DNA of 64,000 nucleotides. Source: a virus. Made by a program: the position numbers and the translations under genes. Positions 1 through 64,000 of this stretch are shown in pieces. Every line of letters starts with the position of its first letter. Within the stretch, counting starts at the first letter, position 1. The DNA is taken from positions 32,001 to 96,000 of IMG/VR virus record IMGVR_UViG_3300046008_000291; one strand, written 5' to 3'. Below the pieces are notes generated by a model. That model did no database searches. It was not told where the DNA came from and saw only the letters and a program-made list of their open reading frames with translations.

Positions 1-149
1 TAACCACCGGTGTCAATTCCCTGTCGAGATAATTCCGCAGAAAATTTTTGTCCGTGTATACTATCACTAATGAGAAACTGTTCACCGGGGCCGTATTTAG
101 ATATAGTTACTTCAAAAAGATTGTCAATAAGGTTAATAAATTCGCGCAT
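1..149 (-). CDS. Hypothetical protein, N-terminal part (runs off the window edge); not in the ORF track
   Basis: Manual translation gives MREFINLIDNLFEVTISKYGPGEQFLISDSIHG..., open to position 1. It is preceded by TAAATA-CAAT-ATG, the same context as the gene starting at 12166. Confidence 0.7.
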   Translation of the reverse strand, partial: MREFINLIDNLFEVTISKYGPGEQFLISDSIHGQKFSAELSRQGIDTGG

Positions 150-159
150 ATTGTATTTA

Positions 160-924
160 TTATTCTTTACGCTCGATGTCATCTTCGACGCAGAAGTCAC
201 CGTATTGTATTTCAATTATACGACAGGGTTTGTTGTAAGGGTTAGCCAATTGATGCCACTGTTCTTCCGGTATGCGATGAGTTGAATGTTTATTTAGATG
301 CGGTGTTTGAATAGTAGTTGGGTAAACACGACTATATTCGCCTACGGTTGCTTGGCCGTCTGCAACAAACCATAATTCAGATCTATTATAATGTTTCTGC
401 ATACTTAGGTGCTTACCGGGATTAATGGTTAATTCTTTGACTTTTAAGCCCAAAACGTCATGTAATACACGATAATAACCCCATTCTCGCTCAGTTTTAG
501 GCGCTTTCCATTCATCTAATATCCAACTGCTACTATTACGCTTTTCCATGCCGCCGACACCAAATACAAATTCTACATCCTTGCACTTCATCTCAGGAAT
601 ATTGTCTTGGGTTCTATCGCCGCCATTGGCAAATACTATATGGCTGTTTGGATACATTAGTTTAACATTATTAATTGCTTCAATAGCCGTGCCGTCATTA
701 TCATCAAACAATATACAATGATCAACCATTTTTAAGTTTTCGATAATAGCAATCCGCTCGATACTAGGCATAAATGCACGGCCTTTCTTTCGAGCTACCC
801 AGGCATCACTGTTTACGCCAACGACTAGTATATTACCTAATGCTTTAGCTGCTTTGAAATATTCTATATGTCCGCTATGCAAGCAGTCAAATCCACCAGT
901 TACAAGTACAACTCGATTAATCAT
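160..924 (-). CDS. Cytidylyl/nucleotidyltransferase (TagD/RfaE domain II-like) fused to a cupin (type II mannose-6-phosphate isomerase-like) domain
   Basis: TGGFDCLHSGH (HxGH) motif, FANGGDR, then WGYYRVL...LSMQKH..RSELWFV cupin. Start moved to MINRVV (924), which overlaps the stop of the upstream gene. Confidence 0.85.
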   Translation of the reverse strand: MINRVVLVTGGFDCLHSGHIEYFKAAKALGNILVVGVNSDAWVARKKGRAFMPSIERIAIIENLKMVDHCILFDDNDGTAIEAINNVKLMYPNSHIVFANGGDRTQDNIPEMKCKDVEFVFGVGGMEKRNSSSWILDEWKAPKTEREWGYYRVLHDVLGLKVKELTINPGKHLSMQKHYNRSELWFVADGQATVGEYSRVYPTTIQTPHLNKHSTHRIPEEQWHQLANPYNKPCRIIEIQYGDFCVEDDIERKE

Positions 925-1810
925 ATTTTTTCTTAGGTGGGCGCAAGATGCCAACTGGCTTGGTAATCTTAGTTTTTTTAATTATGTTTGCCTGCTTGAT
1001 AGTCTGCTTGTCCGATGGTGTAGATATATTAATAACTCCATCAAATGTGCGAGTAGCTTCTTCTGGAATTTCAGTCCATTGACTTACATAATCGATAAAA
1101 TAATTTTCTTTATCTAGCCACGGATATAATATATCTTCCTGTCGTAGATACCCATATTGAGTTATCGAATCGACCACAGTCGGATTTAATAAACCCAGAT
1201 CAATTAGATCATACCACGTTGTGTTAGTTGCATCCATAGGAGCAATGTCTGATTTGTATACTGCTATGTGTATCCATGGGTCATTAAATGATTTAAGTAG
1301 GTAAGCATCCTTGCAGTCAAATCCATTTACTGCCAACATATAAATTAAACTAGTTGGAGTAAAGTTATAAAAACACCCGCTGTGTGTTCGACTATAATAT
1401 TTGTTATCTGCTACGCCGCTATGTTGCGGAATGCTCAATACTAGCATAGCATTGACATTCATCTGTTCGTTCCATACTCGTAATGTTTCGATTGGATTAG
1501 TACTATATTGCAGACTATCATGCGACCATACTAGGTCAGCTTGTACTGGAATACATCGTGCAGTAAAATCTCTGTTGATTGGTCGAATATTAGCAAACGA
1601 CGGTATTTGACCAAGTTTAGCAGCATCACGATCAACTGCATAACAATTATAATTATAAGGGCGAGGAGGATCGTCGCGTGATACTAATGTTGCCCACCAA
1701 GTGATGTCTTCACCTGTTCCACAGCCCATATCTACAATCGTATGTAAACTATCAAGAAAGCTATCATACTCCCTAAGTTGATTTAATACCTTAAGTGCAT
1801 GTCTAGCCAT
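917..1810 (-). CDS. Class I SAM-dependent methyltransferase
   Basis: IVDMGCGTG motif I; DLVWSHDSLQY post-II motif. Confidence 0.8.
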   Translation of the reverse strand: MARHALKVLNQLREYDSFLDSLHTIVDMGCGTGEDITWWATLVSRDDPPRPYNYNCYAVDRDAAKLGQIPSFANIRPINRDFTARCIPVQADLVWSHDSLQYSTNPIETLRVWNEQMNVNAMLVLSIPQHSGVADNKYYSRTHSGCFYNFTPTSLIYMLAVNGFDCKDAYLLKSFNDPWIHIAVYKSDIAPMDATNTTWYDLIDLGLLNPTVVDSITQYGYLRQEDILYPWLDKENYFIDYVSQWTEIPEEATRTFDGVINISTPSDKQTIKQANIIKKTKITKPVGILRPPKKKYD

Positions 1811-2069
1811 TTTTTAATATCCTAAAAATAAAGTCTTTGCTGAAAGTAGTGTATGCTTCTATAAATTTTGCAGTATAGTCAGCTTCGTCTATTGTGTTAT
1901 TACTTAATCTCGCAAATCGTAATTCTTGTGAATAGTGTATGAGTTGACCTTTACGATTCATATAATCCAATATGTCAATATTATCGTTTGGGCCAATATG
2001 AGAAGAAACGTATTTAATCTCTTCCCACTGTGCTAACAGTTCGTCTACGTTATTGATTAACTGTTGCAT
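1803..2069 (-). CDS. Hypothetical protein
   Basis: ORF track 1803..2108; likely start MQQLINN at 2069, overlapping the end of uvsY. Confidence 0.55.
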   Translation of the reverse strand: MQQLINNVDELLAQWEEIKYVSSHIGPNDNIDILDYMNRKGQLIHYSQELRFARLSNNTIDEADYTAKFIEAYTTFSKDFIFRILKNG

Positions 2070-2508
2070 CTTCCATTCCTGCTGTGCGCAGTCTAACAAT
2101 ATGTCCAATCATGTATGATTTTGCTTCCAAACCTTTCATAATGCCTAGCCATTTATTACGCAGTAAGGCTACTTCGTTAATGATGGTTTCCATATCAATA
2201 ACTTCGCTTTCACCATCGACATACTTTTCAGCATCGCGACTGGTCAGCGCACGTGCATAGGCTTCAAGATACTTTTTGTAGTGGTCCTGACGGATTTTAC
2301 GAAGTTTGATGTTGAGAAAGTTAAGCACCGCTTCAATCTCCTGTAACTGATTGAAACGTTGCTCTGTAACTCCGGGTAAAGTAGCTAGGCCTTTTTCAAT
2401 ATTGCCGTGTACCTTAACTTCATTTTTAGCCTGTGCTAGCTCATTACTATAGTAGTCAATGAAGTCAGGCAATGCGCCAATATTTTGTACTACTCGGTTA
2501 TACCACAT
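2050..2508 (-). CDS. uvsY: UvsY-like recombination mediator
   Basis: About 150 aa, helical, with the ALTSRDAEKYVDGE...WLGIMKGLEAK pattern of T4-like UvsY; lies next to uvsX. Confidence 0.7.
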   Translation of the reverse strand: MWYNRVVQNIGALPDFIDYYSNELAQAKNEVKVHGNIEKGLATLPGVTEQRFNQLQEIEAVLNFLNIKLRKIRQDHYKKYLEAYARALTSRDAEKYVDGESEVIDMETIINEVALLRNKWLGIMKGLEAKSYMIGHIVRLRTAGMEDATVNQ

Positions 2509-2510
2509 AC

Positions 2511-2741
2511 TTACTCGTCGTCGTAGTCGTTTTCAGGTTCGGCTTCTTCGCCTAGATATTCTTCCACAGCACGTCTAAGGTATGCATCGGTACCGCCAAA
2601 CTTTTTCAAATCTGCTTCTGTAATGCTGTGATCAGCAACTACATTAACCACATGATCTGCTACTGCCTGTCGATCTTTTTGTGAAATATATTCCTTAGTA
2701 GTAAGCCACATTTCACTTAACAAATCAATTTCTAAACTCAT
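2511..2741 (-). CDS. Hypothetical protein with acidic tail
   Basis: 76-aa ORF tightly packed between uvsX and uvsY. Confidence 0.7.
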   Translation of the reverse strand: MSLEIDLLSEMWLTTKEYISQKDRQAVADHVVNVVADHSITEADLKKFGGTDAYLRRAVEEYLGEEAEPENDYDDE

Positions 2742-3841
2742 TATTCAGTCCCTTGTTCAAGTACTTGGTTTTCAGATAAATCTTCGTCTGCTACGTCGGT
2801 AGCTTTTGTACTTAGCAAATGCACATTAGTTGAAATTTCTTTCATTACTTTATCTAGACACTCATCTTCATTACGTTCCCATGCTTTACGGAATTTTTTA
2901 ATAACAACCCCGTCTGCTAGTGTGTAGACTAAACTGTTGCCTTCTTTTTTCAGCATGTTTTTAGCTTCTAACATATCTACCATACCTGAATAAGGACTCA
3001 TACCAGTTTCATATGGAATCTCTACTTGTACACTCTCAAACGGTTTAGCATATCGTGTCTTCATAATCTTACAAGCGGCACGGATACCGTTAACTGTTGT
3101 GGTCTTATTACCGTCAGCGTCTGTTTTAAGTTTAAGTTTACGCATAGCTACAACAATACTTGAAGCATAGATAAAGCCTTGACCGCCACTAATCTTGTCA
3201 TCTGGGTCAAACATATCCTGTGACGCATACGTATGGTTAGTTGCTACTAGACCTAAGTTTAATGTACCAAACATGTTCACACAGTTACGTACAAGTGCTG
3301 TTAGTGCTTTAGGTTTACGACCCATATCACCTTTCATTTCACCTGCTTCAAACTGGTTAACGTCTGTCGGAGTTAACATCATTCCTAAACTGTCCAGAAC
3401 AAACAATACTTTAGGACGGTCTTCTTCTGGAAGGGTACGATACTCTTTAACAAAGTCACTGATAACTTTAGCCACATCATCAATCATAGCCATGTTAAGT
3501 TTAAGCAGTTTACTTTCGTCTGTATCTACACCCAATGCGTGTAGCCATGCTTCGTCAAGTGCGTTTTCTGTATCAATTAAAATAACATAAATGCCTTGCT
3601 CCTGTGCATGACGTACAATATTACCCGAACAGATAAATGATTTTCCTGCACCCGATTCACCAGCAAACACAGTTACCTTACCCATAGGAATGCCTTTATT
3701 AAAGTCTCCGCTTAATAGATAGTTTAATGTGTAGTTGCCTGTACTGATCCAATCTGTAGGATCGTTAAAGCCAATACCTAACCCATCAATTGATTTGGTA
3801 ATTGATTTTCTAAATTTACTAATGTCGAATGGTTTTGCCAT
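2741..3841 (-). CDS. uvsX: RecA-like recombinase UvsX
   Basis: Walker A GESGAGKS, Walker B VLFVLDSLG, ISGGQGFIYASS, KTRY. Confidence 0.95.
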   Translation of the reverse strand: MAKPFDISKFRKSITKSIDGLGIGFNDPTDWISTGNYTLNYLLSGDFNKGIPMGKVTVFAGESGAGKSFICSGNIVRHAQEQGIYVILIDTENALDEAWLHALGVDTDESKLLKLNMAMIDDVAKVISDFVKEYRTLPEEDRPKVLFVLDSLGMMLTPTDVNQFEAGEMKGDMGRKPKALTALVRNCVNMFGTLNLGLVATNHTYASQDMFDPDDKISGGQGFIYASSIVVAMRKLKLKTDADGNKTTTVNGIRAACKIMKTRYAKPFESVQVEIPYETGMSPYSGMVDMLEAKNMLKKEGNSLVYTLADGVVIKKFRKAWERNEDECLDKVMKEISTNVHLLSTKATDVADEDLSENQVLEQGTE

Positions 3842-3883
3842 AATGTTTTCCTTTGAGTGTGTATTAAGTTTATTTTACATGAA

Positions 3884-4678
3884 TTATACTGCTATGTCTA
3901 CATGTAATGACATATATCTTTTCCAAAATTTACCAATTGCACTAGGATCAAAGTCATCGAATCCTAGTTGAGTATATAACTGTTGCATATTGCTGATAAA
4001 CAATTCTGCAGCAAAAATAGTCGAGTCCACATCAACAACTATTTTTTTATTTTTTACAAGATGCCACAGATAGAATTTTTGCATTTCATCGTTGTCAGTT
4101 ATGTAATTATCATTTTCAAATTGTTCCCAGGTTGGCCAATCGTGTCCTTTTAGTATATTGTATTTTTCTTTACAATAATTACCTGCGTATGATTCAATCG
4201 GTTGTAGATTTGATGTTTTTAGTTTTGCTGCAATATCAAAGAATTTTCTATAATTTTTTAACATTATCACAGTGGCATTAGGCCACACTTTAAGCAAATT
4301 TAATACCTCGCCCGGACCTCTATGAGAGCAAATGAAGAATTTTAAATTTGATTTTGATAGCTGCTCGGTGAGTGAATTTATATAATTAATAGTTGGGCTA
4401 CCTGTTCTCCATAGTTCCTGGACCGGTCCATATATGTCAGCATCGCCATATTCATACATTGATATCCAATTTAGCATGTCATGCCTCGGTGCTAGCGAAT
4501 TTAATGCAGTCTCTAGTCTAAACTGATAATCATTGGGACTATTAATCAAATATTCAGCAGCACGAGTATCCTGCGGTACAGCATACTTACTCAATGATAA
4601 ACAATTGCTTATAAATTTGCCGCCGGCAAATGGTGTAAATTGTATAATAACTGGATTTGTGCTGTCGAAATTAACCAT
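3884..4678 (-). CDS. Hypothetical protein with a P-loop/sulfotransferase-like N-terminus; paralog of 5642..6484
   Basis: IIQFTPFAGGKFISNCLSLS versus IVVRYPSGGAGRFLSTALQLS. Confidence 0.45.
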   Translation of the reverse strand: MVNFDSTNPVIIQFTPFAGGKFISNCLSLSKYAVPQDTRAAEYLINSPNDYQFRLETALNSLAPRHDMLNWISMYEYGDADIYGPVQELWRTGSPTINYINSLTEQLSKSNLKFFICSHRGPGEVLNLLKVWPNATVIMLKNYRKFFDIAAKLKTSNLQPIESYAGNYCKEKYNILKGHDWPTWEQFENDNYITDNDEMQKFYLWHLVKNKKIVVDVDSTIFAAELFISNMQQLYTQLGFDDFDPSAIGKFWKRYMSLHVDIAV

Positions 4679-5651
4679 TGAATTTCTCTAGTTGTGTTAG
4701 GTAATGTTTACTCATGTACCAATCATAATTATAATCAACCGTGTCTTTTTCTAATAGATATAAATCATGCCAATCGGCAGTGGTCAAATGACCAAACTTT
4801 GATAACATACTTAGAAGTTCTACTAATCGAACAACTGGATTGGTAATTGAGTCAAAGTCATAATTAAATATTGTAGTGAATAGTTTAAATCCGTATATTT
4901 CAGCTAAATGCCGGTGCCAGCCCGGTTGACTATAACCTAGCCATAAAGATTTACCTACTACTGGATATAAAAACTTTTCGGTAACAAACGGTACGTTGCT
5001 GGTTGCCATTGTTTCCGATACTATTTGTATAAATGATTGATTTATCTTGTCTAATAGTATTTTTATATTACGTTTATGATTATAGCGTGTATAGTCAATT
5101 GAATAGATATTATTATAAAACTCGTCCGCATCAGCACCATCTGCTATGATAAATTTTCTATAAAATCGTTCATCTAGACTAGATTCAAAACACGCAATTA
5201 TATTACCATCGATTCGATCTTTATATGTGGAGAAATTTTTAGTATTGTATTCAGGTGTAAACCAACCAAATTTATGTAGTGCCGATGTTAACAATTGTCG
5301 CGATATATGTTCGGACCCATTAAAAGAACATACAAAGTTCTTAAAATCTTTTTCTTTATCGACTAATTTAATATTAGTAAAGTGTGAGAAATTTAATGTA
5401 TGCTGATACTCTGATGAAAACCGAATATTTAAATTTGAATAATTAGCATGAACCGCCTGCGATAAAACATTATGATATTGAATGTCGTATTGTTTGCCCT
5501 GCGCACCTGCGTAATCGTTTATACTATCTAATACCGCATTACAATTATCTACGTCAAATCCACCAAGGTGATCAAGCAATTGAAACCTGGCTGGTAGGCC
5601 GGCAAAGTCGATTGCTGATTCGGGTAAGAGTTGATATTGTGTTATTTGCAA
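4671..5651 (-). CDS. Putative glycosyltransferase-like protein (TEK motif); paralog of 9100..10125
   Basis: IVSET...FVTEKFLYPVV...GFKLF...YDFDSI; reminiscent of the GT10 'ENS..DYxTEK' motif. Confidence 0.45.
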   Translation of the reverse strand: MQITQYQLLPESAIDFAGLPARFQLLDHLGGFDVDNCNAVLDSINDYAGAQGKQYDIQYHNVLSQAVHANYSNLNIRFSSEYQHTLNFSHFTNIKLVDKEKDFKNFVCSFNGSEHISRQLLTSALHKFGWFTPEYNTKNFSTYKDRIDGNIIACFESSLDERFYRKFIIADGADADEFYNNIYSIDYTRYNHKRNIKILLDKINQSFIQIVSETMATSNVPFVTEKFLYPVVGKSLWLGYSQPGWHRHLAEIYGFKLFTTIFNYDFDSITNPVVRLVELLSMLSKFGHLTTADWHDLYLLEKDTVDYNYDWYMSKHYLTQLEKFNG

Positions 5652-6484
5652 TTTCTACTCCACCATATATTATAAATTTTGCTTAACAAATCTTTATCGG
5701 GCATTGCCAGTGAACTACTTTGTGTAATTTGTTCTATATTATCAATTACAGTGTCTATAGAGAATATATTATCAAGATCAAATACTAAATTATTCACTAG
5801 TTGATTGCTTGGGTGTTGATACAAAGTTTCTGTACTAGAAAATAAATTAAATTCTGGATTTTGGGAAATATTAATCATCTTAAATTCATCAATACTATCA
5901 ACTTGTATCACAGCATTGCCAGTGAAGAATTGTTTTACTAGCTCTTTTCTTTTTGGGTTGCAGTATGCAGGATCATGTTGTAATTGTCTAATTAGCATAG
6001 GTGCTTCGACATAATAGTGTTTTGACCATACCATTTGCTCGACCCATGCTCTAGCACGTTCTGACGTGATAATTACATTAACAAAAATACTGCCTGACAT
6101 AAATTGAGGTATCTCAGATTTATGTAATATTAAATTAACTTTTTTATTTGCCTGTACATTATCAAAATAATAATCATCGTGGCCATCAACAAGCAATTGA
6201 TTATATTCTTCAAAAGATACCTGCGTGCCTCGATCGTATGTGCCGCTGTAAAAATCCGAGCGATATGGTAAATCAGGTTCTAATCGTAAATGATAGGTTA
6301 AATCAACGGGGAACTTTGAATCAACGTAATTAACATATGATTCAGCAAACTTATCTGTGCCCTTTATTGCTTCAATGGATGACTCCCAATGAGCAATATC
6401 ATTACTTAATTGAAGTGCAGTCGATAGAAATCTACCAGCTCCGCCACTTGGGTATCTTACTACGATGAATGGAGACTTATGCAT
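5642..6484 (-). CDS. Hypothetical protein with a P-loop/sulfotransferase-like N-terminus
   Basis: Gly-rich loop YPSGGAGRFL after a beta strand; overlaps both neighbours. Confidence 0.45.
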   Translation of the reverse strand: MHKSPFIVVRYPSGGAGRFLSTALQLSNDIAHWESSIEAIKGTDKFAESYVNYVDSKFPVDLTYHLRLEPDLPYRSDFYSGTYDRGTQVSFEEYNQLLVDGHDDYYFDNVQANKKVNLILHKSEIPQFMSGSIFVNVIITSERARAWVEQMVWSKHYYVEAPMLIRQLQHDPAYCNPKRKELVKQFFTGNAVIQVDSIDEFKMINISQNPEFNLFSSTETLYQHPSNQLVNNLVFDLDNIFSIDTVIDNIEQITQSSSLAMPDKDLLSKIYNIWWSRNCK

Positions 6485-7097
6485 TCTTAGTGAGAGTTAT
6501 TGTTTCTATATAATCCAATTCAATTGCTGAATCGATTACTTTTACTAGTTCGTCAACAGTCATATGTTGTCTAGTATCATAAAAAGAATTAACAGTTTGA
6601 TCATCGTGTATTCTTCTATTCTTAGCAAATGATGTTTTAATCCTACCCGGGCGGATTTCTATTAATCGGTAATTAGAATTTTTTAATTCATCACGCATAC
6701 ATTGTATGAATGTAGTTAGCCCAGCTTTACTTGCGGAATAAATGCTATCGCCGCCTAATGAAGATTCAACCGCTCTGCTAGTAATAAAGATAATTTTACC
6801 TGTGGGATTTTGTTGAATAAATTTCTGTGTTAGATAAATTGGTGCCCGAAGGTTGACATCGAGTATATCAGTCCAAGCTTCTATATCATGAGTTAGTATA
6901 CCCTTGCCTCCGCCGTGACTATGACCGGCATTGTTGATTAATACATCAACTCCGGATAAATCAACAGTTTGTAGATCGGATAGTGTGCTTAAATTAACTA
7001 TCGGTTTGTCAATTGACAAGACATTATGGTTAAGCAATAGATGTTCTTTTAATGCTAACCCTAAACCTGAGGTAGTGCCAGTAATTGCTATTTTCAT
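6477..7097 (-). CDS. Short-chain dehydrogenase/reductase (SDR)
   Basis: ITGTTSGLG NAD(P)-binding motif, LINNAG, catalytic YSASK (YxxxK), IRPG. Confidence 0.92.
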   Translation of the reverse strand: MKIAITGTTSGLGLALKEHLLLNHNVLSIDKPIVNLSTLSDLQTVDLSGVDVLINNAGHSHGGGKGILTHDIEAWTDILDVNLRAPIYLTQKFIQQNPTGKIIFITSRAVESSLGGDSIYSASKAGLTTFIQCMRDELKNSNYRLIEIRPGRIKTSFAKNRRIHDDQTVNSFYDTRQHMTVDELVKVIDSAIELDYIETITLTKNA

Positions 7098-7103
7098 TTT
7101 TAG

Positions 7104-7140
7104 AAAAGAGGGATAGTACTTAAACTATCCCTACTCTTTT
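7104..7140 (-). terminator. Intrinsic terminator downstream of gp32
   Basis: AGGGATAG-8 nt-CTATCCCT followed by CTTTT on the minus strand. Confidence 0.7.
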
Positions 7141-7145
7141 ATCAA

Positions 7146-8186
7146 TTAAGCAGTTTTCTGACGATTGCGAATCATTGCTAAAATGTCTTCAGCACGTTGT
7201 CCGCCAGCTGCCGGAGTAGCTATTGGTGCTGTTGGAGCACTAACTTCTACTTCATCAGTATCAAACGGAGCATCTGCTACTGGAGCAATTGCCACCGGAG
7301 CACTTTCAACATGCTCAGAAACAACTGCACGGTCTGCCGGTTGAGCTGCTACATCACTAGCCGCAGTAGTCGTTGCAGGAGCATTTGATGTGTATGAACC
7401 GCGTGGTTTAAAGTACGCACCCCATTTTTCTTCATCATATGGTTGACCATCAACACTTGCTTCAAACATTTCTTTCATGATTTTAAGCTCTGCTTCGTTT
7501 GGACGTTTAGGCAAGAAGTCAGCAAGGTTATATAAACCAAACTTCTCAATTGCTTCTGCTTCGTCTACAGTTAATGCAGATTCTTTACGTGACCATTTTG
7601 AAGTACTGTAGTCAGCATAACCACCTTTACTTGTTTTAGTAGCAGTAAAGTCCAAACCACCTGCATAGTCAGTTGGCAAGTTTTCTAACTCTGGATCCAT
7701 CAATGCTGATTTAACCAAGTTAAAAATCTGTGGGCTAATGATAAAGCGACGAATTGGATTTTCTGGAGTCTTATCATCTTTCAATGGATTTTCACGTACA
7801 AAGCCTTGGAATAAGTATGATTTCTTTTTCCAGTATTTACGACCCATTTCTTCTAAACTTGGATCTTTAAACCATGTACGTACTTCTGCTAGGATCGGGC
7901 ATGATTCACCCCACATCTCAACACATGGTACTTGTACTGTTGTTTTTTTACTGTCTGTTTGGCCTTTAATGCCAGCGAACTCTAAGTTGATCATATTACG
8001 TTCAACCCAGAAGAATGTGTTTTTTGGATCTGCATCTGGTAAGAAACGGATACGTGCTGTTGCACCTTCGTCAATATTCCAGTGTGCATAGATTGCGTTG
8101 TCGCCGCCGCCTGTGGATGATTTACCTGAACTACGTGTGTCTTGCGCTTGTAACTTTGCTCTGATTTCTGCTAATGATGTTGCCAT
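7146..8186 (-). CDS. gp32: T4 gp32-like single-stranded DNA-binding protein
   Basis: ARIRFLP, VPCVEMWGESCPI, KSYLFQGFV, YADYSTSKW, acidic C-terminal tail. Confidence 0.9.
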   Translation of the reverse strand: MATSLAEIRAKLQAQDTRSSGKSSTGGGDNAIYAHWNIDEGATARIRFLPDADPKNTFFWVERNMINLEFAGIKGQTDSKKTTVQVPCVEMWGESCPILAEVRTWFKDPSLEEMGRKYWKKKSYLFQGFVRENPLKDDKTPENPIRRFIISPQIFNLVKSALMDPELENLPTDYAGGLDFTATKTSKGGYADYSTSKWSRKESALTVDEAEAIEKFGLYNLADFLPKRPNEAELKIMKEMFEASVDGQPYDEEKWGAYFKPRGSYTSNAPATTTAASDVAAQPADRAVVSEHVESAPVAIAPVADAPFDTDEVEVSAPTAPIATPAAGGQRAEDILAMIRNRQKTA

Positions 8187-8270
8187 GATGTGTTTCTCCT
8201 GTTGTTTTAAGTTGGTCTTAATATAAGTAACTTCCCGCTACCTACAATAGTATTTATCACCTATGCATTA

Positions 8271-8299
8271 ATAATACGTTATATTGATAGCAAGGTCAA
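8271..8299 (-). promoter_or_regulatory. Sigma70-like promoter of gp32 (a late TAAATA box also lies at 8251-8256)
   Basis: TTGACC-17 nt-TATTAT on the minus strand. Confidence 0.7.
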
Positions 8300-8308
8300 G
8301 TAAAAAGT

Positions 8309-9103
8309 TTAGATATTTTTACCAAAATATGGGAGTAGCTCATCTATTAGTTTACTGTATCCTACAATGTCTGGGTGTACTTCTTTCCAATTACTATATA
8401 TAAGATCCAATTTCTCAGCGGCTACAATAGACATTGGCTTAAATTCTGTGCCAAATTTCTGCATGAATTCTGGAGTATCTGCTAGTTGGCTATACCATTC
8501 TGGGTCGCTTAGATATACATCTTCTAATAGATTAGGTATTAATAATTTAGTGGCACTAGGTACTACAGATGTTAAATTACTATATTGTTCAATACTCGGG
8601 TGTAGTTGACCCCAACACCCTAACATTAATACCTGTACATTATGTTGCAGAGCAATTTCATTTAATTTAGTATAGAATTTAGAAAAATAATCAGCAATCA
8701 TATCATCTAAACTATCGTATTTCAATAAAGAATCAACAAACGTATGCTCTAATTCTTTCCACTGTGTGAATTCAGCATCGGGCGGTTTCTTGACATATAG
8801 ATAGTGTTCTCTAAATATATCTGTTTGCAGGAATACAATATAATCCACAGTATCCCAGGCAATTTCTTTATATTCGTCACTGTGAGAATGCCCATATAAA
8901 GACCTGCCTGTATTGTTCCAATTACCTTCCATACGATCAAGTTGTAACCAATTCGAGCCACCGGCTTTGCTTATATTAATCACAGTGTGCCCGTGTTCTT
9001 GTAGTATAGATGCTGGGCCGATACCTAAAGGACCGTAGTCACTGCCAGTGCCACCGAATACACCGATACCCCAACTGTCACCTGCTAGTACTATTGTGCT
9101 CAT
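8309..9103 (-). CDS. SGNH/GDSL-like hydrolase or acyltransferase
   Basis: VLAGDSWG block I, GGSN block II, C-terminal VHPDIVGY (HP) motif. Confidence 0.7.
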   Translation of the reverse strand: MSTIVLAGDSWGIGVFGGTGSDYGPLGIGPASILQEHGHTVINISKAGGSNWLQLDRMEGNWNNTGRSLYGHSHSDEYKEIAWDTVDYIVFLQTDIFREHYLYVKKPPDAEFTQWKELEHTFVDSLLKYDSLDDMIADYFSKFYTKLNEIALQHNVQVLMLGCWGQLHPSIEQYSNLTSVVPSATKLLIPNLLEDVYLSDPEWYSQLADTPEFMQKFGTEFKPMSIVAAEKLDLIYSNWKEVHPDIVGYSKLIDELLPYFGKNI

Positions 9104-10125
9104 TTATTGTGGGATGATACTAATTTTAAATAATGATGTCTATTATACTCTATTGTTGGCAACATTTCTTGGAATATACTGTTAAGCTCGTCTAAGGAAA
9201 ATGTAGCTATACGATCTATTTCTTGTTTAATAGCTTCAAATCGCTGATAATTATTTTCAATTTGGTCATAACTTTCATCAAACCATGGGCTAAATGTTTT
9301 AAATCCTGCTTGTTGTAACCGTGTTAGGCTGTGTGCGCCTGACATCATAATGAATGGTCGACCTATATATAAATTCTTAATTGCTTTTTCTGTGATCCAT
9401 GTATTACTCACACAGTCTGTTTCTACAACAATTTCCATAAAATAATCATGATACGGTTTACGGCCGGCACCTACTATCATGTCATGACTGTATACTCGCA
9501 TTGGAAATAGTTGATCATATACAATAGGTGTATTGGCGTCGGCCCAGGCTATATCATCTTCGAAGTGTTTACGAAATGGTAGATCAACCAGCATACCACG
9601 TTCTTGATATGATATGTACGAGTCTTCTCTATAGTGAGTAAACAATTGTCGAGCTATTTGTAATCGATAAAACGTGCCTCGGTGAAACCATGCGGCAAAT
9701 TTCTTAGTAAATCGATTAGTAGACATAGGTATGTCTTTAATAGTTGGATATAATACATTTATCCACATTTGTATGCTGTCATGTTTGAGTATAGTTACAT
9801 TGGGTATATCTAAATCATCTCTACAGAACATAACACAGGTTTCGGTAGTAAGATTGTATTTTTTAATAATCAACTTGACAATTTCTATGCCGCCTGACAG
9901 AATCGGATTACAACCGTCTTCGAATACAAAAAGAAAACGTTTGCCTTCGCCTATTTTATCAACTTGATATATTAATTGATCAGTACCCATAAATGCATAG
10001 TTACGATCAAACATACTATTAAAGTTAAGTGCAATTACATCTTCTATTTCAATGATAGGCACACTTCTGTCTGCCCATGGTCTATTTAAATATACCTGCC
10101 AGAAAAATTTTGTTAATTTATGCAT
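9100..10125 (-). CDS. Putative glycosyltransferase-like protein (TEK motif)
   Basis: IVVETD...WITEKAIKNLYIGRPFIM...GFKTFSPWFDESYD. Confidence 0.45.
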   Translation of the reverse strand: MHKLTKFFWQVYLNRPWADRSVPIIEIEDVIALNFNSMFDRNYAFMGTDQLIYQVDKIGEGKRFLFVFEDGCNPILSGGIEIVKLIIKKYNLTTETCVMFCRDDLDIPNVTILKHDSIQMWINVLYPTIKDIPMSTNRFTKKFAAWFHRGTFYRLQIARQLFTHYREDSYISYQERGMLVDLPFRKHFEDDIAWADANTPIVYDQLFPMRVYSHDMIVGAGRKPYHDYFMEIVVETDCVSNTWITEKAIKNLYIGRPFIMMSGAHSLTRLQQAGFKTFSPWFDESYDQIENNYQRFEAIKQEIDRIATFSLDELNSIFQEMLPTIEYNRHHYLKLVSSHNK

Positions 10126-10145
10126 ACAAATATTTATTACTCAAG

Positions 10146-10182
10146 AAAAAAGGCATTAAAAAATGCCTTTTTATAAAACTAA
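10146..10182. terminator. Bidirectional intrinsic terminator
   Basis: AAAAAAGGCATT-AAAA-AATGCCTTTTT. Confidence 0.85.
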
Positions 10183-10189
10183 TTTGTTA

Positions 10190-12166
10190 TTATTGTAGCC
10201 CTGCTATTTTACGCATTTGTGCGATATCTTCATCAAATTGTTTATTGTATAATGACACATCGTCTTCTGGTTCATCTTTAGCTATTGCCTTGATACCATG
10301 AGGGATAGTTTTAAGTTTGTCTTTGAAGCTTAATGGTTTTGCGCCCATACGTTTTAATTTTTCATCTTTGTTAACGTGATCTTCGTAACCTTCTGCTAAT
10401 GCCGCTTTCATTTCTTCTTTAGATTTGTTATACTTTGCCTGAAATTCTTCATCTGATAGTTCTGTAAGATCCATGTCAACTTCTTTCATACGTCCTTCGT
10501 TCATTTCTGGATATTCTACGCCCACTTCGTTATATACTTGACGGACCATAGCACTAATATCACTTGAGCCTAATTCTTCCATCGGTGCGTGGAATGATGC
10601 TACATCACGTGCAGCATTCATAACACCATCTGGGCCTGCTTTCATTAATAGTTCTTGGTGTTGCCTAATGTTGCTTGTAATTCTACGAATAATTGCTGTT
10701 TGGATTGATTCAACTTGGTCTTCATCGTATTCGCCTTCGCTCATTCCACGATTAAACTGATCTGGGTTGTCACGATCTTGGTCAAATTCTAAATCGCTAC
10801 CATATTCTTGATCAGGTTCGTCAAGGTCACGATCAAATTCCATGTCGTCACCACCTTCATCAACTGTCTGATCGGCTGGCTCTACGTCGCCGATTTCGTT
10901 CATAACTTTACCGTAGATTTCTGGCATATTTTCTTGTACCCAATCCATAACTACATCACGTGCATCAGCTTCTGGGTCTTGGTCTGCTAGTGACTCTAAC
11001 TGATCAAACAATACATCGTCGCCAATTAAGTTGTATAATGCGCTGGTAGCATTAGTAGCATCTACACCAACAATAAGTGGTTCCATTAGTAAATCGATTA
11101 GTTTAGTAACTTGTTCTTCACCTTCTGGTGTAGCCCATGTACCTTCAGCTACATTAGTAGCCCATGATTCAAATTGTTGTGCGAATTTATTAGATTTTTT
11201 CATATTATATGCCTTTTGTACAATTGGTAGTGCCGAATCAGTTGCGTCATTGTAAGTTTTTCTAACGAAACGCTCACGCATACTATCAACGTCAAAGTCA
11301 TCCATTAGAGTTTGTTCATCCATCTGGAAACTTTCTTTGCAAGCAGCGTAACCCTTACGTCCGCTCATTCTTTTTAGAGTGTCATTCAATAAACCATGAT
11401 ATTCAAATGCCGCTTCCACCATAGCTTGTGTTTCGGCATCTTCAAATGTTCTACGTACCATTTGTGATTTAAATGGGCGTAGTTTACTACATTCTTCTGC
11501 TACTTTAGTAATGTGTTGACCGAAATCATCATTAACATTACCGCCTTCCGATACGTGGCGTGCCATAGCACGTGCGTATCTTAAATTGTTGTATGGTAAT
11601 TTGAAACGCTCACCGTCTGTTGTTTCAACAAACAATGCTTTAATTTTGCGACTACGTGCGCCACGTTGCTCTGGGTCTACTCTGTCGCTGTGACGTACAA
11701 TAATCTTCACGTTGCCATCTTGCTCGTAACTGCTACGACTTGTGCCGTGCATTCTGCTTTCACCGATGACTTCATCTTTACTATATGTGCTGTCTGATTT
11801 GCTTACTTGTTGTAAGTCACGGTGTTTTAGTGTACTACGTGTAATATCACGTGGCTCAAAGCTCAATAGATTACGTTTAGCAAACTCACGTAGCTCTCTT
11901 AAAAAGCCATACCATTTAGCTTTTTCTTCTTCATCTAAGTCACTGCTGATATTTTTACTAAAGTATATTTTAAGTGAAGTTTCATCAATAACGCTAATTG
12001 TTATATTACCGTGGCTTGTACCATCAACTGTATAATCAAAGTTGAAAAAACGTGCATCTTCTGGGTTTTGTGTTGCCTTGGCATTTTCATCGCCTAAGCT
12101 AACATCTTCAAACCTATCACGGATCTTTTCAAACAATGCTTCAGATATTTTATTAATTTCTCTCAT
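10190..12166 (-). CDS. Large hypothetical protein, probably virion-internal
   Basis: ORF track 10190..12181; likely start MREINK (12166), 4 nt after TAAATA. Acidic, and ends in QMRKIAGLQ. Confidence 0.75.
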   Translation of the reverse strand: MREINKISEALFEKIRDRFEDVSLGDENAKATQNPEDARFFNFDYTVDGTSHGNITISVIDETSLKIYFSKNISSDLDEEEKAKWYGFLRELREFAKRNLLSFEPRDITRSTLKHRDLQQVSKSDSTYSKDEVIGESRMHGTSRSSYEQDGNVKIIVRHSDRVDPEQRGARSRKIKALFVETTDGERFKLPYNNLRYARAMARHVSEGGNVNDDFGQHITKVAEECSKLRPFKSQMVRRTFEDAETQAMVEAAFEYHGLLNDTLKRMSGRKGYAACKESFQMDEQTLMDDFDVDSMRERFVRKTYNDATDSALPIVQKAYNMKKSNKFAQQFESWATNVAEGTWATPEGEEQVTKLIDLLMEPLIVGVDATNATSALYNLIGDDVLFDQLESLADQDPEADARDVVMDWVQENMPEIYGKVMNEIGDVEPADQTVDEGGDDMEFDRDLDEPDQEYGSDLEFDQDRDNPDQFNRGMSEGEYDEDQVESIQTAIIRRITSNIRQHQELLMKAGPDGVMNAARDVASFHAPMEELGSSDISAMVRQVYNEVGVEYPEMNEGRMKEVDMDLTELSDEEFQAKYNKSKEEMKAALAEGYEDHVNKDEKLKRMGAKPLSFKDKLKTIPHGIKAIAKDEPEDDVSLYNKQFDEDIAQMRKIAGLQ

Positions 12167-12181
12167 ATTGTATTTATTCAA

Positions 12182-13744
12182 TTAGAACATTATGAATGGC
12201 ATTGGCTCGATAAAATCATCAAGTGTATCGCGCATTGCATTGTCAAGTGTTGCATCATATGTTTGTAGTAGCATTGCCATACGTACTATTAACACCAGGC
12301 TCATCACCAAGTCATCTGTTTCGCCGGGCTTAGCCGCAAAACTTGATCCAGTTGCTACAAATGTTTTTAATTCTGATATTAGGTTCTTACTAGCAATAGT
12401 CATACGTTTGGTTTCTATTAGATTTTTTAACTTAGAACAAGCTGATATTTTGCTTTTGTTTGTAGTATTAAATCCTTTACGATAGCGTCTGCCAGAGCCC
12501 ATAGCCTTAGGTTCATTTAAGAATGTTCCTTTGATATTTTCCTCGCCCATTTCGGCTACTGTTATTAGTGCCGCTTCACCTATTGTGTTGTTTTCCATAC
12601 TGTAGTAAATGTTGTTTACTGGTATTGTTTCTGCCAGATAGCGTGTGATTTCTCGTAATATACCGATTTGTTGCTGTATTGGTGTGCGATTGTGTTGCCA
12701 TTCTCCTACTTGCATAAAGCTAGGCAATTCAAATATTTGTATTGCCGCAGGATCACCACCTGTACCAAGACTAGGATCCAATGCTACAAGATAAGTGTTT
12801 GTTGGGCTAGGTTTTTTATACCAACGTATTTGACCTTGTCGTTCAATTGGGTCAATTCCGTCCATTTCAATTAAATGTCCTGGATTAATTAATGTTTCGT
12901 CCCAGATAATAAATTCACAATCCATTTCACGACGGAAACGTTCGTCACCTAATTGACTACGCTGTTCTGCGGCCCATTTATCATCTCTATCCGGATGTTC
13001 GCGCCAGAAGCTACGGAATGATTTAAACCCATTAACTCCTAATTCAGTGGCATTGCCAAATTCGTCGATGCATTTGTTGGCTCCTTTCCATAAGGTAGCA
13101 AATTGGTCTTCATCTGAATTAGGTGTTGATGTGATAATACATTTACCACCTGTTGCTAGTGTAGGACTAATAGAAGTCCAGAATTCACGGCCAATGGTAC
13201 TGCGCACAAACGCAAACTCATCGCAATATAATAATGAAATAGACATACCCCGGCCGGTATTTTCTGTTGTAGTTGATGAGTTAATTCTACTGCCATTTTC
13301 AAAGTCTATACTACCTTTGTTGTAGCTTGTGGCACCGGCACGTATAAAGTCGGGACACAGCTCGTATGCATAACGTATACGAGCCATAATTTCTTGTGAA
13401 CCTGTGTATTTGTGTGCGGCAATTAGGATAGTACTATCTGGTACAAACATAGCGTACCATAGCAAGTAGCCTGCAGCAGATGTTGATTTGCCTGTTTGTC
13501 GCGGCATTAATGATATGCTAAAACGATAGTTGTGATATGTTTCAATTAAACGTTTTTGATAATCAAATGGTTGGTACAACATACGACCTTTAGTAGGATG
13601 CTGTATATAGAAATAGTTACTCATAAAGTATTCTGGCCCGGTAATAGGGTCAGCACAACGAGCAAACTCTAAGATTTGCTGTTCGGTAAAGGTTTCTGTT
13701 TGGTGCGCACGTTTTACAAGTACGCCTTCAAGTGATTTAGCCAT
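12182..13744 (-). CDS. gp17: Terminase large subunit (T4 gp17-like)
   Basis: MPRQTGKST Walker A, LLYCDEFAF Walker B, ITSTPN, RNase H-like ALDPS...GDPAA, TDDLVM. Confidence 0.97.
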   Translation of the reverse strand: MAKSLEGVLVKRAHQTETFTEQQILEFARCADPITGPEYFMSNYFYIQHPTKGRMLYQPFDYQKRLIETYHNYRFSISLMPRQTGKSTSAAGYLLWYAMFVPDSTILIAAHKYTGSQEIMARIRYAYELCPDFIRAGATSYNKGSIDFENGSRINSSTTTENTGRGMSISLLYCDEFAFVRSTIGREFWTSISPTLATGGKCIITSTPNSDEDQFATLWKGANKCIDEFGNATELGVNGFKSFRSFWREHPDRDDKWAAEQRSQLGDERFRREMDCEFIIWDETLINPGHLIEMDGIDPIERQGQIRWYKKPSPTNTYLVALDPSLGTGGDPAAIQIFELPSFMQVGEWQHNRTPIQQQIGILREITRYLAETIPVNNIYYSMENNTIGEAALITVAEMGEENIKGTFLNEPKAMGSGRRYRKGFNTTNKSKISACSKLKNLIETKRMTIASKNLISELKTFVATGSSFAAKPGETDDLVMSLVLIVRMAMLLQTYDATLDNAMRDTLDDFIEPMPFIMF

Positions 13745-13757
13745 ACAAATACTTATG

Positions 13758-14066
13758 TTAGAAAGGAGATTCGCCTGTCAAATAAGGCTTAGAAAACCAT
13801 AAACGGAACCACTCGGGTGTTCCTGGCTTTACGTTGTTTTGTTGTTGGTATTTTATTTTTTCGTCAGCAGTAACGCTACAGTTACTACCTTCGTCGCTAG
13901 TTTGGCTAGCAGTATATTCTTGTAGCTGTGCTAGCCCGCCTAGTCCAGATCCATTTAATCCAGCAAGTGCTTTCATTTCATGTATAGGATCGGCAGAGTC
14001 AAGTACAGCATCAGGAATAGTGTCCTGAGAATAGTCTTGTGTACGAATGGAATATTGTTTAAACAC
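13758..14066 (-). CDS. Hypothetical protein
   Basis: ORF in the late operon; contains HEMKALAGL and VKPGTPEWFRLWF. Confidence 0.7.
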   Translation of the reverse strand: MFKQYSIRTQDYSQDTIPDAVLDSADPIHEMKALAGLNGSGLGGLAQLQEYTASQTSDEGSNCSVTADEKIKYQQQNNVKPGTPEWFRLWFSKPYLTGESPF

Positions 14067-14412
14067 CGTATTTGTTTTTCTTTGGCGCGGCTACAGGACT
14101 GACTTTGTTTACTTTGCTGGACTCGACACTGTCTTTGCCGCCATGCGTTTTACGTTTAAGTCCAAACTTCTTAGCTGCGTGAGCAATAATTTTATCGTCG
14201 GCATCGCTGTAACCTACTGTTACAAAGTCACTGCCGGTGCCGGCACGTTGATCAGCGTCTACATCAGGTGCGCCGGCTAGCTCAATACCAAAGCGGTAGG
14301 CTAGGTATGGGTTAGCGTTGTTATCTAAATGAGGGAAAGACTGAAGATTAGGAAGGGCATTTTTAGAACCCGTTCTAACATCACCTTCAGTAACTATTTC
14401 ATTAATTTTCAT
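14059..14412 (-). CDS. Hypothetical protein (putative internal head protein)
   Basis: N-terminus MKINEIVTEG resembles a gp21-cleavable propeptide. Confidence 0.65.
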   Translation of the reverse strand: MKINEIVTEGDVRTGSKNALPNLQSFPHLDNNANPYLAYRFGIELAGAPDVDADQRAGTGSDFVTVGYSDADDKIIAHAAKKFGLKRKTHGGKDSVESSKVNKVSPVAAPKKNKYGV

Positions 14413-14753
14413 TAGTATTTGCCTGTTAGTGTAGCTATTTGTTTACGTAACTGTTCAAGCTCATCTGTAAGTGCGTCAAGTTTATCACTATTTGCATCAA
14501 TTGCTAATTCTTCACTATCATTTTCAATTTCTAATTGATCAATGTCTGCTTCTTCTGCATCATTTTCTGCACCAAGCGTTTTAATATCAGACATACTGTG
14601 TTTGTTTGCTTTACGTACTAATGTTGCTAATGCGCCAAAATCATCATTATTTGCATCGGGATACTTAGCCTTTGCTATATTCAGCATATTTTGTGTTTCT
14701 GGGTCCATAGTGGCCTCAGCAAGTTGCTCAATATATTCGCGTAATGTTTTCAT
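14412..14753 (-). CDS. Hypothetical acidic coiled-coil protein (putative internal head protein)
   Basis: MKTLREYIEQLAEA N-terminus; TAATG-type coupling with the downstream gene. Confidence 0.65.
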   Translation of the reverse strand: MKTLREYIEQLAEATMDPETQNMLNIAKAKYPDANNDDFGALATLVRKANKHSMSDIKTLGAENDAEEADIDQLEIENDSEELAIDANSDKLDALTDELEQLRKQIATLTGKY

Positions 14754-14754
14754 T

Positions 14755-15060
14755 TTAATATTCGTCGTCTTCTTCTAGTCTACCACGTAGATCAGTTACA
14801 GAACCTGTTTGACTATTACTACGCAAAAATGCTTCAAGCCACGGGCGAGTGTATGCACCAACAACATTACCTACTTCTTTAGTAGATTCAAGTTGATTCG
14901 CAATTCTAACCGCTTCCGATAATGCTTCCTCGAGTTGATCTATTAGATCAGCCGCGTGGCTAGTGCCTTCATCATCCCAAAGTGCTTCTTGGACTGGCTG
15001 TTCTAATGAACTACCGTTTTCAACAATCATCGCATATTTTTTTAATAAGTCTGAACTCAT
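14755..15060 (-). CDS. Hypothetical protein
   Basis: 101-aa ORF in the tightly packed operon. Confidence 0.65.
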   Translation of the reverse strand: MSSDLLKKYAMIVENGSSLEQPVQEALWDDEGTSHAADLIDQLEEALSEAVRIANQLESTKEVGNVVGAYTRPWLEAFLRSNSQTGSVTDLRGRLEEDDEY

Positions 15061-17054
15061 TTTGTTAGACCTTTTAACAAGCTAGTATATTTGCTCCAGC
15101 TAGTATCTTTAGCTTCTGCAACTGCCATCGGATTGTCACCTGGCTGTGCAATTTTGTAAGCACGTTTAGTAGCATGTAAATCATTGCCGCTTGGAATAGC
15201 AGCATCAATGCCAGCTGTTTGTTCGCGTGGACTGTTTACGTATTCTGGATCACGTTCTTCATCAACTGCATCAATCATACCTTGTGCAATAGCTGATTCT
15301 GCATCTTGTGGTAATTCAACTGCTTGTATTACTGGTTGTGCTGTAACTTGTTCCATGCCTGCTAGTTTACGGAATAAGTTAAGTGCATCTTCTTGACCGT
15401 TAGCAGTAATGTTGACATTAATATCTTCTTTAACTGTGTAACGTTTACCAGCAACTTCGAACTCTTTAGCACCACTTGCCTTAGCAGCTGCTAATGCGCC
15501 TGAGAATTCATTGCCTTCTGCCATTTCTGCTTCTGGTAAGGAATCCATATCAACATTAATTTCAGCTGGTGGATTAGGTAGTAATTCAGCTTCAACAACA
15601 CCTGCGGCAGCATAGAATTTATCATGGCTGAAGCGTGGGTTTTGCTGTTTAAATATATCAGCGTGATGTTGTGCTAACTCTTTACGTTTAGCCTCATCTG
15701 GAATATTTTTAATTAAATCTGCTACCATACGGAAGTCTTTACGGCTTGCAGCTTCATTAATTGAACTTTCGTCTAACTCTTCTAAGCTAGATCTTTCTAA
15801 TCCAATTTCTTGTGCTACATCAGTTTCGGCAACAGGAGCAGGCAATCCAGCTAATGCTGCAATTTCATCTAATTCTGATATACCACCCAAGTGACTATTC
15901 ATTGGAGCACCGCACTCAGCAACTTCTTTACAGTAGTGGCTATATGATGTTGCTACGTCACCTAAGAAATCTTCGTCCATTAAAAGAATGTTTCTAGCAC
16001 GGTTAGGTTGGATACCTTGTGCTACCATTTCTTTACGCACAGCCATTTCAAATTCGCTGTCTGCTGTGTTTAAATTAGGATTCTTTTCACATAATGCTTT
16101 GGCAACTTGTTCATAGAAGTAATCAGTTTCTTCCATTACTCGACCTTCTTTAATTTTAGCAAGTTTAGCTTTTTTCATAGCAGGAGCAGAATTTTTAATT
16201 TTGCCAGCATCTTTAAACTCGGTGCCTTCGTTTATCTCGTAATCTTCATCGTCGCCTACATCAACTACGTTGTAACGGCTTTTACGATCCATAATATCTT
16301 TTTCACGACGGTCTTGTTCTTCTTCACCGCCATATTTTTTACCTTTGTGCGTGGTTACATTACCTTGCTTAGTGACAACTCCACCTGTAGCTGTAGTTAA
16401 TTCGTCTAACTCTTCTGGCTCATCTTGATATGTTGCTTGATGAATACGAACATTTGGCTCTGCATCTTTACCGCTAAACCAGTCGTCTTTTTCTGCTCGA
16501 CGATCTTCAATATCTTGTAAGCGACGGCGTTTTTCTGCCGCAGATTTTTTAGCACTTGCTGGATCAATACTAGTATCTGTATCTGGATCAGCAAATTGAT
16601 AGCTATCTAAGTCAGTTAAATCATCCATTCCTTCTTTAATTTTTAATTTGCTAGTTAGGTCGTTTGCATCACCGCCAAACATATCTTTAAACGCACCTTT
16701 GGCATTGTTTTTATCTTTAACTGCTTTCTTAGGTGGTTGATTAAAAGATGAGGAGTGACGTACACCGTATTCATCGTAGTCGTCGCTACTAAAAGGTTCA
16801 GCTTTTTTTTCCTTAACAGCTTGCTTCATTGGCTCTTTCTTGTCGCCATCTTTATCTAAGTCTAAGAAGTCTGGTTTAGCGGCAGCTTCTTTAAAAGTTT
16901 GATATTTTGCTTCTAAACTTTTAACTGCTTCGGTGATACTACCACGTGCATCTACGCTTTCGTAGACTGTAGTAGCTTCTGTATCTGGCGTTGGTGCGGC
17001 AGTATCAGAAATGCCTTTTAACTTGCCTAAGATGTTGTAGATGTTGTTGCTCAT
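15057..17054 (-). CDS. Large acidic low-complexity protein, putative prohead core/internal protein
   Basis: Start moved to MSNNIYNILG (17054). Has an EF-hand-like DLDKDGD, many (I/L/V)xE sites and two LAG(L/M) motifs. Confidence 0.7.
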   Translation of the reverse strand: MSNNIYNILGKLKGISDTAAPTPDTEATTVYESVDARGSITEAVKSLEAKYQTFKEAAAKPDFLDLDKDGDKKEPMKQAVKEKKAEPFSSDDYDEYGVRHSSSFNQPPKKAVKDKNNAKGAFKDMFGGDANDLTSKLKIKEGMDDLTDLDSYQFADPDTDTSIDPASAKKSAAEKRRRLQDIEDRRAEKDDWFSGKDAEPNVRIHQATYQDEPEELDELTTATGGVVTKQGNVTTHKGKKYGGEEEQDRREKDIMDRKSRYNVVDVGDDEDYEINEGTEFKDAGKIKNSAPAMKKAKLAKIKEGRVMEETDYFYEQVAKALCEKNPNLNTADSEFEMAVRKEMVAQGIQPNRARNILLMDEDFLGDVATSYSHYCKEVAECGAPMNSHLGGISELDEIAALAGLPAPVAETDVAQEIGLERSSLEELDESSINEAASRKDFRMVADLIKNIPDEAKRKELAQHHADIFKQQNPRFSHDKFYAAAGVVEAELLPNPPAEINVDMDSLPEAEMAEGNEFSGALAAAKASGAKEFEVAGKRYTVKEDINVNITANGQEDALNLFRKLAGMEQVTAQPVIQAVELPQDAESAIAQGMIDAVDEERDPEYVNSPREQTAGIDAAIPSGNDLHATKRAYKIAQPGDNPMAVAEAKDTSWSKYTSLLKGLTK

Positions 17055-17058
17055 TTTA

Positions 17059-17664
17059 TTATTTTCCTTTAACTGGGCTTGGTATTTTATTTTGTACTGA
17101 GCCCACTGGGCTTTGTGTTCCTTGTGGTAAATCATTTGTTGTTTTACCATCTGCCGGTTCATTGCCAGCAATTTCAAACTTAACTTTGTTTAATTCTTTA
17201 AGAAAACTACCTTGACTGTATGCTTTACTAGCTTCTTCGCCGCAGGCACATTCATCATGTGAGTATTCTTTATCTAATACTGCTTCACCTTTTTTGAATT
17301 CACGCACATCGTTGCCTTCTAAATTCCAACGACGTTGTTCTTCTGGGTGATGCGGACTTACTACTACAATGCTTGCCTGTGGAATGCCTGCACGCTCGCT
17401 AACAATGGCACGTAGTTGTGCTTCGTTAACTGGATATGTAAGTACAACATCCATCAAATAAATTTGACAGTTTGCCATACTTGGAAAATCAATATCACTA
17501 GGCTGAATTGGTAAACGTTTAGCTTTACTCATACTTTCTAAGCCATATGCATCAAGTGCTGCTTCCAATACTGCTAGTTTTTCAGCTGGGTCAATGTTAG
17601 CAATTTTAATGCGAAACTCATAGGTCTTGTGACTTTCAGTTAAATGTTGTAGAAAATTCTTCAT
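17059..17664 (-). CDS. Hypothetical protein
   Basis: RBS AAGGA and a TAAATA box upstream; N-terminus MKNFLQHLTES. Confidence 0.75.
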   Translation of the reverse strand: MKNFLQHLTESHKTYEFRIKIANIDPAEKLAVLEAALDAYGLESMSKAKRLPIQPSDIDFPSMANCQIYLMDVVLTYPVNEAQLRAIVSERAGIPQASIVVVSPHHPEEQRRWNLEGNDVREFKKGEAVLDKEYSHDECACGEEASKAYSQGSFLKELNKVKFEIAGNEPADGKTTNDLPQGTQSPVGSVQNKIPSPVKGK

Positions 17665-17706
17665 AGTTTTATATATCCTTACAGTTATTTATTCAAAATT
17701 GCTGTT

Positions 17707-18216
17707 TTAATCTGGCTTGCTTTTGCCTAGTATCTGTGCTAGTAAGGCGTTTCTATCAAGCACTACACCACCGCTAGTACCATCTACCGCATCAAGTAAC
17801 TTATCACCATCTGTCTTACTAGCATCTTTTGCTGCCTGCTGATCTAATCGCATCTTTTTAAGTTGTAGATCAATTGTACGTATCTTTCTATCAATCTTAG
17901 CCTGTTTAGCAGTGATTGCATGTCCTAGCAATGTACCCGCTGTGGCTAAGATATGCCCGCTAAAGCGTGCTTCAACATTCATACCTAAATCCATTAGGTC
18001 TTGAAACTTGTCTTTAGCTAGGTCACTTAACTCATCTAGTTCTTTATCAGTTACATCTAGATCGTTGACGTGTGGCAGTGCCGCATCAATTTTATCAATA
18101 GTAAGATCCATTTCTTCAATGAGTGCTCTATTTTCTTCAATTGTGGTGGTTGCGTCGTCTACGGTAGCTTCTTCAGTAGGAGCAAGGTTAAAGAGTTCTT
18201 CAAGTTTTTTTGTCAT
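17707..18216 (-). CDS. gp16: Putative terminase small subunit (gp16-like)
   Basis: 169 aa, helical, with DLMDLGMNVEAR...TLLGHAITAK core and LDRNALL tail; lies upstream of gp17 in the same operon. Confidence 0.55.
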   Translation of the reverse strand: MTKKLEELFNLAPTEEATVDDATTTIEENRALIEEMDLTIDKIDAALPHVNDLDVTDKELDELSDLAKDKFQDLMDLGMNVEARFSGHILATAGTLLGHAITAKQAKIDRKIRTIDLQLKKMRLDQQAAKDASKTDGDKLLDAVDGTSGGVVLDRNALLAQILGKSKPD

Positions 18217-18222
18217 AGTAAA

Positions 18223-19188
18223 CTATTTATTGTGTATTGGTATAACATTATATTTTGTTTGTCGTATGTTAGTGCTCTGATTGTTATTGCACACATCACA
18301 TAATCCAATTTCTCGACTACTTGTAATATAAAAATGTTCAAGCTCTTCAGGAGTTGTATTAGTTAAATCTATCGGCTTGTATTTTAAATATTTTTGCCAG
18401 TCCGGATCATCGAGTTGTCCTTTAATTTTTAATAGATATGGCATTACTAAAAACCAGCTACATTTGTATAACTTAGAATCAACAAGTGCATGACAATGCG
18501 GCATACCGCAACCATTAGCATACGAGCCCGCAGGATCATTTGTGGCATATGGTTTCAATAATCCATCAATTTCAAAATATCCGGCTTTGAATTCTGCGAG
18601 CCTTGAAACTTGGACAGTATTTGAGTTTACGTGATATATTTCCGCCCATGATGATAATTTATGTAAATTAGTTGCTGTTACAGCATCTTTATTATTTTTT
18701 AACCAAGTTACATCAAGCGTCAATGGTATAGACGATACCTTGTCAGCGGCTAAGTTCTCTACGAATTTATCTAATTTAGCATGATATTTCTTTGCAATTA
18801 CATCTCGCGAAAATAATGTAAAATGATCAGTTATATCTACATTGCATGGGTGATAAGTTTCACATAGTGATAATAATGGTTTTTTAAATTTATCTATTAG
18901 TAGGCCATTGGTTAACAAACAGATCACGGTAGTCGGATAGTATTCTCGGATTTTTTTAACTATAAGCTGTACTTTATCCCAATATAGGAACAATTCGCCG
19001 CCAATGAGATCTATTGATTCTGGGTCAACATACTTACTAAGATCTTCTATACTTTTGTATATTGATTCTATTGTTGGATCAAATTGAGAATCTTTAATGA
19101 AGTCGGATCCACTAGAGCAACCACGACAACTAAGATTGCACCGATGACCGTATATTATTTCAACTGTTTTTAATTTGATTCGTTGCAT
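18223..19188 (-). CDS. Radical SAM protein with a Cys-rich C-terminal (SPASM/twitch-like) region
   Basis: CNLSCRGC (CxxxCxxC), LIGGELFL, LLTNGLL, then C..C...KLYKC...CDVC. Confidence 0.88.
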   Translation of the reverse strand: MQRIKLKTVEIIYGHRCNLSCRGCSSGSDFIKDSQFDPTIESIYKSIEDLSKYVDPESIDLIGGELFLYWDKVQLIVKKIREYYPTTVICLLTNGLLIDKFKKPLLSLCETYHPCNVDITDHFTLFSRDVIAKKYHAKLDKFVENLAADKVSSIPLTLDVTWLKNNKDAVTATNLHKLSSWAEIYHVNSNTVQVSRLAEFKAGYFEIDGLLKPYATNDPAGSYANGCGMPHCHALVDSKLYKCSWFLVMPYLLKIKGQLDDPDWQKYLKYKPIDLTNTTPEELEHFYITSSREIGLCDVCNNNQSTNIRQTKYNVIPIHNK

Positions 19189-19193
19189 AGTAT

Positions 19194-19625
19194 CTAACGT
19201 TTAACGTTTTTAAAAATATCAAATTCTGATACTACTCTAAAACGCATACCGTGTGATTTAGCCCATTGATCTGCCATAGCCCATTTAGCTAGGTTAATAG
19301 CTACTGATAGTTTGTCACGATAGCTTTTAGCTGCTTCCATTGTTGTTTCTTTGCTAGGTTTAATTTCAATAAGTTCAGTATGACGTTGTTGATTTGCATC
19401 TAAATAGACTACAAGAAAATCTGGAATATACACTGTATTCTTGCCAGTTACTGGATTGCGATATGGAATAGTAATTGCTTCACTAGCCCAGTTAATAACA
19501 GATGGGTTATTATCAGCAAAACACATAAATGTGAATTCCCAACTACTCCGATAAGTGGGTGCTCGTTTTCCTATATATTTTTCTGGATTTTTTATAATAT
19601 ATTTTCCGCTAGCATACTTTGCCAT
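19194..19625 (-). CDS. gp4: Head completion nuclease (T4 gp4 / TnsA N-terminal-like PD-(D/E)xK)
   Basis: NPEKYIG..PTYRSSWE...WASE...IPY...YIPDF...LIEIKP...KWAMA. Confidence 0.85.
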   Translation of the reverse strand: MAKYASGKYIIKNPEKYIGKRAPTYRSSWEFTFMCFADNNPSVINWASEAITIPYRNPVTGKNTVYIPDFLVVYLDANQQRHTELIEIKPSKETTMEAAKSYRDKLSVAINLAKWAMADQWAKSHGMRFRVVSEFDIFKNVKR

Positions 19626-19719
19626 CTCTATATCCTTTACAATTTGTGTTGTGCCAACGCGAATAATTACCTTTATTAGTTGTCGTTCCGCAGTATTTAC
19701 ACTATTCTGTGATATTCAT
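19609..19719 (-). pseudogene. Scar of a homing-endonuclease-like gene (C-terminal zinc finger)
   Basis: Manual translation from the ATG overlapping the upstream stop gives MNITE*CKYCGTTTNKGNYSRWHNTNCKGY...; CxxC...RWHxxNCK is a typical end of phage homing endonucleases. Confidence 0.55.
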
Positions 19720-20084
19720 TATGCAAGGATAGATCGTGCTATGTATTTGTTTAGTTGCGGACTATTGCTAAGTCCTAATAAACTAGTATTAACTCTATTT
19801 AAGTTAAGAAACATTGTTAGATATGCATTAAGTTCATTTTTATTTAATTTGCGAAATTCATCAAGTATTGTCATTGGATCGATACCTTGTGTTTGTGCAG
19901 TGTAGATAACAGATGCGGCTAGTGCTGATCCACTTTCTTTATTGCCTGTCACGGTTTGAAAATATCCCACTATAGCATCGTCGGCATTTTGACCGATTGT
20001 AAAGTTAGGATTAAAAAAATTATTAAAGTAAGTCGTTGTACTATTTGTATCAACGCTTGGTGGTAAATTTCCAGTTACTGACAT
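19719..20084 (-). CDS. Hypothetical virion/tail-associated protein
   Basis: 121-aa ORF downstream of the tail tube genes. Confidence 0.65.
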   Translation of the reverse strand: MSVTGNLPPSVDTNSTTTYFNNFFNPNFTIGQNADDAIVGYFQTVTGNKESGSALAASVIYTAQTQGIDPMTILDEFRKLNKNELNAYLTMFLNLNRVNTSLLGLSNSPQLNKYIARSILA

Positions 20085-20093
20085 ATTATTCCT

Positions 20094-21125
20094 TTAATTC
20101 ATGTTGCCCGAGGATTTTCTTGTTGCAGGTGTTATTGCTTTAGCTAATCCCGTTTGTACACTTGATATAGTCGGTACAAATACTGTGCTCTGTGTATTCT
20201 GTCCACGAAGTATATTCATTGCAGTTTGTTTAAGTTCTGCCGAAGCTACATTTTTAATATTAGTATTTTTAAAATTGGATCCTGTGCGTAATGCACCCAA
20301 TGCCGCAGCGCCGAAGTTGCCGCTGCCTAGGTTAGTTAAAACATCACCAATACCTTGCACTAATCCACCCTGTCCAAGTATGCTAGTTGTACCGCCGCCT
20401 AAACTTGACAACGGGCTAGCTGACTTATCGTAATGTACCTGTGCGAACCCCTGCACTTTGCCACTGGCAACTGGGCCCGATTCATAATGAATTGCTTCAT
20501 ATGCTACAGTCATACTATGTTCCATAGGACTATAATCCCCAGCAGTATGTTGCCCATGTGCAAAACTTTGTATTGTTGGATTTATTAAAATATAACTGCT
20601 AAATGATTTCTGATGTAGACTATAAATTCGAATAGCTGTGATATAATTAGGTGCACCTGTGCCATTAGCCACTGGGCTAAATCCCCAATTTTGTGAAGTA
20701 CGTTTTTTATATTTAGATTCTTGTTTATATACCTGTTCTTGTTGTTCCCAGTCTCTATAATAATACTGGTAGTATCCCTGCCAAAAGTCACGGACTACAT
20801 TAGAACTATCATCATGAAATGTAAAGCTAATCGGGTCATAGTTAATTCGTTCTTGATGAATAATTTTTCTATTGTAGGCATTTAATACTTTATTTTGTAC
20901 AGTAAATTTAGGTAACGTAACTGTTTTTGCCATTATGCCAATTTCAGTATTATCACCAGGTTTAATATTTGGATTAATATCAATAAACACATGGAACATT
21001 GTTCCAATTTTAGGACTAAGTCTATATAATCCATCAACAAAAGTTTTAGAGGCATGTTGCCAGTCTTTTATTTCATCGCCTGTGCTTATTTGTGTTAATA
21101 ATTGGTTAAAGAATCCGGCTGCCAT
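20094..21125 (-). CDS. Tail tube-like / baseplate-tube junction protein (gp19/gp54-like)
   Basis: AKTVTLPKF...YNRK....RINYDPISFTFHDD...INPTIQSF...MEHSMTVAYE tube-fold pattern. Confidence 0.65.
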   Translation of the reverse strand: MAAGFFNQLLTQISTGDEIKDWQHASKTFVDGLYRLSPKIGTMFHVFIDINPNIKPGDNTEIGIMAKTVTLPKFTVQNKVLNAYNRKIIHQERINYDPISFTFHDDSSNVVRDFWQGYYQYYYRDWEQQEQVYKQESKYKKRTSQNWGFSPVANGTGAPNYITAIRIYSLHQKSFSSYILINPTIQSFAHGQHTAGDYSPMEHSMTVAYEAIHYESGPVASGKVQGFAQVHYDKSASPLSSLGGGTTSILGQGGLVQGIGDVLTNLGSGNFGAAALGALRTGSNFKNTNIKNVASAELKQTAMNILRGQNTQSTVFVPTISSVQTGLAKAITPATRKSSGNMN

Positions 21126-21155
21126 TTGTTCTATCCATTTATATTATTTATCGCC

Positions 21156-21186
21156 AAAAAAAAGCCCGGTAATTAACCGAGCTTTT
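21156..21186 (-). terminator. Intrinsic terminator after the tail tube gene
   Basis: AAAAGCTCGG-TTAATTA-CCGGGCTTTTTTTT on the minus strand. Confidence 0.8.
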
Positions 21187-21207
21187 AAGTTGTTTCATTT
21201 ACGGGTA

Positions 21208-21825
21208 TTAACCAGTAATTGTAGTACCTAATGTTCTTGCAACAACACTACCAACACCTGTACCAACTGGAGTTTGAACAGCATTATCATAACGAATTGT
21301 TAATGCAATTGTCATTGGATCATTTGTACCATAGTTAGAATCACCGTAGTCTGCACTTGACAAGTAGCAACCATACATTTCCCATGATTCAAGGATTGTT
21401 GGCTCACTTGCGCCATTGCCACCATCTAAGGCTTCCCAACGTGTAACGAATTTATAGTCAATACCACTAGAAGCACTAGCTTGTTCCATAAAGTCGAATT
21501 GTTTTTGTAGTTGCTCACCAACACGTTTGCTAACTTCGCCAGATGCATCATCACGTAGGTTGCAGGTAACAGCGTCCCAGGTTGGTTTGCCAGCAAGGTA
21601 AACTTTACTGTTATATACAGGAATTAAGATTTCTTCAAAACTTAATGTTGGACGTTTAAAATCCATAACCTGTTTAGTTAACTCAGTTGATGGTTGACTA
21701 ACACCAAAATTCTCAAATGTTACGCGAAAGCGGAACTTTAATTTAGGCATTAACAAACCTTGCGCACTTGCACTTTGGTTTGTACTTAGCGGTACGGTAA
21801 ACTTGCTTAATGATGATGTTGCCAT
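21208..21825 (-). CDS. gp19: Tail tube protein (gp19)
   Basis: PKLKFRFRVTF, YLAGKPTWD, LESWEMYGCY, IALTIRYDNA; immediately follows the sheath gene. Confidence 0.88.
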   Translation of the reverse strand: MATSSLSKFTVPLSTNQSASAQGLLMPKLKFRFRVTFENFGVSQPSTELTKQVMDFKRPTLSFEEILIPVYNSKVYLAGKPTWDAVTCNLRDDASGEVSKRVGEQLQKQFDFMEQASASSGIDYKFVTRWEALDGGNGASEPTILESWEMYGCYLSSADYGDSNYGTNDPMTIALTIRYDNAVQTPVGTGVGSVVARTLGTTITG

Positions 21826-21909
21826 CTTAGTATTCCTTTTATATATTTAGTTCTTTCTTAGTACATAACTGGGGAAGTCGCCTTCCCCATTATATACATA
21901 CTTTATTAA

Positions 21910-24900
21910 TTATAACCCTGCTGCAATAGCACCTGTATTTTTCAAACGTACTGGAATGTAGATGAATTCAATTGCTTTAACTGGCTCAATTGCAATATCG
22001 ATGTACAATTCGTTACGGTCAATACGATCTGGTGTATTGTTAGTTGTATCGCAAACTACTAAGTAATCGTAGATACCACGTTTAGCAACTACATCATTAA
22101 GTACTGATTCAAATGCTTGTTTAACTTGGTTACGTGTAATTGTATCGTTTGGTTCAAATATGAACGGACGAGCAACTTCATCTAATACTTTACGTAGGTA
22201 ACATACTAAACGAGCAACATTAATGCGATCCATTGCACTTGTTGATGCCGCGCGAGTTTTTTGACCGTAGTTAACTAAACCAACACCTGGTAATACTGTT
22301 AATGGGTTAACTTTTTGTGCATATAATACATCACGTAACCCAGCAGTAACACCAATGCTACGGAATGCATTACCATCAGTTGTATCAACATAACCAATTG
22401 AGCTAACGTTGTCAATTAAACCACGACGTACGCCAGCTGGTGCAAACCATGGATAGCTAACATTATCGCTACGGATCATTGTACGTAACATCATATGACT
22501 TGGAGGAACTACAACACTTTCACCACCTAAATCTGTACCTAGACCGCTTGGGTAGAACACACCTACATATTCACTTGTGCTTACTAATCCGTTTATGCCA
22601 TTATCTGCAGCAAGATTTTGATTGCTTGCCCAGGCTTCAATTTGTGTTGAAGCTGAATTTAATGTAAGTGGACTGTCACCAATAATAAATGCAGTTTGTT
22701 TACGATCGTTATTTAAAGTAATCATGTTAGTGATTAGTTCAGGATAACCAGGAGCGCAAATTAAGTTAAACTGTACTTGTTCTTCACGTAATGCAGTGCT
22801 TGATTCAATTGCAGATTTCATAGCTTCAACAATAACGTTGCGAACTGCTTTATGCCCAAAGTAAGGAACTAAGTTTTGATCAACGCCACTGTTACTTACC
22901 CATGTGCCCACTTCTGCTGGAGGATTAAGATCATCTGCAAAATATGTGCTTTCGAAACGTTTTACACCGTAACCGCTACGACGTGTATTGAATAGCAATG
23001 TACCACGAGGATACAATTGATAGTCAGGGCAATCTGAATCTATATAATCGCTTGATGCTAAATCAACAATGCTCGGAATTGTATCAACGATTGGATCTTC
23101 TGTACCATCAACACCCCAGCGTGCATCTGCAAATAGTATGCCGTCTGCACTAACTTGATCTGTATTATCAATCAATTCCCACACACCAGCTACATCTGTA
23201 TAACGATAAATTACTGGATAGTTTTCTAAGTCGCTAGTATCAATCCATAAATCACCTGGTTGTAATTGGGCACCACTAACCTGTGTAGTTGGTTTACTTG
23301 CTGCTAAGATAGGACCTAGTGGATCTGTTGCTGTTAAATCATAACCACGTGCATCATTTGCTAGATTTTGATAACCTACCCAGCCACTACCGTCGTTAAC
23401 CATAATATCAACTTCGATTGCTGAATTATAATACCATAATGTACCATCAGCTGGATTGCTGTATGGAGCAGTTGTTGAGTATGTATAAGTCAACGGAGTA
23501 AACGGACTAGCCAAGTAAACACTACCTGCTGTTATTGTTTGCATATTGGCAGCAGTTGTTAAACCTGCATCAAGTAATGGAGTACCTGATGTTTGTGTGA
23601 ATTTAATTGTACCGCCAGCAAGATGACTAATGCTAACTGCGCCAGAAGTTTCAATTGCTGCTGCAATATTTGTTAAACCTGCGGCCAATATATCAGCTAC
23701 TAAACTTGTAGCTGTTGTACTGCTTAAATTAATAGTTGCAGATTCTGTTAGAGTTGAACCTGGTACACTAACTTCCATAATAAATGCATCATTTGCATCA
23801 TATGTAAATGAACCGCCAGCAGTTGTACCTGTTATTTTTACAATACCAGTTACATTTTTAACATATGGTTTAAATGTAGCAGTTGTTGCACCTAAAGTGT
23901 CGTATTTAACATACAATGTACCAACACCCAATTGGCCACCGCCGCCAACTAAATCTAAACCATTGATTGCATCAGTATCGCTAGCATACAATGGCGCGGC
24001 TTGTAATTCCCATGATTCTAATAGAGCATTATATTTTTTAATACCCCAGTTTGCTCCGTTACCTGTAGCAGATGTTTTGAACCACACACTGCCGGCTGGA
24101 CGAGGTGTAACATCACTGGTTCTCCACGCAGGAGCATTACGATACGTATCAAATGTGATTGTTGGACCATTTAATGTTACACTTGTAACAGAAACATTGC
24201 TACTAATTATTCCTAAGTTTGCAGCACAATCCGGAGCTGGTACAGAAATTGTAGTACCTTTAGCAATAGTTAATTTACCATCCGCTGTAACTCCGTTACT
24301 TCTAGCTAGACTGTTAGCTCTAATTTCAAGTTGACCAACACTGTTAACTGTTGCAGTAACACCTGGAATAGACGCACCGGCAATATCAGCTGCCGCTTGA
24401 GTAACAGTGGTACTTGTCATAGACACATTAACGCCGTTAATGACCATTTTTTGACTAGTTGTCAATGTTGTTGGGTTAGACACTGTACCCACAACAGTAG
24501 GAATTGCTGTCTTCCATGCATCGCTACCAACTAATACCCAGGTATTATCATAACGTTTAAAATAAACTGGATTAGATGTTGTTGTTGTATTAACCGCATA
24601 GCTACCGATTGTTCCTACTGAAGCTAACGGAACACTGCCACTCAATTGTGCAGTATCAGTAATTACTAATGGATTTTGTAATGTAAATCCTGTGGTGTCT
24701 TCACTCCATTCAGTAATACCCCAGTTAGTACCAGAAGCACTTACATCTAACCAATATGTACCATCCGAAGCAGTGCCTGTTGGGCGGATACTTGTACCAG
24801 CTAACTCAGATAGGTTAACATCAGCACGTTGAACGTATATTTGATTAGACACACCTAATGCACTGTATGCTGCAAGTAAACCATATTCATTTAATTCGTG

Positions 24901-25158
24901 TGCATGAATTGGATTATCGCTAGAATCAACTTGAAAATTAACACTACCAAAGCCTGCGACTAATTCACGTTGACTTGTAAGTTTAATTAATTTACCAGCA
25001 TTTGCTTTTGTTGTGTAAGTAGCAACTGTGCCATCTGGATTTATTTTATCTTGGTCTGTAGCCAATAATACATAAGCAACTGTACCAGTTGCGGTTGGTT
25101 GGTATTGGCTTTCGTCTATAATCGAAACCGATACGCCTGGGGAAATTAATGATGCCAT
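21910..25158 (-). CDS. gp18: Tail sheath protein (gp18) with large insertion domains
   Basis: LISPGVSVSIIDES N-terminus; PWFAPAGVRRG, VNPLTVLPG.G...GQKT, DRINVARL, FIFEPND, VVCDTTNNTP..IDRNEL. Confidence 0.95.
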   Translation of the reverse strand: MASLISPGVSVSIIDESQYQPTATGTVAYVLLATDQDKINPDGTVATYTTKANAGKLIKLTSQRELVAGFGSVNFQVDSSDNPIHAHELNEYGLLAAYSALGVSNQIYVQRADVNLSELAGTSIRPTGTASDGTYWLDVSASGTNWGITEWSEDTTGFTLQNPLVITDTAQLSGSVPLASVGTIGSYAVNTTTTSNPVYFKRYDNTWVLVGSDAWKTAIPTVVGTVSNPTTLTTSQKMVINGVNVSMTSTTVTQAAADIAGASIPGVTATVNSVGQLEIRANSLARSNGVTADGKLTIAKGTTISVPAPDCAANLGIISSNVSVTSVTLNGPTITFDTYRNAPAWRTSDVTPRPAGSVWFKTSATGNGANWGIKKYNALLESWELQAAPLYASDTDAINGLDLVGGGGQLGVGTLYVKYDTLGATTATFKPYVKNVTGIVKITGTTAGGSFTYDANDAFIMEVSVPGSTLTESATINLSSTTATSLVADILAAGLTNIAAAIETSGAVSISHLAGGTIKFTQTSGTPLLDAGLTTAANMQTITAGSVYLASPFTPLTYTYSTTAPYSNPADGTLWYYNSAIEVDIMVNDGSGWVGYQNLANDARGYDLTATDPLGPILAASKPTTQVSGAQLQPGDLWIDTSDLENYPVIYRYTDVAGVWELIDNTDQVSADGILFADARWGVDGTEDPIVDTIPSIVDLASSDYIDSDCPDYQLYPRGTLLFNTRRSGYGVKRFESTYFADDLNPPAEVGTWVSNSGVDQNLVPYFGHKAVRNVIVEAMKSAIESSTALREEQVQFNLICAPGYPELITNMITLNNDRKQTAFIIGDSPLTLNSASTQIEAWASNQNLAADNGINGLVSTSEYVGVFYPSGLGTDLGGESVVVPPSHMMLRTMIRSDNVSYPWFAPAGVRRGLIDNVSSIGYVDTTDGNAFRSIGVTAGLRDVLYAQKVNPLTVLPGVGLVNYGQKTRAASTSAMDRINVARLVCYLRKVLDEVARPFIFEPNDTITRNQVKQAFESVLNDVVAKRGIYDYLVVCDTTNNTPDRIDRNELYIDIAIEPVKAIEFIYIPVRLKNTGAIAAGL

Positions 25159-25257
25159 TTTAGTATCCTTATATTATAATACTTTAAAATATTTATCAGT
25201 ATTATCAAAATATAGTCTATTAAGGTGCCTTTGGCAAAGGTTTACTATAAATACTGT

Positions 25258-25608
25258 ATGGAATTTCGCCCCTTATGCCAAAGTTGTACCAGAAACCCCG
25301 CAGCAATTAATTATAAGCGCGATGGAGTAACTCATTTTCGAACAAGATGCAGCGGCTGTATTAGAAAGAACAGAAAGCTAGTACCACAAAAACCGACATG
25401 GATGCTTGCTGGGTATAAGAAAAAGCCACACTGCGAAAAATGTGGCTTTAAGGCCAAGTATAAAGAACAACTCAGCGTATATTATATCGATGGTAATTTA
25501 AAAAATAATTCGCTGTTCAATCTAAGAACAATATGCGCAAATTGTCAAATTACCATTGTTAAAGAAGGCCTAGGTTGGACTCAGGGTGATTTGACTCCGG
25601 ATTTCTGA
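25258..25608 (+). CDS. Zinc-finger/HNH-like protein with degenerate catalytic residues
   Basis: Four CxxC pairs and VYYIDGNLKNNSLFNLRTICANCQ. Start moved to 25258, just after TATAAATA (25246-25253). Confidence 0.7.
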   Translation: MEFRPLCQSCTRNPAAINYKRDGVTHFRTRCSGCIRKNRKLVPQKPTWMLAGYKKKPHCEKCGFKAKYKEQLSVYYIDGNLKNNSLFNLRTICANCQITIVKEGLGWTQGDLTPDF

Positions 25609-26235
25609 TATAATCAATTCTTCGGTGCTAGCATACAATTCATCTATGCTACCATCGTTAGTCACAGTAACATCAAACTTAGTACCAATCCAGGCATATT
25701 CACTTGGGTGGATGCCTAAGCGATCTAACTCACTTTTACCTAATGCCCAGCCAATCTTTTTCATACCAGCATTTACAGTCTTAGCAGCATTGTACCATTC
25801 AGGTTCATTGCCACGTTTAACACGTACTGTTTTGCCACCCAGATTCTTAATCATTTTAATTTCATTGGGAAAGCGACAATCCGAAATCACAATGTCTTCG
25901 TTTGTTTTACGTAGTTTATTTTCTAGACTTGCTATCCATATATCAGTATGGAAACCTTGACGACATACTTCCGTGCCCCAGTTTTGCAGTACCCAACGTG
26001 GAGTTAGTTTTGGCATTTTTAAGCGTTTGGCCCACCATGGATCTACTCGTTCGCGCCAGGCTCTGCCTTCTGCACTGCGTCCTTCTAATAGTTCACGGTC
26101 CCAACCAAATACTGTTGCAACTGCATCTTTGAGTGTGCCAGCAAAGCTCTCACGTTTAAAGCCGTGCTCTGCTACTAGGTAATCTGCGATTGTGTCCTTG
26201 CCTGAACCGATGAAGCCTGTCACTGATATAATCAT
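25570..26235 (-). CDS. gp1: Deoxynucleoside monophosphate kinase (T4 gp1-like)
   Basis: TGFIGSGKDT P-loop, TPRWVLQNWGTE, VISDCRFPNE, HPSE. Confidence 0.9.
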   Translation of the reverse strand: MIISVTGFIGSGKDTIADYLVAEHGFKRESFAGTLKDAVATVFGWDRELLEGRSAEGRAWRERVDPWWAKRLKMPKLTPRWVLQNWGTEVCRQGFHTDIWIASLENKLRKTNEDIVISDCRFPNEIKMIKNLGGKTVRVKRGNEPEWYNAAKTVNAGMKKIGWALGKSELDRLGIHPSEYAWIGTKFDVTVTNDGSIDELYASTEELIISEIRSQITLSPT

Positions 26236-26259
26236 ACTATTCCTTTCTGTATATAGTAT

Positions 26260-26288
26260 ATTATACTTTTTTTATTGCCAGGTGTCAA
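26260..26288 (-). promoter_or_regulatory. Consensus sigma70 promoter of the dNMP kinase gene
   Basis: TTGACA-17 nt-TATAAT. Confidence 0.9.
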
Positions 26289-26296
26289 TTATTGAT

Positions 26297-27181
26297 TTAA
26301 CCAGTTATCCAAGTTAAAGGGGTGCCGCCGTCGGCATAAGTTGATATTTCAGCATCAAGTTTATCTAGCAATGCCTGTCCTTCTGCTTTAAGTGCTGCAC
26401 CATTTAAACTGCCACCGCCTTGTGGACCAGCAATAGTAGCAAATTTCTCACGTGCTTGACCTATACTCATCATCACCAATGCATAAGCATAGTCTTGTAT
26501 CCACGGATATACCTGCGGATCGTTTAACAACATATTATCAGGTTTAACATTGTATACCCATAACGCAACACTTTCTACCGCAGTAGAGTTTGGTCCTTGC
26601 CAAGGTTGTTTGCGCAATACTGTTAATTTTTTAGTTGCTTTATTGAACGTAAAGTTCATGTAGCCACCAAACATAGTCATTGCTAGCTCTTGGTATTGTG
26701 TAAACAATTCGTAGTTAGCAAGTCCACCTACTCGTCCTGCCACTAACATATAAGTGTTTAAATATCCACTTGCAAATGGTTCAAATTGACTAGCTGTAGT
26801 ACCTGTTACACTACCGATACCACGACGAAATATTTGTCTAACGTCCATAATCTCACGTGGTAATATGTATTCTTGTGTTTCTGGTTGTAAATCTAAGAAC
26901 GCATAGCTTTCTTCTACTGCGTTTGAACTGCGTTGACGATAACGTATAAAGGCCTGCTTAATACCCATGTCGTAATGTTCTTTATCTGCTTCGACATCAA
27001 CAATTTGATCACCTAATCGTAGACGAATGTAATCAATGATATCGTTGCGTTGTTGATTCTCTGGTATCAGCGGAGTTGCATCATAAGCAATATGCCCAGC
27101 ACCTGTACCGGTAACTGGATTGTATAAACTGTCTGTAGTTAGACTGAGATTTGCGGTTAAATTACCTGTTGCTGTTGCCAT
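26297..27181 (-). CDS. gp13: Neck/head-tail adaptor protein (gp13-like)
   Basis: IIDYIRLRLG...VDVE...WIQDYAYAL...GQAREKF...LNGAALK.EG pattern. Confidence 0.75.
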   Translation of the reverse strand: MATATGNLTANLSLTTDSLYNPVTGTGAGHIAYDATPLIPENQQRNDIIDYIRLRLGDQIVDVEADKEHYDMGIKQAFIRYRQRSSNAVEESYAFLDLQPETQEYILPREIMDVRQIFRRGIGSVTGTTASQFEPFASGYLNTYMLVAGRVGGLANYELFTQYQELAMTMFGGYMNFTFNKATKKLTVLRKQPWQGPNSTAVESVALWVYNVKPDNMLLNDPQVYPWIQDYAYALVMMSIGQAREKFATIAGPQGGGSLNGAALKAEGQALLDKLDAEISTYADGGTPLTWITG

Positions 27182-27233
27182 GTGAAATCATCCTGTTTCG
27201 TATATTTAGCACTAACAGGATGACTTTTAATGT

Positions 27234-28427
27234 TTATGCTACTTTGAGTAAAATAGTATCAAGGTTGATACGTCCATTTAGTTTAATATCAGTTGCTTTG
27301 ATATTGTCTAAGAACTTACGCAATTCAATCTTGCCCGCGGCTAAGAATTCTTTTAGCTGCACCTCTGGCTTACGTAAAGTTTTTTGTACGCTTGTAGACT
27401 CGTTAAAACCTGTTATAGCAGTACCTTTAACACCAAGTGCACCACCCATATCTTCTGCTATGTATTTGCCTAGTTTACGTGTCTTAATATTGTAGACCCA
27501 AAGCTCGGTGGCGCCTATGATGTCAACTGGGTTGATTGATACTAGTTTATTGGTAGTATCGTTTTTAGCATACTTGAGTTTAGCAATAAGTTTTTCTTTT
27601 TGCGGAGGCTTACGCACTGCCGCTTTCTTAGTTGCTTTCTTAACCTGTCCATACTGTGCAATGCCGTCAAACAATCGAGTATAGAAAGCATCATAACGTT
27701 TCCAGTCTGCCGCTTTCATATAGCTGTATGCTTCTTTTAAGTCTTCGTCGCTTGTTGACTTAGCTTCTGTAATTTCAGCATAACGACGTTCAAACACAGC
27801 CTGTATTTTACCTAGCATTGCCTGTGGTACGCCTTTACCACTTAGGTATTCGTATGCTTTAGGTTCTACAGTCTTACCTTCGTACAAACTATCTTCAAGT
27901 TCTTCGAAGTGCAAGATATGAGTTTTCATAATCTCATTCATACGGTCCTGAATAGTAGGCACCTTAACTGCTGGTTTGGTTTTATCTGTTATTTCTTCAA
28001 GTACCTTAACATCGTTATCATCCAATGCTAATGCTTTAGTTACGGCACCAATAATGTATTTGATTTCACGTTCACGCAATGGCATACCCTTACTGTGTGC
28101 TTTAATCAGCGCAGGCGCAGTTAACGGAGTGTAACCGTCTGTGCTTTTAGCAAAACGTGTAATAGTTACAGCATCTAGTTTATGAGCAACGCCTGCTGTC
28201 TGTTTTAACCACTCGACCAAATACTTTTTAAGCTCTTTGCTAGAATAGAAATAGTTGTAATAGCGCAAGCTCTTGCGCATCTCGTGATCAAACTCTTCAT
28301 CTGTAAACTTTAACGCACGTTCGGTATCCCAAACTGGCTCACTACCAACAGCTTTCTCATCTGCAAAAATTGGATCACGTGTTGCTGTCTTAGCTTTTTT
28401 CTTTGCTCCGTCAATTTTAATAGCCAT
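27234..28427 (-). CDS. Hypothetical protein with its own sigma70 promoter (early/middle gene)
   Basis: 397-aa ORF with RBS AAGGAAG; Lys-rich. Confidence 0.8.
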   Translation of the reverse strand: MAIKIDGAKKKAKTATRDPIFADEKAVGSEPVWDTERALKFTDEEFDHEMRKSLRYYNYFYSSKELKKYLVEWLKQTAGVAHKLDAVTITRFAKSTDGYTPLTAPALIKAHSKGMPLREREIKYIIGAVTKALALDDNDVKVLEEITDKTKPAVKVPTIQDRMNEIMKTHILHFEELEDSLYEGKTVEPKAYEYLSGKGVPQAMLGKIQAVFERRYAEITEAKSTSDEDLKEAYSYMKAADWKRYDAFYTRLFDGIAQYGQVKKATKKAAVRKPPQKEKLIAKLKYAKNDTTNKLVSINPVDIIGATELWVYNIKTRKLGKYIAEDMGGALGVKGTAITGFNESTSVQKTLRKPEVQLKEFLAAGKIELRKFLDNIKATDIKLNGRINLDTILLKVA

Positions 28428-28459
28428 CTGTTCTTCCTTGTTAATAGTTTATATATAGC

Positions 28460-28488
28460 ATTATACAGCCATTTGTTGTATTTGTCAA
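28460..28488 (-). promoter_or_regulatory. Consensus sigma70 promoter
   Basis: TTGACA-17 nt-TATAAT. Confidence 0.9.
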
Positions 28489-28490
28489 GC

Positions 28491-28757
28491 TCATCCTGCC
28501 AGTAGAACTGCAAACGTTATCATACGTTCATAGTTTGCTATCTCTTCATTGACTTTGTCAACTAATTCTTTATGTAGTCTAGTCTGCTTTTGGTGTCTAC
28601 GACAATTGATTTCTTCTTTACTTATATCTTTAACCATTAGTCCAATATTATGACTGATGTTCCACATTTCGTGCGTGTACTTTTTCATTTTATGTAATGG
28701 CGCTTCTAATGCAGTCTGCACTTCTGGCCAATCTAAACTTGATTGTATTTCATTCAT
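28491..28757 (-). CDS. Hypothetical protein
   Basis: 88-aa ORF starting 6 nt after a -10 box. Confidence 0.7.
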   Translation of the reverse strand: MNEIQSSLDWPEVQTALEAPLHKMKKYTHEMWNISHNIGLMVKDISKEEINCRRHQKQTRLHKELVDKVNEEIANYERMITFAVLLAG

Positions 28758-28763
28758 AAAGCA

Positions 28764-28792
28764 AGTATAGCATCTATTTGCAGCTATGTCAA
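28764..28792 (-). promoter_or_regulatory. Sigma70 promoter
   Basis: TTGACA-17 nt-TATACT. Confidence 0.85.
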
Positions 28793-28826
28793 TCTAAGCT
28801 AAATATTAGATATACAGGACTATGTA

Positions 28827-30368
28827 ATGCCAAGATTAAGCATGTACCGCCCAAATAAGGGAAATGATTATAAATTCTTCGACCGCAGAATCAGTGAGAT
28901 GTTTACTGTTGGCGGCGTTGATATTAATATTCACAAGTATCTTGGTCCAATCGAACAAGGCACCAGCATTACTACTTCGGCAGCGCAGGGTTCGCCTGGC
29001 ACCCAATTAGTATTTGCTAATACATCGGCTGTAACCCGTGGTATGTTTGTTGCGGGTACTAATATTCCTGCTGGCGCAACAGTCATTGCAAAGACTAGCA
29101 CAACTATTACATTATCAGCAAGCACCACAGCTATTGTTGGGTCTGGTGCAACCATTGCCGTCTATCCTGATGCAACACAGCCTAGTTATGCTAATGAAAG
29201 TGTGAAAAATATACAAGACCTATTGTTTTTAGAAAATAGAGATCGTAAGTACGACACTAGTGTCTACACTATGCGCAGTGTTTATCGCATGAACGACAAT
29301 GATTTTGACCTAAGTCAGTTTGGTTTGTTCTTAACTGGAGATACTATGTTTATGGTATTTCATTTGAACGATATGGTTGAAACACTAGGTCGTAAGATTA
29401 TGGTAGGCGACGTAATGGAACTACCACATTTAAAAGACTTTTATCCATTAGACGATGATTTACCCAGTGCGCTAAAACGTTATTACGTTGTGCAAGATGC
29501 TACACGTGCGGCAGAAGGATTTAGTCAAACATGGTATCCGCATTTATGGCGTGTTAAAGTTGCTCCGCTGGTCGATAGTCAAGAATACAAAGACATTACA
29601 CAAAACATCAGCAGTGGCGATGATAACAATACACCAATTGGTGATTTATTAAGCACCTACGACAAGTATACTGCGGTTAACGATGCTATTATTGCTCGGG
29701 CAGAAGCCGAAGTGCCACTAAGTGGATATGACACTAGTACCATTTATACCTTGCCAGTTGATACTAATAATTTACCAAATGTAGCTATTACATCTACTGC
29801 TAAAGTACAAGGATACTTAACAAGTACAGGTTTGCCGCCAAACGGATTGGCGGTTAGTGCAGGAATTGCGTTTCCGTCTACTCCAGCCGTTGGCGATTAC
29901 TACCTACGCTTAGATTATGTTCCTAACAGACTATTCCGGTACGATTCTAAACGTTGGATTAAAATTGAGGATTCTGTACGCACTAACCTAACACCGGGAT
30001 TAGATAATACAACTCAACGTAGTGGTTTTGTTAATAATATAAATGCCACATATAGTGGCGGACTTGGTTGGGACGCAATTCGTGTTGCTACCTCTTACAC
30101 TCCGGCGGGCAACGCAAAAACATTATCATTTAATATGTCAACTAAGACAGTTGTAACAAAAATTGCGTATGTTAGCACACATGGCGTAAAAACTACATTA
30201 AATGGCACACATATTACCAATACTGTAGCAAATACTGCTGGAAATGTGTCATTTACCATCACAAATACACTATCTAGTAACGATATGCTAGAATACACAG
30301 TTTACAGTAAAGTAACACCGGAACGTCAGGGTTTATCTGACATACTTTCACCTTTGGCGGATAACTAA
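28827..30368 (+). CDS. gp14: Neck protein (gp14-like), extended
   Basis: IQDLLFLENRDRKYD...FDLSQFGLFL...GRKIMVGDVMELPHL...YPHLWRVK pattern; TAAATA upstream. Confidence 0.7.
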   Translation: MPRLSMYRPNKGNDYKFFDRRISEMFTVGGVDINIHKYLGPIEQGTSITTSAAQGSPGTQLVFANTSAVTRGMFVAGTNIPAGATVIAKTSTTITLSASTTAIVGSGATIAVYPDATQPSYANESVKNIQDLLFLENRDRKYDTSVYTMRSVYRMNDNDFDLSQFGLFLTGDTMFMVFHLNDMVETLGRKIMVGDVMELPHLKDFYPLDDDLPSALKRYYVVQDATRAAEGFSQTWYPHLWRVKVAPLVDSQEYKDITQNISSGDDNNTPIGDLLSTYDKYTAVNDAIIARAEAEVPLSGYDTSTIYTLPVDTNNLPNVAITSTAKVQGYLTSTGLPPNGLAVSAGIAFPSTPAVGDYYLRLDYVPNRLFRYDSKRWIKIEDSVRTNLTPGLDNTTQRSGFVNNINATYSGGLGWDAIRVATSYTPAGNAKTLSFNMSTKTVVTKIAYVSTHGVKTTLNGTHITNTVANTAGNVSFTITNTLSSNDMLEYTVYSKVTPERQGLSDILSPLADN

Positions 30369-31768
30369 TGAGCAGTCAATATTTTTATGATGGTCAAATT
30401 GAACGCTTTGTAGTACAATTCATTAGAATAATGAGCGGCTACGAAGTTGAGTTTGGACAGGATCGCACTGGTAGCAAAACTCTACAACGTGTACCAGTTT
30501 ATTATGCAGATGGTAGCAGACAAGTTGCGGCAATTTTAGCAAACAATAGTGAAAACACTATGCAGACTGTGCCAGCAATGGCTACATATATCAGCGGATT
30601 AACCTACGATAGAGATCGTGTACAGAGCCCAACTTACGTTAATAATATGAGTATACGTCAACGTAAATATGATTCAGATACAGATACCTACGAACAAACA
30701 CAAGGTAACGCATTTACTATCGAACGCATAATGCCTGTGCCATATACATTAGAATTAAAATTAGATATATGGACTAGTAATACTAAACAAAAATTACAAT
30801 TGATTGAACAAATATTACCGTTATTTAATCCAGGTTTAGAAATACAAAGTACAGACAATTATATCGACTGGACAAGTTTAAGTGTTATATATTTAGATAG
30901 CCCTAATTGGTCAAGCCGGGCAATACCTGTGGGCACTGAAAATCAAATTGATGTTGCTACACTGACATTTAAATTGCCTATTTGGATTAGCCCGCCCGCC
31001 AAAGTTAAAAAGCTGGGTGTTATACAAAAAATTATTGCAAATATACATGATGCACAGGGTGATTTAAACTCTGCTGCTTACACCGAAGATAATCTAATGG
31101 GTACTCGTATGTATTATACTCCCTTGGACTACGGAGTTTTATTAATTGGCAACACGCTTACCTTGCTTAAAATACAAGACGTAGAAACCTTAAGAGAACC
31201 CACGTTAACTACTCCAACTAAAATCGGCACACGAGATAATTGGCACAATTTAGTTAATGTCTACGGTTCATTGGTCGAAGGCATTAGTCAAATTAGATTA
31301 CTAGCGAATGACGGAGTATCGGAGATTATCGGTACAGTTAGCTATCACCCAACCGATGATAGTCTATTAATTTTCAATGCGGATATCGATACCTATCCAG
31401 CAAATACACTAGATGCAATCGATGCTATTGTCGATCCTCGAAAGAATACTGCGGTTGCACTGGCACAAAGCGCCGTAACAGGTACTCGTTATTTAATATT
31501 AAATGCAATCGGTAGTACTGCAAATGGTGCGTTTGATGGCCCAAGTGCGTGGCGTGGTACAGATGATTTAGATTTAATAGCAGGTGCCAACGATATTATT
31601 GAATTTAATGGTACACACTGGACTGTGGTGTTTGACAGCGCGGCCGAAACTGTGTTACAATATGTGTCAAATTTGAATACTGGAACGCAGTATAAATGGA
31701 ATCTCAATCAGTGGGTTAAATCGTTTGAAGGGGAATATCGTAACGGAAATTGGACATTAGTTCTTTAG
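30368..31768 (+). CDS. gp15: Tail terminator / sheath stabiliser (gp15-like)
   Basis: YFYDGQIERF...QRVPVYY...MPVPYTLELKLDIWT...QLIEQILPLFNP. Confidence 0.8.
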   Translation: MSSQYFYDGQIERFVVQFIRIMSGYEVEFGQDRTGSKTLQRVPVYYADGSRQVAAILANNSENTMQTVPAMATYISGLTYDRDRVQSPTYVNNMSIRQRKYDSDTDTYEQTQGNAFTIERIMPVPYTLELKLDIWTSNTKQKLQLIEQILPLFNPGLEIQSTDNYIDWTSLSVIYLDSPNWSSRAIPVGTENQIDVATLTFKLPIWISPPAKVKKLGVIQKIIANIHDAQGDLNSAAYTEDNLMGTRMYYTPLDYGVLLIGNTLTLLKIQDVETLREPTLTTPTKIGTRDNWHNLVNVYGSLVEGISQIRLLANDGVSEIIGTVSYHPTDDSLLIFNADIDTYPANTLDAIDAIVDPRKNTAVALAQSAVTGTRYLILNAIGSTANGAFDGPSAWRGTDDLDLIAGANDIIEFNGTHWTVVFDSAAETVLQYVSNLNTGTQYKWNLNQWVKSFEGEYRNGNWTLVL

Positions 31769-31797
31769 TTGACATTTATCAGTTAGTGTAGTATAAT
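31769..31797 (+). promoter_or_regulatory. Consensus sigma70 promoter of the NUDIX gene
   Basis: TTGACA-17 nt-TATAAT. Confidence 0.9.
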
Positions 31798-31804
31798 AGT
31801 TAAT

Positions 31805-32257
31805 ATGTTAACTAAAATAAAAGAATCAGTATCAAATAAATCAATTGAAGGTGTCGGCACGTTCATTTATTGTGTAACTACACATCGATATCTTTTTCTA
31901 TTACGTAATTCAAGTAGATACGCAGGTACATGGGGATTAGCAGGTGGTAAGATCGATAGTGGCGAGCAGTTACTCGAATCCCTACATCGTGAACTTACAG
32001 AAGAATTAGGTGTAGATTTTTCCTCTGCCAGAGTAATACCTATCGAAAAATTCACCAGTGATAAAAACAATTTCTCATATCATACGTTTTTACTACCCGT
32101 CAATGAAGAATTTGTACCTGAATTAAATCACGAGCACAGAGGGTATTGTTGGGTTAATTTGGATGATCATCCTAAACCCTTGCATCCAGGTGTATGGCGT
32201 ACTGTTAATTTTAAAGAAGTTGTTGCTAAGATTAAAACTTTAGAATCTATATTATAG
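31805..32257 (+). CDS. NUDIX hydrolase
   Basis: WGLAGGKIDSGEQLLESLHRELTEELG Nudix box. Confidence 0.92.
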   Translation: MLTKIKESVSNKSIEGVGTFIYCVTTHRYLFLLRNSSRYAGTWGLAGGKIDSGEQLLESLHRELTEELGVDFSSARVIPIEKFTSDKNNFSYHTFLLPVNEEFVPELNHEHRGYCWVNLDDHPKPLHPGVWRTVNFKEVVAKIKTLESIL

Positions 32258-32989
32258 ATCCACTTCTAACGCAAATGTGCGTAATGATGCTTGTCTAAAA
32301 TTTAAACAGCCTGCCCATGTGTCCGACACAGTCATTCTTCCTGTACGCGATACTAGAATAAATTCAACATCATTATAAACATCAAACAACATCTTACGTG
32401 CTTCTATCCAGCGAGTATCTAACACATCACTTCTAACCGGTTGATAACAGGCAGTGCCAGCATATACGTTATTATTAAATCCACGACCCGATTGGTGATC
32501 AAAGCCCAACATATATATTCGTTTATGTCCATCAAATGCTGCAATATATGCTGCTGTGGTTCCTGCATCCATATATGAATTGTACGGAATCATATAAAAT
32601 TTATTAGGATATTGTAAGGTATGTTCGGCGTTAGTGTATACAATATGATCATTGATATAAGCACTCTCCGCTAGTTCTTTAATCATTTCATTACCAGTTG
32701 CTATTAGAAAATCAGGAGCAAAATCTCTATACAAGGCATTGCAACCATAACTTTGTAGAGTTTTTGCGCCAAGTAAACCACCGTGGTGATTTTTAATCAC
32801 GGATAGATTTAAATCTAGTCTGCTTAATCCATTACCCAATACAATTGCTTGATTAGATATTTGTATATTAGTAATAGCGTTTGGCACATTTTCTGTTGTA
32901 TCGTGCCAAACTCCGTTATTATAATTACGCTCAACTACAATTGATTCTGTAGTATAATCCTTACGATATCGTTTAACTAAAGGAAGCAT
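32252..32989 (-). CDS. MptE-like/DUF115-type (sialyltransferase-like fold) protein
   Basis: AIVLGNGLSR, YGCNALYRDFAPDFL, AGTTAAYIA....KRIYMLGFD. Confidence 0.55.
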   Translation of the reverse strand: MLPLVKRYRKDYTTESIVVERNYNNGVWHDTTENVPNAITNIQISNQAIVLGNGLSRLDLNLSVIKNHHGGLLGAKTLQSYGCNALYRDFAPDFLIATGNEMIKELAESAYINDHIVYTNAEHTLQYPNKFYMIPYNSYMDAGTTAAYIAAFDGHKRIYMLGFDHQSGRGFNNNVYAGTACYQPVRSDVLDTRWIEARKMLFDVYNDVEFILVSRTGRMTVSDTWAGCLNFRQASLRTFALEVDL

Positions 32990-32995
32990 TAATTT

Positions 32996-35900
32996 TTATA
33001 CCTTAATATATGTTGTTTGTATTTTTACTGCATTACCAGCATTTGCACCTTGGTATGATAACTCAACTGTCCCGCTAGTATACGTCGCTGATATAGTACC
33101 TAAACTTGCTGTACCTGTATACATAGTAGCATATTGGTTTTTGTATGCAGTGGTGCCATTGTGTACTACTAATACTTCAGCAGTTTCATACTCGCCTAGT
33201 GACGAATTTGAAATTGACAATACATATTTTGCACTTCTGTATACTGTTGCATCAAATGTATCAATCACCACATCCGAAGTACCCACCGATACTGCAGCTG
33301 GATCTGCTACAATAATTCTAGCAACAAGAGCATCGGTATAAGTATTCGCCCAACGTTTGTCGGTGGCGCCCAGATTATGAACTTCGTTACCATTTGGAAT
33401 AACATTACTATTAATGTCTGCAAAGAATATAACATTATCTGTGTTAGAATCACCAAGATTAATATTACCTGCTGTATCACCCTTGACTGTTAAGTTACCG
33501 TTAATAACAACATCATTCATGAATGTTGCTGTACCAGTAGCTGCCGAAATACTCATTCTAGTTTCAACTGTGCTTGTACCGGCTATTACGTTAGCAAAGG
33601 TATCATTAACTTTAAATTGTACATAGCCATTACCGTTGGATAATGCTGATACTGTTGTGGATGTACTTAATGCTCTAGCATCAATGATATCACCAACAGC
33701 CGGAGCTTCGGTGAATGTTAATACATCACTGTTTATTCCACCTACACTATATGATAGTGTTGGATATTGCACAACTCCGTTAATTGCAACAATAAGAGCT
33801 GATGTTGTTGATGGCGCCGATAATGTAAAGTTAGTTGCAACTCCGTTACCTGTAAATGCATTTGTTGTAACTAATGTAAATGAGCTACCTGCTACTTGCC
33901 ATGATGTACCATCAAAGAATTCAATATTGTTGGATGATGTACTATATCGTGCCATACCTATAACATCAGTGGCACCGGAATTACTTGGACGTTGACTAAC
34001 ATCACCAACTGGTAATATAATTGCACTTGAACCGGTAAATGTTGCTATAGATCCGGCAACAGCCGATGTTAAGTTGCCGCCAAACACCACAGCATTATTA
34101 GTACTATCTGCTAAGAATAAACTAGATGAATTTGTACCTTTAACAACAAAGTTTTCATTCGATTGCGTATCGTTTATTACTGCGCCATTACCCACAAACA
34201 AGCTATCACTAATACCAACACCGCCAACTACAACTAATGCACCTGTCGATATACTTGTACTTACTGTTCCACTTTGAGCAATCAAATTACCGTTTTGTGT
34301 AATTTGTACGCCAATATTACCAAGAGTTGTTGGATAGAGGCTAGTTCTTAATGTAGTTCCTGTAGCAAACTGCATTCCGGTAGCCGAGTATACATAAGTT
34401 CCATTGCTATCACCTGATGCAATGCCACCACCATAGGTATTATCATTAGCTTTTATTTGGATAGATCTTCTGCCAGAACCTTGTTCGTGGTAGATACCCT
34501 GATTGTTTATTGTAGTATATGATGAGTAAAATACAGTATTATCACCAAATGTTACATTAGCACCATCGACAGTTAAGTTGCCGCCTGCTGTAATTGATTT
34601 AGCAGCACTAATACCGCCGTCTACACTTAATGCACCGCCGCCAGAAAAGTCACTTTCAGTAGTATCACTAAACGTAACTTGTCCAGCAACAGATAATTCA
34701 CCTGATACTGTTGCATTACCTGAAATATACGCTAATCCATCAATTGTAACATTGCTAGTAGTGTCAGTGAATGTTACAAATCCATTGTAGAAATTAGCGG
34801 ATGAATTAGATATTGTAAACACATTAACAGCATCAACATTAGCTGTAATTGTACCATTGCCCGAATCAGATACAGTAACGTCTGTATTATTTTGTAAAAT
34901 AGAGGTAGCACTAGCTGAAGCCAGTGTAGTAGTTAAATAATCTAATGTTACTGCATCTTGTGCGCTGACCGGATTAGCAATATTAGATATCAACGAGCCT
35001 GTTGCATCAATTACACCACCTGCATCTGGATTCAATGTAACATTACCACTGCCGCCAATTACAGAAATTTCTGCGGTATCACCATTAATACTAAAGTTTT
35101 TAACTGTTAAAATGTTTGATGCAAAGGTAAAGTCAGATGAGTCAGATAATAAGCCACCTGTGCCAGCATAGGTAATTCTTGTTGCAGTTAAGCCTGTGTC
35201 TGTTACAGTTGTAAATGTACCAGCTGCGGCAGATACGTTACCAATTACAGTACTGTTAATATCACGTGCTGTTACTGTTAATGCAACATCTAAATCGTTA
35301 TTGACCGTTGTAGTACCTGTGGCTGCACCAACACTTAATGTTGTTGCTGCACCTGCAAAGTTTACTGTAGTGGCTGTTGTGTTAACTAGATCAAAGCTAC
35401 TAGTACCTGCTACCAATGATGTTTCTAATGTAGGGCTTGTACTGAATACTAAATTACCAGTGCCTGTTTCGTCGGTAACAGCATCTAGTAAATTACTACT
35501 TGATGGTGTTGCTAAGAATGTAGCTACATTTGCTCCAAAGCCAGTAACACCTGTTAACGGTAAGCCGGTTGCATTAGATAAGTTAGCAAAACTAGGTGTG
35601 CCGATGTTTGGCGTTGTTAGTACTGGACTTGTACTGAATACCAAATTACCAGTGCCAGTTTCATCTGTTACTACTGTGATTAAATTACTACTTGAAGGGG
35701 TGGCTAAGAATGTAGCTACTCCTGTAGCAAGTCCACTAACCCCTGTACTTATAGGCAAGTCTGTTGCATTAGATAAGTTAGCAAAGCCAGGTGTGCCAAT
35801 GTTTGGTGTTGTTAGTACTGGGCTATTACTGAATACTATATTACCTGTACCAGTAGCGCCAGATGATGTAACTCCTTCTAATGTTACATGGCCAGTTACA

Positions 35901-38900
35901 CCAAGTGTGCCACCAACTGTAGCATTACCAATAATGTTTGTTGTTTCGTTACGTATGTTTGCTATACCGGTGGTAGCACCAACTATAAGTGTTGTTGCTG
36001 CACCAAATGCATTTACAGTTGTAGCATTAGTATTGAATACATCTTGTGTTGCTTGTGTGCCAACTACTGCCGGGTTATTGATAGTCAACGTACCACTTGT
36101 GGCACCAAATTCTAAATCAGTTGCAGCTTTAAACGCATCAACTGTTGTAGCATTTGCATTTACTAAGTTAAATGTACTAGCAGTGGTTGTAATGTCTCCA
36201 CCATTAACTGCTAAGTTAGCAGTTAACGTAGTTTCACCAGTGACTGATAATGTACTACCTACTGTAGCGGCGCCAATAATATTTGTAGTTGCATTACGTA
36301 TATTTGCAATACCTGTTGTGCTACCTAATATAAGTGCAGTTGCTCCACCTGCAAAGTTTATCGTGGTAGCAGTGGTATTAAATAGGTTTGCTGTTGTTGC
36401 ACTTGTGGTGATGTCGTTACCACTTAATGTTGTTACAGAGTTGCCATCAAACGACGTTACTGTAAATCTCGGAGCTACTGTAACAGTGCCTGTGAAATTG
36501 GCACCCGGTGTAACTATATTTTTATTAAAATTAACTGATTGGGTTGCATTAGTCCATAAAATAGTTGCATTGGCGCCATCTATGGTTAGACCTGCACCGT
36601 TAGCGGCTGCTGGATTTGCAGCGCCTTTAGCCACTGTGATGTTTAAATCTTCAACATCTAATGTTGCTGTGTTAACTGATGTTACAGACCCATCAACCTG
36701 CAAGTTACCTGTGATAACTACATCACCACCTACGTTTAAGTTTTGAGCAATACCAACACCACCAAGTGTAGTAATTGCACCAGTTGAACTGTTAATACTT
36801 TGTGTAGTATCAGTTGCGTTAATGTTACCACTAATATCTACATTAGCATCAAATGTTACTGTTTTTGCAAACTGTGCTGTACTGTTGCTAACGTGGAATC
36901 CACGTCCTACACTAGCATCAACTGTAACATTTCCAATAAACTGACTGGTAGTTTGAACAAACAATGAACCACCAACGGATACATTAGAAGTAGCGTCATC
37001 TATTACTAATAAATCTGTAAAGTATGCCGCTGAATTTGTTGTAATGGTCGAAACTAATACACCGTCTACATTAGTTGTGATAACACCTGCCACGTTACCA
37101 TTGTCTGTTATAGTGATATCGGAATTATCTGTTTGTAAGTTTGTAACACCACTGTTAATTTGTGTGTTTAAATAACTTAATGTAACTGCATCTTGCAGAT
37201 CTGTAGGGTCAGCAATATTTGCCACAGTCGCACCGTTGCCATCAATTACATTGGTGCTAGCTGATAAGTTAAGATTGCCACCAACTGCAGCGATAGTATT
37301 AGTTTCACCGTTAATCGATACATTTCTAATAGATAGTGTGTCTGTAACAAACGTCAAGTTTGCGCTATCGTCTAAATCTCCACCAGTACCGGCAAATGTT
37401 ACTCTAGTTGCTGTTAATGATTCGTCGGTTACTGATGTAAATTTACCAGAGGCTGCAGTTACTGACCCAATTGGTGTTGCTTGTATACTATTTGCTGAAA
37501 GTGTAGCACCAACTACTGCATTACCTTCAATGTTTGTAGTTGCATTGCGGATGTTTGCTGTACCCGAAGTATCACCAAGTATTAGTGTAGTGGCGGCACC
37601 AAATGCATTTACTGTAGTAGCAGTTGTATTAAATACATCTTGTGTTGTTTGTGAGCCAACTACAGTTGGGTTATTAATTGTTAATGTACCAGTTGTAGCA
37701 CCTAGATCAATGGTAGTCGCTGCACCAGCAAAGTTTACAGTAGTAGCATTGGCATCAACTAAATTAAATGTGCTGGCACTTGTAGTTAAATCACCACCAT
37801 TAACAGCTAAATCATCAGTTAGTGTTACCGCACCAGTTACACCCATTGTACCAGCAACTACTAAATTACCAAGTACATTCGTAGTTGCATTACGTATGTT
37901 TGCAATGCCTGTAGTTGCGCCTACTATTAATGTAGTGGCAGCACCAAATGCATTTACTGTAGTTGCTGTTGTGTTGTATAAATCTTGTGTTGTTTGTGAG
38001 CCAACTACAGTTGGGTTATTAATTGTTAATGTACCAGTTGTAGCACCAAATTCTAAATCAGTAGCAGCTTTAAATGCATCTACAGTAGTAGCATTTGAGT
38101 TTAATAAATTAAATGCGCTAGCGGTAGTTGTTAAGTCACCACCATTAACTGCTAAGTCACCTGTTAAGGTAATATTAGCCAATGTTAAGTCTAAGCTGTA
38201 TGTAACTTCTTTAGTAACACTATTGTATTGTAATGTACCTACGTTGCCAGTGGCATTTCTAATTGGGTTTACATAGAAGCTGTCTGTTTGTGCCGCTACG
38301 CCGTTAGTTTGATCTCCGCTAGCATTAAGAACAATAGTTCTAGCAGGTTGAGCAAGATATCCAGCTTTGTATCCTATAGAAATTGCATAATCACCGTTTT
38401 CACTGTGAGCAGCTTCATAGCCTATTGCTATCGATCCTATACTTTGGTTGTATTGACCTGCCCAAGCGCCAACTGCTACGGCGTATTGTTCTTGTTGCAG
38501 AGTTCCAGAATATATACCAACCGCAACAGTTTCTGTAGCTTGAGTAGTTAAACCAGCACTACGTCCTATGGCTACAGCATAATCTGATTGTGTATTCTCT
38601 CCTGCAAACGCACCAATAGCTACCGAGCTAGGTCCTTGACTAGTTAAACCAGCACTGTGTCCAAATGCTACTGCATTGCCAGACGTGTCTTTAATTACCG
38701 CACCATTAGCTAGGGTAATAATATTACCCATTGTAAGTTTACCGCCTACAGTAGCATTACCAATAATATTGGTAGTTGCATTACGTATGTTTGCTATGCC
38801 AGTAGTTGCACCCACTATTAATGTGGTAGCTGCTCCAGCAAAGTTTAGTGTTGTAGCAACTGTATTATATAAGTCCTGCGTTGTTTGTGAGCCAACTACA

Positions 38901-40000
38901 GTCGGGTTGTTAATCGTTAGTGTGCCAGTTGTAGCACCAATATCAATAGTTGTTGCCGCACCAGCAAAGTTTACTGTGGTAGCATCTGTATCAATTAAAT
39001 TAAATGTAGCCGCTGTGGTAGTTAAATCACCACCGTTAACAGCAACATCTCCTACAGTTGTAAAGTTACCAGTACCTGATAAGTTTGCTACTAGTGTTGT
39101 AGCACCATACCATTTAAAGTTAAATGAGTCACCATATTCCGGAACGCTCGTCCATAATGTTGCAGAATCGATACCAATAGCGTAATCAACTGTGCTACCA
39201 CTTAGTGCAGGATAAAGAACTACTTTAGTACCATCGGTTCTTGTAGTAAATGCCGGAGCACCTGTGCCGTTTGTGTTCCAATCTATACGATTGCTGGTGC
39301 TACCGTTTAGGTAAATTTGGCCATCACCTGTTGTAGCACTACCAGCACGTGTAGTAACTATTTGCCCAGGTGTTGTTACAGTAGCATTGTTTAAGGTTAG
39401 TGTACCAGTTGATGCACCAATACCCAAGGTAGTTGCAGCACCAAATGCGCTGATTGTAGTAGCATCAGTGTTTAATAGATTAAATGTAGTGGCAGTTGTG
39501 GTTATATCGCCGCCATTAACTGCTAGATCGCCAGTTAATGTAAGATTGCCGGCGCCAATATCATCTATTGTTGTAATGCCAGCGACTGTAAGATTACCAA
39601 CTTTTAAGTTAGCAAATCCGCTGTTGTCAATAGTGGCGTAGCTTGTGCCAGTTTCAGTTGTATAAGTGAGTTCAAATTGGTTATCATTTTCGTTCCAAAT
39701 CAACGCTGTGCTGGTTTGATTACCACGATTGAATATTAGACCAACATCGTAACTGTTTGTTCCAGTAAACGCATTGTTTAGGACAATTAATGGATCGTTA
39801 ACATAAGTGTTGGTACTTGCTACAGTAAGGTAACTACTAGCACCTTGAACTGTTAGATTACCAGTAATGGTAACATCACTGGCTACTGTTAGATTAGCAT
39901 TAAATAAGCTACCTACAATAGATCCTGGAACAATCTTGGTGTTAGCAAGGATCGTTGAATCCGTAATCTGATTATTCTTAATTCTGGTTAGAACTGCCAT
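32996..40000 (-). CDS. Giant repeat-rich tail fibre/spike protein (2334 aa)
   Basis: Thr/Gly/Asn-rich beta repeats, five copies of a GDLAVNGGD...GAATT...NIRNATT module, late promoter at 40094-40099, no internal stops. Confidence 0.8.
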   Translation of the reverse strand: MAVLTRIKNNQITDSTILANTKIVPGSIVGSLFNANLTVASDVTITGNLTVQGASSYLTVASTNTYVNDPLIVLNNAFTGTNSYDVGLIFNRGNQTSTALIWNENDNQFELTYTTETGTSYATIDNSGFANLKVGNLTVAGITTIDDIGAGNLTLTGDLAVNGGDITTTATTFNLLNTDATTISAFGAATTLGIGASTGTLTLNNATVTTPGQIVTTRAGSATTGDGQIYLNGSTSNRIDWNTNGTGAPAFTTRTDGTKVVLYPALSGSTVDYAIGIDSATLWTSVPEYGDSFNFKWYGATTLVANLSGTGNFTTVGDVAVNGGDLTTTAATFNLIDTDATTVNFAGAATTIDIGATTGTLTINNPTVVGSQTTQDLYNTVATTLNFAGAATTLIVGATTGIANIRNATTNIIGNATVGGKLTMGNIITLANGAVIKDTSGNAVAFGHSAGLTSQGPSSVAIGAFAGENTQSDYAVAIGRSAGLTTQATETVAVGIYSGTLQQEQYAVAVGAWAGQYNQSIGSIAIGYEAAHSENGDYAISIGYKAGYLAQPARTIVLNASGDQTNGVAAQTDSFYVNPIRNATGNVGTLQYNSVTKEVTYSLDLTLANITLTGDLAVNGGDLTTTASAFNLLNSNATTVDAFKAATDLEFGATTGTLTINNPTVVGSQTTQDLYNTTATTVNAFGAATTLIVGATTGIANIRNATTNVLGNLVVAGTMGVTGAVTLTDDLAVNGGDLTTSASTFNLVDANATTVNFAGAATTIDLGATTGTLTINNPTVVGSQTTQDVFNTTATTVNAFGAATTLILGDTSGTANIRNATTNIEGNAVVGATLSANSIQATPIGSVTAASGKFTSVTDESLTATRVTFAGTGGDLDDSANLTFVTDTLSIRNVSINGETNTIAAVGGNLNLSASTNVIDGNGATVANIADPTDLQDAVTLSYLNTQINSGVTNLQTDNSDITITDNGNVAGVITTNVDGVLVSTITTNSAAYFTDLLVIDDATSNVSVGGSLFVQTTSQFIGNVTVDASVGRGFHVSNSTAQFAKTVTFDANVDISGNINATDTTQSINSSTGAITTLGGVGIAQNLNVGGDVVITGNLQVDGSVTSVNTATLDVEDLNITVAKGAANPAAANGAGLTIDGANATILWTNATQSVNFNKNIVTPGANFTGTVTVAPRFTVTSFDGNSVTTLSGNDITTSATTANLFNTTATTINFAGGATALILGSTTGIANIRNATTNIIGAATVGSTLSVTGETTLTANLAVNGGDITTTASTFNLVNANATTVDAFKAATDLEFGATSGTLTINNPAVVGTQATQDVFNTNATTVNAFGAATTLIVGATTGIANIRNETTNIIGNATVGGTLGVTGHVTLEGVTSSGATGTGNIVFSNSPVLTTPNIGTPGFANLSNATDLPISTGVSGLATGVATFLATPSSSNLITVVTDETGTGNLVFSTSPVLTTPNIGTPSFANLSNATGLPLTGVTGFGANVATFLATPSSSNLLDAVTDETGTGNLVFSTSPTLETSLVAGTSSFDLVNTTATTVNFAGAATTLSVGAATGTTTVNNDLDVALTVTARDINSTVIGNVSAAAGTFTTVTDTGLTATRITYAGTGGLLSDSSDFTFASNILTVKNFSINGDTAEISVIGGSGNVTLNPDAGGVIDATGSLISNIANPVSAQDAVTLDYLTTTLASASATSILQNNTDVTVSDSGNGTITANVDAVNVFTISNSSANFYNGFVTFTDTTSNVTIDGLAYISGNATVSGELSVAGQVTFSDTTESDFSGGGALSVDGGISAAKSITAGGNLTVDGANVTFGDNTVFYSSYTTINNQGIYHEQGSGRRSIQIKANDNTYGGGIASGDSNGTYVYSATGMQFATGTTLRTSLYPTTLGNIGVQITQNGNLIAQSGTVSTSISTGALVVVGGVGISDSLFVGNGAVINDTQSNENFVVKGTNSSSLFLADSTNNAVVFGGNLTSAVAGSIATFTGSSAIILPVGDVSQRPSNSGATDVIGMARYSTSSNNIEFFDGTSWQVAGSSFTLVTTNAFTGNGVATNFTLSAPSTTSALIVAINGVVQYPTLSYSVGGINSDVLTFTEAPAVGDIIDARALSTSTTVSALSNGNGYVQFKVNDTFANVIAGTSTVETRMSISAATGTATFMNDVVINGNLTVKGDTAGNINLGDSNTDNVIFFADINSNVIPNGNEVHNLGATDKRWANTYTDALVARIIVADPAAVSVGTSDVVIDTFDATVYRSAKYVLSISNSSLGEYETAEVLVVHNGTTAYKNQYATMYTGTASLGTISATYTSGTVELSYQGANAGNAVKIQTTYIKV

Positions 40001-40144
40001 AGGTTAAAACTCCGCTTATAATTATTAGTATATAGTAAACTGAATGGTAGCGGCGGTTCCATATTCCCCTGAGCTGGCACAGTTTGTTATATGTATTTAG
40101 TTGAGATTTGAGATTTTAAGTTTGGTGATTTATATAGTTTTATA

Positions 40145-40261
40145 TTAGCGCAACTCATACCAAAATAACTGGGTGGCTGATGTACCAGTTGAAGTAACTA
40201 TGTAAGTTGACCCTGTTTGTATATTATGTAGTACGTCTGGTGTTACCTGTGTTAATGCCAT
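40145..40261 (-). pseudogene. 38-codon stub duplicating the first 15 codons of the 250-aa mini-fibre
   Basis: Manual translation MALTQVTPDVLHNIQ|TGSTYIVTSTGTSATQLFWYELR*. Confidence 0.75.
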
Positions 40262-40287
40262 AGTTATTCTCTGTTATAGTGTATTTA
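40216..40287. repeat. 72-bp direct repeat, copy 1 (copy 2 at 42734..42805); includes TAAATA box, RBS region and start codon
   Basis: 70/72 identical by manual alignment; copies are 2518 bp apart. Confidence 0.95.
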
Positions 40288-40346
40288 CTACTTTTGCTGG
40301 GTTAATATTGATCATTTTCCCTGTGAATATTATTTATAGTACATTT

Positions 40347-40418
40347 TTACATGTGGCCTTCTGCAAATATGTTTACAAATACTGTATCATCTTCTAGTGC
40401 TTCAATTTCGTGCCATTC
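40347..40418 (-). pseudogene. 3' remnant of a probable cupin-fold gene
   Basis: Manual translation EWHEIEALEDDTVFVNIFAEGHM* with no start codon; matches cupin motif 2 (..wH....leD.v...). Confidence 0.5.
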
Positions 40419-40422
40419 CTTA

Positions 40423-40818
40423 TTATACTGCGGCAAGTTTTGCCTCTTCAGTTATTTTCTTTTCAGCAATTACAGTAGGATAGTCTAGTTCACCAGCAAT
40501 AATTTGTGCCTTTAATGCTTCTAATACTAGGCGTGCTTTATTTTGCTCTACTCTTTCAGAACGCAACAATGAACGCAATTTATCACGGTATTGGTATTGA
40601 GCTATTGTCTGAACATCTTCATCACTCATATCCCAGGGTAAATTTTGCGTGTCTGTATTAATATGTTGTGCTAGATTATCAGGAATAGCGTCGGTTGGTA
40701 AACCAGTAAGCATCACAGTATAGTTGTCTACATTTATTTGGTATTGATAGACTTCCTTTTCTCTGTGGTATGCGTTTGTTACTAAAGTATCTAAATGTTC
40801 ATCTTGTGTTACTATCAT
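40423..40818 (-). CDS. Hypothetical protein following the beta-propeller adhesin (possible assembly chaperone)
   Basis: 131-aa ORF with RBS AGGAG; a paralogous fragment lies at 42876..43019. Confidence 0.75.
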   Translation of the reverse strand: MIVTQDEHLDTLVTNAYHREKEVYQYQINVDNYTVMLTGLPTDAIPDNLAQHINTDTQNLPWDMSDEDVQTIAQYQYRDKLRSLLRSERVEQNKARLVLEALKAQIIAGELDYPTVIAEKKITEEAKLAAV

Positions 40819-40839
40819 GGTTATTTCTCCTATTAAAAT

Positions 40840-42027
40840 TTAAATGTAGTTAACAGCTAGTCGGGAGCTATTAGTAGGTGCATTTGCTGGGTCGGCATAT
40901 TTAGCTCCGAATCCATTGGACCAAACGTATGCCTGCATAATACCGCCAGTGCCTTGGTATTGATACGCACAAAGCACTATTACGGTTTCTGAAATATTAA
41001 ATCCGACGGAGCTAACTTGGTCCATCCCGTAATTGAGGTTTATTGGCGTCACTGGGTCGGCATATTTACTGCCAAATCCGTTGGACCAAGCGTATACAGT
41101 TACAAAAGGGAAGTGATTGTGACCAACAGCTATAGCATTTCCTGAAGGGCTAAATGTAGCGTTCCATGCACTGCCTTGGGGTGACCATAATGGGTTTGAG
41201 CCTATTGGCGTCGCTGGGGCGGCATATTTACTGCCGAATCCATTGGACCACGCCCATACATGTATATATGGTGCTATGTTAGCTACGGGAACGGCCAGAG
41301 CAGTCCCTTGCGGATTAAAGGTAATTGCTGATAGGTTATTGCCTGATCCTAGCTGAGTTGGACTGGTATATTTACTGCCAAATCCACTAGAAAAAGACCA
41401 TGCTTCGACGTAACTCCGCTGGACCATTGCTAGCACAGTTCCTTGCGGATTAAAGCACACACCTTGCCCACGGGCACCAAGTGGCAGCGATGCCGGATCG
41501 GCATATTTAATTCCAACTCCAGTAGTATTAGACCAAGAGTATGCAGATATCCTTATACCTGTAGTGGAAGCAACAGCTATTGCATCATCCGAAGGAGTAA
41601 AGGCTATAGTAGTAACAATAGTCGGTGGTGGTGTTGCTGGGTCGGCATATTTACTTCCAAATCCGCTGGACCAAGAGTATGCAACTATTCCCGGAGTTCC
41701 AGATTGTACGACTGCTATTGCTGTGCTCGAATGAGTAAACTTTAACGATCCCGGAGAAGATAATGCTGCCGACGGGTCGGCATATTTAGCGCCGAATCCA
41801 TTGGACCACGGCCATGCATATACATACGGTGCCAAAGCCGACGACATAGCTATCACTGTTCGTAAGTTACTTTTACCAAATCCGTTGCTCAAAGTAATAC
41901 GGCCGCTGGCTATTTCAAATAAGGTTCGCACAGCACTATCACTTAATTTGCGACTAGTGTTAGCTGCAACACCAAGTTCTACGTTGATGTCACTGAATTT
42001 AATTACACCACTGGATGGTAACGGCAT
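40840..42027 (-). CDS. Putative adhesin: MPLPSSG adaptor plus 7-bladed beta-propeller
   Basis: Seven WS(N/S)GFG(A/S)KYADP-like repeats; the first ~54 aa match 44498..45454. Confidence 0.75.
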   Translation of the reverse strand: MPLPSSGVIKFSDINVELGVAANTSRKLSDSAVRTLFEIASGRITLSNGFGKSNLRTVIAMSSALAPYVYAWPWSNGFGAKYADPSAALSSPGSLKFTHSSTAIAVVQSGTPGIVAYSWSSGFGSKYADPATPPPTIVTTIAFTPSDDAIAVASTTGIRISAYSWSNTTGVGIKYADPASLPLGARGQGVCFNPQGTVLAMVQRSYVEAWSFSSGFGSKYTSPTQLGSGNNLSAITFNPQGTALAVPVANIAPYIHVWAWSNGFGSKYAAPATPIGSNPLWSPQGSAWNATFSPSGNAIAVGHNHFPFVTVYAWSNGFGSKYADPVTPINLNYGMDQVSSVGFNISETVIVLCAYQYQGTGGIMQAYVWSNGFGAKYADPANAPTNSSRLAVNYI

Positions 42028-42779
42028 TACGGGGTTCCAAAGCCTGCTATGTCGCCAGTGACAGTTACGGTACCTGAGGTGTTCAGGCTCATTTTAACTG
42101 CGCCATTGTAGGCAAAATATAAACTAGTACCAGTTTCGTAAATCTGCCAACCCGTGAATTTAACGTTGGCACTGGTTGTAACATTGCCAGTGAATGTGGC
42201 TCCACTTAAATCAGCCTTACTTGCAATTTGTCCAGACTGTGTTGCAGCATTGCTAGTTAGAGTAGCAATACTACCAGCTTGTACTCCAGCATTGGCTGTC
42301 CATGCAGTAGTAACTGCGTCAACATAACCTTTCATGTTGGTGTTGGCTGTGGTTATCGATGAACTAGTAGTTGATATTTGTCCATCAACATAACCTTTCA
42401 TGTTGGTATTGGCCGTAACTATTGCAGCATTAGCACCCGTAATTGAACTACTTACTGTAGTGATTTCATTTGATTGTATAGTATTGGCTGCATCAACATA
42501 ACCTTTCATGTTGGTGTTGGCTGTAACTATTGCTGCATTCGCTCCAGCAACTGAATTACTAACGGTTGTAACTGCTGATCCTAGCGCATAACTGGCGGCT
42601 GCTGTTCCGCCAAGGAAGCTGGCATTATTTGCTAGACTAGCAGTTCCTGTAAAATTAGTTGCAGTTACATTACCTGATGTGATATTACCAGTGACCGATA
42701 GGTTACTTAGAGTACCTACTTGGGTAACATTACTTTGTATATTATGTAGTACGTCCGGTGTTACCTGTGTTAATGCCAT
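42027..42779 (-). CDS. Mini tail-fibre protein (250 aa)
   Basis: Shares the ANAAIVTANTxMKGYVD coiled-coil repeats with the 1642-aa fibre; ends VTVTGDIAGFGTP. Confidence 0.75.
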   Translation of the reverse strand: MALTQVTPDVLHNIQSNVTQVGTLSNLSVTGNITSGNVTATNFTGTASLANNASFLGGTAAASYALGSAVTTVSNSVAGANAAIVTANTNMKGYVDAANTIQSNEITTVSSSITGANAAIVTANTNMKGYVDGQISTTSSSITTANTNMKGYVDAVTTAWTANAGVQAGSIATLTSNAATQSGQIASKADLSGATFTGNVTTSANVKFTGWQIYETGTSLYFAYNGAVKMSLNTSGTVTVTGDIAGFGTP

Positions 42780-42805
42780 AGTTATTCTCTGTTATATTGT
42801 ATTTA
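42734..42805. repeat. 72-bp direct repeat, copy 2
   Basis: Matches 40216..40287 with 2 mismatches. Confidence 0.95.
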
Positions 42806-42875
42806 ACTAAAAGTTTTACATTACACCCGTTTAATATCAACTATAATATAGGAACACTTAAAGACAGTCTTTTAC

Positions 42876-43019
42876 CTAACTATTTGCAGCTACTTTAGCG
42901 TCTTCTACAATCTTCTTTTCAGCAATTGCGGTTGTGTAATCTAATCCACCAGCAATGATTTGTGCTTTTAATGCCTCTAATACAAGTCTAACTTTATTTT
43001 GTTCTACTCTTTCGGAACG
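42876..43019 (-). pseudogene. 3' remnant of a paralog of the 131-aa gene at 40423..40818
   Basis: RSERVEQNKVRLVLEALKAQIIAGGLDYTTAIAEKKIVEDAKVAANS* versus RSERVEQNKARLVLEALKAQIIAGELDYPTVIAEKKITEEAKLAAV*; no 5' part. Confidence 0.9.
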
Positions 43020-43038
43020 CGGGCAATGTCTTATCTTA

Positions 43039-43896
43039 TTATGTAGCAATTATATTATCATATTTCAATGGTATTCCATTTGCTTTATAAAACCCCAATG
43101 TTTCTGTGGAGCCTTCCCCATTAAGAAAGGCCGCACCTTTTAATTGATTAATCGGTGCAAAGCCAGCATTGACTGCCAACCTTACGCCTGTGAATTCCTC
43201 ATCTTTAATAAATTCAAAATGACGCGGAGTTCCAGCAAAAATACTTGGCTTATATGTGTTTATATAATGGCATAAATTTAATTTTGATGGACTAGCATCC
43301 AATAAAATTGCGGTTATATCATTTTTTAATGCAACACAAATTGATAATGCAAAACCGTATGCGTGTGTTATTTTTTCCGCACAAAATAAACTTCTATCAT
43401 TTGTATCCAAAAGCAAATCCCCCATATATTCGCCCACATTTAACAATGTTTTTGGCGTATGCGAAATGAATTTTGGGGCGCCTGTTCTGCCTGATGTATG
43501 AAAAACAATACATTCTAAATCTTGCTCAAAATCTAATTGAGTTTCAATTGGCTTGAAATTTGAATAATCTATTTCATTTGCAATGATTAAAGAATTTTCA
43601 AATTTTTTTTTGGCTTGATTTAAAGTATTAAAATTATGCTCAACGCCACATTTCCCCGAACCTACTAAAACTGGGATGGCACCAATCCACATTGAACCAA
43701 ATATAGCAATTGGTAAAAAAGCCGTATCAGGCAGTTTTATAATAATAAAATTGCCCTTTTGGATATTTAAAAATTTTAAATAATTAGCAAATTTTTTAAT
43801 TGATAAAAAAATTTCATCACTTGAATGTGCCCCATTTTTATCAATAAAACATGGGTTGTTTTTATTGGTTAAAAAAAATTGTGAAATGAAATTCAT
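43039..43896 (-). CDS. AMP-binding (ANL superfamily) adenylating enzyme, short or C-terminally truncated
   Basis: IVFHTSGRTGAPK (A3 motif), HAYG, GSTETLG; 285 aa; very AT-rich. Confidence 0.75.
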   Translation of the reverse strand: MNFISQFFLTNKNNPCFIDKNGAHSSDEIFLSIKKFANYLKFLNIQKGNFIIIKLPDTAFLPIAIFGSMWIGAIPVLVGSGKCGVEHNFNTLNQAKKKFENSLIIANEIDYSNFKPIETQLDFEQDLECIVFHTSGRTGAPKFISHTPKTLLNVGEYMGDLLLDTNDRSLFCAEKITHAYGFALSICVALKNDITAILLDASPSKLNLCHYINTYKPSIFAGTPRHFEFIKDEEFTGVRLAVNAGFAPINQLKGAAFLNGEGSTETLGFYKANGIPLKYDNIIAT

Positions 43897-44501
43897 TGTA
43901 TCAATTTTACATTTGATGAAATTTGATTTTTATTTATAAAACAAGCAAAAATTGATGGCTTAAATATATTTTCATTAACTATGTTATTGATAATTTCAAT
44001 TGCTTCAATTTTTGAATTGGCTTGAATATGGGTGCCAGTCCATAAATTAAACACTTGAAAAATTCCATCATTTTCATACGTTTCTATTGAATCAACACCG
44101 CACCATTCAACATCATTATTTTCATGATATTTTACCAAAGCGACTGAAGTCATTTTTTTGTATTTTTCAAATATAGATTCATAAATGATTTTTTGATTTT
44201 TTTTTGCTTCATTTAAAGTATTAAATTTTTGTTCAATTTCCAATACTTGGTTGTAAATAAAATAATGACTTACAGCATAACTTTCATTCCAATAATCCCA
44301 AGCATTGGTTGAATTAAATAAACTTTCCCACCATTTCAACGCTTCTTGGTCCTCTGTTTCTAAAGCTATATTGAAAACCTCATTATCTGTTTTCCCAGTC
44401 AACGGCTCATTTAATGAATTTTTACCATTAAAAAAATCCAAACCTTCTTGGCAAATTTCAACATCAGCTAATTTAATTAGATCTAAATTTACAGTTCTCA
44501 T
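43893..44501 (-). CDS. Hypothetical protein, AT-rich
   Basis: 202 aa; ATGA-type overlaps with both neighbours. Confidence 0.7.
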   Translation of the reverse strand: MRTVNLDLIKLADVEICQEGLDFFNGKNSLNEPLTGKTDNEVFNIALETEDQEALKWWESLFNSTNAWDYWNESYAVSHYFIYNQVLEIEQKFNTLNEAKKNQKIIYESIFEKYKKMTSVALVKYHENNDVEWCGVDSIETYENDGIFQVFNLWTGTHIQANSKIEAIEIINNIVNENIFKPSIFACFINKNQISSNVKLIQ

Positions 44502-45454
44502 GATACAGCCCCATAAACACGAGTTGTATTACCGCTTGTCCAAGTAACAGTGTATCCATTAAGCGCGACTGCTTTGCCACCTGCTCCACCAGCATATCCA
44601 CTCGCCGCTGCACCCCCTGCCGCCCCCCAGCCGCCACCACCGCCGCCGCTAACGGCTGCGCTGCTTATGCCCCCACCGGCATTTGCGCTACCGCCAGCAC
44701 CACCACCAGCAGTGCCACCAGCACCACCTGAGCCGGCAAATATACGGCCACCGCCACCGCCGGGATACCCTGTGGTAGATTTGCCTGAACCAGCTTGCCC
44801 ACCACCGCCACCGCCGGCGCCGCCACCTTTACCGCCTGAGGCGCCACCTGTTCCATTTGTACCGGCAGAGCCGACGCCGCCACCTACTCCGCCACCACTT
44901 TGCTGGCCAGCGTTACCGCCGCCAGCACCGCCACCACCTTGGAAAAAGCCCCCGCCACCACCGCCGCCGCCAATATAAGCAGAAGCATTCGTATTATTTA
45001 TTGTCACGATTGAACCAAGGCTTATGGCATTTCCACCGGCTAAACCTGTATATGGTGCTGTTGACGTGCCACCAGCACCACCCATTCCAGCAATAAATCC
45101 ATTGTTAATGATAGTTAAGCCGCCAGGAAAACTTCCGGTGGTTAATGCAGGAGTTCCCGTAGAAGTGGAATAAATCCAAACTCCCGAACCGATAGTGATT
45201 GTTGCGGCAGTAGAACCATCCCATCCATTCGCTAAAGCCCAAGTTCTTAAATTCAAATTGGTTTGATTTGATGAAATGGTTGCCAAGAACGCATTTGACT
45301 TACCATAGCCAACATTCATTGCTATAGCACCACTGCTTACTCCAAATAGTGTTCGTACCGCACTATCATTTAATGATATCTGTGCGGTGGCGGTTAAGCC
45401 AAGTTCTACGTTGATGTTGTTAAAGGATATCGCACCACTGGATGGTAAAGGCAT
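44498..45454 (-). CDS. Gp38-like glycine-rich adhesin with MPLPSSG adaptor
   Basis: LTIINNGFIAGMGGAGG, polyglycine tracts, C-terminal GGKAVALNGYTVTW...RVYGAVS resembling T-even gp38; directly follows a fibre with an S74 chaperone. Confidence 0.75.
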   Translation of the reverse strand: MPLPSSGAISFNNINVELGLTATAQISLNDSAVRTLFGVSSGAIAMNVGYGKSNAFLATISSNQTNLNLRTWALANGWDGSTAATITIGSGVWIYSTSTGTPALTTGSFPGGLTIINNGFIAGMGGAGGTSTAPYTGLAGGNAISLGSIVTINNTNASAYIGGGGGGGGFFQGGGGAGGGNAGQQSGGGVGGGVGSAGTNGTGGASGGKGGGAGGGGGGQAGSGKSTTGYPGGGGGRIFAGSGGAGGTAGGGAGGSANAGGGISSAAVSGGGGGGWGAAGGAAASGYAGGAGGKAVALNGYTVTWTSGNTTRVYGAVS

Positions 45455-45455
45455 G

Positions 45456-48400
45456 TTACTTGTCCTTTATTTGTTGCTCTAGCAAGTGGACCTGTTGTTG
45501 TAGTTCTTTAATAGCCGCAAACGCTAGGGCACACATCTTTTCATAGTCAACAGCCAAGTAGCCATCTTCTCTAGTGCGCACTGCTTCGGGTAACACCTGC
45601 TCAACGTCTTGTGCTATAACACCAAAGTCAGCTTTACGCATAAAGTAGTCATCTAAGCCACCGTGATCGGCAATGTATTCATCAGTCCAATCGAATAGTT
45701 TACCACCAATAGCTGTAACTTTAGCTAGTGCGTCGGGTATGTCACGCACATTTTCTTTTAAGCGTGAGTCCGAACTGTAGTAAGCTGTGATGTTGTTAGT
45801 GGCACGTATTTCACCACTAGTTCCACTTGCGGCTGTACCTACACCAAGACTTGAAACTTGAGTGCTTGAGTTTGGCACTGCGCTGATATAACCATTTGGA
45901 TTGGTACTGTTGTACGGAGTGTAACCAAGTGCAGTAGTAACTTGACCTGACGTTATACCAGTTAAGTAGCCACTTGGGTTTGTGCTGTTATAAGGAGTAA
46001 ATCCTAGTGCAGTAGTAACTTGACTAGAAGTAATTGCACCAACTAAATTTGTAGCACTTACGTTGCCGGCTGTAATATTTCCGTAGAAGGTAGCAGTAGA
46101 GCCGACATGTGTATTTGCATAGAGTATGCTCCACCAAGCTGATGTGCTACCTAAGTTTACGCTTACGTTAGCATTAGGTACCGGAGCACCACTTACTGTT
46201 AAACCAGTTAATGTACCAACACTAGTAACATTGGTCTGGGCCGCAGTTGTTAATGTTCCGGTTAAGTTAGTAGCACTTAGGTTATCTGCACCGACATTAC
46301 CTGTAAATGTTCCGCCAATTGATGTTAGGTTGCCAATTCGTAAGTTACTATAAGTAGCGTTAGTAAAGTCAATTGTTGTAGTAGGTTCTGCTGCTACATT
46401 AGCAAATAGTTTCCAAACGCCGTCTGTGGCATCACGCACAAAGCCAGTGTGTTGATATCCAGGATTAGTAAACGAACTTACGATACCGATATCTAATACA
46501 TCACCGGAGTTGTCATCGGCTAGATATATCAGCGAGTCAGCAATACTTAGATTGTTGGCATTAAATATTGTTTCAGTTCCAGCAACTTGTAAGTTACCGC
46601 TGATGTAAACATTTCCACTAAAACTTGCACCACCACTGACTACTAGTGCGCCGGTTCCTTCTCCGGTACTTTGTGTTGTATCAGTAACACGCAGATTACC
46701 ACTGGTCGATACGTTGCCTGTGAATGCTGCTCCTGCCAGTGCAGCTTTTTCTGTGTCTAATTCTGCCAGGGCATCTTGAACTGTAGTTGAACTAATTGTT
46801 CCAACCGGACTACTGTAGGTTGCATTAGCATAGACATTATAATCTGTATATGCGTCAACTTCTGCTAATACTACAGTTCCGCTAGTAACTCCTGTAGATA
46901 GTGTAACTGCTGAACTATTTGTTTCAGTATAGGCACTGTCAAACTGTCTAACACCATTGATGTATATGCGTAACTGTCCTGCACCCGGAGTGTATGTGAT
47001 TCCAGTGTATACAGTTTGTCCTGAAGTAGCAGTAAAATAAGTTCTACTGGTGCTGATAGTTGTACCAACTACGCTGCCTCCACCTGTTTCTGCACTCCAA
47101 TAGTAACTGCCTTCACCTGCAGTTTTTAATACGTAGCCACTGACTTCACCACTGGGTAATAGATTGTTTAATGCAGAACTAGTACTTGTTCCACCTGTAC
47201 CACCAGATGATATAGCCAGTGCAGATGTTAACGATATATTTGGTGCGGCCAAGGCGCCAGTAAATGTTGCACCCGATAATTGTGCATAGTTGTTTTGTAT
47301 AGTTGCTAATGTGCCTGCTTGTGCTCCAGCATTGGCCGTTAGAGTTGAATTTATTGCATCAACATACCCTTTCATAGCTGTGTTAGCAGTTACAATTGCA
47401 GTATTAGCACCGGTTACACTATTACTAATGGCTGTAATTTCATTTGATTGTATAGTATTGGCTGCATCAACATAATCTTTCATTGCTGTGTTGGCTGTAA
47501 CTATTGCAGCATTAGCACCGGTGACTGAATTAGTAACAGTGGTAATCTGCTCATCAACATAGCCTTTCATTGCTGTGTTGGCTGTGGTTAATGAACTTAT
47601 GTTTCCTGTATAAGATGGTAAGTATGCCGCTACATTTGTGTCAGTATACCCTGCTGGCAAGCCGGTTAGTTGACTGCCATCACCTATGATGTAGTCTGCA
47701 CTAACATTTCCTGTGATCGTTAACCCATCACTGCCAAATTTACCTACATTGCCGCCGGCAATAGAAACATTTACAAAGTCATCAGTTGCTTTGACCTGCG
47801 TGGTATTTGCAATAAGTATAGTCGGATCAACATCTGATGTTAGATTAATCGGAGTAGGGCTACCCGCAGGAGTAAAACTCAATGCATTGTCGACTACTTT
47901 AAGCAGTGCACCACCAATATGAATAGTACTGCCACTCATGTACAGGTCGCGCCACCACATTGAATCAGAACCCAGATCATATGTGACATTTGCTGTTGGT
48001 ATTAAATTACCGGTAATATTGACATTACCAGTAGATAATTCTACTTTAGACGTAGGTCCGTAGGTCAGTGATCCTATAGAAACTGCGCCAGCAACAATAT
48101 GTCGAATTTCAATAATATCAGTATCTTGCGGAGTTTCTGTGAATGTTATTACATTACCAGACATATTATATGATGTAAATGGTTGTTGCATTGTACCGTT
48201 GATACTAACTAGCAACCCGTCTGGAGTAGCCGAGGTTGTTAAATTATAGCTTGCAGTTAGTCCATCAGGGTAGACAGTTTCTGATGTAATTGTAGCTGCG
48301 CCCGGGTATGTCCATTCTGCGCCAGTCCAGTATTCCACAGCATCATTGTCAGTGTTAAAACGTATGTACCCTATCTCAGGATTTAGAGGACGAGTAATTA

Positions 48401-50384
48401 CATTTCCAACAGGAATGCCCAGTGCATCGGATCCAACAATTTGTACAATGCCTGTATTCTGTGCATCGATGTATATATTTCCACTTGATGAAATTGTGTT
48501 ATCAACTATTGATATGTTACCAATATTAACAGTATTGTAAAATGTTGATGCATTAGCTGTTATATTTGCAATTAATTCTGAATCAAGGGTAATTTCTAAT
48601 CTACTATTATTAGTTTCATCTATTAGATTTACTAGACTATCACCAATGACTAGGCTATTTGCAGCACCACTTAATGTTGTTGTTAGATAGTTTAATGTAA
48701 CTACATCCTGTGCGCTAACTGGATCAGCAACGTCAGATATAACACTACTATTAGCAAAAATATAACCATTAGTTGGTGCTATTGTTAAGTTAGCCACTGT
48801 TGATATAGTTGTATCAGTAAAGGTTACATTACCGACTTGAGTAAGAGTAATGTTAGCAATATTTGTAATGCGGCCTTTGCTGTCTACAGTAATTTTAGGA
48901 ATTCTATCCCATGTTTCATCATCTGCAGCACCATATGTGCCTGCAGTAACACCAGTGTCTGCTAAAGTTAATGCAATATTTGAAACATTACCACTGCCAG
49001 TAGCATCACCAGTAACTGTAATTGTAGTTTCTTGAGTTACAACACGAATATTACTTTCATAGATCTCATCAGCATTGATAATACCGGCTGTTGTAGTTCC
49101 TGTGATACCTAAATTTCCACTAATAGAAATGCTATCAACTGAGATGTTGCTTAAATTTGTTATGTTAGGCTGATTGCCTGTAAGTAATGTGCCAGTGATT
49201 GTGTTGGCTGTTATGGTGTTAGCAGTAATGTCTGTTCCGTTAACATTACCAGTAATACTAATATTTCCACCAATGGAAATGCTATCAACTGTAATATTTC
49301 CTAAATTAGAAATATAAGGTTGATTAGTTGTAAGTATCGTGCCATTTAAATTAGTTGCATTAATTGTATTAGCGTATACTGCACTCCACCATGTATCGGC
49401 ATAACCAATATTACCAGCAATGTTACTTGTTGGTACAATAGAGCTTTGCGCAATGATATTTCCACTGACTGTTAATGCTGATAATGTGCCCAATGATGTA
49501 ACATTAGTTTGGCTGGCCGTCAATAGTGTGCCAGTTAGATATGTACCACTAACATTGCCTGCGCCAACATTACCTGTTACGTCTAGTGATATTAATGTAC
49601 CTAAAGATGTAACATTAGGTTGTGCATTAGTCGCTAGTGTGCCGGTTAATACTGTACTTCCACTTGCACCGATGCTAGTAACACCGGATAATGTTGTGAT
49701 GTTTGGTTGAGCACTTGTTAGCAATGTACCTGTTAAGTATGTACCACTGACATTGCCTGCACCAACATTACCTGTTACATCGAGAGCAGTTAATATACCT
49801 GTTGATGTTATGTATGGTTGTGCTTGAGTTAGTAATGTACCAGTTAAATATGTACCACTAACATTGCCTGCACCAACATTACCTGTTACATCGAGAGCAG
49901 TTAATATACCCAGTGATGTTATATTTGGCTGTGCTGATGCAGTTACCGTAGTTGCCGATCCAATTACATTGCCGGTGATATTACTTATTATATTGCCTGC
50001 ATCAATATTACCAGTGACTGATAGGTTGCCTAACGTACCTACTGTGGTTATATTAGTTTGTATAGCTGTGGTTAACGTACCAGTGATATTTGTACTGGTA
50101 ATATTGCTAGTATAAAGGTTTCCGCTATAGATATTGCGCCAATATTTATTAGTCGCACCAATATCGTATGTTAAATTAGCTGAGGTTAATATATTGCCGG
50201 TTGTTACAAGAATGTTCCCAGTAACTTCTAATGATTCTTGGGGAGATGCCGTGTTGATACCAAGACGAAAGTTAGTAAAATCTAACTGTAATAATGTGTC
50301 ACTGTTGGTAGTGAAGCCTAGATCAAGACCTTGTCTATCTAGATTTCCTAACAGTGCTGCCCCGGGTACACGACCTATTGCCAT
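45456..50384 (-). CDS. Long tail fibre (1642 aa) with C-terminal intramolecular chaperone (peptidase S74)
   Basis: ITAYYSS-DSRLKENV...FGVIAQDVEQVLPEAV...VDYEKM...AIKELQQQV coiled-coil end. Confidence 0.88.
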   Translation of the reverse strand: MAIGRVPGAALLGNLDRQGLDLGFTTNSDTLLQLDFTNFRLGINTASPQESLEVTGNILVTTGNILTSANLTYDIGATNKYWRNIYSGNLYTSNITSTNITGTLTTAIQTNITTVGTLGNLSVTGNIDAGNIISNITGNVIGSATTVTASAQPNITSLGILTALDVTGNVGAGNVSGTYLTGTLLTQAQPYITSTGILTALDVTGNVGAGNVSGTYLTGTLLTSAQPNITTLSGVTSIGASGSTVLTGTLATNAQPNVTSLGTLISLDVTGNVGAGNVSGTYLTGTLLTASQTNVTSLGTLSALTVSGNIIAQSSIVPTSNIAGNIGYADTWWSAVYANTINATNLNGTILTTNQPYISNLGNITVDSISIGGNISITGNVNGTDITANTITANTITGTLLTGNQPNITNLSNISVDSISISGNLGITGTTTAGIINADEIYESNIRVVTQETTITVTGDATGSGNVSNIALTLADTGVTAGTYGAADDETWDRIPKITVDSKGRITNIANITLTQVGNVTFTDTTISTVANLTIAPTNGYIFANSSVISDVADPVSAQDVVTLNYLTTTLSGAANSLVIGDSLVNLIDETNNSRLEITLDSELIANITANASTFYNTVNIGNISIVDNTISSSGNIYIDAQNTGIVQIVGSDALGIPVGNVITRPLNPEIGYIRFNTDNDAVEYWTGAEWTYPGAATITSETVYPDGLTASYNLTTSATPDGLLVSINGTMQQPFTSYNMSGNVITFTETPQDTDIIEIRHIVAGAVSIGSLTYGPTSKVELSTGNVNITGNLIPTANVTYDLGSDSMWWRDLYMSGSTIHIGGALLKVVDNALSFTPAGSPTPINLTSDVDPTILIANTTQVKATDDFVNVSIAGGNVGKFGSDGLTITGNVSADYIIGDGSQLTGLPAGYTDTNVAAYLPSYTGNISSLTTANTAMKGYVDEQITTVTNSVTGANAAIVTANTAMKDYVDAANTIQSNEITAISNSVTGANTAIVTANTAMKGYVDAINSTLTANAGAQAGTLATIQNNYAQLSGATFTGALAAPNISLTSALAISSGGTGGTSTSSALNNLLPSGEVSGYVLKTAGEGSYYWSAETGGGSVVGTTISTSRTYFTATSGQTVYTGITYTPGAGQLRIYINGVRQFDSAYTETNSSAVTLSTGVTSGTVVLAEVDAYTDYNVYANATYSSPVGTISSTTVQDALAELDTEKAALAGAAFTGNVSTSGNLRVTDTTQSTGEGTGALVVSGGASFSGNVYISGNLQVAGTETIFNANNLSIADSLIYLADDNSGDVLDIGIVSSFTNPGYQHTGFVRDATDGVWKLFANVAAEPTTTIDFTNATYSNLRIGNLTSIGGTFTGNVGADNLSATNLTGTLTTAAQTNVTSVGTLTGLTVSGAPVPNANVSVNLGSTSAWWSILYANTHVGSTATFYGNITAGNVSATNLVGAITSSQVTTALGFTPYNSTNPSGYLTGITSGQVTTALGYTPYNSTNPNGYISAVPNSSTQVSSLGVGTAASGTSGEIRATNNITAYYSSDSRLKENVRDIPDALAKVTAIGGKLFDWTDEYIADHGGLDDYFMRKADFGVIAQDVEQVLPEAVRTREDGYLAVDYEKMCALAFAAIKELQQQVHLLEQQIKDK
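49552..49910. repeat. Intragenic repeats encoding GNVGAGNVSGTYLTGTLLT (three copies)
   Basis: 50-bp exact repeat at 49750..49799 and 49861..49910 (111-bp period); third copy at 49552. Confidence 0.85.
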
Positions 50385-50422
50385 TAACTAACTCCTATTT
50401 TAATATTTAGCTAAGGAACAGG

Positions 50423-50839
50423 CTATACTGTAGTGCTTGCAATATTGTGTAGTACTAATATAACTGCGCCACCAGTAGGCACACTTGTAAAATGTATATT
50501 TGTTGTTCCATTGAATGTGTAGTTAATGCCAGGATTTTGATATACAGTATTTAAAAATACCAATACCTGTGCCTCTTGTCCAGAATTATACGTTTTAGAC
50601 ATAGTAAAATCAGAAACTATATTATCACCAGCTAGGGTGTCTTTAGTAATAGTAACATCGCCTTCTTTAGCTACTGCGTTCCATACACTACTATTATAGA
50701 ATTCTAATTTGCCTGTTGAAGTATTATAACGAGTTTGCCCTACAACTGGCACATCTGGCCCAATTGAACTTGATCCAACTGGCACACCTAATGCATAGCT
50801 ACCTGTTTTAAATACTGTATTTTTAAGTAAGCGTCCCAT
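50423..50839 (-). CDS. Virion structural protein (fibre/baseplate-associated)
   Basis: LGVPVG...GQTRYNTSTGKLEFY..W module shared with both giant fibres. Confidence 0.65.
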   Translation of the reverse strand: MGRLLKNTVFKTGSYALGVPVGSSSIGPDVPVVGQTRYNTSTGKLEFYNSSVWNAVAKEGDVTITKDTLAGDNIVSDFTMSKTYNSGQEAQVLVFLNTVYQNPGINYTFNGTTNIHFTSVPTGGAVILVLHNIASTTV

Positions 50840-51151
50840 TTACATTCCTACGTAACTAACTGTTGCTGTTATTGCTGAATTTGCTGATGCTGCGGCTCGC
50901 AATGTATCACCGTTGGCTAATACAATTTTTTCCATATCAACAACAAAAGTATCATTACTTTGTATTTGAACACTTTTGTAAATTTGTACGTCACTGTTAA
51001 TTGTTGTTGTACCGCTAGGCACTGCATATAAATCAAATGTTTTAGCAGTAGCATCTGTGTTGCAAAAGTACATAACTGATACTACAGTATTGCCTGAACT
51101 GACATATACGTTTGATACCACTGTTGTTAATAAGGTGTTAGAAATTGCCAT
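50840..51151 (-). CDS. Small beta-rich virion protein
   Basis: Start moved to MAISN (51151) with RBS AGGA. Confidence 0.65.
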   Translation of the reverse strand: MAISNTLLTTVVSNVYVSSGNTVVSVMYFCNTDATAKTFDLYAVPSGTTTINSDVQIYKSVQIQSNDTFVVDMEKIVLANGDTLRAAASANSAITATVSYVGM

Positions 51152-51161
51152 TGTGTTAATC

Positions 51162-51743
51162 CTATAATAGTATTGAAAAAGCAAATGCTCGCTTTTTCGT
51201 AATTAGTTCTTCGTTAACGGCTTCACCATTAACAACATATACTCCACTTGCACCAGCGCCAGGAGTTGCTGCATATACTACAGTAGCGCCAGCGACTGCT
51301 GTTGGTGCAACTGCGGTATTATTAATTTGTATATTACCACCAAATTTTACATTTCCTACGTTTGCTAAAATTGTATAGCCATTAGTATTTAAATTGCCAC
51401 CAAGTGCAGGAGCTAAATCATCTATTAATATTGTGCTACCACTGGTTGACGATGTTATAACTGAGTAAGTCGATCCATCATTGGTCAACTCCCATTTGTT
51501 AATTGACTCATTCCAGCGTAACGCAACGTTGGCTAATGAGCCACGAGCAACAGCAATACCAGCAGTACCTAATGTAACGCCAGCGCCTGTTTCACCATCA
51601 TTGAGAACAATAACATTATCTTTTAACGTAGTGTTAGTTGTTTCGATTGCAGTTTGTGAACCTTGTACTGTTAAATTGCCTGTGATGATAACATCTGTGG
51701 TGTCAATTGTGTACGAGGTGTTAAGTTTTTTAACAGCGGCCAT
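51162..51743 (-). CDS. Virion structural protein (fibre-like)
   Basis: ITGNLTVQG...NVIVLNDGE...LRWNES module also found near the N-terminus of the 2334-aa protein. Confidence 0.65.
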   Translation of the reverse strand: MAAVKKLNTSYTIDTTDVIITGNLTVQGSQTAIETTNTTLKDNVIVLNDGETGAGVTLGTAGIAVARGSLANVALRWNESINKWELTNDGSTYSVITSSTSGSTILIDDLAPALGGNLNTNGYTILANVGNVKFGGNIQINNTAVAPTAVAGATVVYAATPGAGASGVYVVNGEAVNEELITKKRAFAFSILL

Positions 51744-51792
51744 TTAAATATCCTAGTTTCTATTATTTATGCTAATTGTAGATAGTATAGTC

Positions 51793-51823
51793 AAAAAAAT
51801 AACAGCCGAAGCTGTTATTTTTA
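51793..51823 (-). terminator. Intrinsic terminator with cUUCGg loop
   Basis: AATAACAGC-TTCG-GCTGTTATTTTTTT on the minus strand. Confidence 0.9.
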
Positions 51824-51835
51824 CTTTGACTAAAA

Positions 51836-52783
51836 TTAGTCGTTTGATGAAATTTTAACTGTTGTGCCTGCTACTGCAGCACCGGTTGAAGTCCATCTAG
51901 CATGGCTGTTTGCAGTAAACTGTACACCTGCACTATATCCGTCAACTGCTGCTGGGAATAATAATGCAGTACGTGATTCAAGTTTACCAACCAAGTAAGC
52001 ACCGTTATCAGAATCAAATGCTGTAAGGGTCATTTCGCCTGCGGCTGTTGGGCCATTAGCGGCAACAACTTGCGCTACTGTTGGACTATTAACACCATTA
52101 ACCCCTGTTGGAACTAAACGAACTACCGCAGTACCGTCAGTATTAGTAACTCTGTAACGACGTGATGAACGTTGTGAAACGATATCAGCTAGTGAACCAA
52201 TTGTAGCACCAGTAATCCATGCATTAGCTTGGATTGTATTAGCTGTAACTGTAGTTGCAGCTAAAACTGCTGTTAATGAACCTGCAGATCCAATATCACC
52301 AAAGCTAATTAATGTTGTACTTGTTGCGCTAGTATTAGCGGCACTCATTGTAACATTACCTGTGCCGATAGCTGTGATTGTAGTAGTTGCTGCAAATGCT
52401 GTATTTGCGGCCATACCGACAAATAAACCTACAGTAGTTGAAACTGTTAGTACATTTGAACCAGTGATACCACCGCCAGTTACAACAACGTTAGCTGGTT
52501 TAACTAATGTAATTACCGGTGCAGTTGTGTAACCAGTACCTGCTGTTGTAACACTAGCTGTATCGATACGACCGTTAGCTGTACTAACTGCATCGACTGT
52601 CACTCTGGCAACTGTGCCACCGATTGGGCTAAGTGCCACTGTAGCTGTTAAACCTTGTGAGTAGTTTGTACCACGGTTTGTGTAAGTAATACTCGAAATA
52701 CCTTCACCACCTGCAGCACTGTATGTTAAACCATCATTAACATTATCTGAACCAAAAAACTTTTTCTTAATAGGACGTCCCAT
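51836..52783 (-). CDS. Virion protein downstream of the major capsid gene (possible decoration protein)
   Basis: 315 aa, Thr/Ala/Gly-rich, strong RBS AAGGAG, own late promoter and terminator. Confidence 0.6.
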   Translation of the reverse strand: MGRPIKKKFFGSDNVNDGLTYSAAGGEGISSITYTNRGTNYSQGLTATVALSPIGGTVARVTVDAVSTANGRIDTASVTTAGTGYTTAPVITLVKPANVVVTGGGITGSNVLTVSTTVGLFVGMAANTAFAATTTITAIGTGNVTMSAANTSATSTTLISFGDIGSAGSLTAVLAATTVTANTIQANAWITGATIGSLADIVSQRSSRRYRVTNTDGTAVVRLVPTGVNGVNSPTVAQVVAANGPTAAGEMTLTAFDSDNGAYLVGKLESRTALLFPAAVDGYSAGVQFTANSHARWTSTGAAVAGTTVKISSND

Positions 52784-52802
52784 TTGTTTCTCCTTGTATA
52801 GT

Positions 52803-52855
52803 TAGCGTTCTAACGCCTACGCAGTGGGTTACTGCATAAACTCTCATTCAAGAGC
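52803..52855 (-). promoter_or_regulatory. Structured 5' leader (three hairpins) between a late promoter and an RBS
   Basis: GCTCT/AGAGT, TATGCAGT/ACTGCGTA and GCGT/ACGC stems; the G-U pairs form only on the minus strand. Confidence 0.55.
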
Positions 52856-52894
52856 GAACAAATATATTTATCGTTTTTAATTTTTATAGCCAAC

Positions 52895-52919
52895 AAAAAA
52901 GCCCCTTACGGGGCTTTTT
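52895..52919 (-). terminator. Intrinsic terminator after gp23
   Basis: AAAAAGCCCC-GTAA-GGGGCTTTTTT. Confidence 0.9.
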
Positions 52920-52946
52920 ATTTTCATATCCTACTAAGAATAAATC

Positions 52947-54125
52947 TTATTGGAATGATAAGTTTGCTACAGTGATTTTTTCTAAGTAGTCAGCTGCATT
53001 ACCAAGAGATGATGCAGTGTTACTTAATTCAACATAACCATAACGTGTCATAAAGCCCACTACTGGTTCAAAAGTAGCTGGATCTAACACAACGCCACTG
53101 CTCATTAATGGAACGTATGGGCAGTAGAACGCTGCTGCGTCTGATTCTGAAGAACCTTTGTAACCAACCAACACTGTGTCGTTTGAAGCGTATGTGTTAA
53201 CATAGATCTTCATAGCACTATTTAAAGTACCAACGAATTTTGTGTTTGTAGGAGCTTCAAATGTACCTTCTGTACTACGAGCAAAAGCTGAAGTAGTTGC
53301 AGATTGTAACACTGTTAAAGCTGATGGACTTACAACAGCCCAGTTACCAGCGCCACGACGTGTACGTTGTGCAATTTTGTTAGCACTACGGTTGATTAAA
53401 ACAGCTAAAGCAGCGTGTTCGTCACCAACGAATGTAGCAGTACCAGAAACAGTAGCTTGGTTGTAGTTGTCAGTTGCTGTAGAAGCTAATGCTGCCAATG
53501 AACCTAGAACTTCTTGGTCAATTTCAACAGTAATTTCTTGAGCCAAAGCTGCCATGATTTCTGCTTCAACATCTAAACCGTGCATAGATTGTGCATCTTG
53601 CGCAGCTTCAAATGTCCAACGAGCAGACAATTTACGTGTTTTAGCTTCAACAACTTGTTTCAAGATTTGAACGTTGATACGGTTACCTGGAACACCTTCT
53701 AGTGAGCTAGTTGAAGCTGCTGCACCTGTTGATGTTTTGCTTGAGTAAGCTGTAGCAATGTTGAATGGGCTTAATGCTTCTTGGCCTGGAGTTGCTGCGT
53801 CGCCGCCTAATGAACCAGCAGCTTGTGAATCTGCATAACGCACACGTAATGTGTGAATTTGTGCAACTGGACCAGTCATTGGTTGTACGCCAACGATTTC
53901 GTTAGCGATAACTGTTGGCATTACACGACGAATTACTGGAAGAATAACGCGGTTTAGTGTAGCAACATTACCTACTGCTGTTGCACCAGCTGAAGCGTTT
54001 TCAACTAAGTGTTTACGTGTGTTTTCTAAGATTACGGACATTGTAGAACGTTTTGAACCTTGTAGACCTTCTAACAGGGCATCCTTAGTTTCGTTCCAAC
54101 GGCCTTCTAATAGTTGGGTTGTCAT
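52947..54125 (-). CDS. gp23: Major capsid protein (T4 gp23-like)
   Basis: IVGVQPMTGP, AKTRKLSARWTFEAAQD..HGLDVEAE, FYCPYVPL, TFEPVVGFMTRYG. Confidence 0.98.
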   Translation of the reverse strand: MTTQLLEGRWNETKDALLEGLQGSKRSTMSVILENTRKHLVENASAGATAVGNVATLNRVILPVIRRVMPTVIANEIVGVQPMTGPVAQIHTLRVRYADSQAAGSLGGDAATPGQEALSPFNIATAYSSKTSTGAAASTSSLEGVPGNRINVQILKQVVEAKTRKLSARWTFEAAQDAQSMHGLDVEAEIMAALAQEITVEIDQEVLGSLAALASTATDNYNQATVSGTATFVGDEHAALAVLINRSANKIAQRTRRGAGNWAVVSPSALTVLQSATTSAFARSTEGTFEAPTNTKFVGTLNSAMKIYVNTYASNDTVLVGYKGSSESDAAAFYCPYVPLMSSGVVLDPATFEPVVGFMTRYGYVELSNTASSLGNAADYLEKITVANLSFQ

Positions 54126-54155
54126 TTCTTTATTTTCCTTTTATAAGTTTTTGTA

Positions 54156-55256
54156 TTACTTTAGCCCTGCTAAACGTTTTAGTTCAACAACGTTGTTGTT
54201 GGTTTCTAAATTTACTGTTTTAGCAGATTTATCACCAGTTACTTCTACACGACTCTCAGCTAGTACAGACTTTTCAGCCTTTACCGGTGCTTGTGAATTG
54301 TTTAAAACTGCTGGTAGATACTTGTCGTATGCAGATTGCAATTTTGCTGTTTGCACACCTTCGAGTAGGCTGGCCATTACGCCGGCTTTCTCTTTATTTA
54401 ATGTTTTTAGTAATCCATTAAGTGTGTCCTTACGGTTAACACTTTCAGTAATTACACGTACTTCACGGTTTTTTGACTCAACTAATGCTTGTTTTTCCGC
54501 AATTACTTTTTTGCTTTCAGCTAAATCAGCTTTAACAGCTTCAATAGTTTGATGCAATTTAGCAATTTCTTTGTTCTCATTTAAATGAGTTACTGAGAAT
54601 TCGCTAGCAAATGCTTCGAATAAGCGACGACCAAACATGTTCTCACGAGCACTTTGGATGTCTTCTTTTAATTGGGTCAGTTCTGTGCCTAGATTTTGTG
54701 CTACTGATTCTTTAACAAGTTTAGCTGAACGTGCAACAAAAGCTTCTTGTAGTTTTGCTAATTTTTCTTTAGCTTCTGCTACTAGTTTAACTTTAGTTTC
54801 AACAACTGCTTTCTTGTCAGCATCGAACTCTTTGATTTCTTCAGCTAACGCTTTGATAACAAATTTTTCTAACTTAGCAGTTGCTTCGTTTTGAACTTTG
54901 CGATCTGTGCGTAATTCTTTGATTTCTTCAGCTAATTTATTAACTAAAAAGTTGTTAAATTTGCTGGCGCTTTCAACCATGTGACGTTTAAATTTCACGC
55001 GGTCTTCTGCAAGAGCTTGTTTCTCATTGGCGAACTCATTAAGTTCGGCAGTAAGACTTTCAGTAACCATTTTGTCTAGAGCTTCAACCATTACTTGTTT
55101 GTCATGAGTGTAGCGACCTGCAAACTCTTCGCGCAATTCTGCACGAACTTGTTCACGAGCCTCATTAATTTGTGATTCCCAAGCTTCGGTAATAGCTGCT
55201 TGAGTATCTTCGTTAATGATGCCACTATCTAACAATGGCTTGATAGCTGTTAACAT
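54156..55256 (-). CDS. gp22: Prohead core scaffold protein (gp22-like)
   Basis: Coiled-coil, Glu-rich; located between gp21 and gp23. Confidence 0.85.
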   Translation of the reverse strand: MLTAIKPLLDSGIINEDTQAAITEAWESQINEAREQVRAELREEFAGRYTHDKQVMVEALDKMVTESLTAELNEFANEKQALAEDRVKFKRHMVESASKFNNFLVNKLAEEIKELRTDRKVQNEATAKLEKFVIKALAEEIKEFDADKKAVVETKVKLVAEAKEKLAKLQEAFVARSAKLVKESVAQNLGTELTQLKEDIQSARENMFGRRLFEAFASEFSVTHLNENKEIAKLHQTIEAVKADLAESKKVIAEKQALVESKNREVRVITESVNRKDTLNGLLKTLNKEKAGVMASLLEGVQTAKLQSAYDKYLPAVLNNSQAPVKAEKSVLAESRVEVTGDKSAKTVNLETNNNVVELKRLAGLK

Positions 55257-55265
55257 ACTGATCTC

Positions 55266-55907
55266 CTATTTTAATTTTAAATCTTTAATCAAGCGTGTAA
55301 CCTGCTCTTTTAAATATTTTTGTACCTTTTGATCTGCGCTAGCTTCTTTTGCCATTTCGAATACCTTGTGTCCGCCACGCATATTCAACAGTCCTTCGTA
55401 AATCGCTGTTGGGTATGCATTAGGAGCACTAGGTTGCGCAACTACATCTACTGTGACTATTTCAAAGTCACTCACTTGGCCGTTACTTTCGCTAACGTTG
55501 CCGCTACCTCTAGAACTAACACCAAGTTTAACTCCACTTTCCAACATTGTTTCTACTAACTTACCCATTGGAGTAGGGAGAACCTTTAATTTACCAAAGC
55601 CGTTAGGACCGTCCATCCACATATCTGTAATCATGTGACTTACACGGTCCAAATTAATTTTCAAATCATCTGGGTGATCTACTTCGCCTAAGACGCTGTA
55701 GCCACCCTTGATTTGTTCATTAATGTTTGTTACGGCATTGCTAATTTCATTTACTGGATACACTCGTTCGTTGTGGTTTTTAACGCCACCTTGAATGAAT
55801 ATGCCTTTCATATAAAGATTCTTACCTTTACCGTCATGACTATCTTCTGTCAGAATTTCCATTCTAGCATTGTCAAAGGTTAAGTTTTCTTTTAAGTATG
55901 AAGCCAT
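55266..55907 (-). CDS. gp21: Prohead core protease (gp21)
   Basis: GIFIQG..KNHNERVYP, LGEVDHP, GVSSRGSG, DVVAQPSAP. Confidence 0.95.
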   Translation of the reverse strand: MASYLKENLTFDNARMEILTEDSHDGKGKNLYMKGIFIQGGVKNHNERVYPVNEISNAVTNINEQIKGGYSVLGEVDHPDDLKINLDRVSHMITDMWMDGPNGFGKLKVLPTPMGKLVETMLESGVKLGVSSRGSGNVSESNGQVSDFEIVTVDVVAQPSAPNAYPTAIYEGLLNMRGGHKVFEMAKEASADQKVQKYLKEQVTRLIKDLKLK

Positions 55908-55921
55908 TGTAGTATCCTAAA

Positions 55922-56710
55922 TTATTTTGCTACTGGACTATTTGTACTTGTTGGTGCTTGTGCAGCAGGTGCTTTTTCTTTCTTAGCAAATGCATTACCA
56001 GCTTTACCACCAGGAACATTAATATTACCCATGTTATTTACTGTTGGTTTTTTAACTGTACCACCGTTCTCTGTACCACCGCGTACGATGTTAGCAGATG
56101 AACCGCCCATATCATTTTTCTTAGCTACTGTAGATTGTTTGTTGTCAGCACCTTCAGTATTTGATGGAGCAGCTACTTTTTCTACATATTCACGAACGAT
56201 AGATTCTTCAACTTCTTCTTCTTCGTCTTCTTCTGTGTCACATTCTTCAGCTTCCATGAATTCAGCTGGCGCTTCTTCTTCGCCGCCAAACATATCAGCA
56301 TGCTCTGGTTCGTTTTCTTCGCCAGCCATTAAAGCATCAAATTCAGCTTTAAGTTCGTCTAATGCTGACTCTAAATCATCAACACGTGTTTCAACGTCGC
56401 CGTGCTCTTCTTCATGTGAATCTAAATCACCTGAGTTGTCGAAATCGTTTTCTATTTCGCTGTCATCGCTGTCCATTTCAAATTCGCCAGCGCCTTCTTC
56501 ATCTTCTTCGCTGATACCTTGTTCATCGATAGTAACTTCATCCATGTAACCTTGTACTTTGTTTCCGCCTACTTCGTCTAAATCTGTTTCGTCGATTAGG
56601 CTTTCATAAATGTCACGTGATTTCTCAACAACGATGTTGTGGAATAATTCGCGAGCCTTATCAGTTTCATCATTAATGATGTGTTCTATTAACTGTTCAT
56701 ACTTGTTCAT
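55922..56710 (-). CDS. Acidic prohead core protein (gp67/gp68-like position)
   Basis: Extremely Glu/Asp-rich; lies between the portal and gp21. Confidence 0.6.
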   Translation of the reverse strand: MNKYEQLIEHIINDETDKARELFHNIVVEKSRDIYESLIDETDLDEVGGNKVQGYMDEVTIDEQGISEEDEEGAGEFEMDSDDSEIENDFDNSGDLDSHEEEHGDVETRVDDLESALDELKAEFDALMAGEENEPEHADMFGGEEEAPAEFMEAEECDTEEDEEEEVEESIVREYVEKVAAPSNTEGADNKQSTVAKKNDMGGSSANIVRGGTENGGTVKKPTVNNMGNINVPGGKAGNAFAKKEKAPAAQAPTSTNSPVAK

Positions 56711-56837
56711 AAAGAACTCCTTAAATTGTGTCTGTCTAGGTGAGATTTACGTTACGTAATATCTCTGTAATATTATTTACTGGTTTATTGAAAAATTGAA
56801 GTTAAATGCGTGTTTTTTGATTGATTCTTGTTGATAA

Positions 56838-57062
56838 CTACCCCAGTGGAGCAACTTCCGCCGGTTTGTATTGTGATCTTACTCGTTCTAAATCTTGCTC
56901 TTTTTCTAATCTACGTACATCATTCATAATACGTAAACGATGCAACTGTGTTAATGTTAATTTAGTTTTACGCAGATCAGACAACTTTAAAGGAGTGTTA
57001 TCCTCTTTTTCAGTCTGGTGCTGTTGCACTAATTCAGAATTAAATATTTCAAGTAGATTCAT
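56838..57062 (-). CDS. Small hypothetical protein after the portal gene
   Basis: 74 aa; ATG 5 nt after TAAATA. Confidence 0.7.
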   Translation of the reverse strand: MNLLEIFNSELVQQHQTEKEDNTPLKLSDLRKTKLTLTQLHRLRIMNDVRRLEKEQDLERVRSQYKPAEVAPLG

Positions 57063-57082
57063 AATATTATTTACCTAAAATA

Positions 57083-64000: not shown

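Follow-up and report, generated by a model that had tools for sequence, protein, structure and literature searches.

Two proteins of an uncultured T4-like phage share an N-terminal plug, encoded behind fibre genes, and carry unrelated putative receptor-binding bodies

Fibre and plug genes at the locus

The window, the whole stretch of 64,000 nucleotides that we analysed, comes from a T4-like phage that is uncultured and known from lake metagenomes only. Within it, two genes encode proteins of 318 and 395 amino acids that begin with a common module, here called the plug (Table 1). We confirmed the claim of an earlier note on this DNA that each of the two genes directly follows a fibre gene: the 318-aa gene starts 1 nt past the stop of the gene for a 1642-aa fibre, and the start of the 395-aa gene overlaps the stop of the gene for a 250-aa mini-fibre. 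The ORF coordinates and starts given in that note are correct, and its strand had to be changed to minus, as plus-strand translation of both plug-gene regions meets many stops and the minus-strand ORFs start exactly as quoted there. A 142-aa proline-rich ORF on the plus strand (44550..44978) was rejected as a gene; it is the antisense reading of glycine codons.

Table 1. Features of the locus, with positions in the window
Feature	Position	Strand	Evidence
Long tail fibre, 1642 aa	45456..50384	-	Pfam PF13884, PHROG tail-fibre families
Peptidase_S74 intramolecular chaperone of the 1642-aa fibre	about 45459-45773	-	Pfam PF13884
318-aa protein, whole ORF	44498..45454	-	
Plug of the 318-aa protein, residues 1-54	45293..45454	-	HMM E=2.8e-35
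gp38-type adhesin body of the 318-aa protein (beta-helix and polyglycine (PGII) sandwich)	44498..45292	-	structure and profile matches
Two intervening genes (202 aa, unknown function; 285-aa AMP-binding enzyme fragment)	43039..44501	-	
Upstream copy of the 136-nt direct repeat	42885..43020		repeat search, BLASTP
Mini-fibre, 250 aa	42027..42779	-	BLASTP paralogue of the long fibre
395-aa protein, whole ORF	40840..42027	-	
Plug of the 395-aa protein, residues 1-54	41866..42027	-	HMM E=1.7e-23
Seven-bladed beta-propeller body of the 395-aa protein	40840..41865	-	AF2, Foldseek, repeats
131-aa gene, unknown function, closing the cassette	40423..40818	-	

The long fibre has the two marks of Peptidase_S74 fibres such as endosialidase K1F, T5 pb1 and S16 gp37, a C-terminal PF13884 domain and an S-D-x-R-x-K junction. 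The domain lies at residues 1538-1603 (E=1.2e-13; 51.5 bits, where the cut-off is 22), and a second search scored it at 57.6 bits as the sole S74 match in the 177.7-kb record. The cleavage region reads ...NNITAYYS/SDSRLK, with the slash at the would-be cut. Cleavage by the S74 chaperone would expose the distal fibre end here, as is established for this family. The mini-fibre is a paralogue of long-fibre residues 947-1043 (BLASTP, 57% identity, E=2e-32), lacks a chaperone domain and ends in ...GDIAGFGTP, at the long fibre's would-be cleavage point. Some plug-partner fibres form a second class, unlike the Peptidase_S74 fibres: they lack a chaperone, and their natural end (...TAYGTP, stop) falls at the equivalent position.

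The 202-aa and 285-aa genes between the two fibre-plug pairs stand outside the adhesin system. The 285-aa protein matches Pfam PF00501 (E=3.3e-18), its matches to NCBIfam acyl-CoA ligase families all fall far under the cut-off, and the intervening stretch is low in GC (0.349). The 136-nt direct repeat (family D5) has two copies that are 79% identical; the downstream copy, at 40429-40564, lies inside the 131-aa gene, and the upstream copy sits in a 57-aa remnant ORF that resembles the 3' end of that gene (BLASTP, 77% over 52 aa). Metatranscriptome (RNA library) contigs contain both plug genes; being contigs only, they are no proof of transcription. These contigs also contain many joints within the glycine-rich region, which may be assembly noise.

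A common plug before two different bodies

The plugs of the two proteins are identical at 33 of 54 residues (61%) over residues 1-54, against 7/54 in an ungapped comparison of residues 55-108. BLASTP between the whole proteins found a sole significant match, at residues 1-77 (37/77 identical, E=4e-18). The likeness ends after GKSN, as the earlier note had claimed, and this sharp junction is itself conserved as G-[YF]-G-K-[SA]-N. Plug DNA is only 65% identical between the two genes, with different codons at 16 of the 33 identical residues, which marks an old divergence under constraint rather than a recent copy. The opening 56 nt of the genes are 80% identical (repeat family D8), which could be taken to mean that the common N terminus is merely left over from a duplicated gene, or is a translation-start region that both genes share, with no docking role. 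We regard this as scarcely credible: the codons differ at half of the conserved residues, the plug boundary is sharp and conserved, and the plug is kept in thousands of clusters from both myoviruses and podoviruses.

The plug of the 318-aa protein contains a pseudo-repeat three times over, near residues 5-13, 22-30 and 40-48. Self-comparison gave offsets of 17, 18 and 35; none of 500 column shuffles attained the highest score, that of offset 35. AF2 monomer models have only moderate confidence in the plug (pLDDT 50-74 across both proteins) and place short helices at residues 11-17 and 31-36 in the 318-aa protein (pLDDT 50-71) and at 11-17, 30-36 and 46-49 in the 395-aa protein. In the 395-aa protein a short helix follows every repeat core, in the 318-aa protein only the first two, an arrangement that we liken to the three helices by which S16 gp38 docks.

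The body of the 318-aa protein, 35% of which is glycine, is homologous to S16 and PP01 gp38 by both structure and profile, in line with the gp38-like polyglycine adhesin described in the earlier note. Its model aligns with S16 gp38 (PDB 6F45_D) at VIA Z 22.5 (rmsd 3.5, 214 residues aligned) and with 9V85_A at VIA Z 21.0. Foldseek returned gp38 structures (E=3e-7 and 2.4e-5, probability 1.00) and nothing else at E<=0.001. Matches were also obtained to S16 gp38 by hhalign (E=1.5e-5) and to 6F45_D by phmmer (E=0.004). By structure and profile, the body therefore has the central beta-helix with polyglycine-II sandwich that defines gp38 adhesins, the same arrangement as in T2/T6/S16/PP01 gp38 (PF05268; 6F45 chain D, 9V85). 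A live hmmscan against Pfam found no family for the 318-aa protein at E<=10, whereas a precomputed protein-collection table lists PF05268 for it and most of its relatives; the strong glycine bias may explain this disagreement.

The gene order also matches. In S16, the gp38 gene directly follows a distal fibre with an S74-type chaperone, and the SDRRIKK chaperone junction of gp37 lies directly before gene 38. Gene 38 is expected directly after a processed distal long-fibre gene, and the 318-aa gene has this place (1-nt gap, S74 domain present), with cleavage itself inferred. Further, gp38 of the T2/S16 type has a conserved N terminus that tracks the fibre-tip subtype and a variable head, as the plug proteins do. 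That gp38 type is also defined by its presence in virions, at one copy per fibre, and by its control of host range, properties that extend to the 318-aa protein by analogy only.

In sequence, the resemblance to gp38 does not extend to the plug. S16 and PP01 gp38 cap the gp37 trimer as monomers (PMC6851490; PMC3157838), and S16 gp38 docks via three helices 120 degrees apart, in a three-helix bundle whose three tryptophans are conserved (PMC6851490). The plug instead has three ISxN-type pseudo-repeats, and neither protein has a tryptophan in residues 1-54, so it does not qualify as that attachment domain, the only one defined by experiment. Comparison of the plug profile with S16 gp38 residues 1-85 by hhalign found no similarity (probability 0.1%). 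The earlier note's analogy to a gp38 tip adhesin therefore holds for the body and fails for the plug as a T2/S16 attachment domain, although the structural alignment, which covers only model residue 31 onward, leaves room for a distant likeness in fold. We found no report of the gp38 attachment domain being shared with non-gp38 folds, whereas the plug is common to many such folds. Cyanophage Pam3 gp24 (PDB 7YPX) likewise has a gp38-related receptor-binding domain rich in glycine, but in that phage the domain belongs to the trimeric fibre (PMC9608196).

The body of the 395-aa protein is a beta-propeller (WD40-like or lactonase-like) of seven four-stranded blades round an axis, as the earlier note had described. 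Three lines of evidence agree: the AF2 model (pLDDT 86.6), Foldseek hits among 7-bladed propellers with E about 1e-15 and a query TM of at most 0.65, and a G[FV]GxKY motif that recurs seven times at intervals of 45-55 residues. Pfam propeller families matched only far under their cut-offs. In other phage proteins, the same propeller type is also fused to fibre-like and fn3 N termini.

Distribution of the plug and its link to fibre tips

A profile search with the adaptor of about 54 residues found 7,179 cluster representatives, with many unrelated bodies attached, and the plug occupied residues 1-54 in 150/150 of the matches listed. It is unnamed in searches of Pfam, NCBIfam and the ESM Atlas, and PHROGs matches were to unknown-function families only. 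An atlas of Klebsiella receptor-binding proteins mentions gp38-like adhesins and not the plug; the "gp38" of a PhiXacm4-11 preprint is a gene number only and was set aside. Among 326 proteins examined, the heads form about 100 body clusters, which include gp38-like, Sortilin/BNR, FG-GAP, SBBP, BNR_2, LamG/ConA, fn3, DUF7483 and unknown bodies. The phages include myoviruses and podoviruses, and several encode two or three plug proteins. One protein joins an FG-GAP head to a plug 89% identical to a plug of this phage; no related loci for it were found in viral contigs. The same plug starts thousands of phage proteins and so probably serves as a general connector by which receptor-binding heads are swapped. 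The modular adaptor with exchangeable heads put forward in the earlier note is supported in all the parts that sequence analysis can address, with fibre-tip binding and presence in virions remaining inferences.

Conserved N-terminal anchors with swappable receptor-binding domains, and several heads per virion, are familiar from tailspikes and branched fibres (K1-5, CBA120, G7C and Klebsiella phage depolymerases). Anchors of the K1-5/CBA120/G7C type form trimers that attach to adapters or the baseplate; the plug follows the same swap logic with no sequence relation to them. Because it is a 54-residue module with three pseudo-repeats, we infer that it caps a trimer as a monomer.

We defined a TAY-type end as a mature fibre end of the form [IV][TS]A[YF], at a natural stop or at the S74 chaperone cleavage site. 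Forty of 72 non-redundant plug genes lie within 20 bp downstream of a fibre with such an end (25 with a chaperone, 15 with a natural end), a further 13 lie within 4 kb of one, and 19 have none within 4 kb. The same order, plug gene after TAY-type fibre, occurs in the cultured Vibrio phage PhiImVa-1, Providencia phage PSTNGR1, Pseudomonas phage Cygsa01 and Rhizobium phage Pasto, whose plug proteins include ORF94 of PhiImVa-1, QPB11246 of PSTNGR1 and gp053 of Pasto; in AD45-P1 the plug gene comes straight after a tail-fibre gene, whose end was not read. The plug genes of nt-1 and PA5oct lie among non-structural genes, unlinked to fibre genes. TAY-ended chaperone fibres without a directly downstream plug gene are present in the same loci, and TAY is part of the S74 junction consensus, so the motif may reflect cleavage and not docking.

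Sequence comparison of related loci indicates that the fibre tip and plug co-diverge while heads diverge faster; tip, plug and head identities are, for example, 94/91/37% and 84/91/50%. This matches the lock-and-key pattern of T-even gp37 and gp38 (PMC3157838). A sister contig (L005) has flanks identical to this phage, but one block is exchanged: in place of the last ~76 mini-fibre residues, the plug-propeller gene and the 131-aa gene, it has another C-terminal domain for the mini-fibre and a 636-aa repeat protein that lacks a plug. The junction is sharp and the plug persists with the fibre tip, so recombination replaces heads or whole tip-plus-head blocks.

These data bear on whether the plug might be a virion-docking tag for a site other than the C-terminal tip, such as the baseplate, the fibre side or another fibre protein, with adjacency to fibre genes reflecting co-regulation in host-recognition modules. 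The unlinked nt-1 and PA5oct genes, the 19 plug genes without a nearby TAY fibre and the TAY-ended fibres with no adjoining plug gene would all fit such a site. We nevertheless judge it unlikely, since coupling to the fibre stop codon is tight in 40/72 cases across unrelated phage morphotypes, plug identity follows fibre-tip identity, the sister contig exchanges its fibre tip together with the plug gene, and the gp38-type body is known at fibre tips (PMC6851490).

Proposed docking of the plug on the fibre tip

Tailed-phage host range is set at the fibre tip, and to our knowledge T-even gp38 is the sole well-understood separate tip adhesin. We consider it probable that the plug docks on the tip of a trimeric fibre and carries an exchangeable receptor-binding head there. 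Docking and virion presence are inferred from synteny, co-divergence and analogy, with no complex predicted or measured; the moderate model confidence in the plug and its lack of sequence homology to the gp38 attachment domain weigh against this view. One copy of the plug protein would cap the distal end of the trimer, each of the three pseudo-repeats contacting one of the three fibre chains, and the part beyond the plug would be the receptor-binding head. Docking would take place at the mature fibre C terminus, ...[IV][TS]A[YF] plus 0-5 residues, created in the 1642-aa fibre by self-cleavage of its S74 chaperone and in the mini-fibre by the natural protein end. If the long fibre bears the gp38-type head and the mini-fibre the 7-bladed propeller, a virion would display two different adhesins, although the pairing of plugs with fibres is unestablished.

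A protein encoded straight after a fibre gene is often a chaperone (PMC9608196; PMC10579305), and the plug proteins could serve as chaperones of fibre assembly or as temporary caps, without staying on as adhesins, as with T4 gp38, Mu/Pam3 Tfa and the Alteromonas A5/V22 caps. The mini-fibre has no chaperone domain of its own and so may need folding help, while the long fibre already carries its S74 domain. Tfa-type chaperones have a variable fibre-binding N terminus and a conserved C terminus, and Pam3 gp25, a downstream Tfa-like chaperone, is absent from virions (PMC9608196). Plug proteins show the opposite pattern, with the N terminus conserved, and do not fit the Tfa arrangement of a conserved C-terminal helical trimerisation domain with variable N terminus. 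No Tfa, Mu or Pam3 gp25 chaperone family was matched in Pfam, PHROGs or NCBIfam. The bodies are lectin-like, propeller or gp38-adhesin folds, the last a virion adhesin (PMC6851490). We hold a chaperone role to be improbable, somewhat more so than docking away from the tip. The A5/V22 "chaperone caps" were set aside as chaperone-domain-like proteins of another module (PMC10579305).

If the plug is a tip connector as it appears, it generalises the gp38 principle of a separate tip adhesin. It would then mark thousands of unannotated metagenome proteins as receptor binders by a small recognisable sequence, show which fibre each head belongs to, and account for the arrival at one position of folds as unrelated as the polyglycine sandwich, lectin-like domains and several kinds of propeller. 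We give only an even chance to the broadest form of the proposal, that the plug is a previously undescribed, very widespread monomer-trimer connector in myoviruses and podoviruses, whose three repeats grip three ...TAY chain ends, self-cleaved or natural, so that any monomeric fold is pluggable and heads or tip-plus-head blocks are exchanged in nature. The sharp junction is a natural joint at which the exchange of heads could be studied with phage-host pairs in the laboratory, and chaperone self-cleavage as the source of the docking end is a testable assembly-order model. The record of the PA5oct plug protein is flagged ESI-MS/MS, and the study of that phage reported 93 virion-associated proteins.

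Two minus-strand genes for proposed adhesins with a common N terminus

The earlier note had placed two adhesin genes, here called A and B, directly behind fibre genes. Its coordinates were right, and the coding strand is the minus strand: plus-strand translations are full of stops, and minus-strand ORFs at the same positions reproduce the quoted protein starts. Each gene does follow a fibre gene, A starting 1 nt after the stop of the long fibre gene and B overlapping the stop of the mini-fibre gene. The enclosing IMG/VR virus record is 177.7 kb long, with exactly two copies of the plug (residues 1-54, common to A and B) and a single fibre with a Peptidase_S74 (S74) chaperone. Among the myovirus structural genes of the window are those for a T4-type major head protein and a tail sheath, and many lake-water metagenomes hold near-identical DNA. 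Contigs from the RNA library of one lake sample match B and parts of A exactly, which does not prove transcription.

Features of the adhesin region, in window coordinates unless marked
Feature	Position	Strand	Remark
131-aa gene	40423..40818	-	absent from sister contig L005
136-nt repeat, first copy	40429-40564		3' end of 131-aa gene
B	40840..42027	-	395 aa, plug and propeller
Mini-fibre	42027..42779	-	250 aa
136-nt repeat, second copy	42885-43020		just upstream of mini-fibre gene
285-aa and 202-aa genes	43039-44501	-	between the two fibre-adhesin cassettes
A	44498..45454	-	318 aa, plug and gp38-type body
142-aa proline-rich ORF	44550-44978	+	antisense of A's glycine codons
Glycine-rich region	44650-44950		many contig joints
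Long fibre	45456..50384	-	1642 aa, C-terminal S74 chaperone
138-aa protein	50423-50839	-	just upstream of long fibre
Exchanged region	about 40423-42260; L005:8679-11440		flanks identical

Aligned by BLASTP, A and B match significantly only over residues 1-77 (37/77 identical, E=4e-18). The similarity ends after the shared N terminus, as first noticed: residues 1-54 are identical at 33/54 positions and the following 54 residues at 7/54. This likeness is old and kept by selection, because the plug DNA is only 65% identical and codons differ at 16 of the 33 conserved residues.

The unrelated bodies proposed for the two proteins are supported by structure prediction. The model of A, folded from a 61-sequence alignment, has a pLDDT of 80, with most of the body above 85. 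The only structures matched by Foldseek at E<=0.001 were the gp38 adhesins of PP01 (9V85) and S16 (6F45_D), and VIA-align scored the S16 protein at Z 22.5 (214 residues, rmsd 3.5) and the PP01 protein at Z 21.0, with the next match at Z 5.8. With a profile of the A family, S16 gp38 aligned across its beta-helix and its first glycine motifs (E=1.5e-5, 37% identity), and phmmer matched A to gp38 at E=0.004. The head of A is a new member of the known gp38 family. The 142-aa ORF opposite it is almost certainly not a gene, being an antisense reading of adhesin glycine codons. B is a predicted 7-bladed propeller (pLDDT 86.6) with seven G[FV]GxKY repeats. Its propeller type is common among uncultured phage proteins, where fibre-like shafts, fn3 domains, or short N-terminal peptides precede it in place of the plug, as would suit a terminal binding head.

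The plug as a protein family

The plug matched no entry in Pfam or NCBIfam and only unknown-function families in PHROGs, and literature searches found no description of it. A search with residues 1-56 returned 345 proteins in one length band. At E<=0.001, a profile built from 49 plugs matched 7,179 cluster representatives, and at E<=1e-10 it matched 4,175; 150/150 listed matches start at residue 1. Conservation is high as far as G-[YF]-G-K-[SA]-N, followed by abrupt divergence. The modularity envisaged in the earlier note holds up at sequence level: the plug is a portable N-terminal module, and the bodies of 326 plug proteins form about 100 sequence clusters. Gp38-like, glycine-rich bodies are the majority; propeller signatures (Sortilin/BNR, FG-GAP, SBBP, or BNR_2), a LamG/ConA-like lectin domain, fn3, or DUF7483 mark others, and many belong to no known family. 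Several loci have two or three plug genes. Members from cultured phages (HMM E 1e-14 to 1e-22) occur in Autographiviridae (Rhizobium phage Pasto, Providencia phage PSTNGR1), N4-like phages (Vibrio phage PhiImVa-1, Alteromonas phage AD45-P1), Pseudomonas phage Cygsa01, KVP40-like Vibrio phages such as nt-1, and the jumbo phage PA5oct. A family this broad excludes the possibility that the shared N terminus is a meaningless remnant of duplication.

Comparing the plug profile with itself gave best ungapped matches at offsets 35, 17, and 18 (scores 25.0, 20.0, and 15.1). Column shuffles scored 13.6 +/- 2.9 and reached 25 in 0/500. The plug therefore consists of three pseudo-repeats sharing a core of the type [AS]-[ST]-G-A-I-S-[LM]-[SN]-D (about residues 5-13, 22-30, and 40-48). 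AF2 predicts short helices behind the first two cores of A (11-17, 31-36) and behind each of the three cores of B (11-17, 30-36, 46-49). Its confidence here is only moderate, as one would expect of a part that might fold only with a partner. In S16, a gp38 monomer attaches to the gp37 trimer by three helices, whose apical tryptophans enter three symmetry-equivalent pockets (PMC6851490). Unlike those tryptophan-tipped helices, the plugs of A and B contain no tryptophan, and the plug profile has no similarity to the S16 gp38 attachment domain. We infer that the plug solves the same geometric problem in another way. A conserved anchor joined to a variable head is a known principle; what the plug itself adds is a distinct three-repeat sequence family found across phage morphotypes and on many unrelated folds.

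Plug genes and fibre tips

Partner fibres of plug genes fall into two classes. The first has a C-terminal S74 chaperone and, before its S-D-x-R-x-K junction, G-[ND]-[IV]-T-A-[YF] plus 0-4 residues (NNITAYYS/SDSRLK in the long fibre). The second, without a chaperone, has its stop at the corresponding position (...ITAYGTP, ...NVTAYGTV, and ...NISAYT in Pasto); the mini-fibre, ending in ...GDIAGFGTP, belongs here. S16 gp37, ahead of gene 38, has the same chaperone junction but a different sequence preceding it. A fibre end of the [IV][TS]A[YF] type (TAY) lies within 20 bp of 40/72 non-redundant plug genes and farther away but within 4 kb of another 13, mostly behind one small ORF. The remaining 19 have no such fibre, 4 of them with too little upstream sequence to tell. 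As a caveat, TAY also lies within the consensus of this S74 chaperone subfamily. Six loci share the order long S74 fibre, short TAY-ended mini-fibre, single plug gene, with no plug gene directly after the long fibre itself.

Fibre-tip and plug identity go together, and heads fall behind (tip/plug/head in example pairs of related loci: 94/91/37%, 83/85/41%, 84/91/50%, and 98/98/74%). T-even gp37 C termini and gp38 N termini diverge together in the same way, a pattern read as lock and key (PMC3157838). We infer that the plug physically caps the C-terminal end of the fibre, with one plug per three chains, and that S74 cleavage would create the docking site. A's partner would be the long fibre and B's the mini-fibre, and both proteins would presumably be in virions and bind receptors.

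The main alternative is that the plug docks at a site other than the tip. It is supported by TAY-ended chaperone fibres in the same loci that no plug gene directly follows, and by the plug genes of nt-1 (ORF127) and PA5oct (EST35_0269), which are distant from fibre genes and have small or non-structural genes as neighbours. The only hint that a plug protein is in virions is an ESI-MS/MS flag on the record of EST35_0269; the PA5oct study counted 93 virion-associated proteins, and its protein table was not checked. Gene position would also agree with plug proteins being chaperones or transient caps, but their adhesin-type bodies and reversed conservation pattern do not fit this, and the long fibre has its own chaperone domain.

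Block exchange around the mini-fibre

In the sister contig L005, the plug is identical to that of A, the intervening genes are near-identical, and the start of the 2334-aa neighbour gene is 100% identical. Its mini-fibre closely matches ours for about 170 residues, then continues into a different ~110-residue C-terminal domain. The next gene encodes an Asp-box-like repeat protein of 636 aa (DUF6242) that has no plug. As L005 thus differs in mini-fibre C terminus, plug-head gene, and 131-aa gene, the exchanged block is larger than the head gene alone, comprising fibre tip, plug-head gene, and one small gene.

The 136-nt direct repeat flanks the mini-fibre and propeller cassette on both sides; its copies are 79% identical and start 2,456 bp apart. 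The upstream copy lies inside a 57-aa remnant ORF that matches the 131-aa gene at its 3' end. Contigs of two lake metagenomes break away at 42905, inside this repeat. Over window 40400-45500, summed contig depth in sequencing runs X15 and X18 was 3-8 times higher on the cassette than over 42965-45187, which suggests that the cassette also occurs in other, more abundant genotypes; depth in run X12 was even. The contig joints in the glycine-rich region may be real length variants or assembly noise.

Between the two cassettes lie a 285-aa AMP-binding (acyl-CoA ligase-like) enzyme fragment and a 202-aa protein of unknown function, in a stretch of low GC (0.349). Both are kept in L005, and are odd content for a tail-fibre cluster. 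The mini-fibre copies long-fibre residues 947-1043 at 57% identity, TANTxMKGYVD repeats included, and its N terminus resembles the VGTLxNLSVTGN repeats of the long fibre. The 138-aa protein shares a ~120-residue domain, at about 30% identity, with long-fibre residues 651-765 and with residues 1989-2117 of the 2334-aa structural protein.
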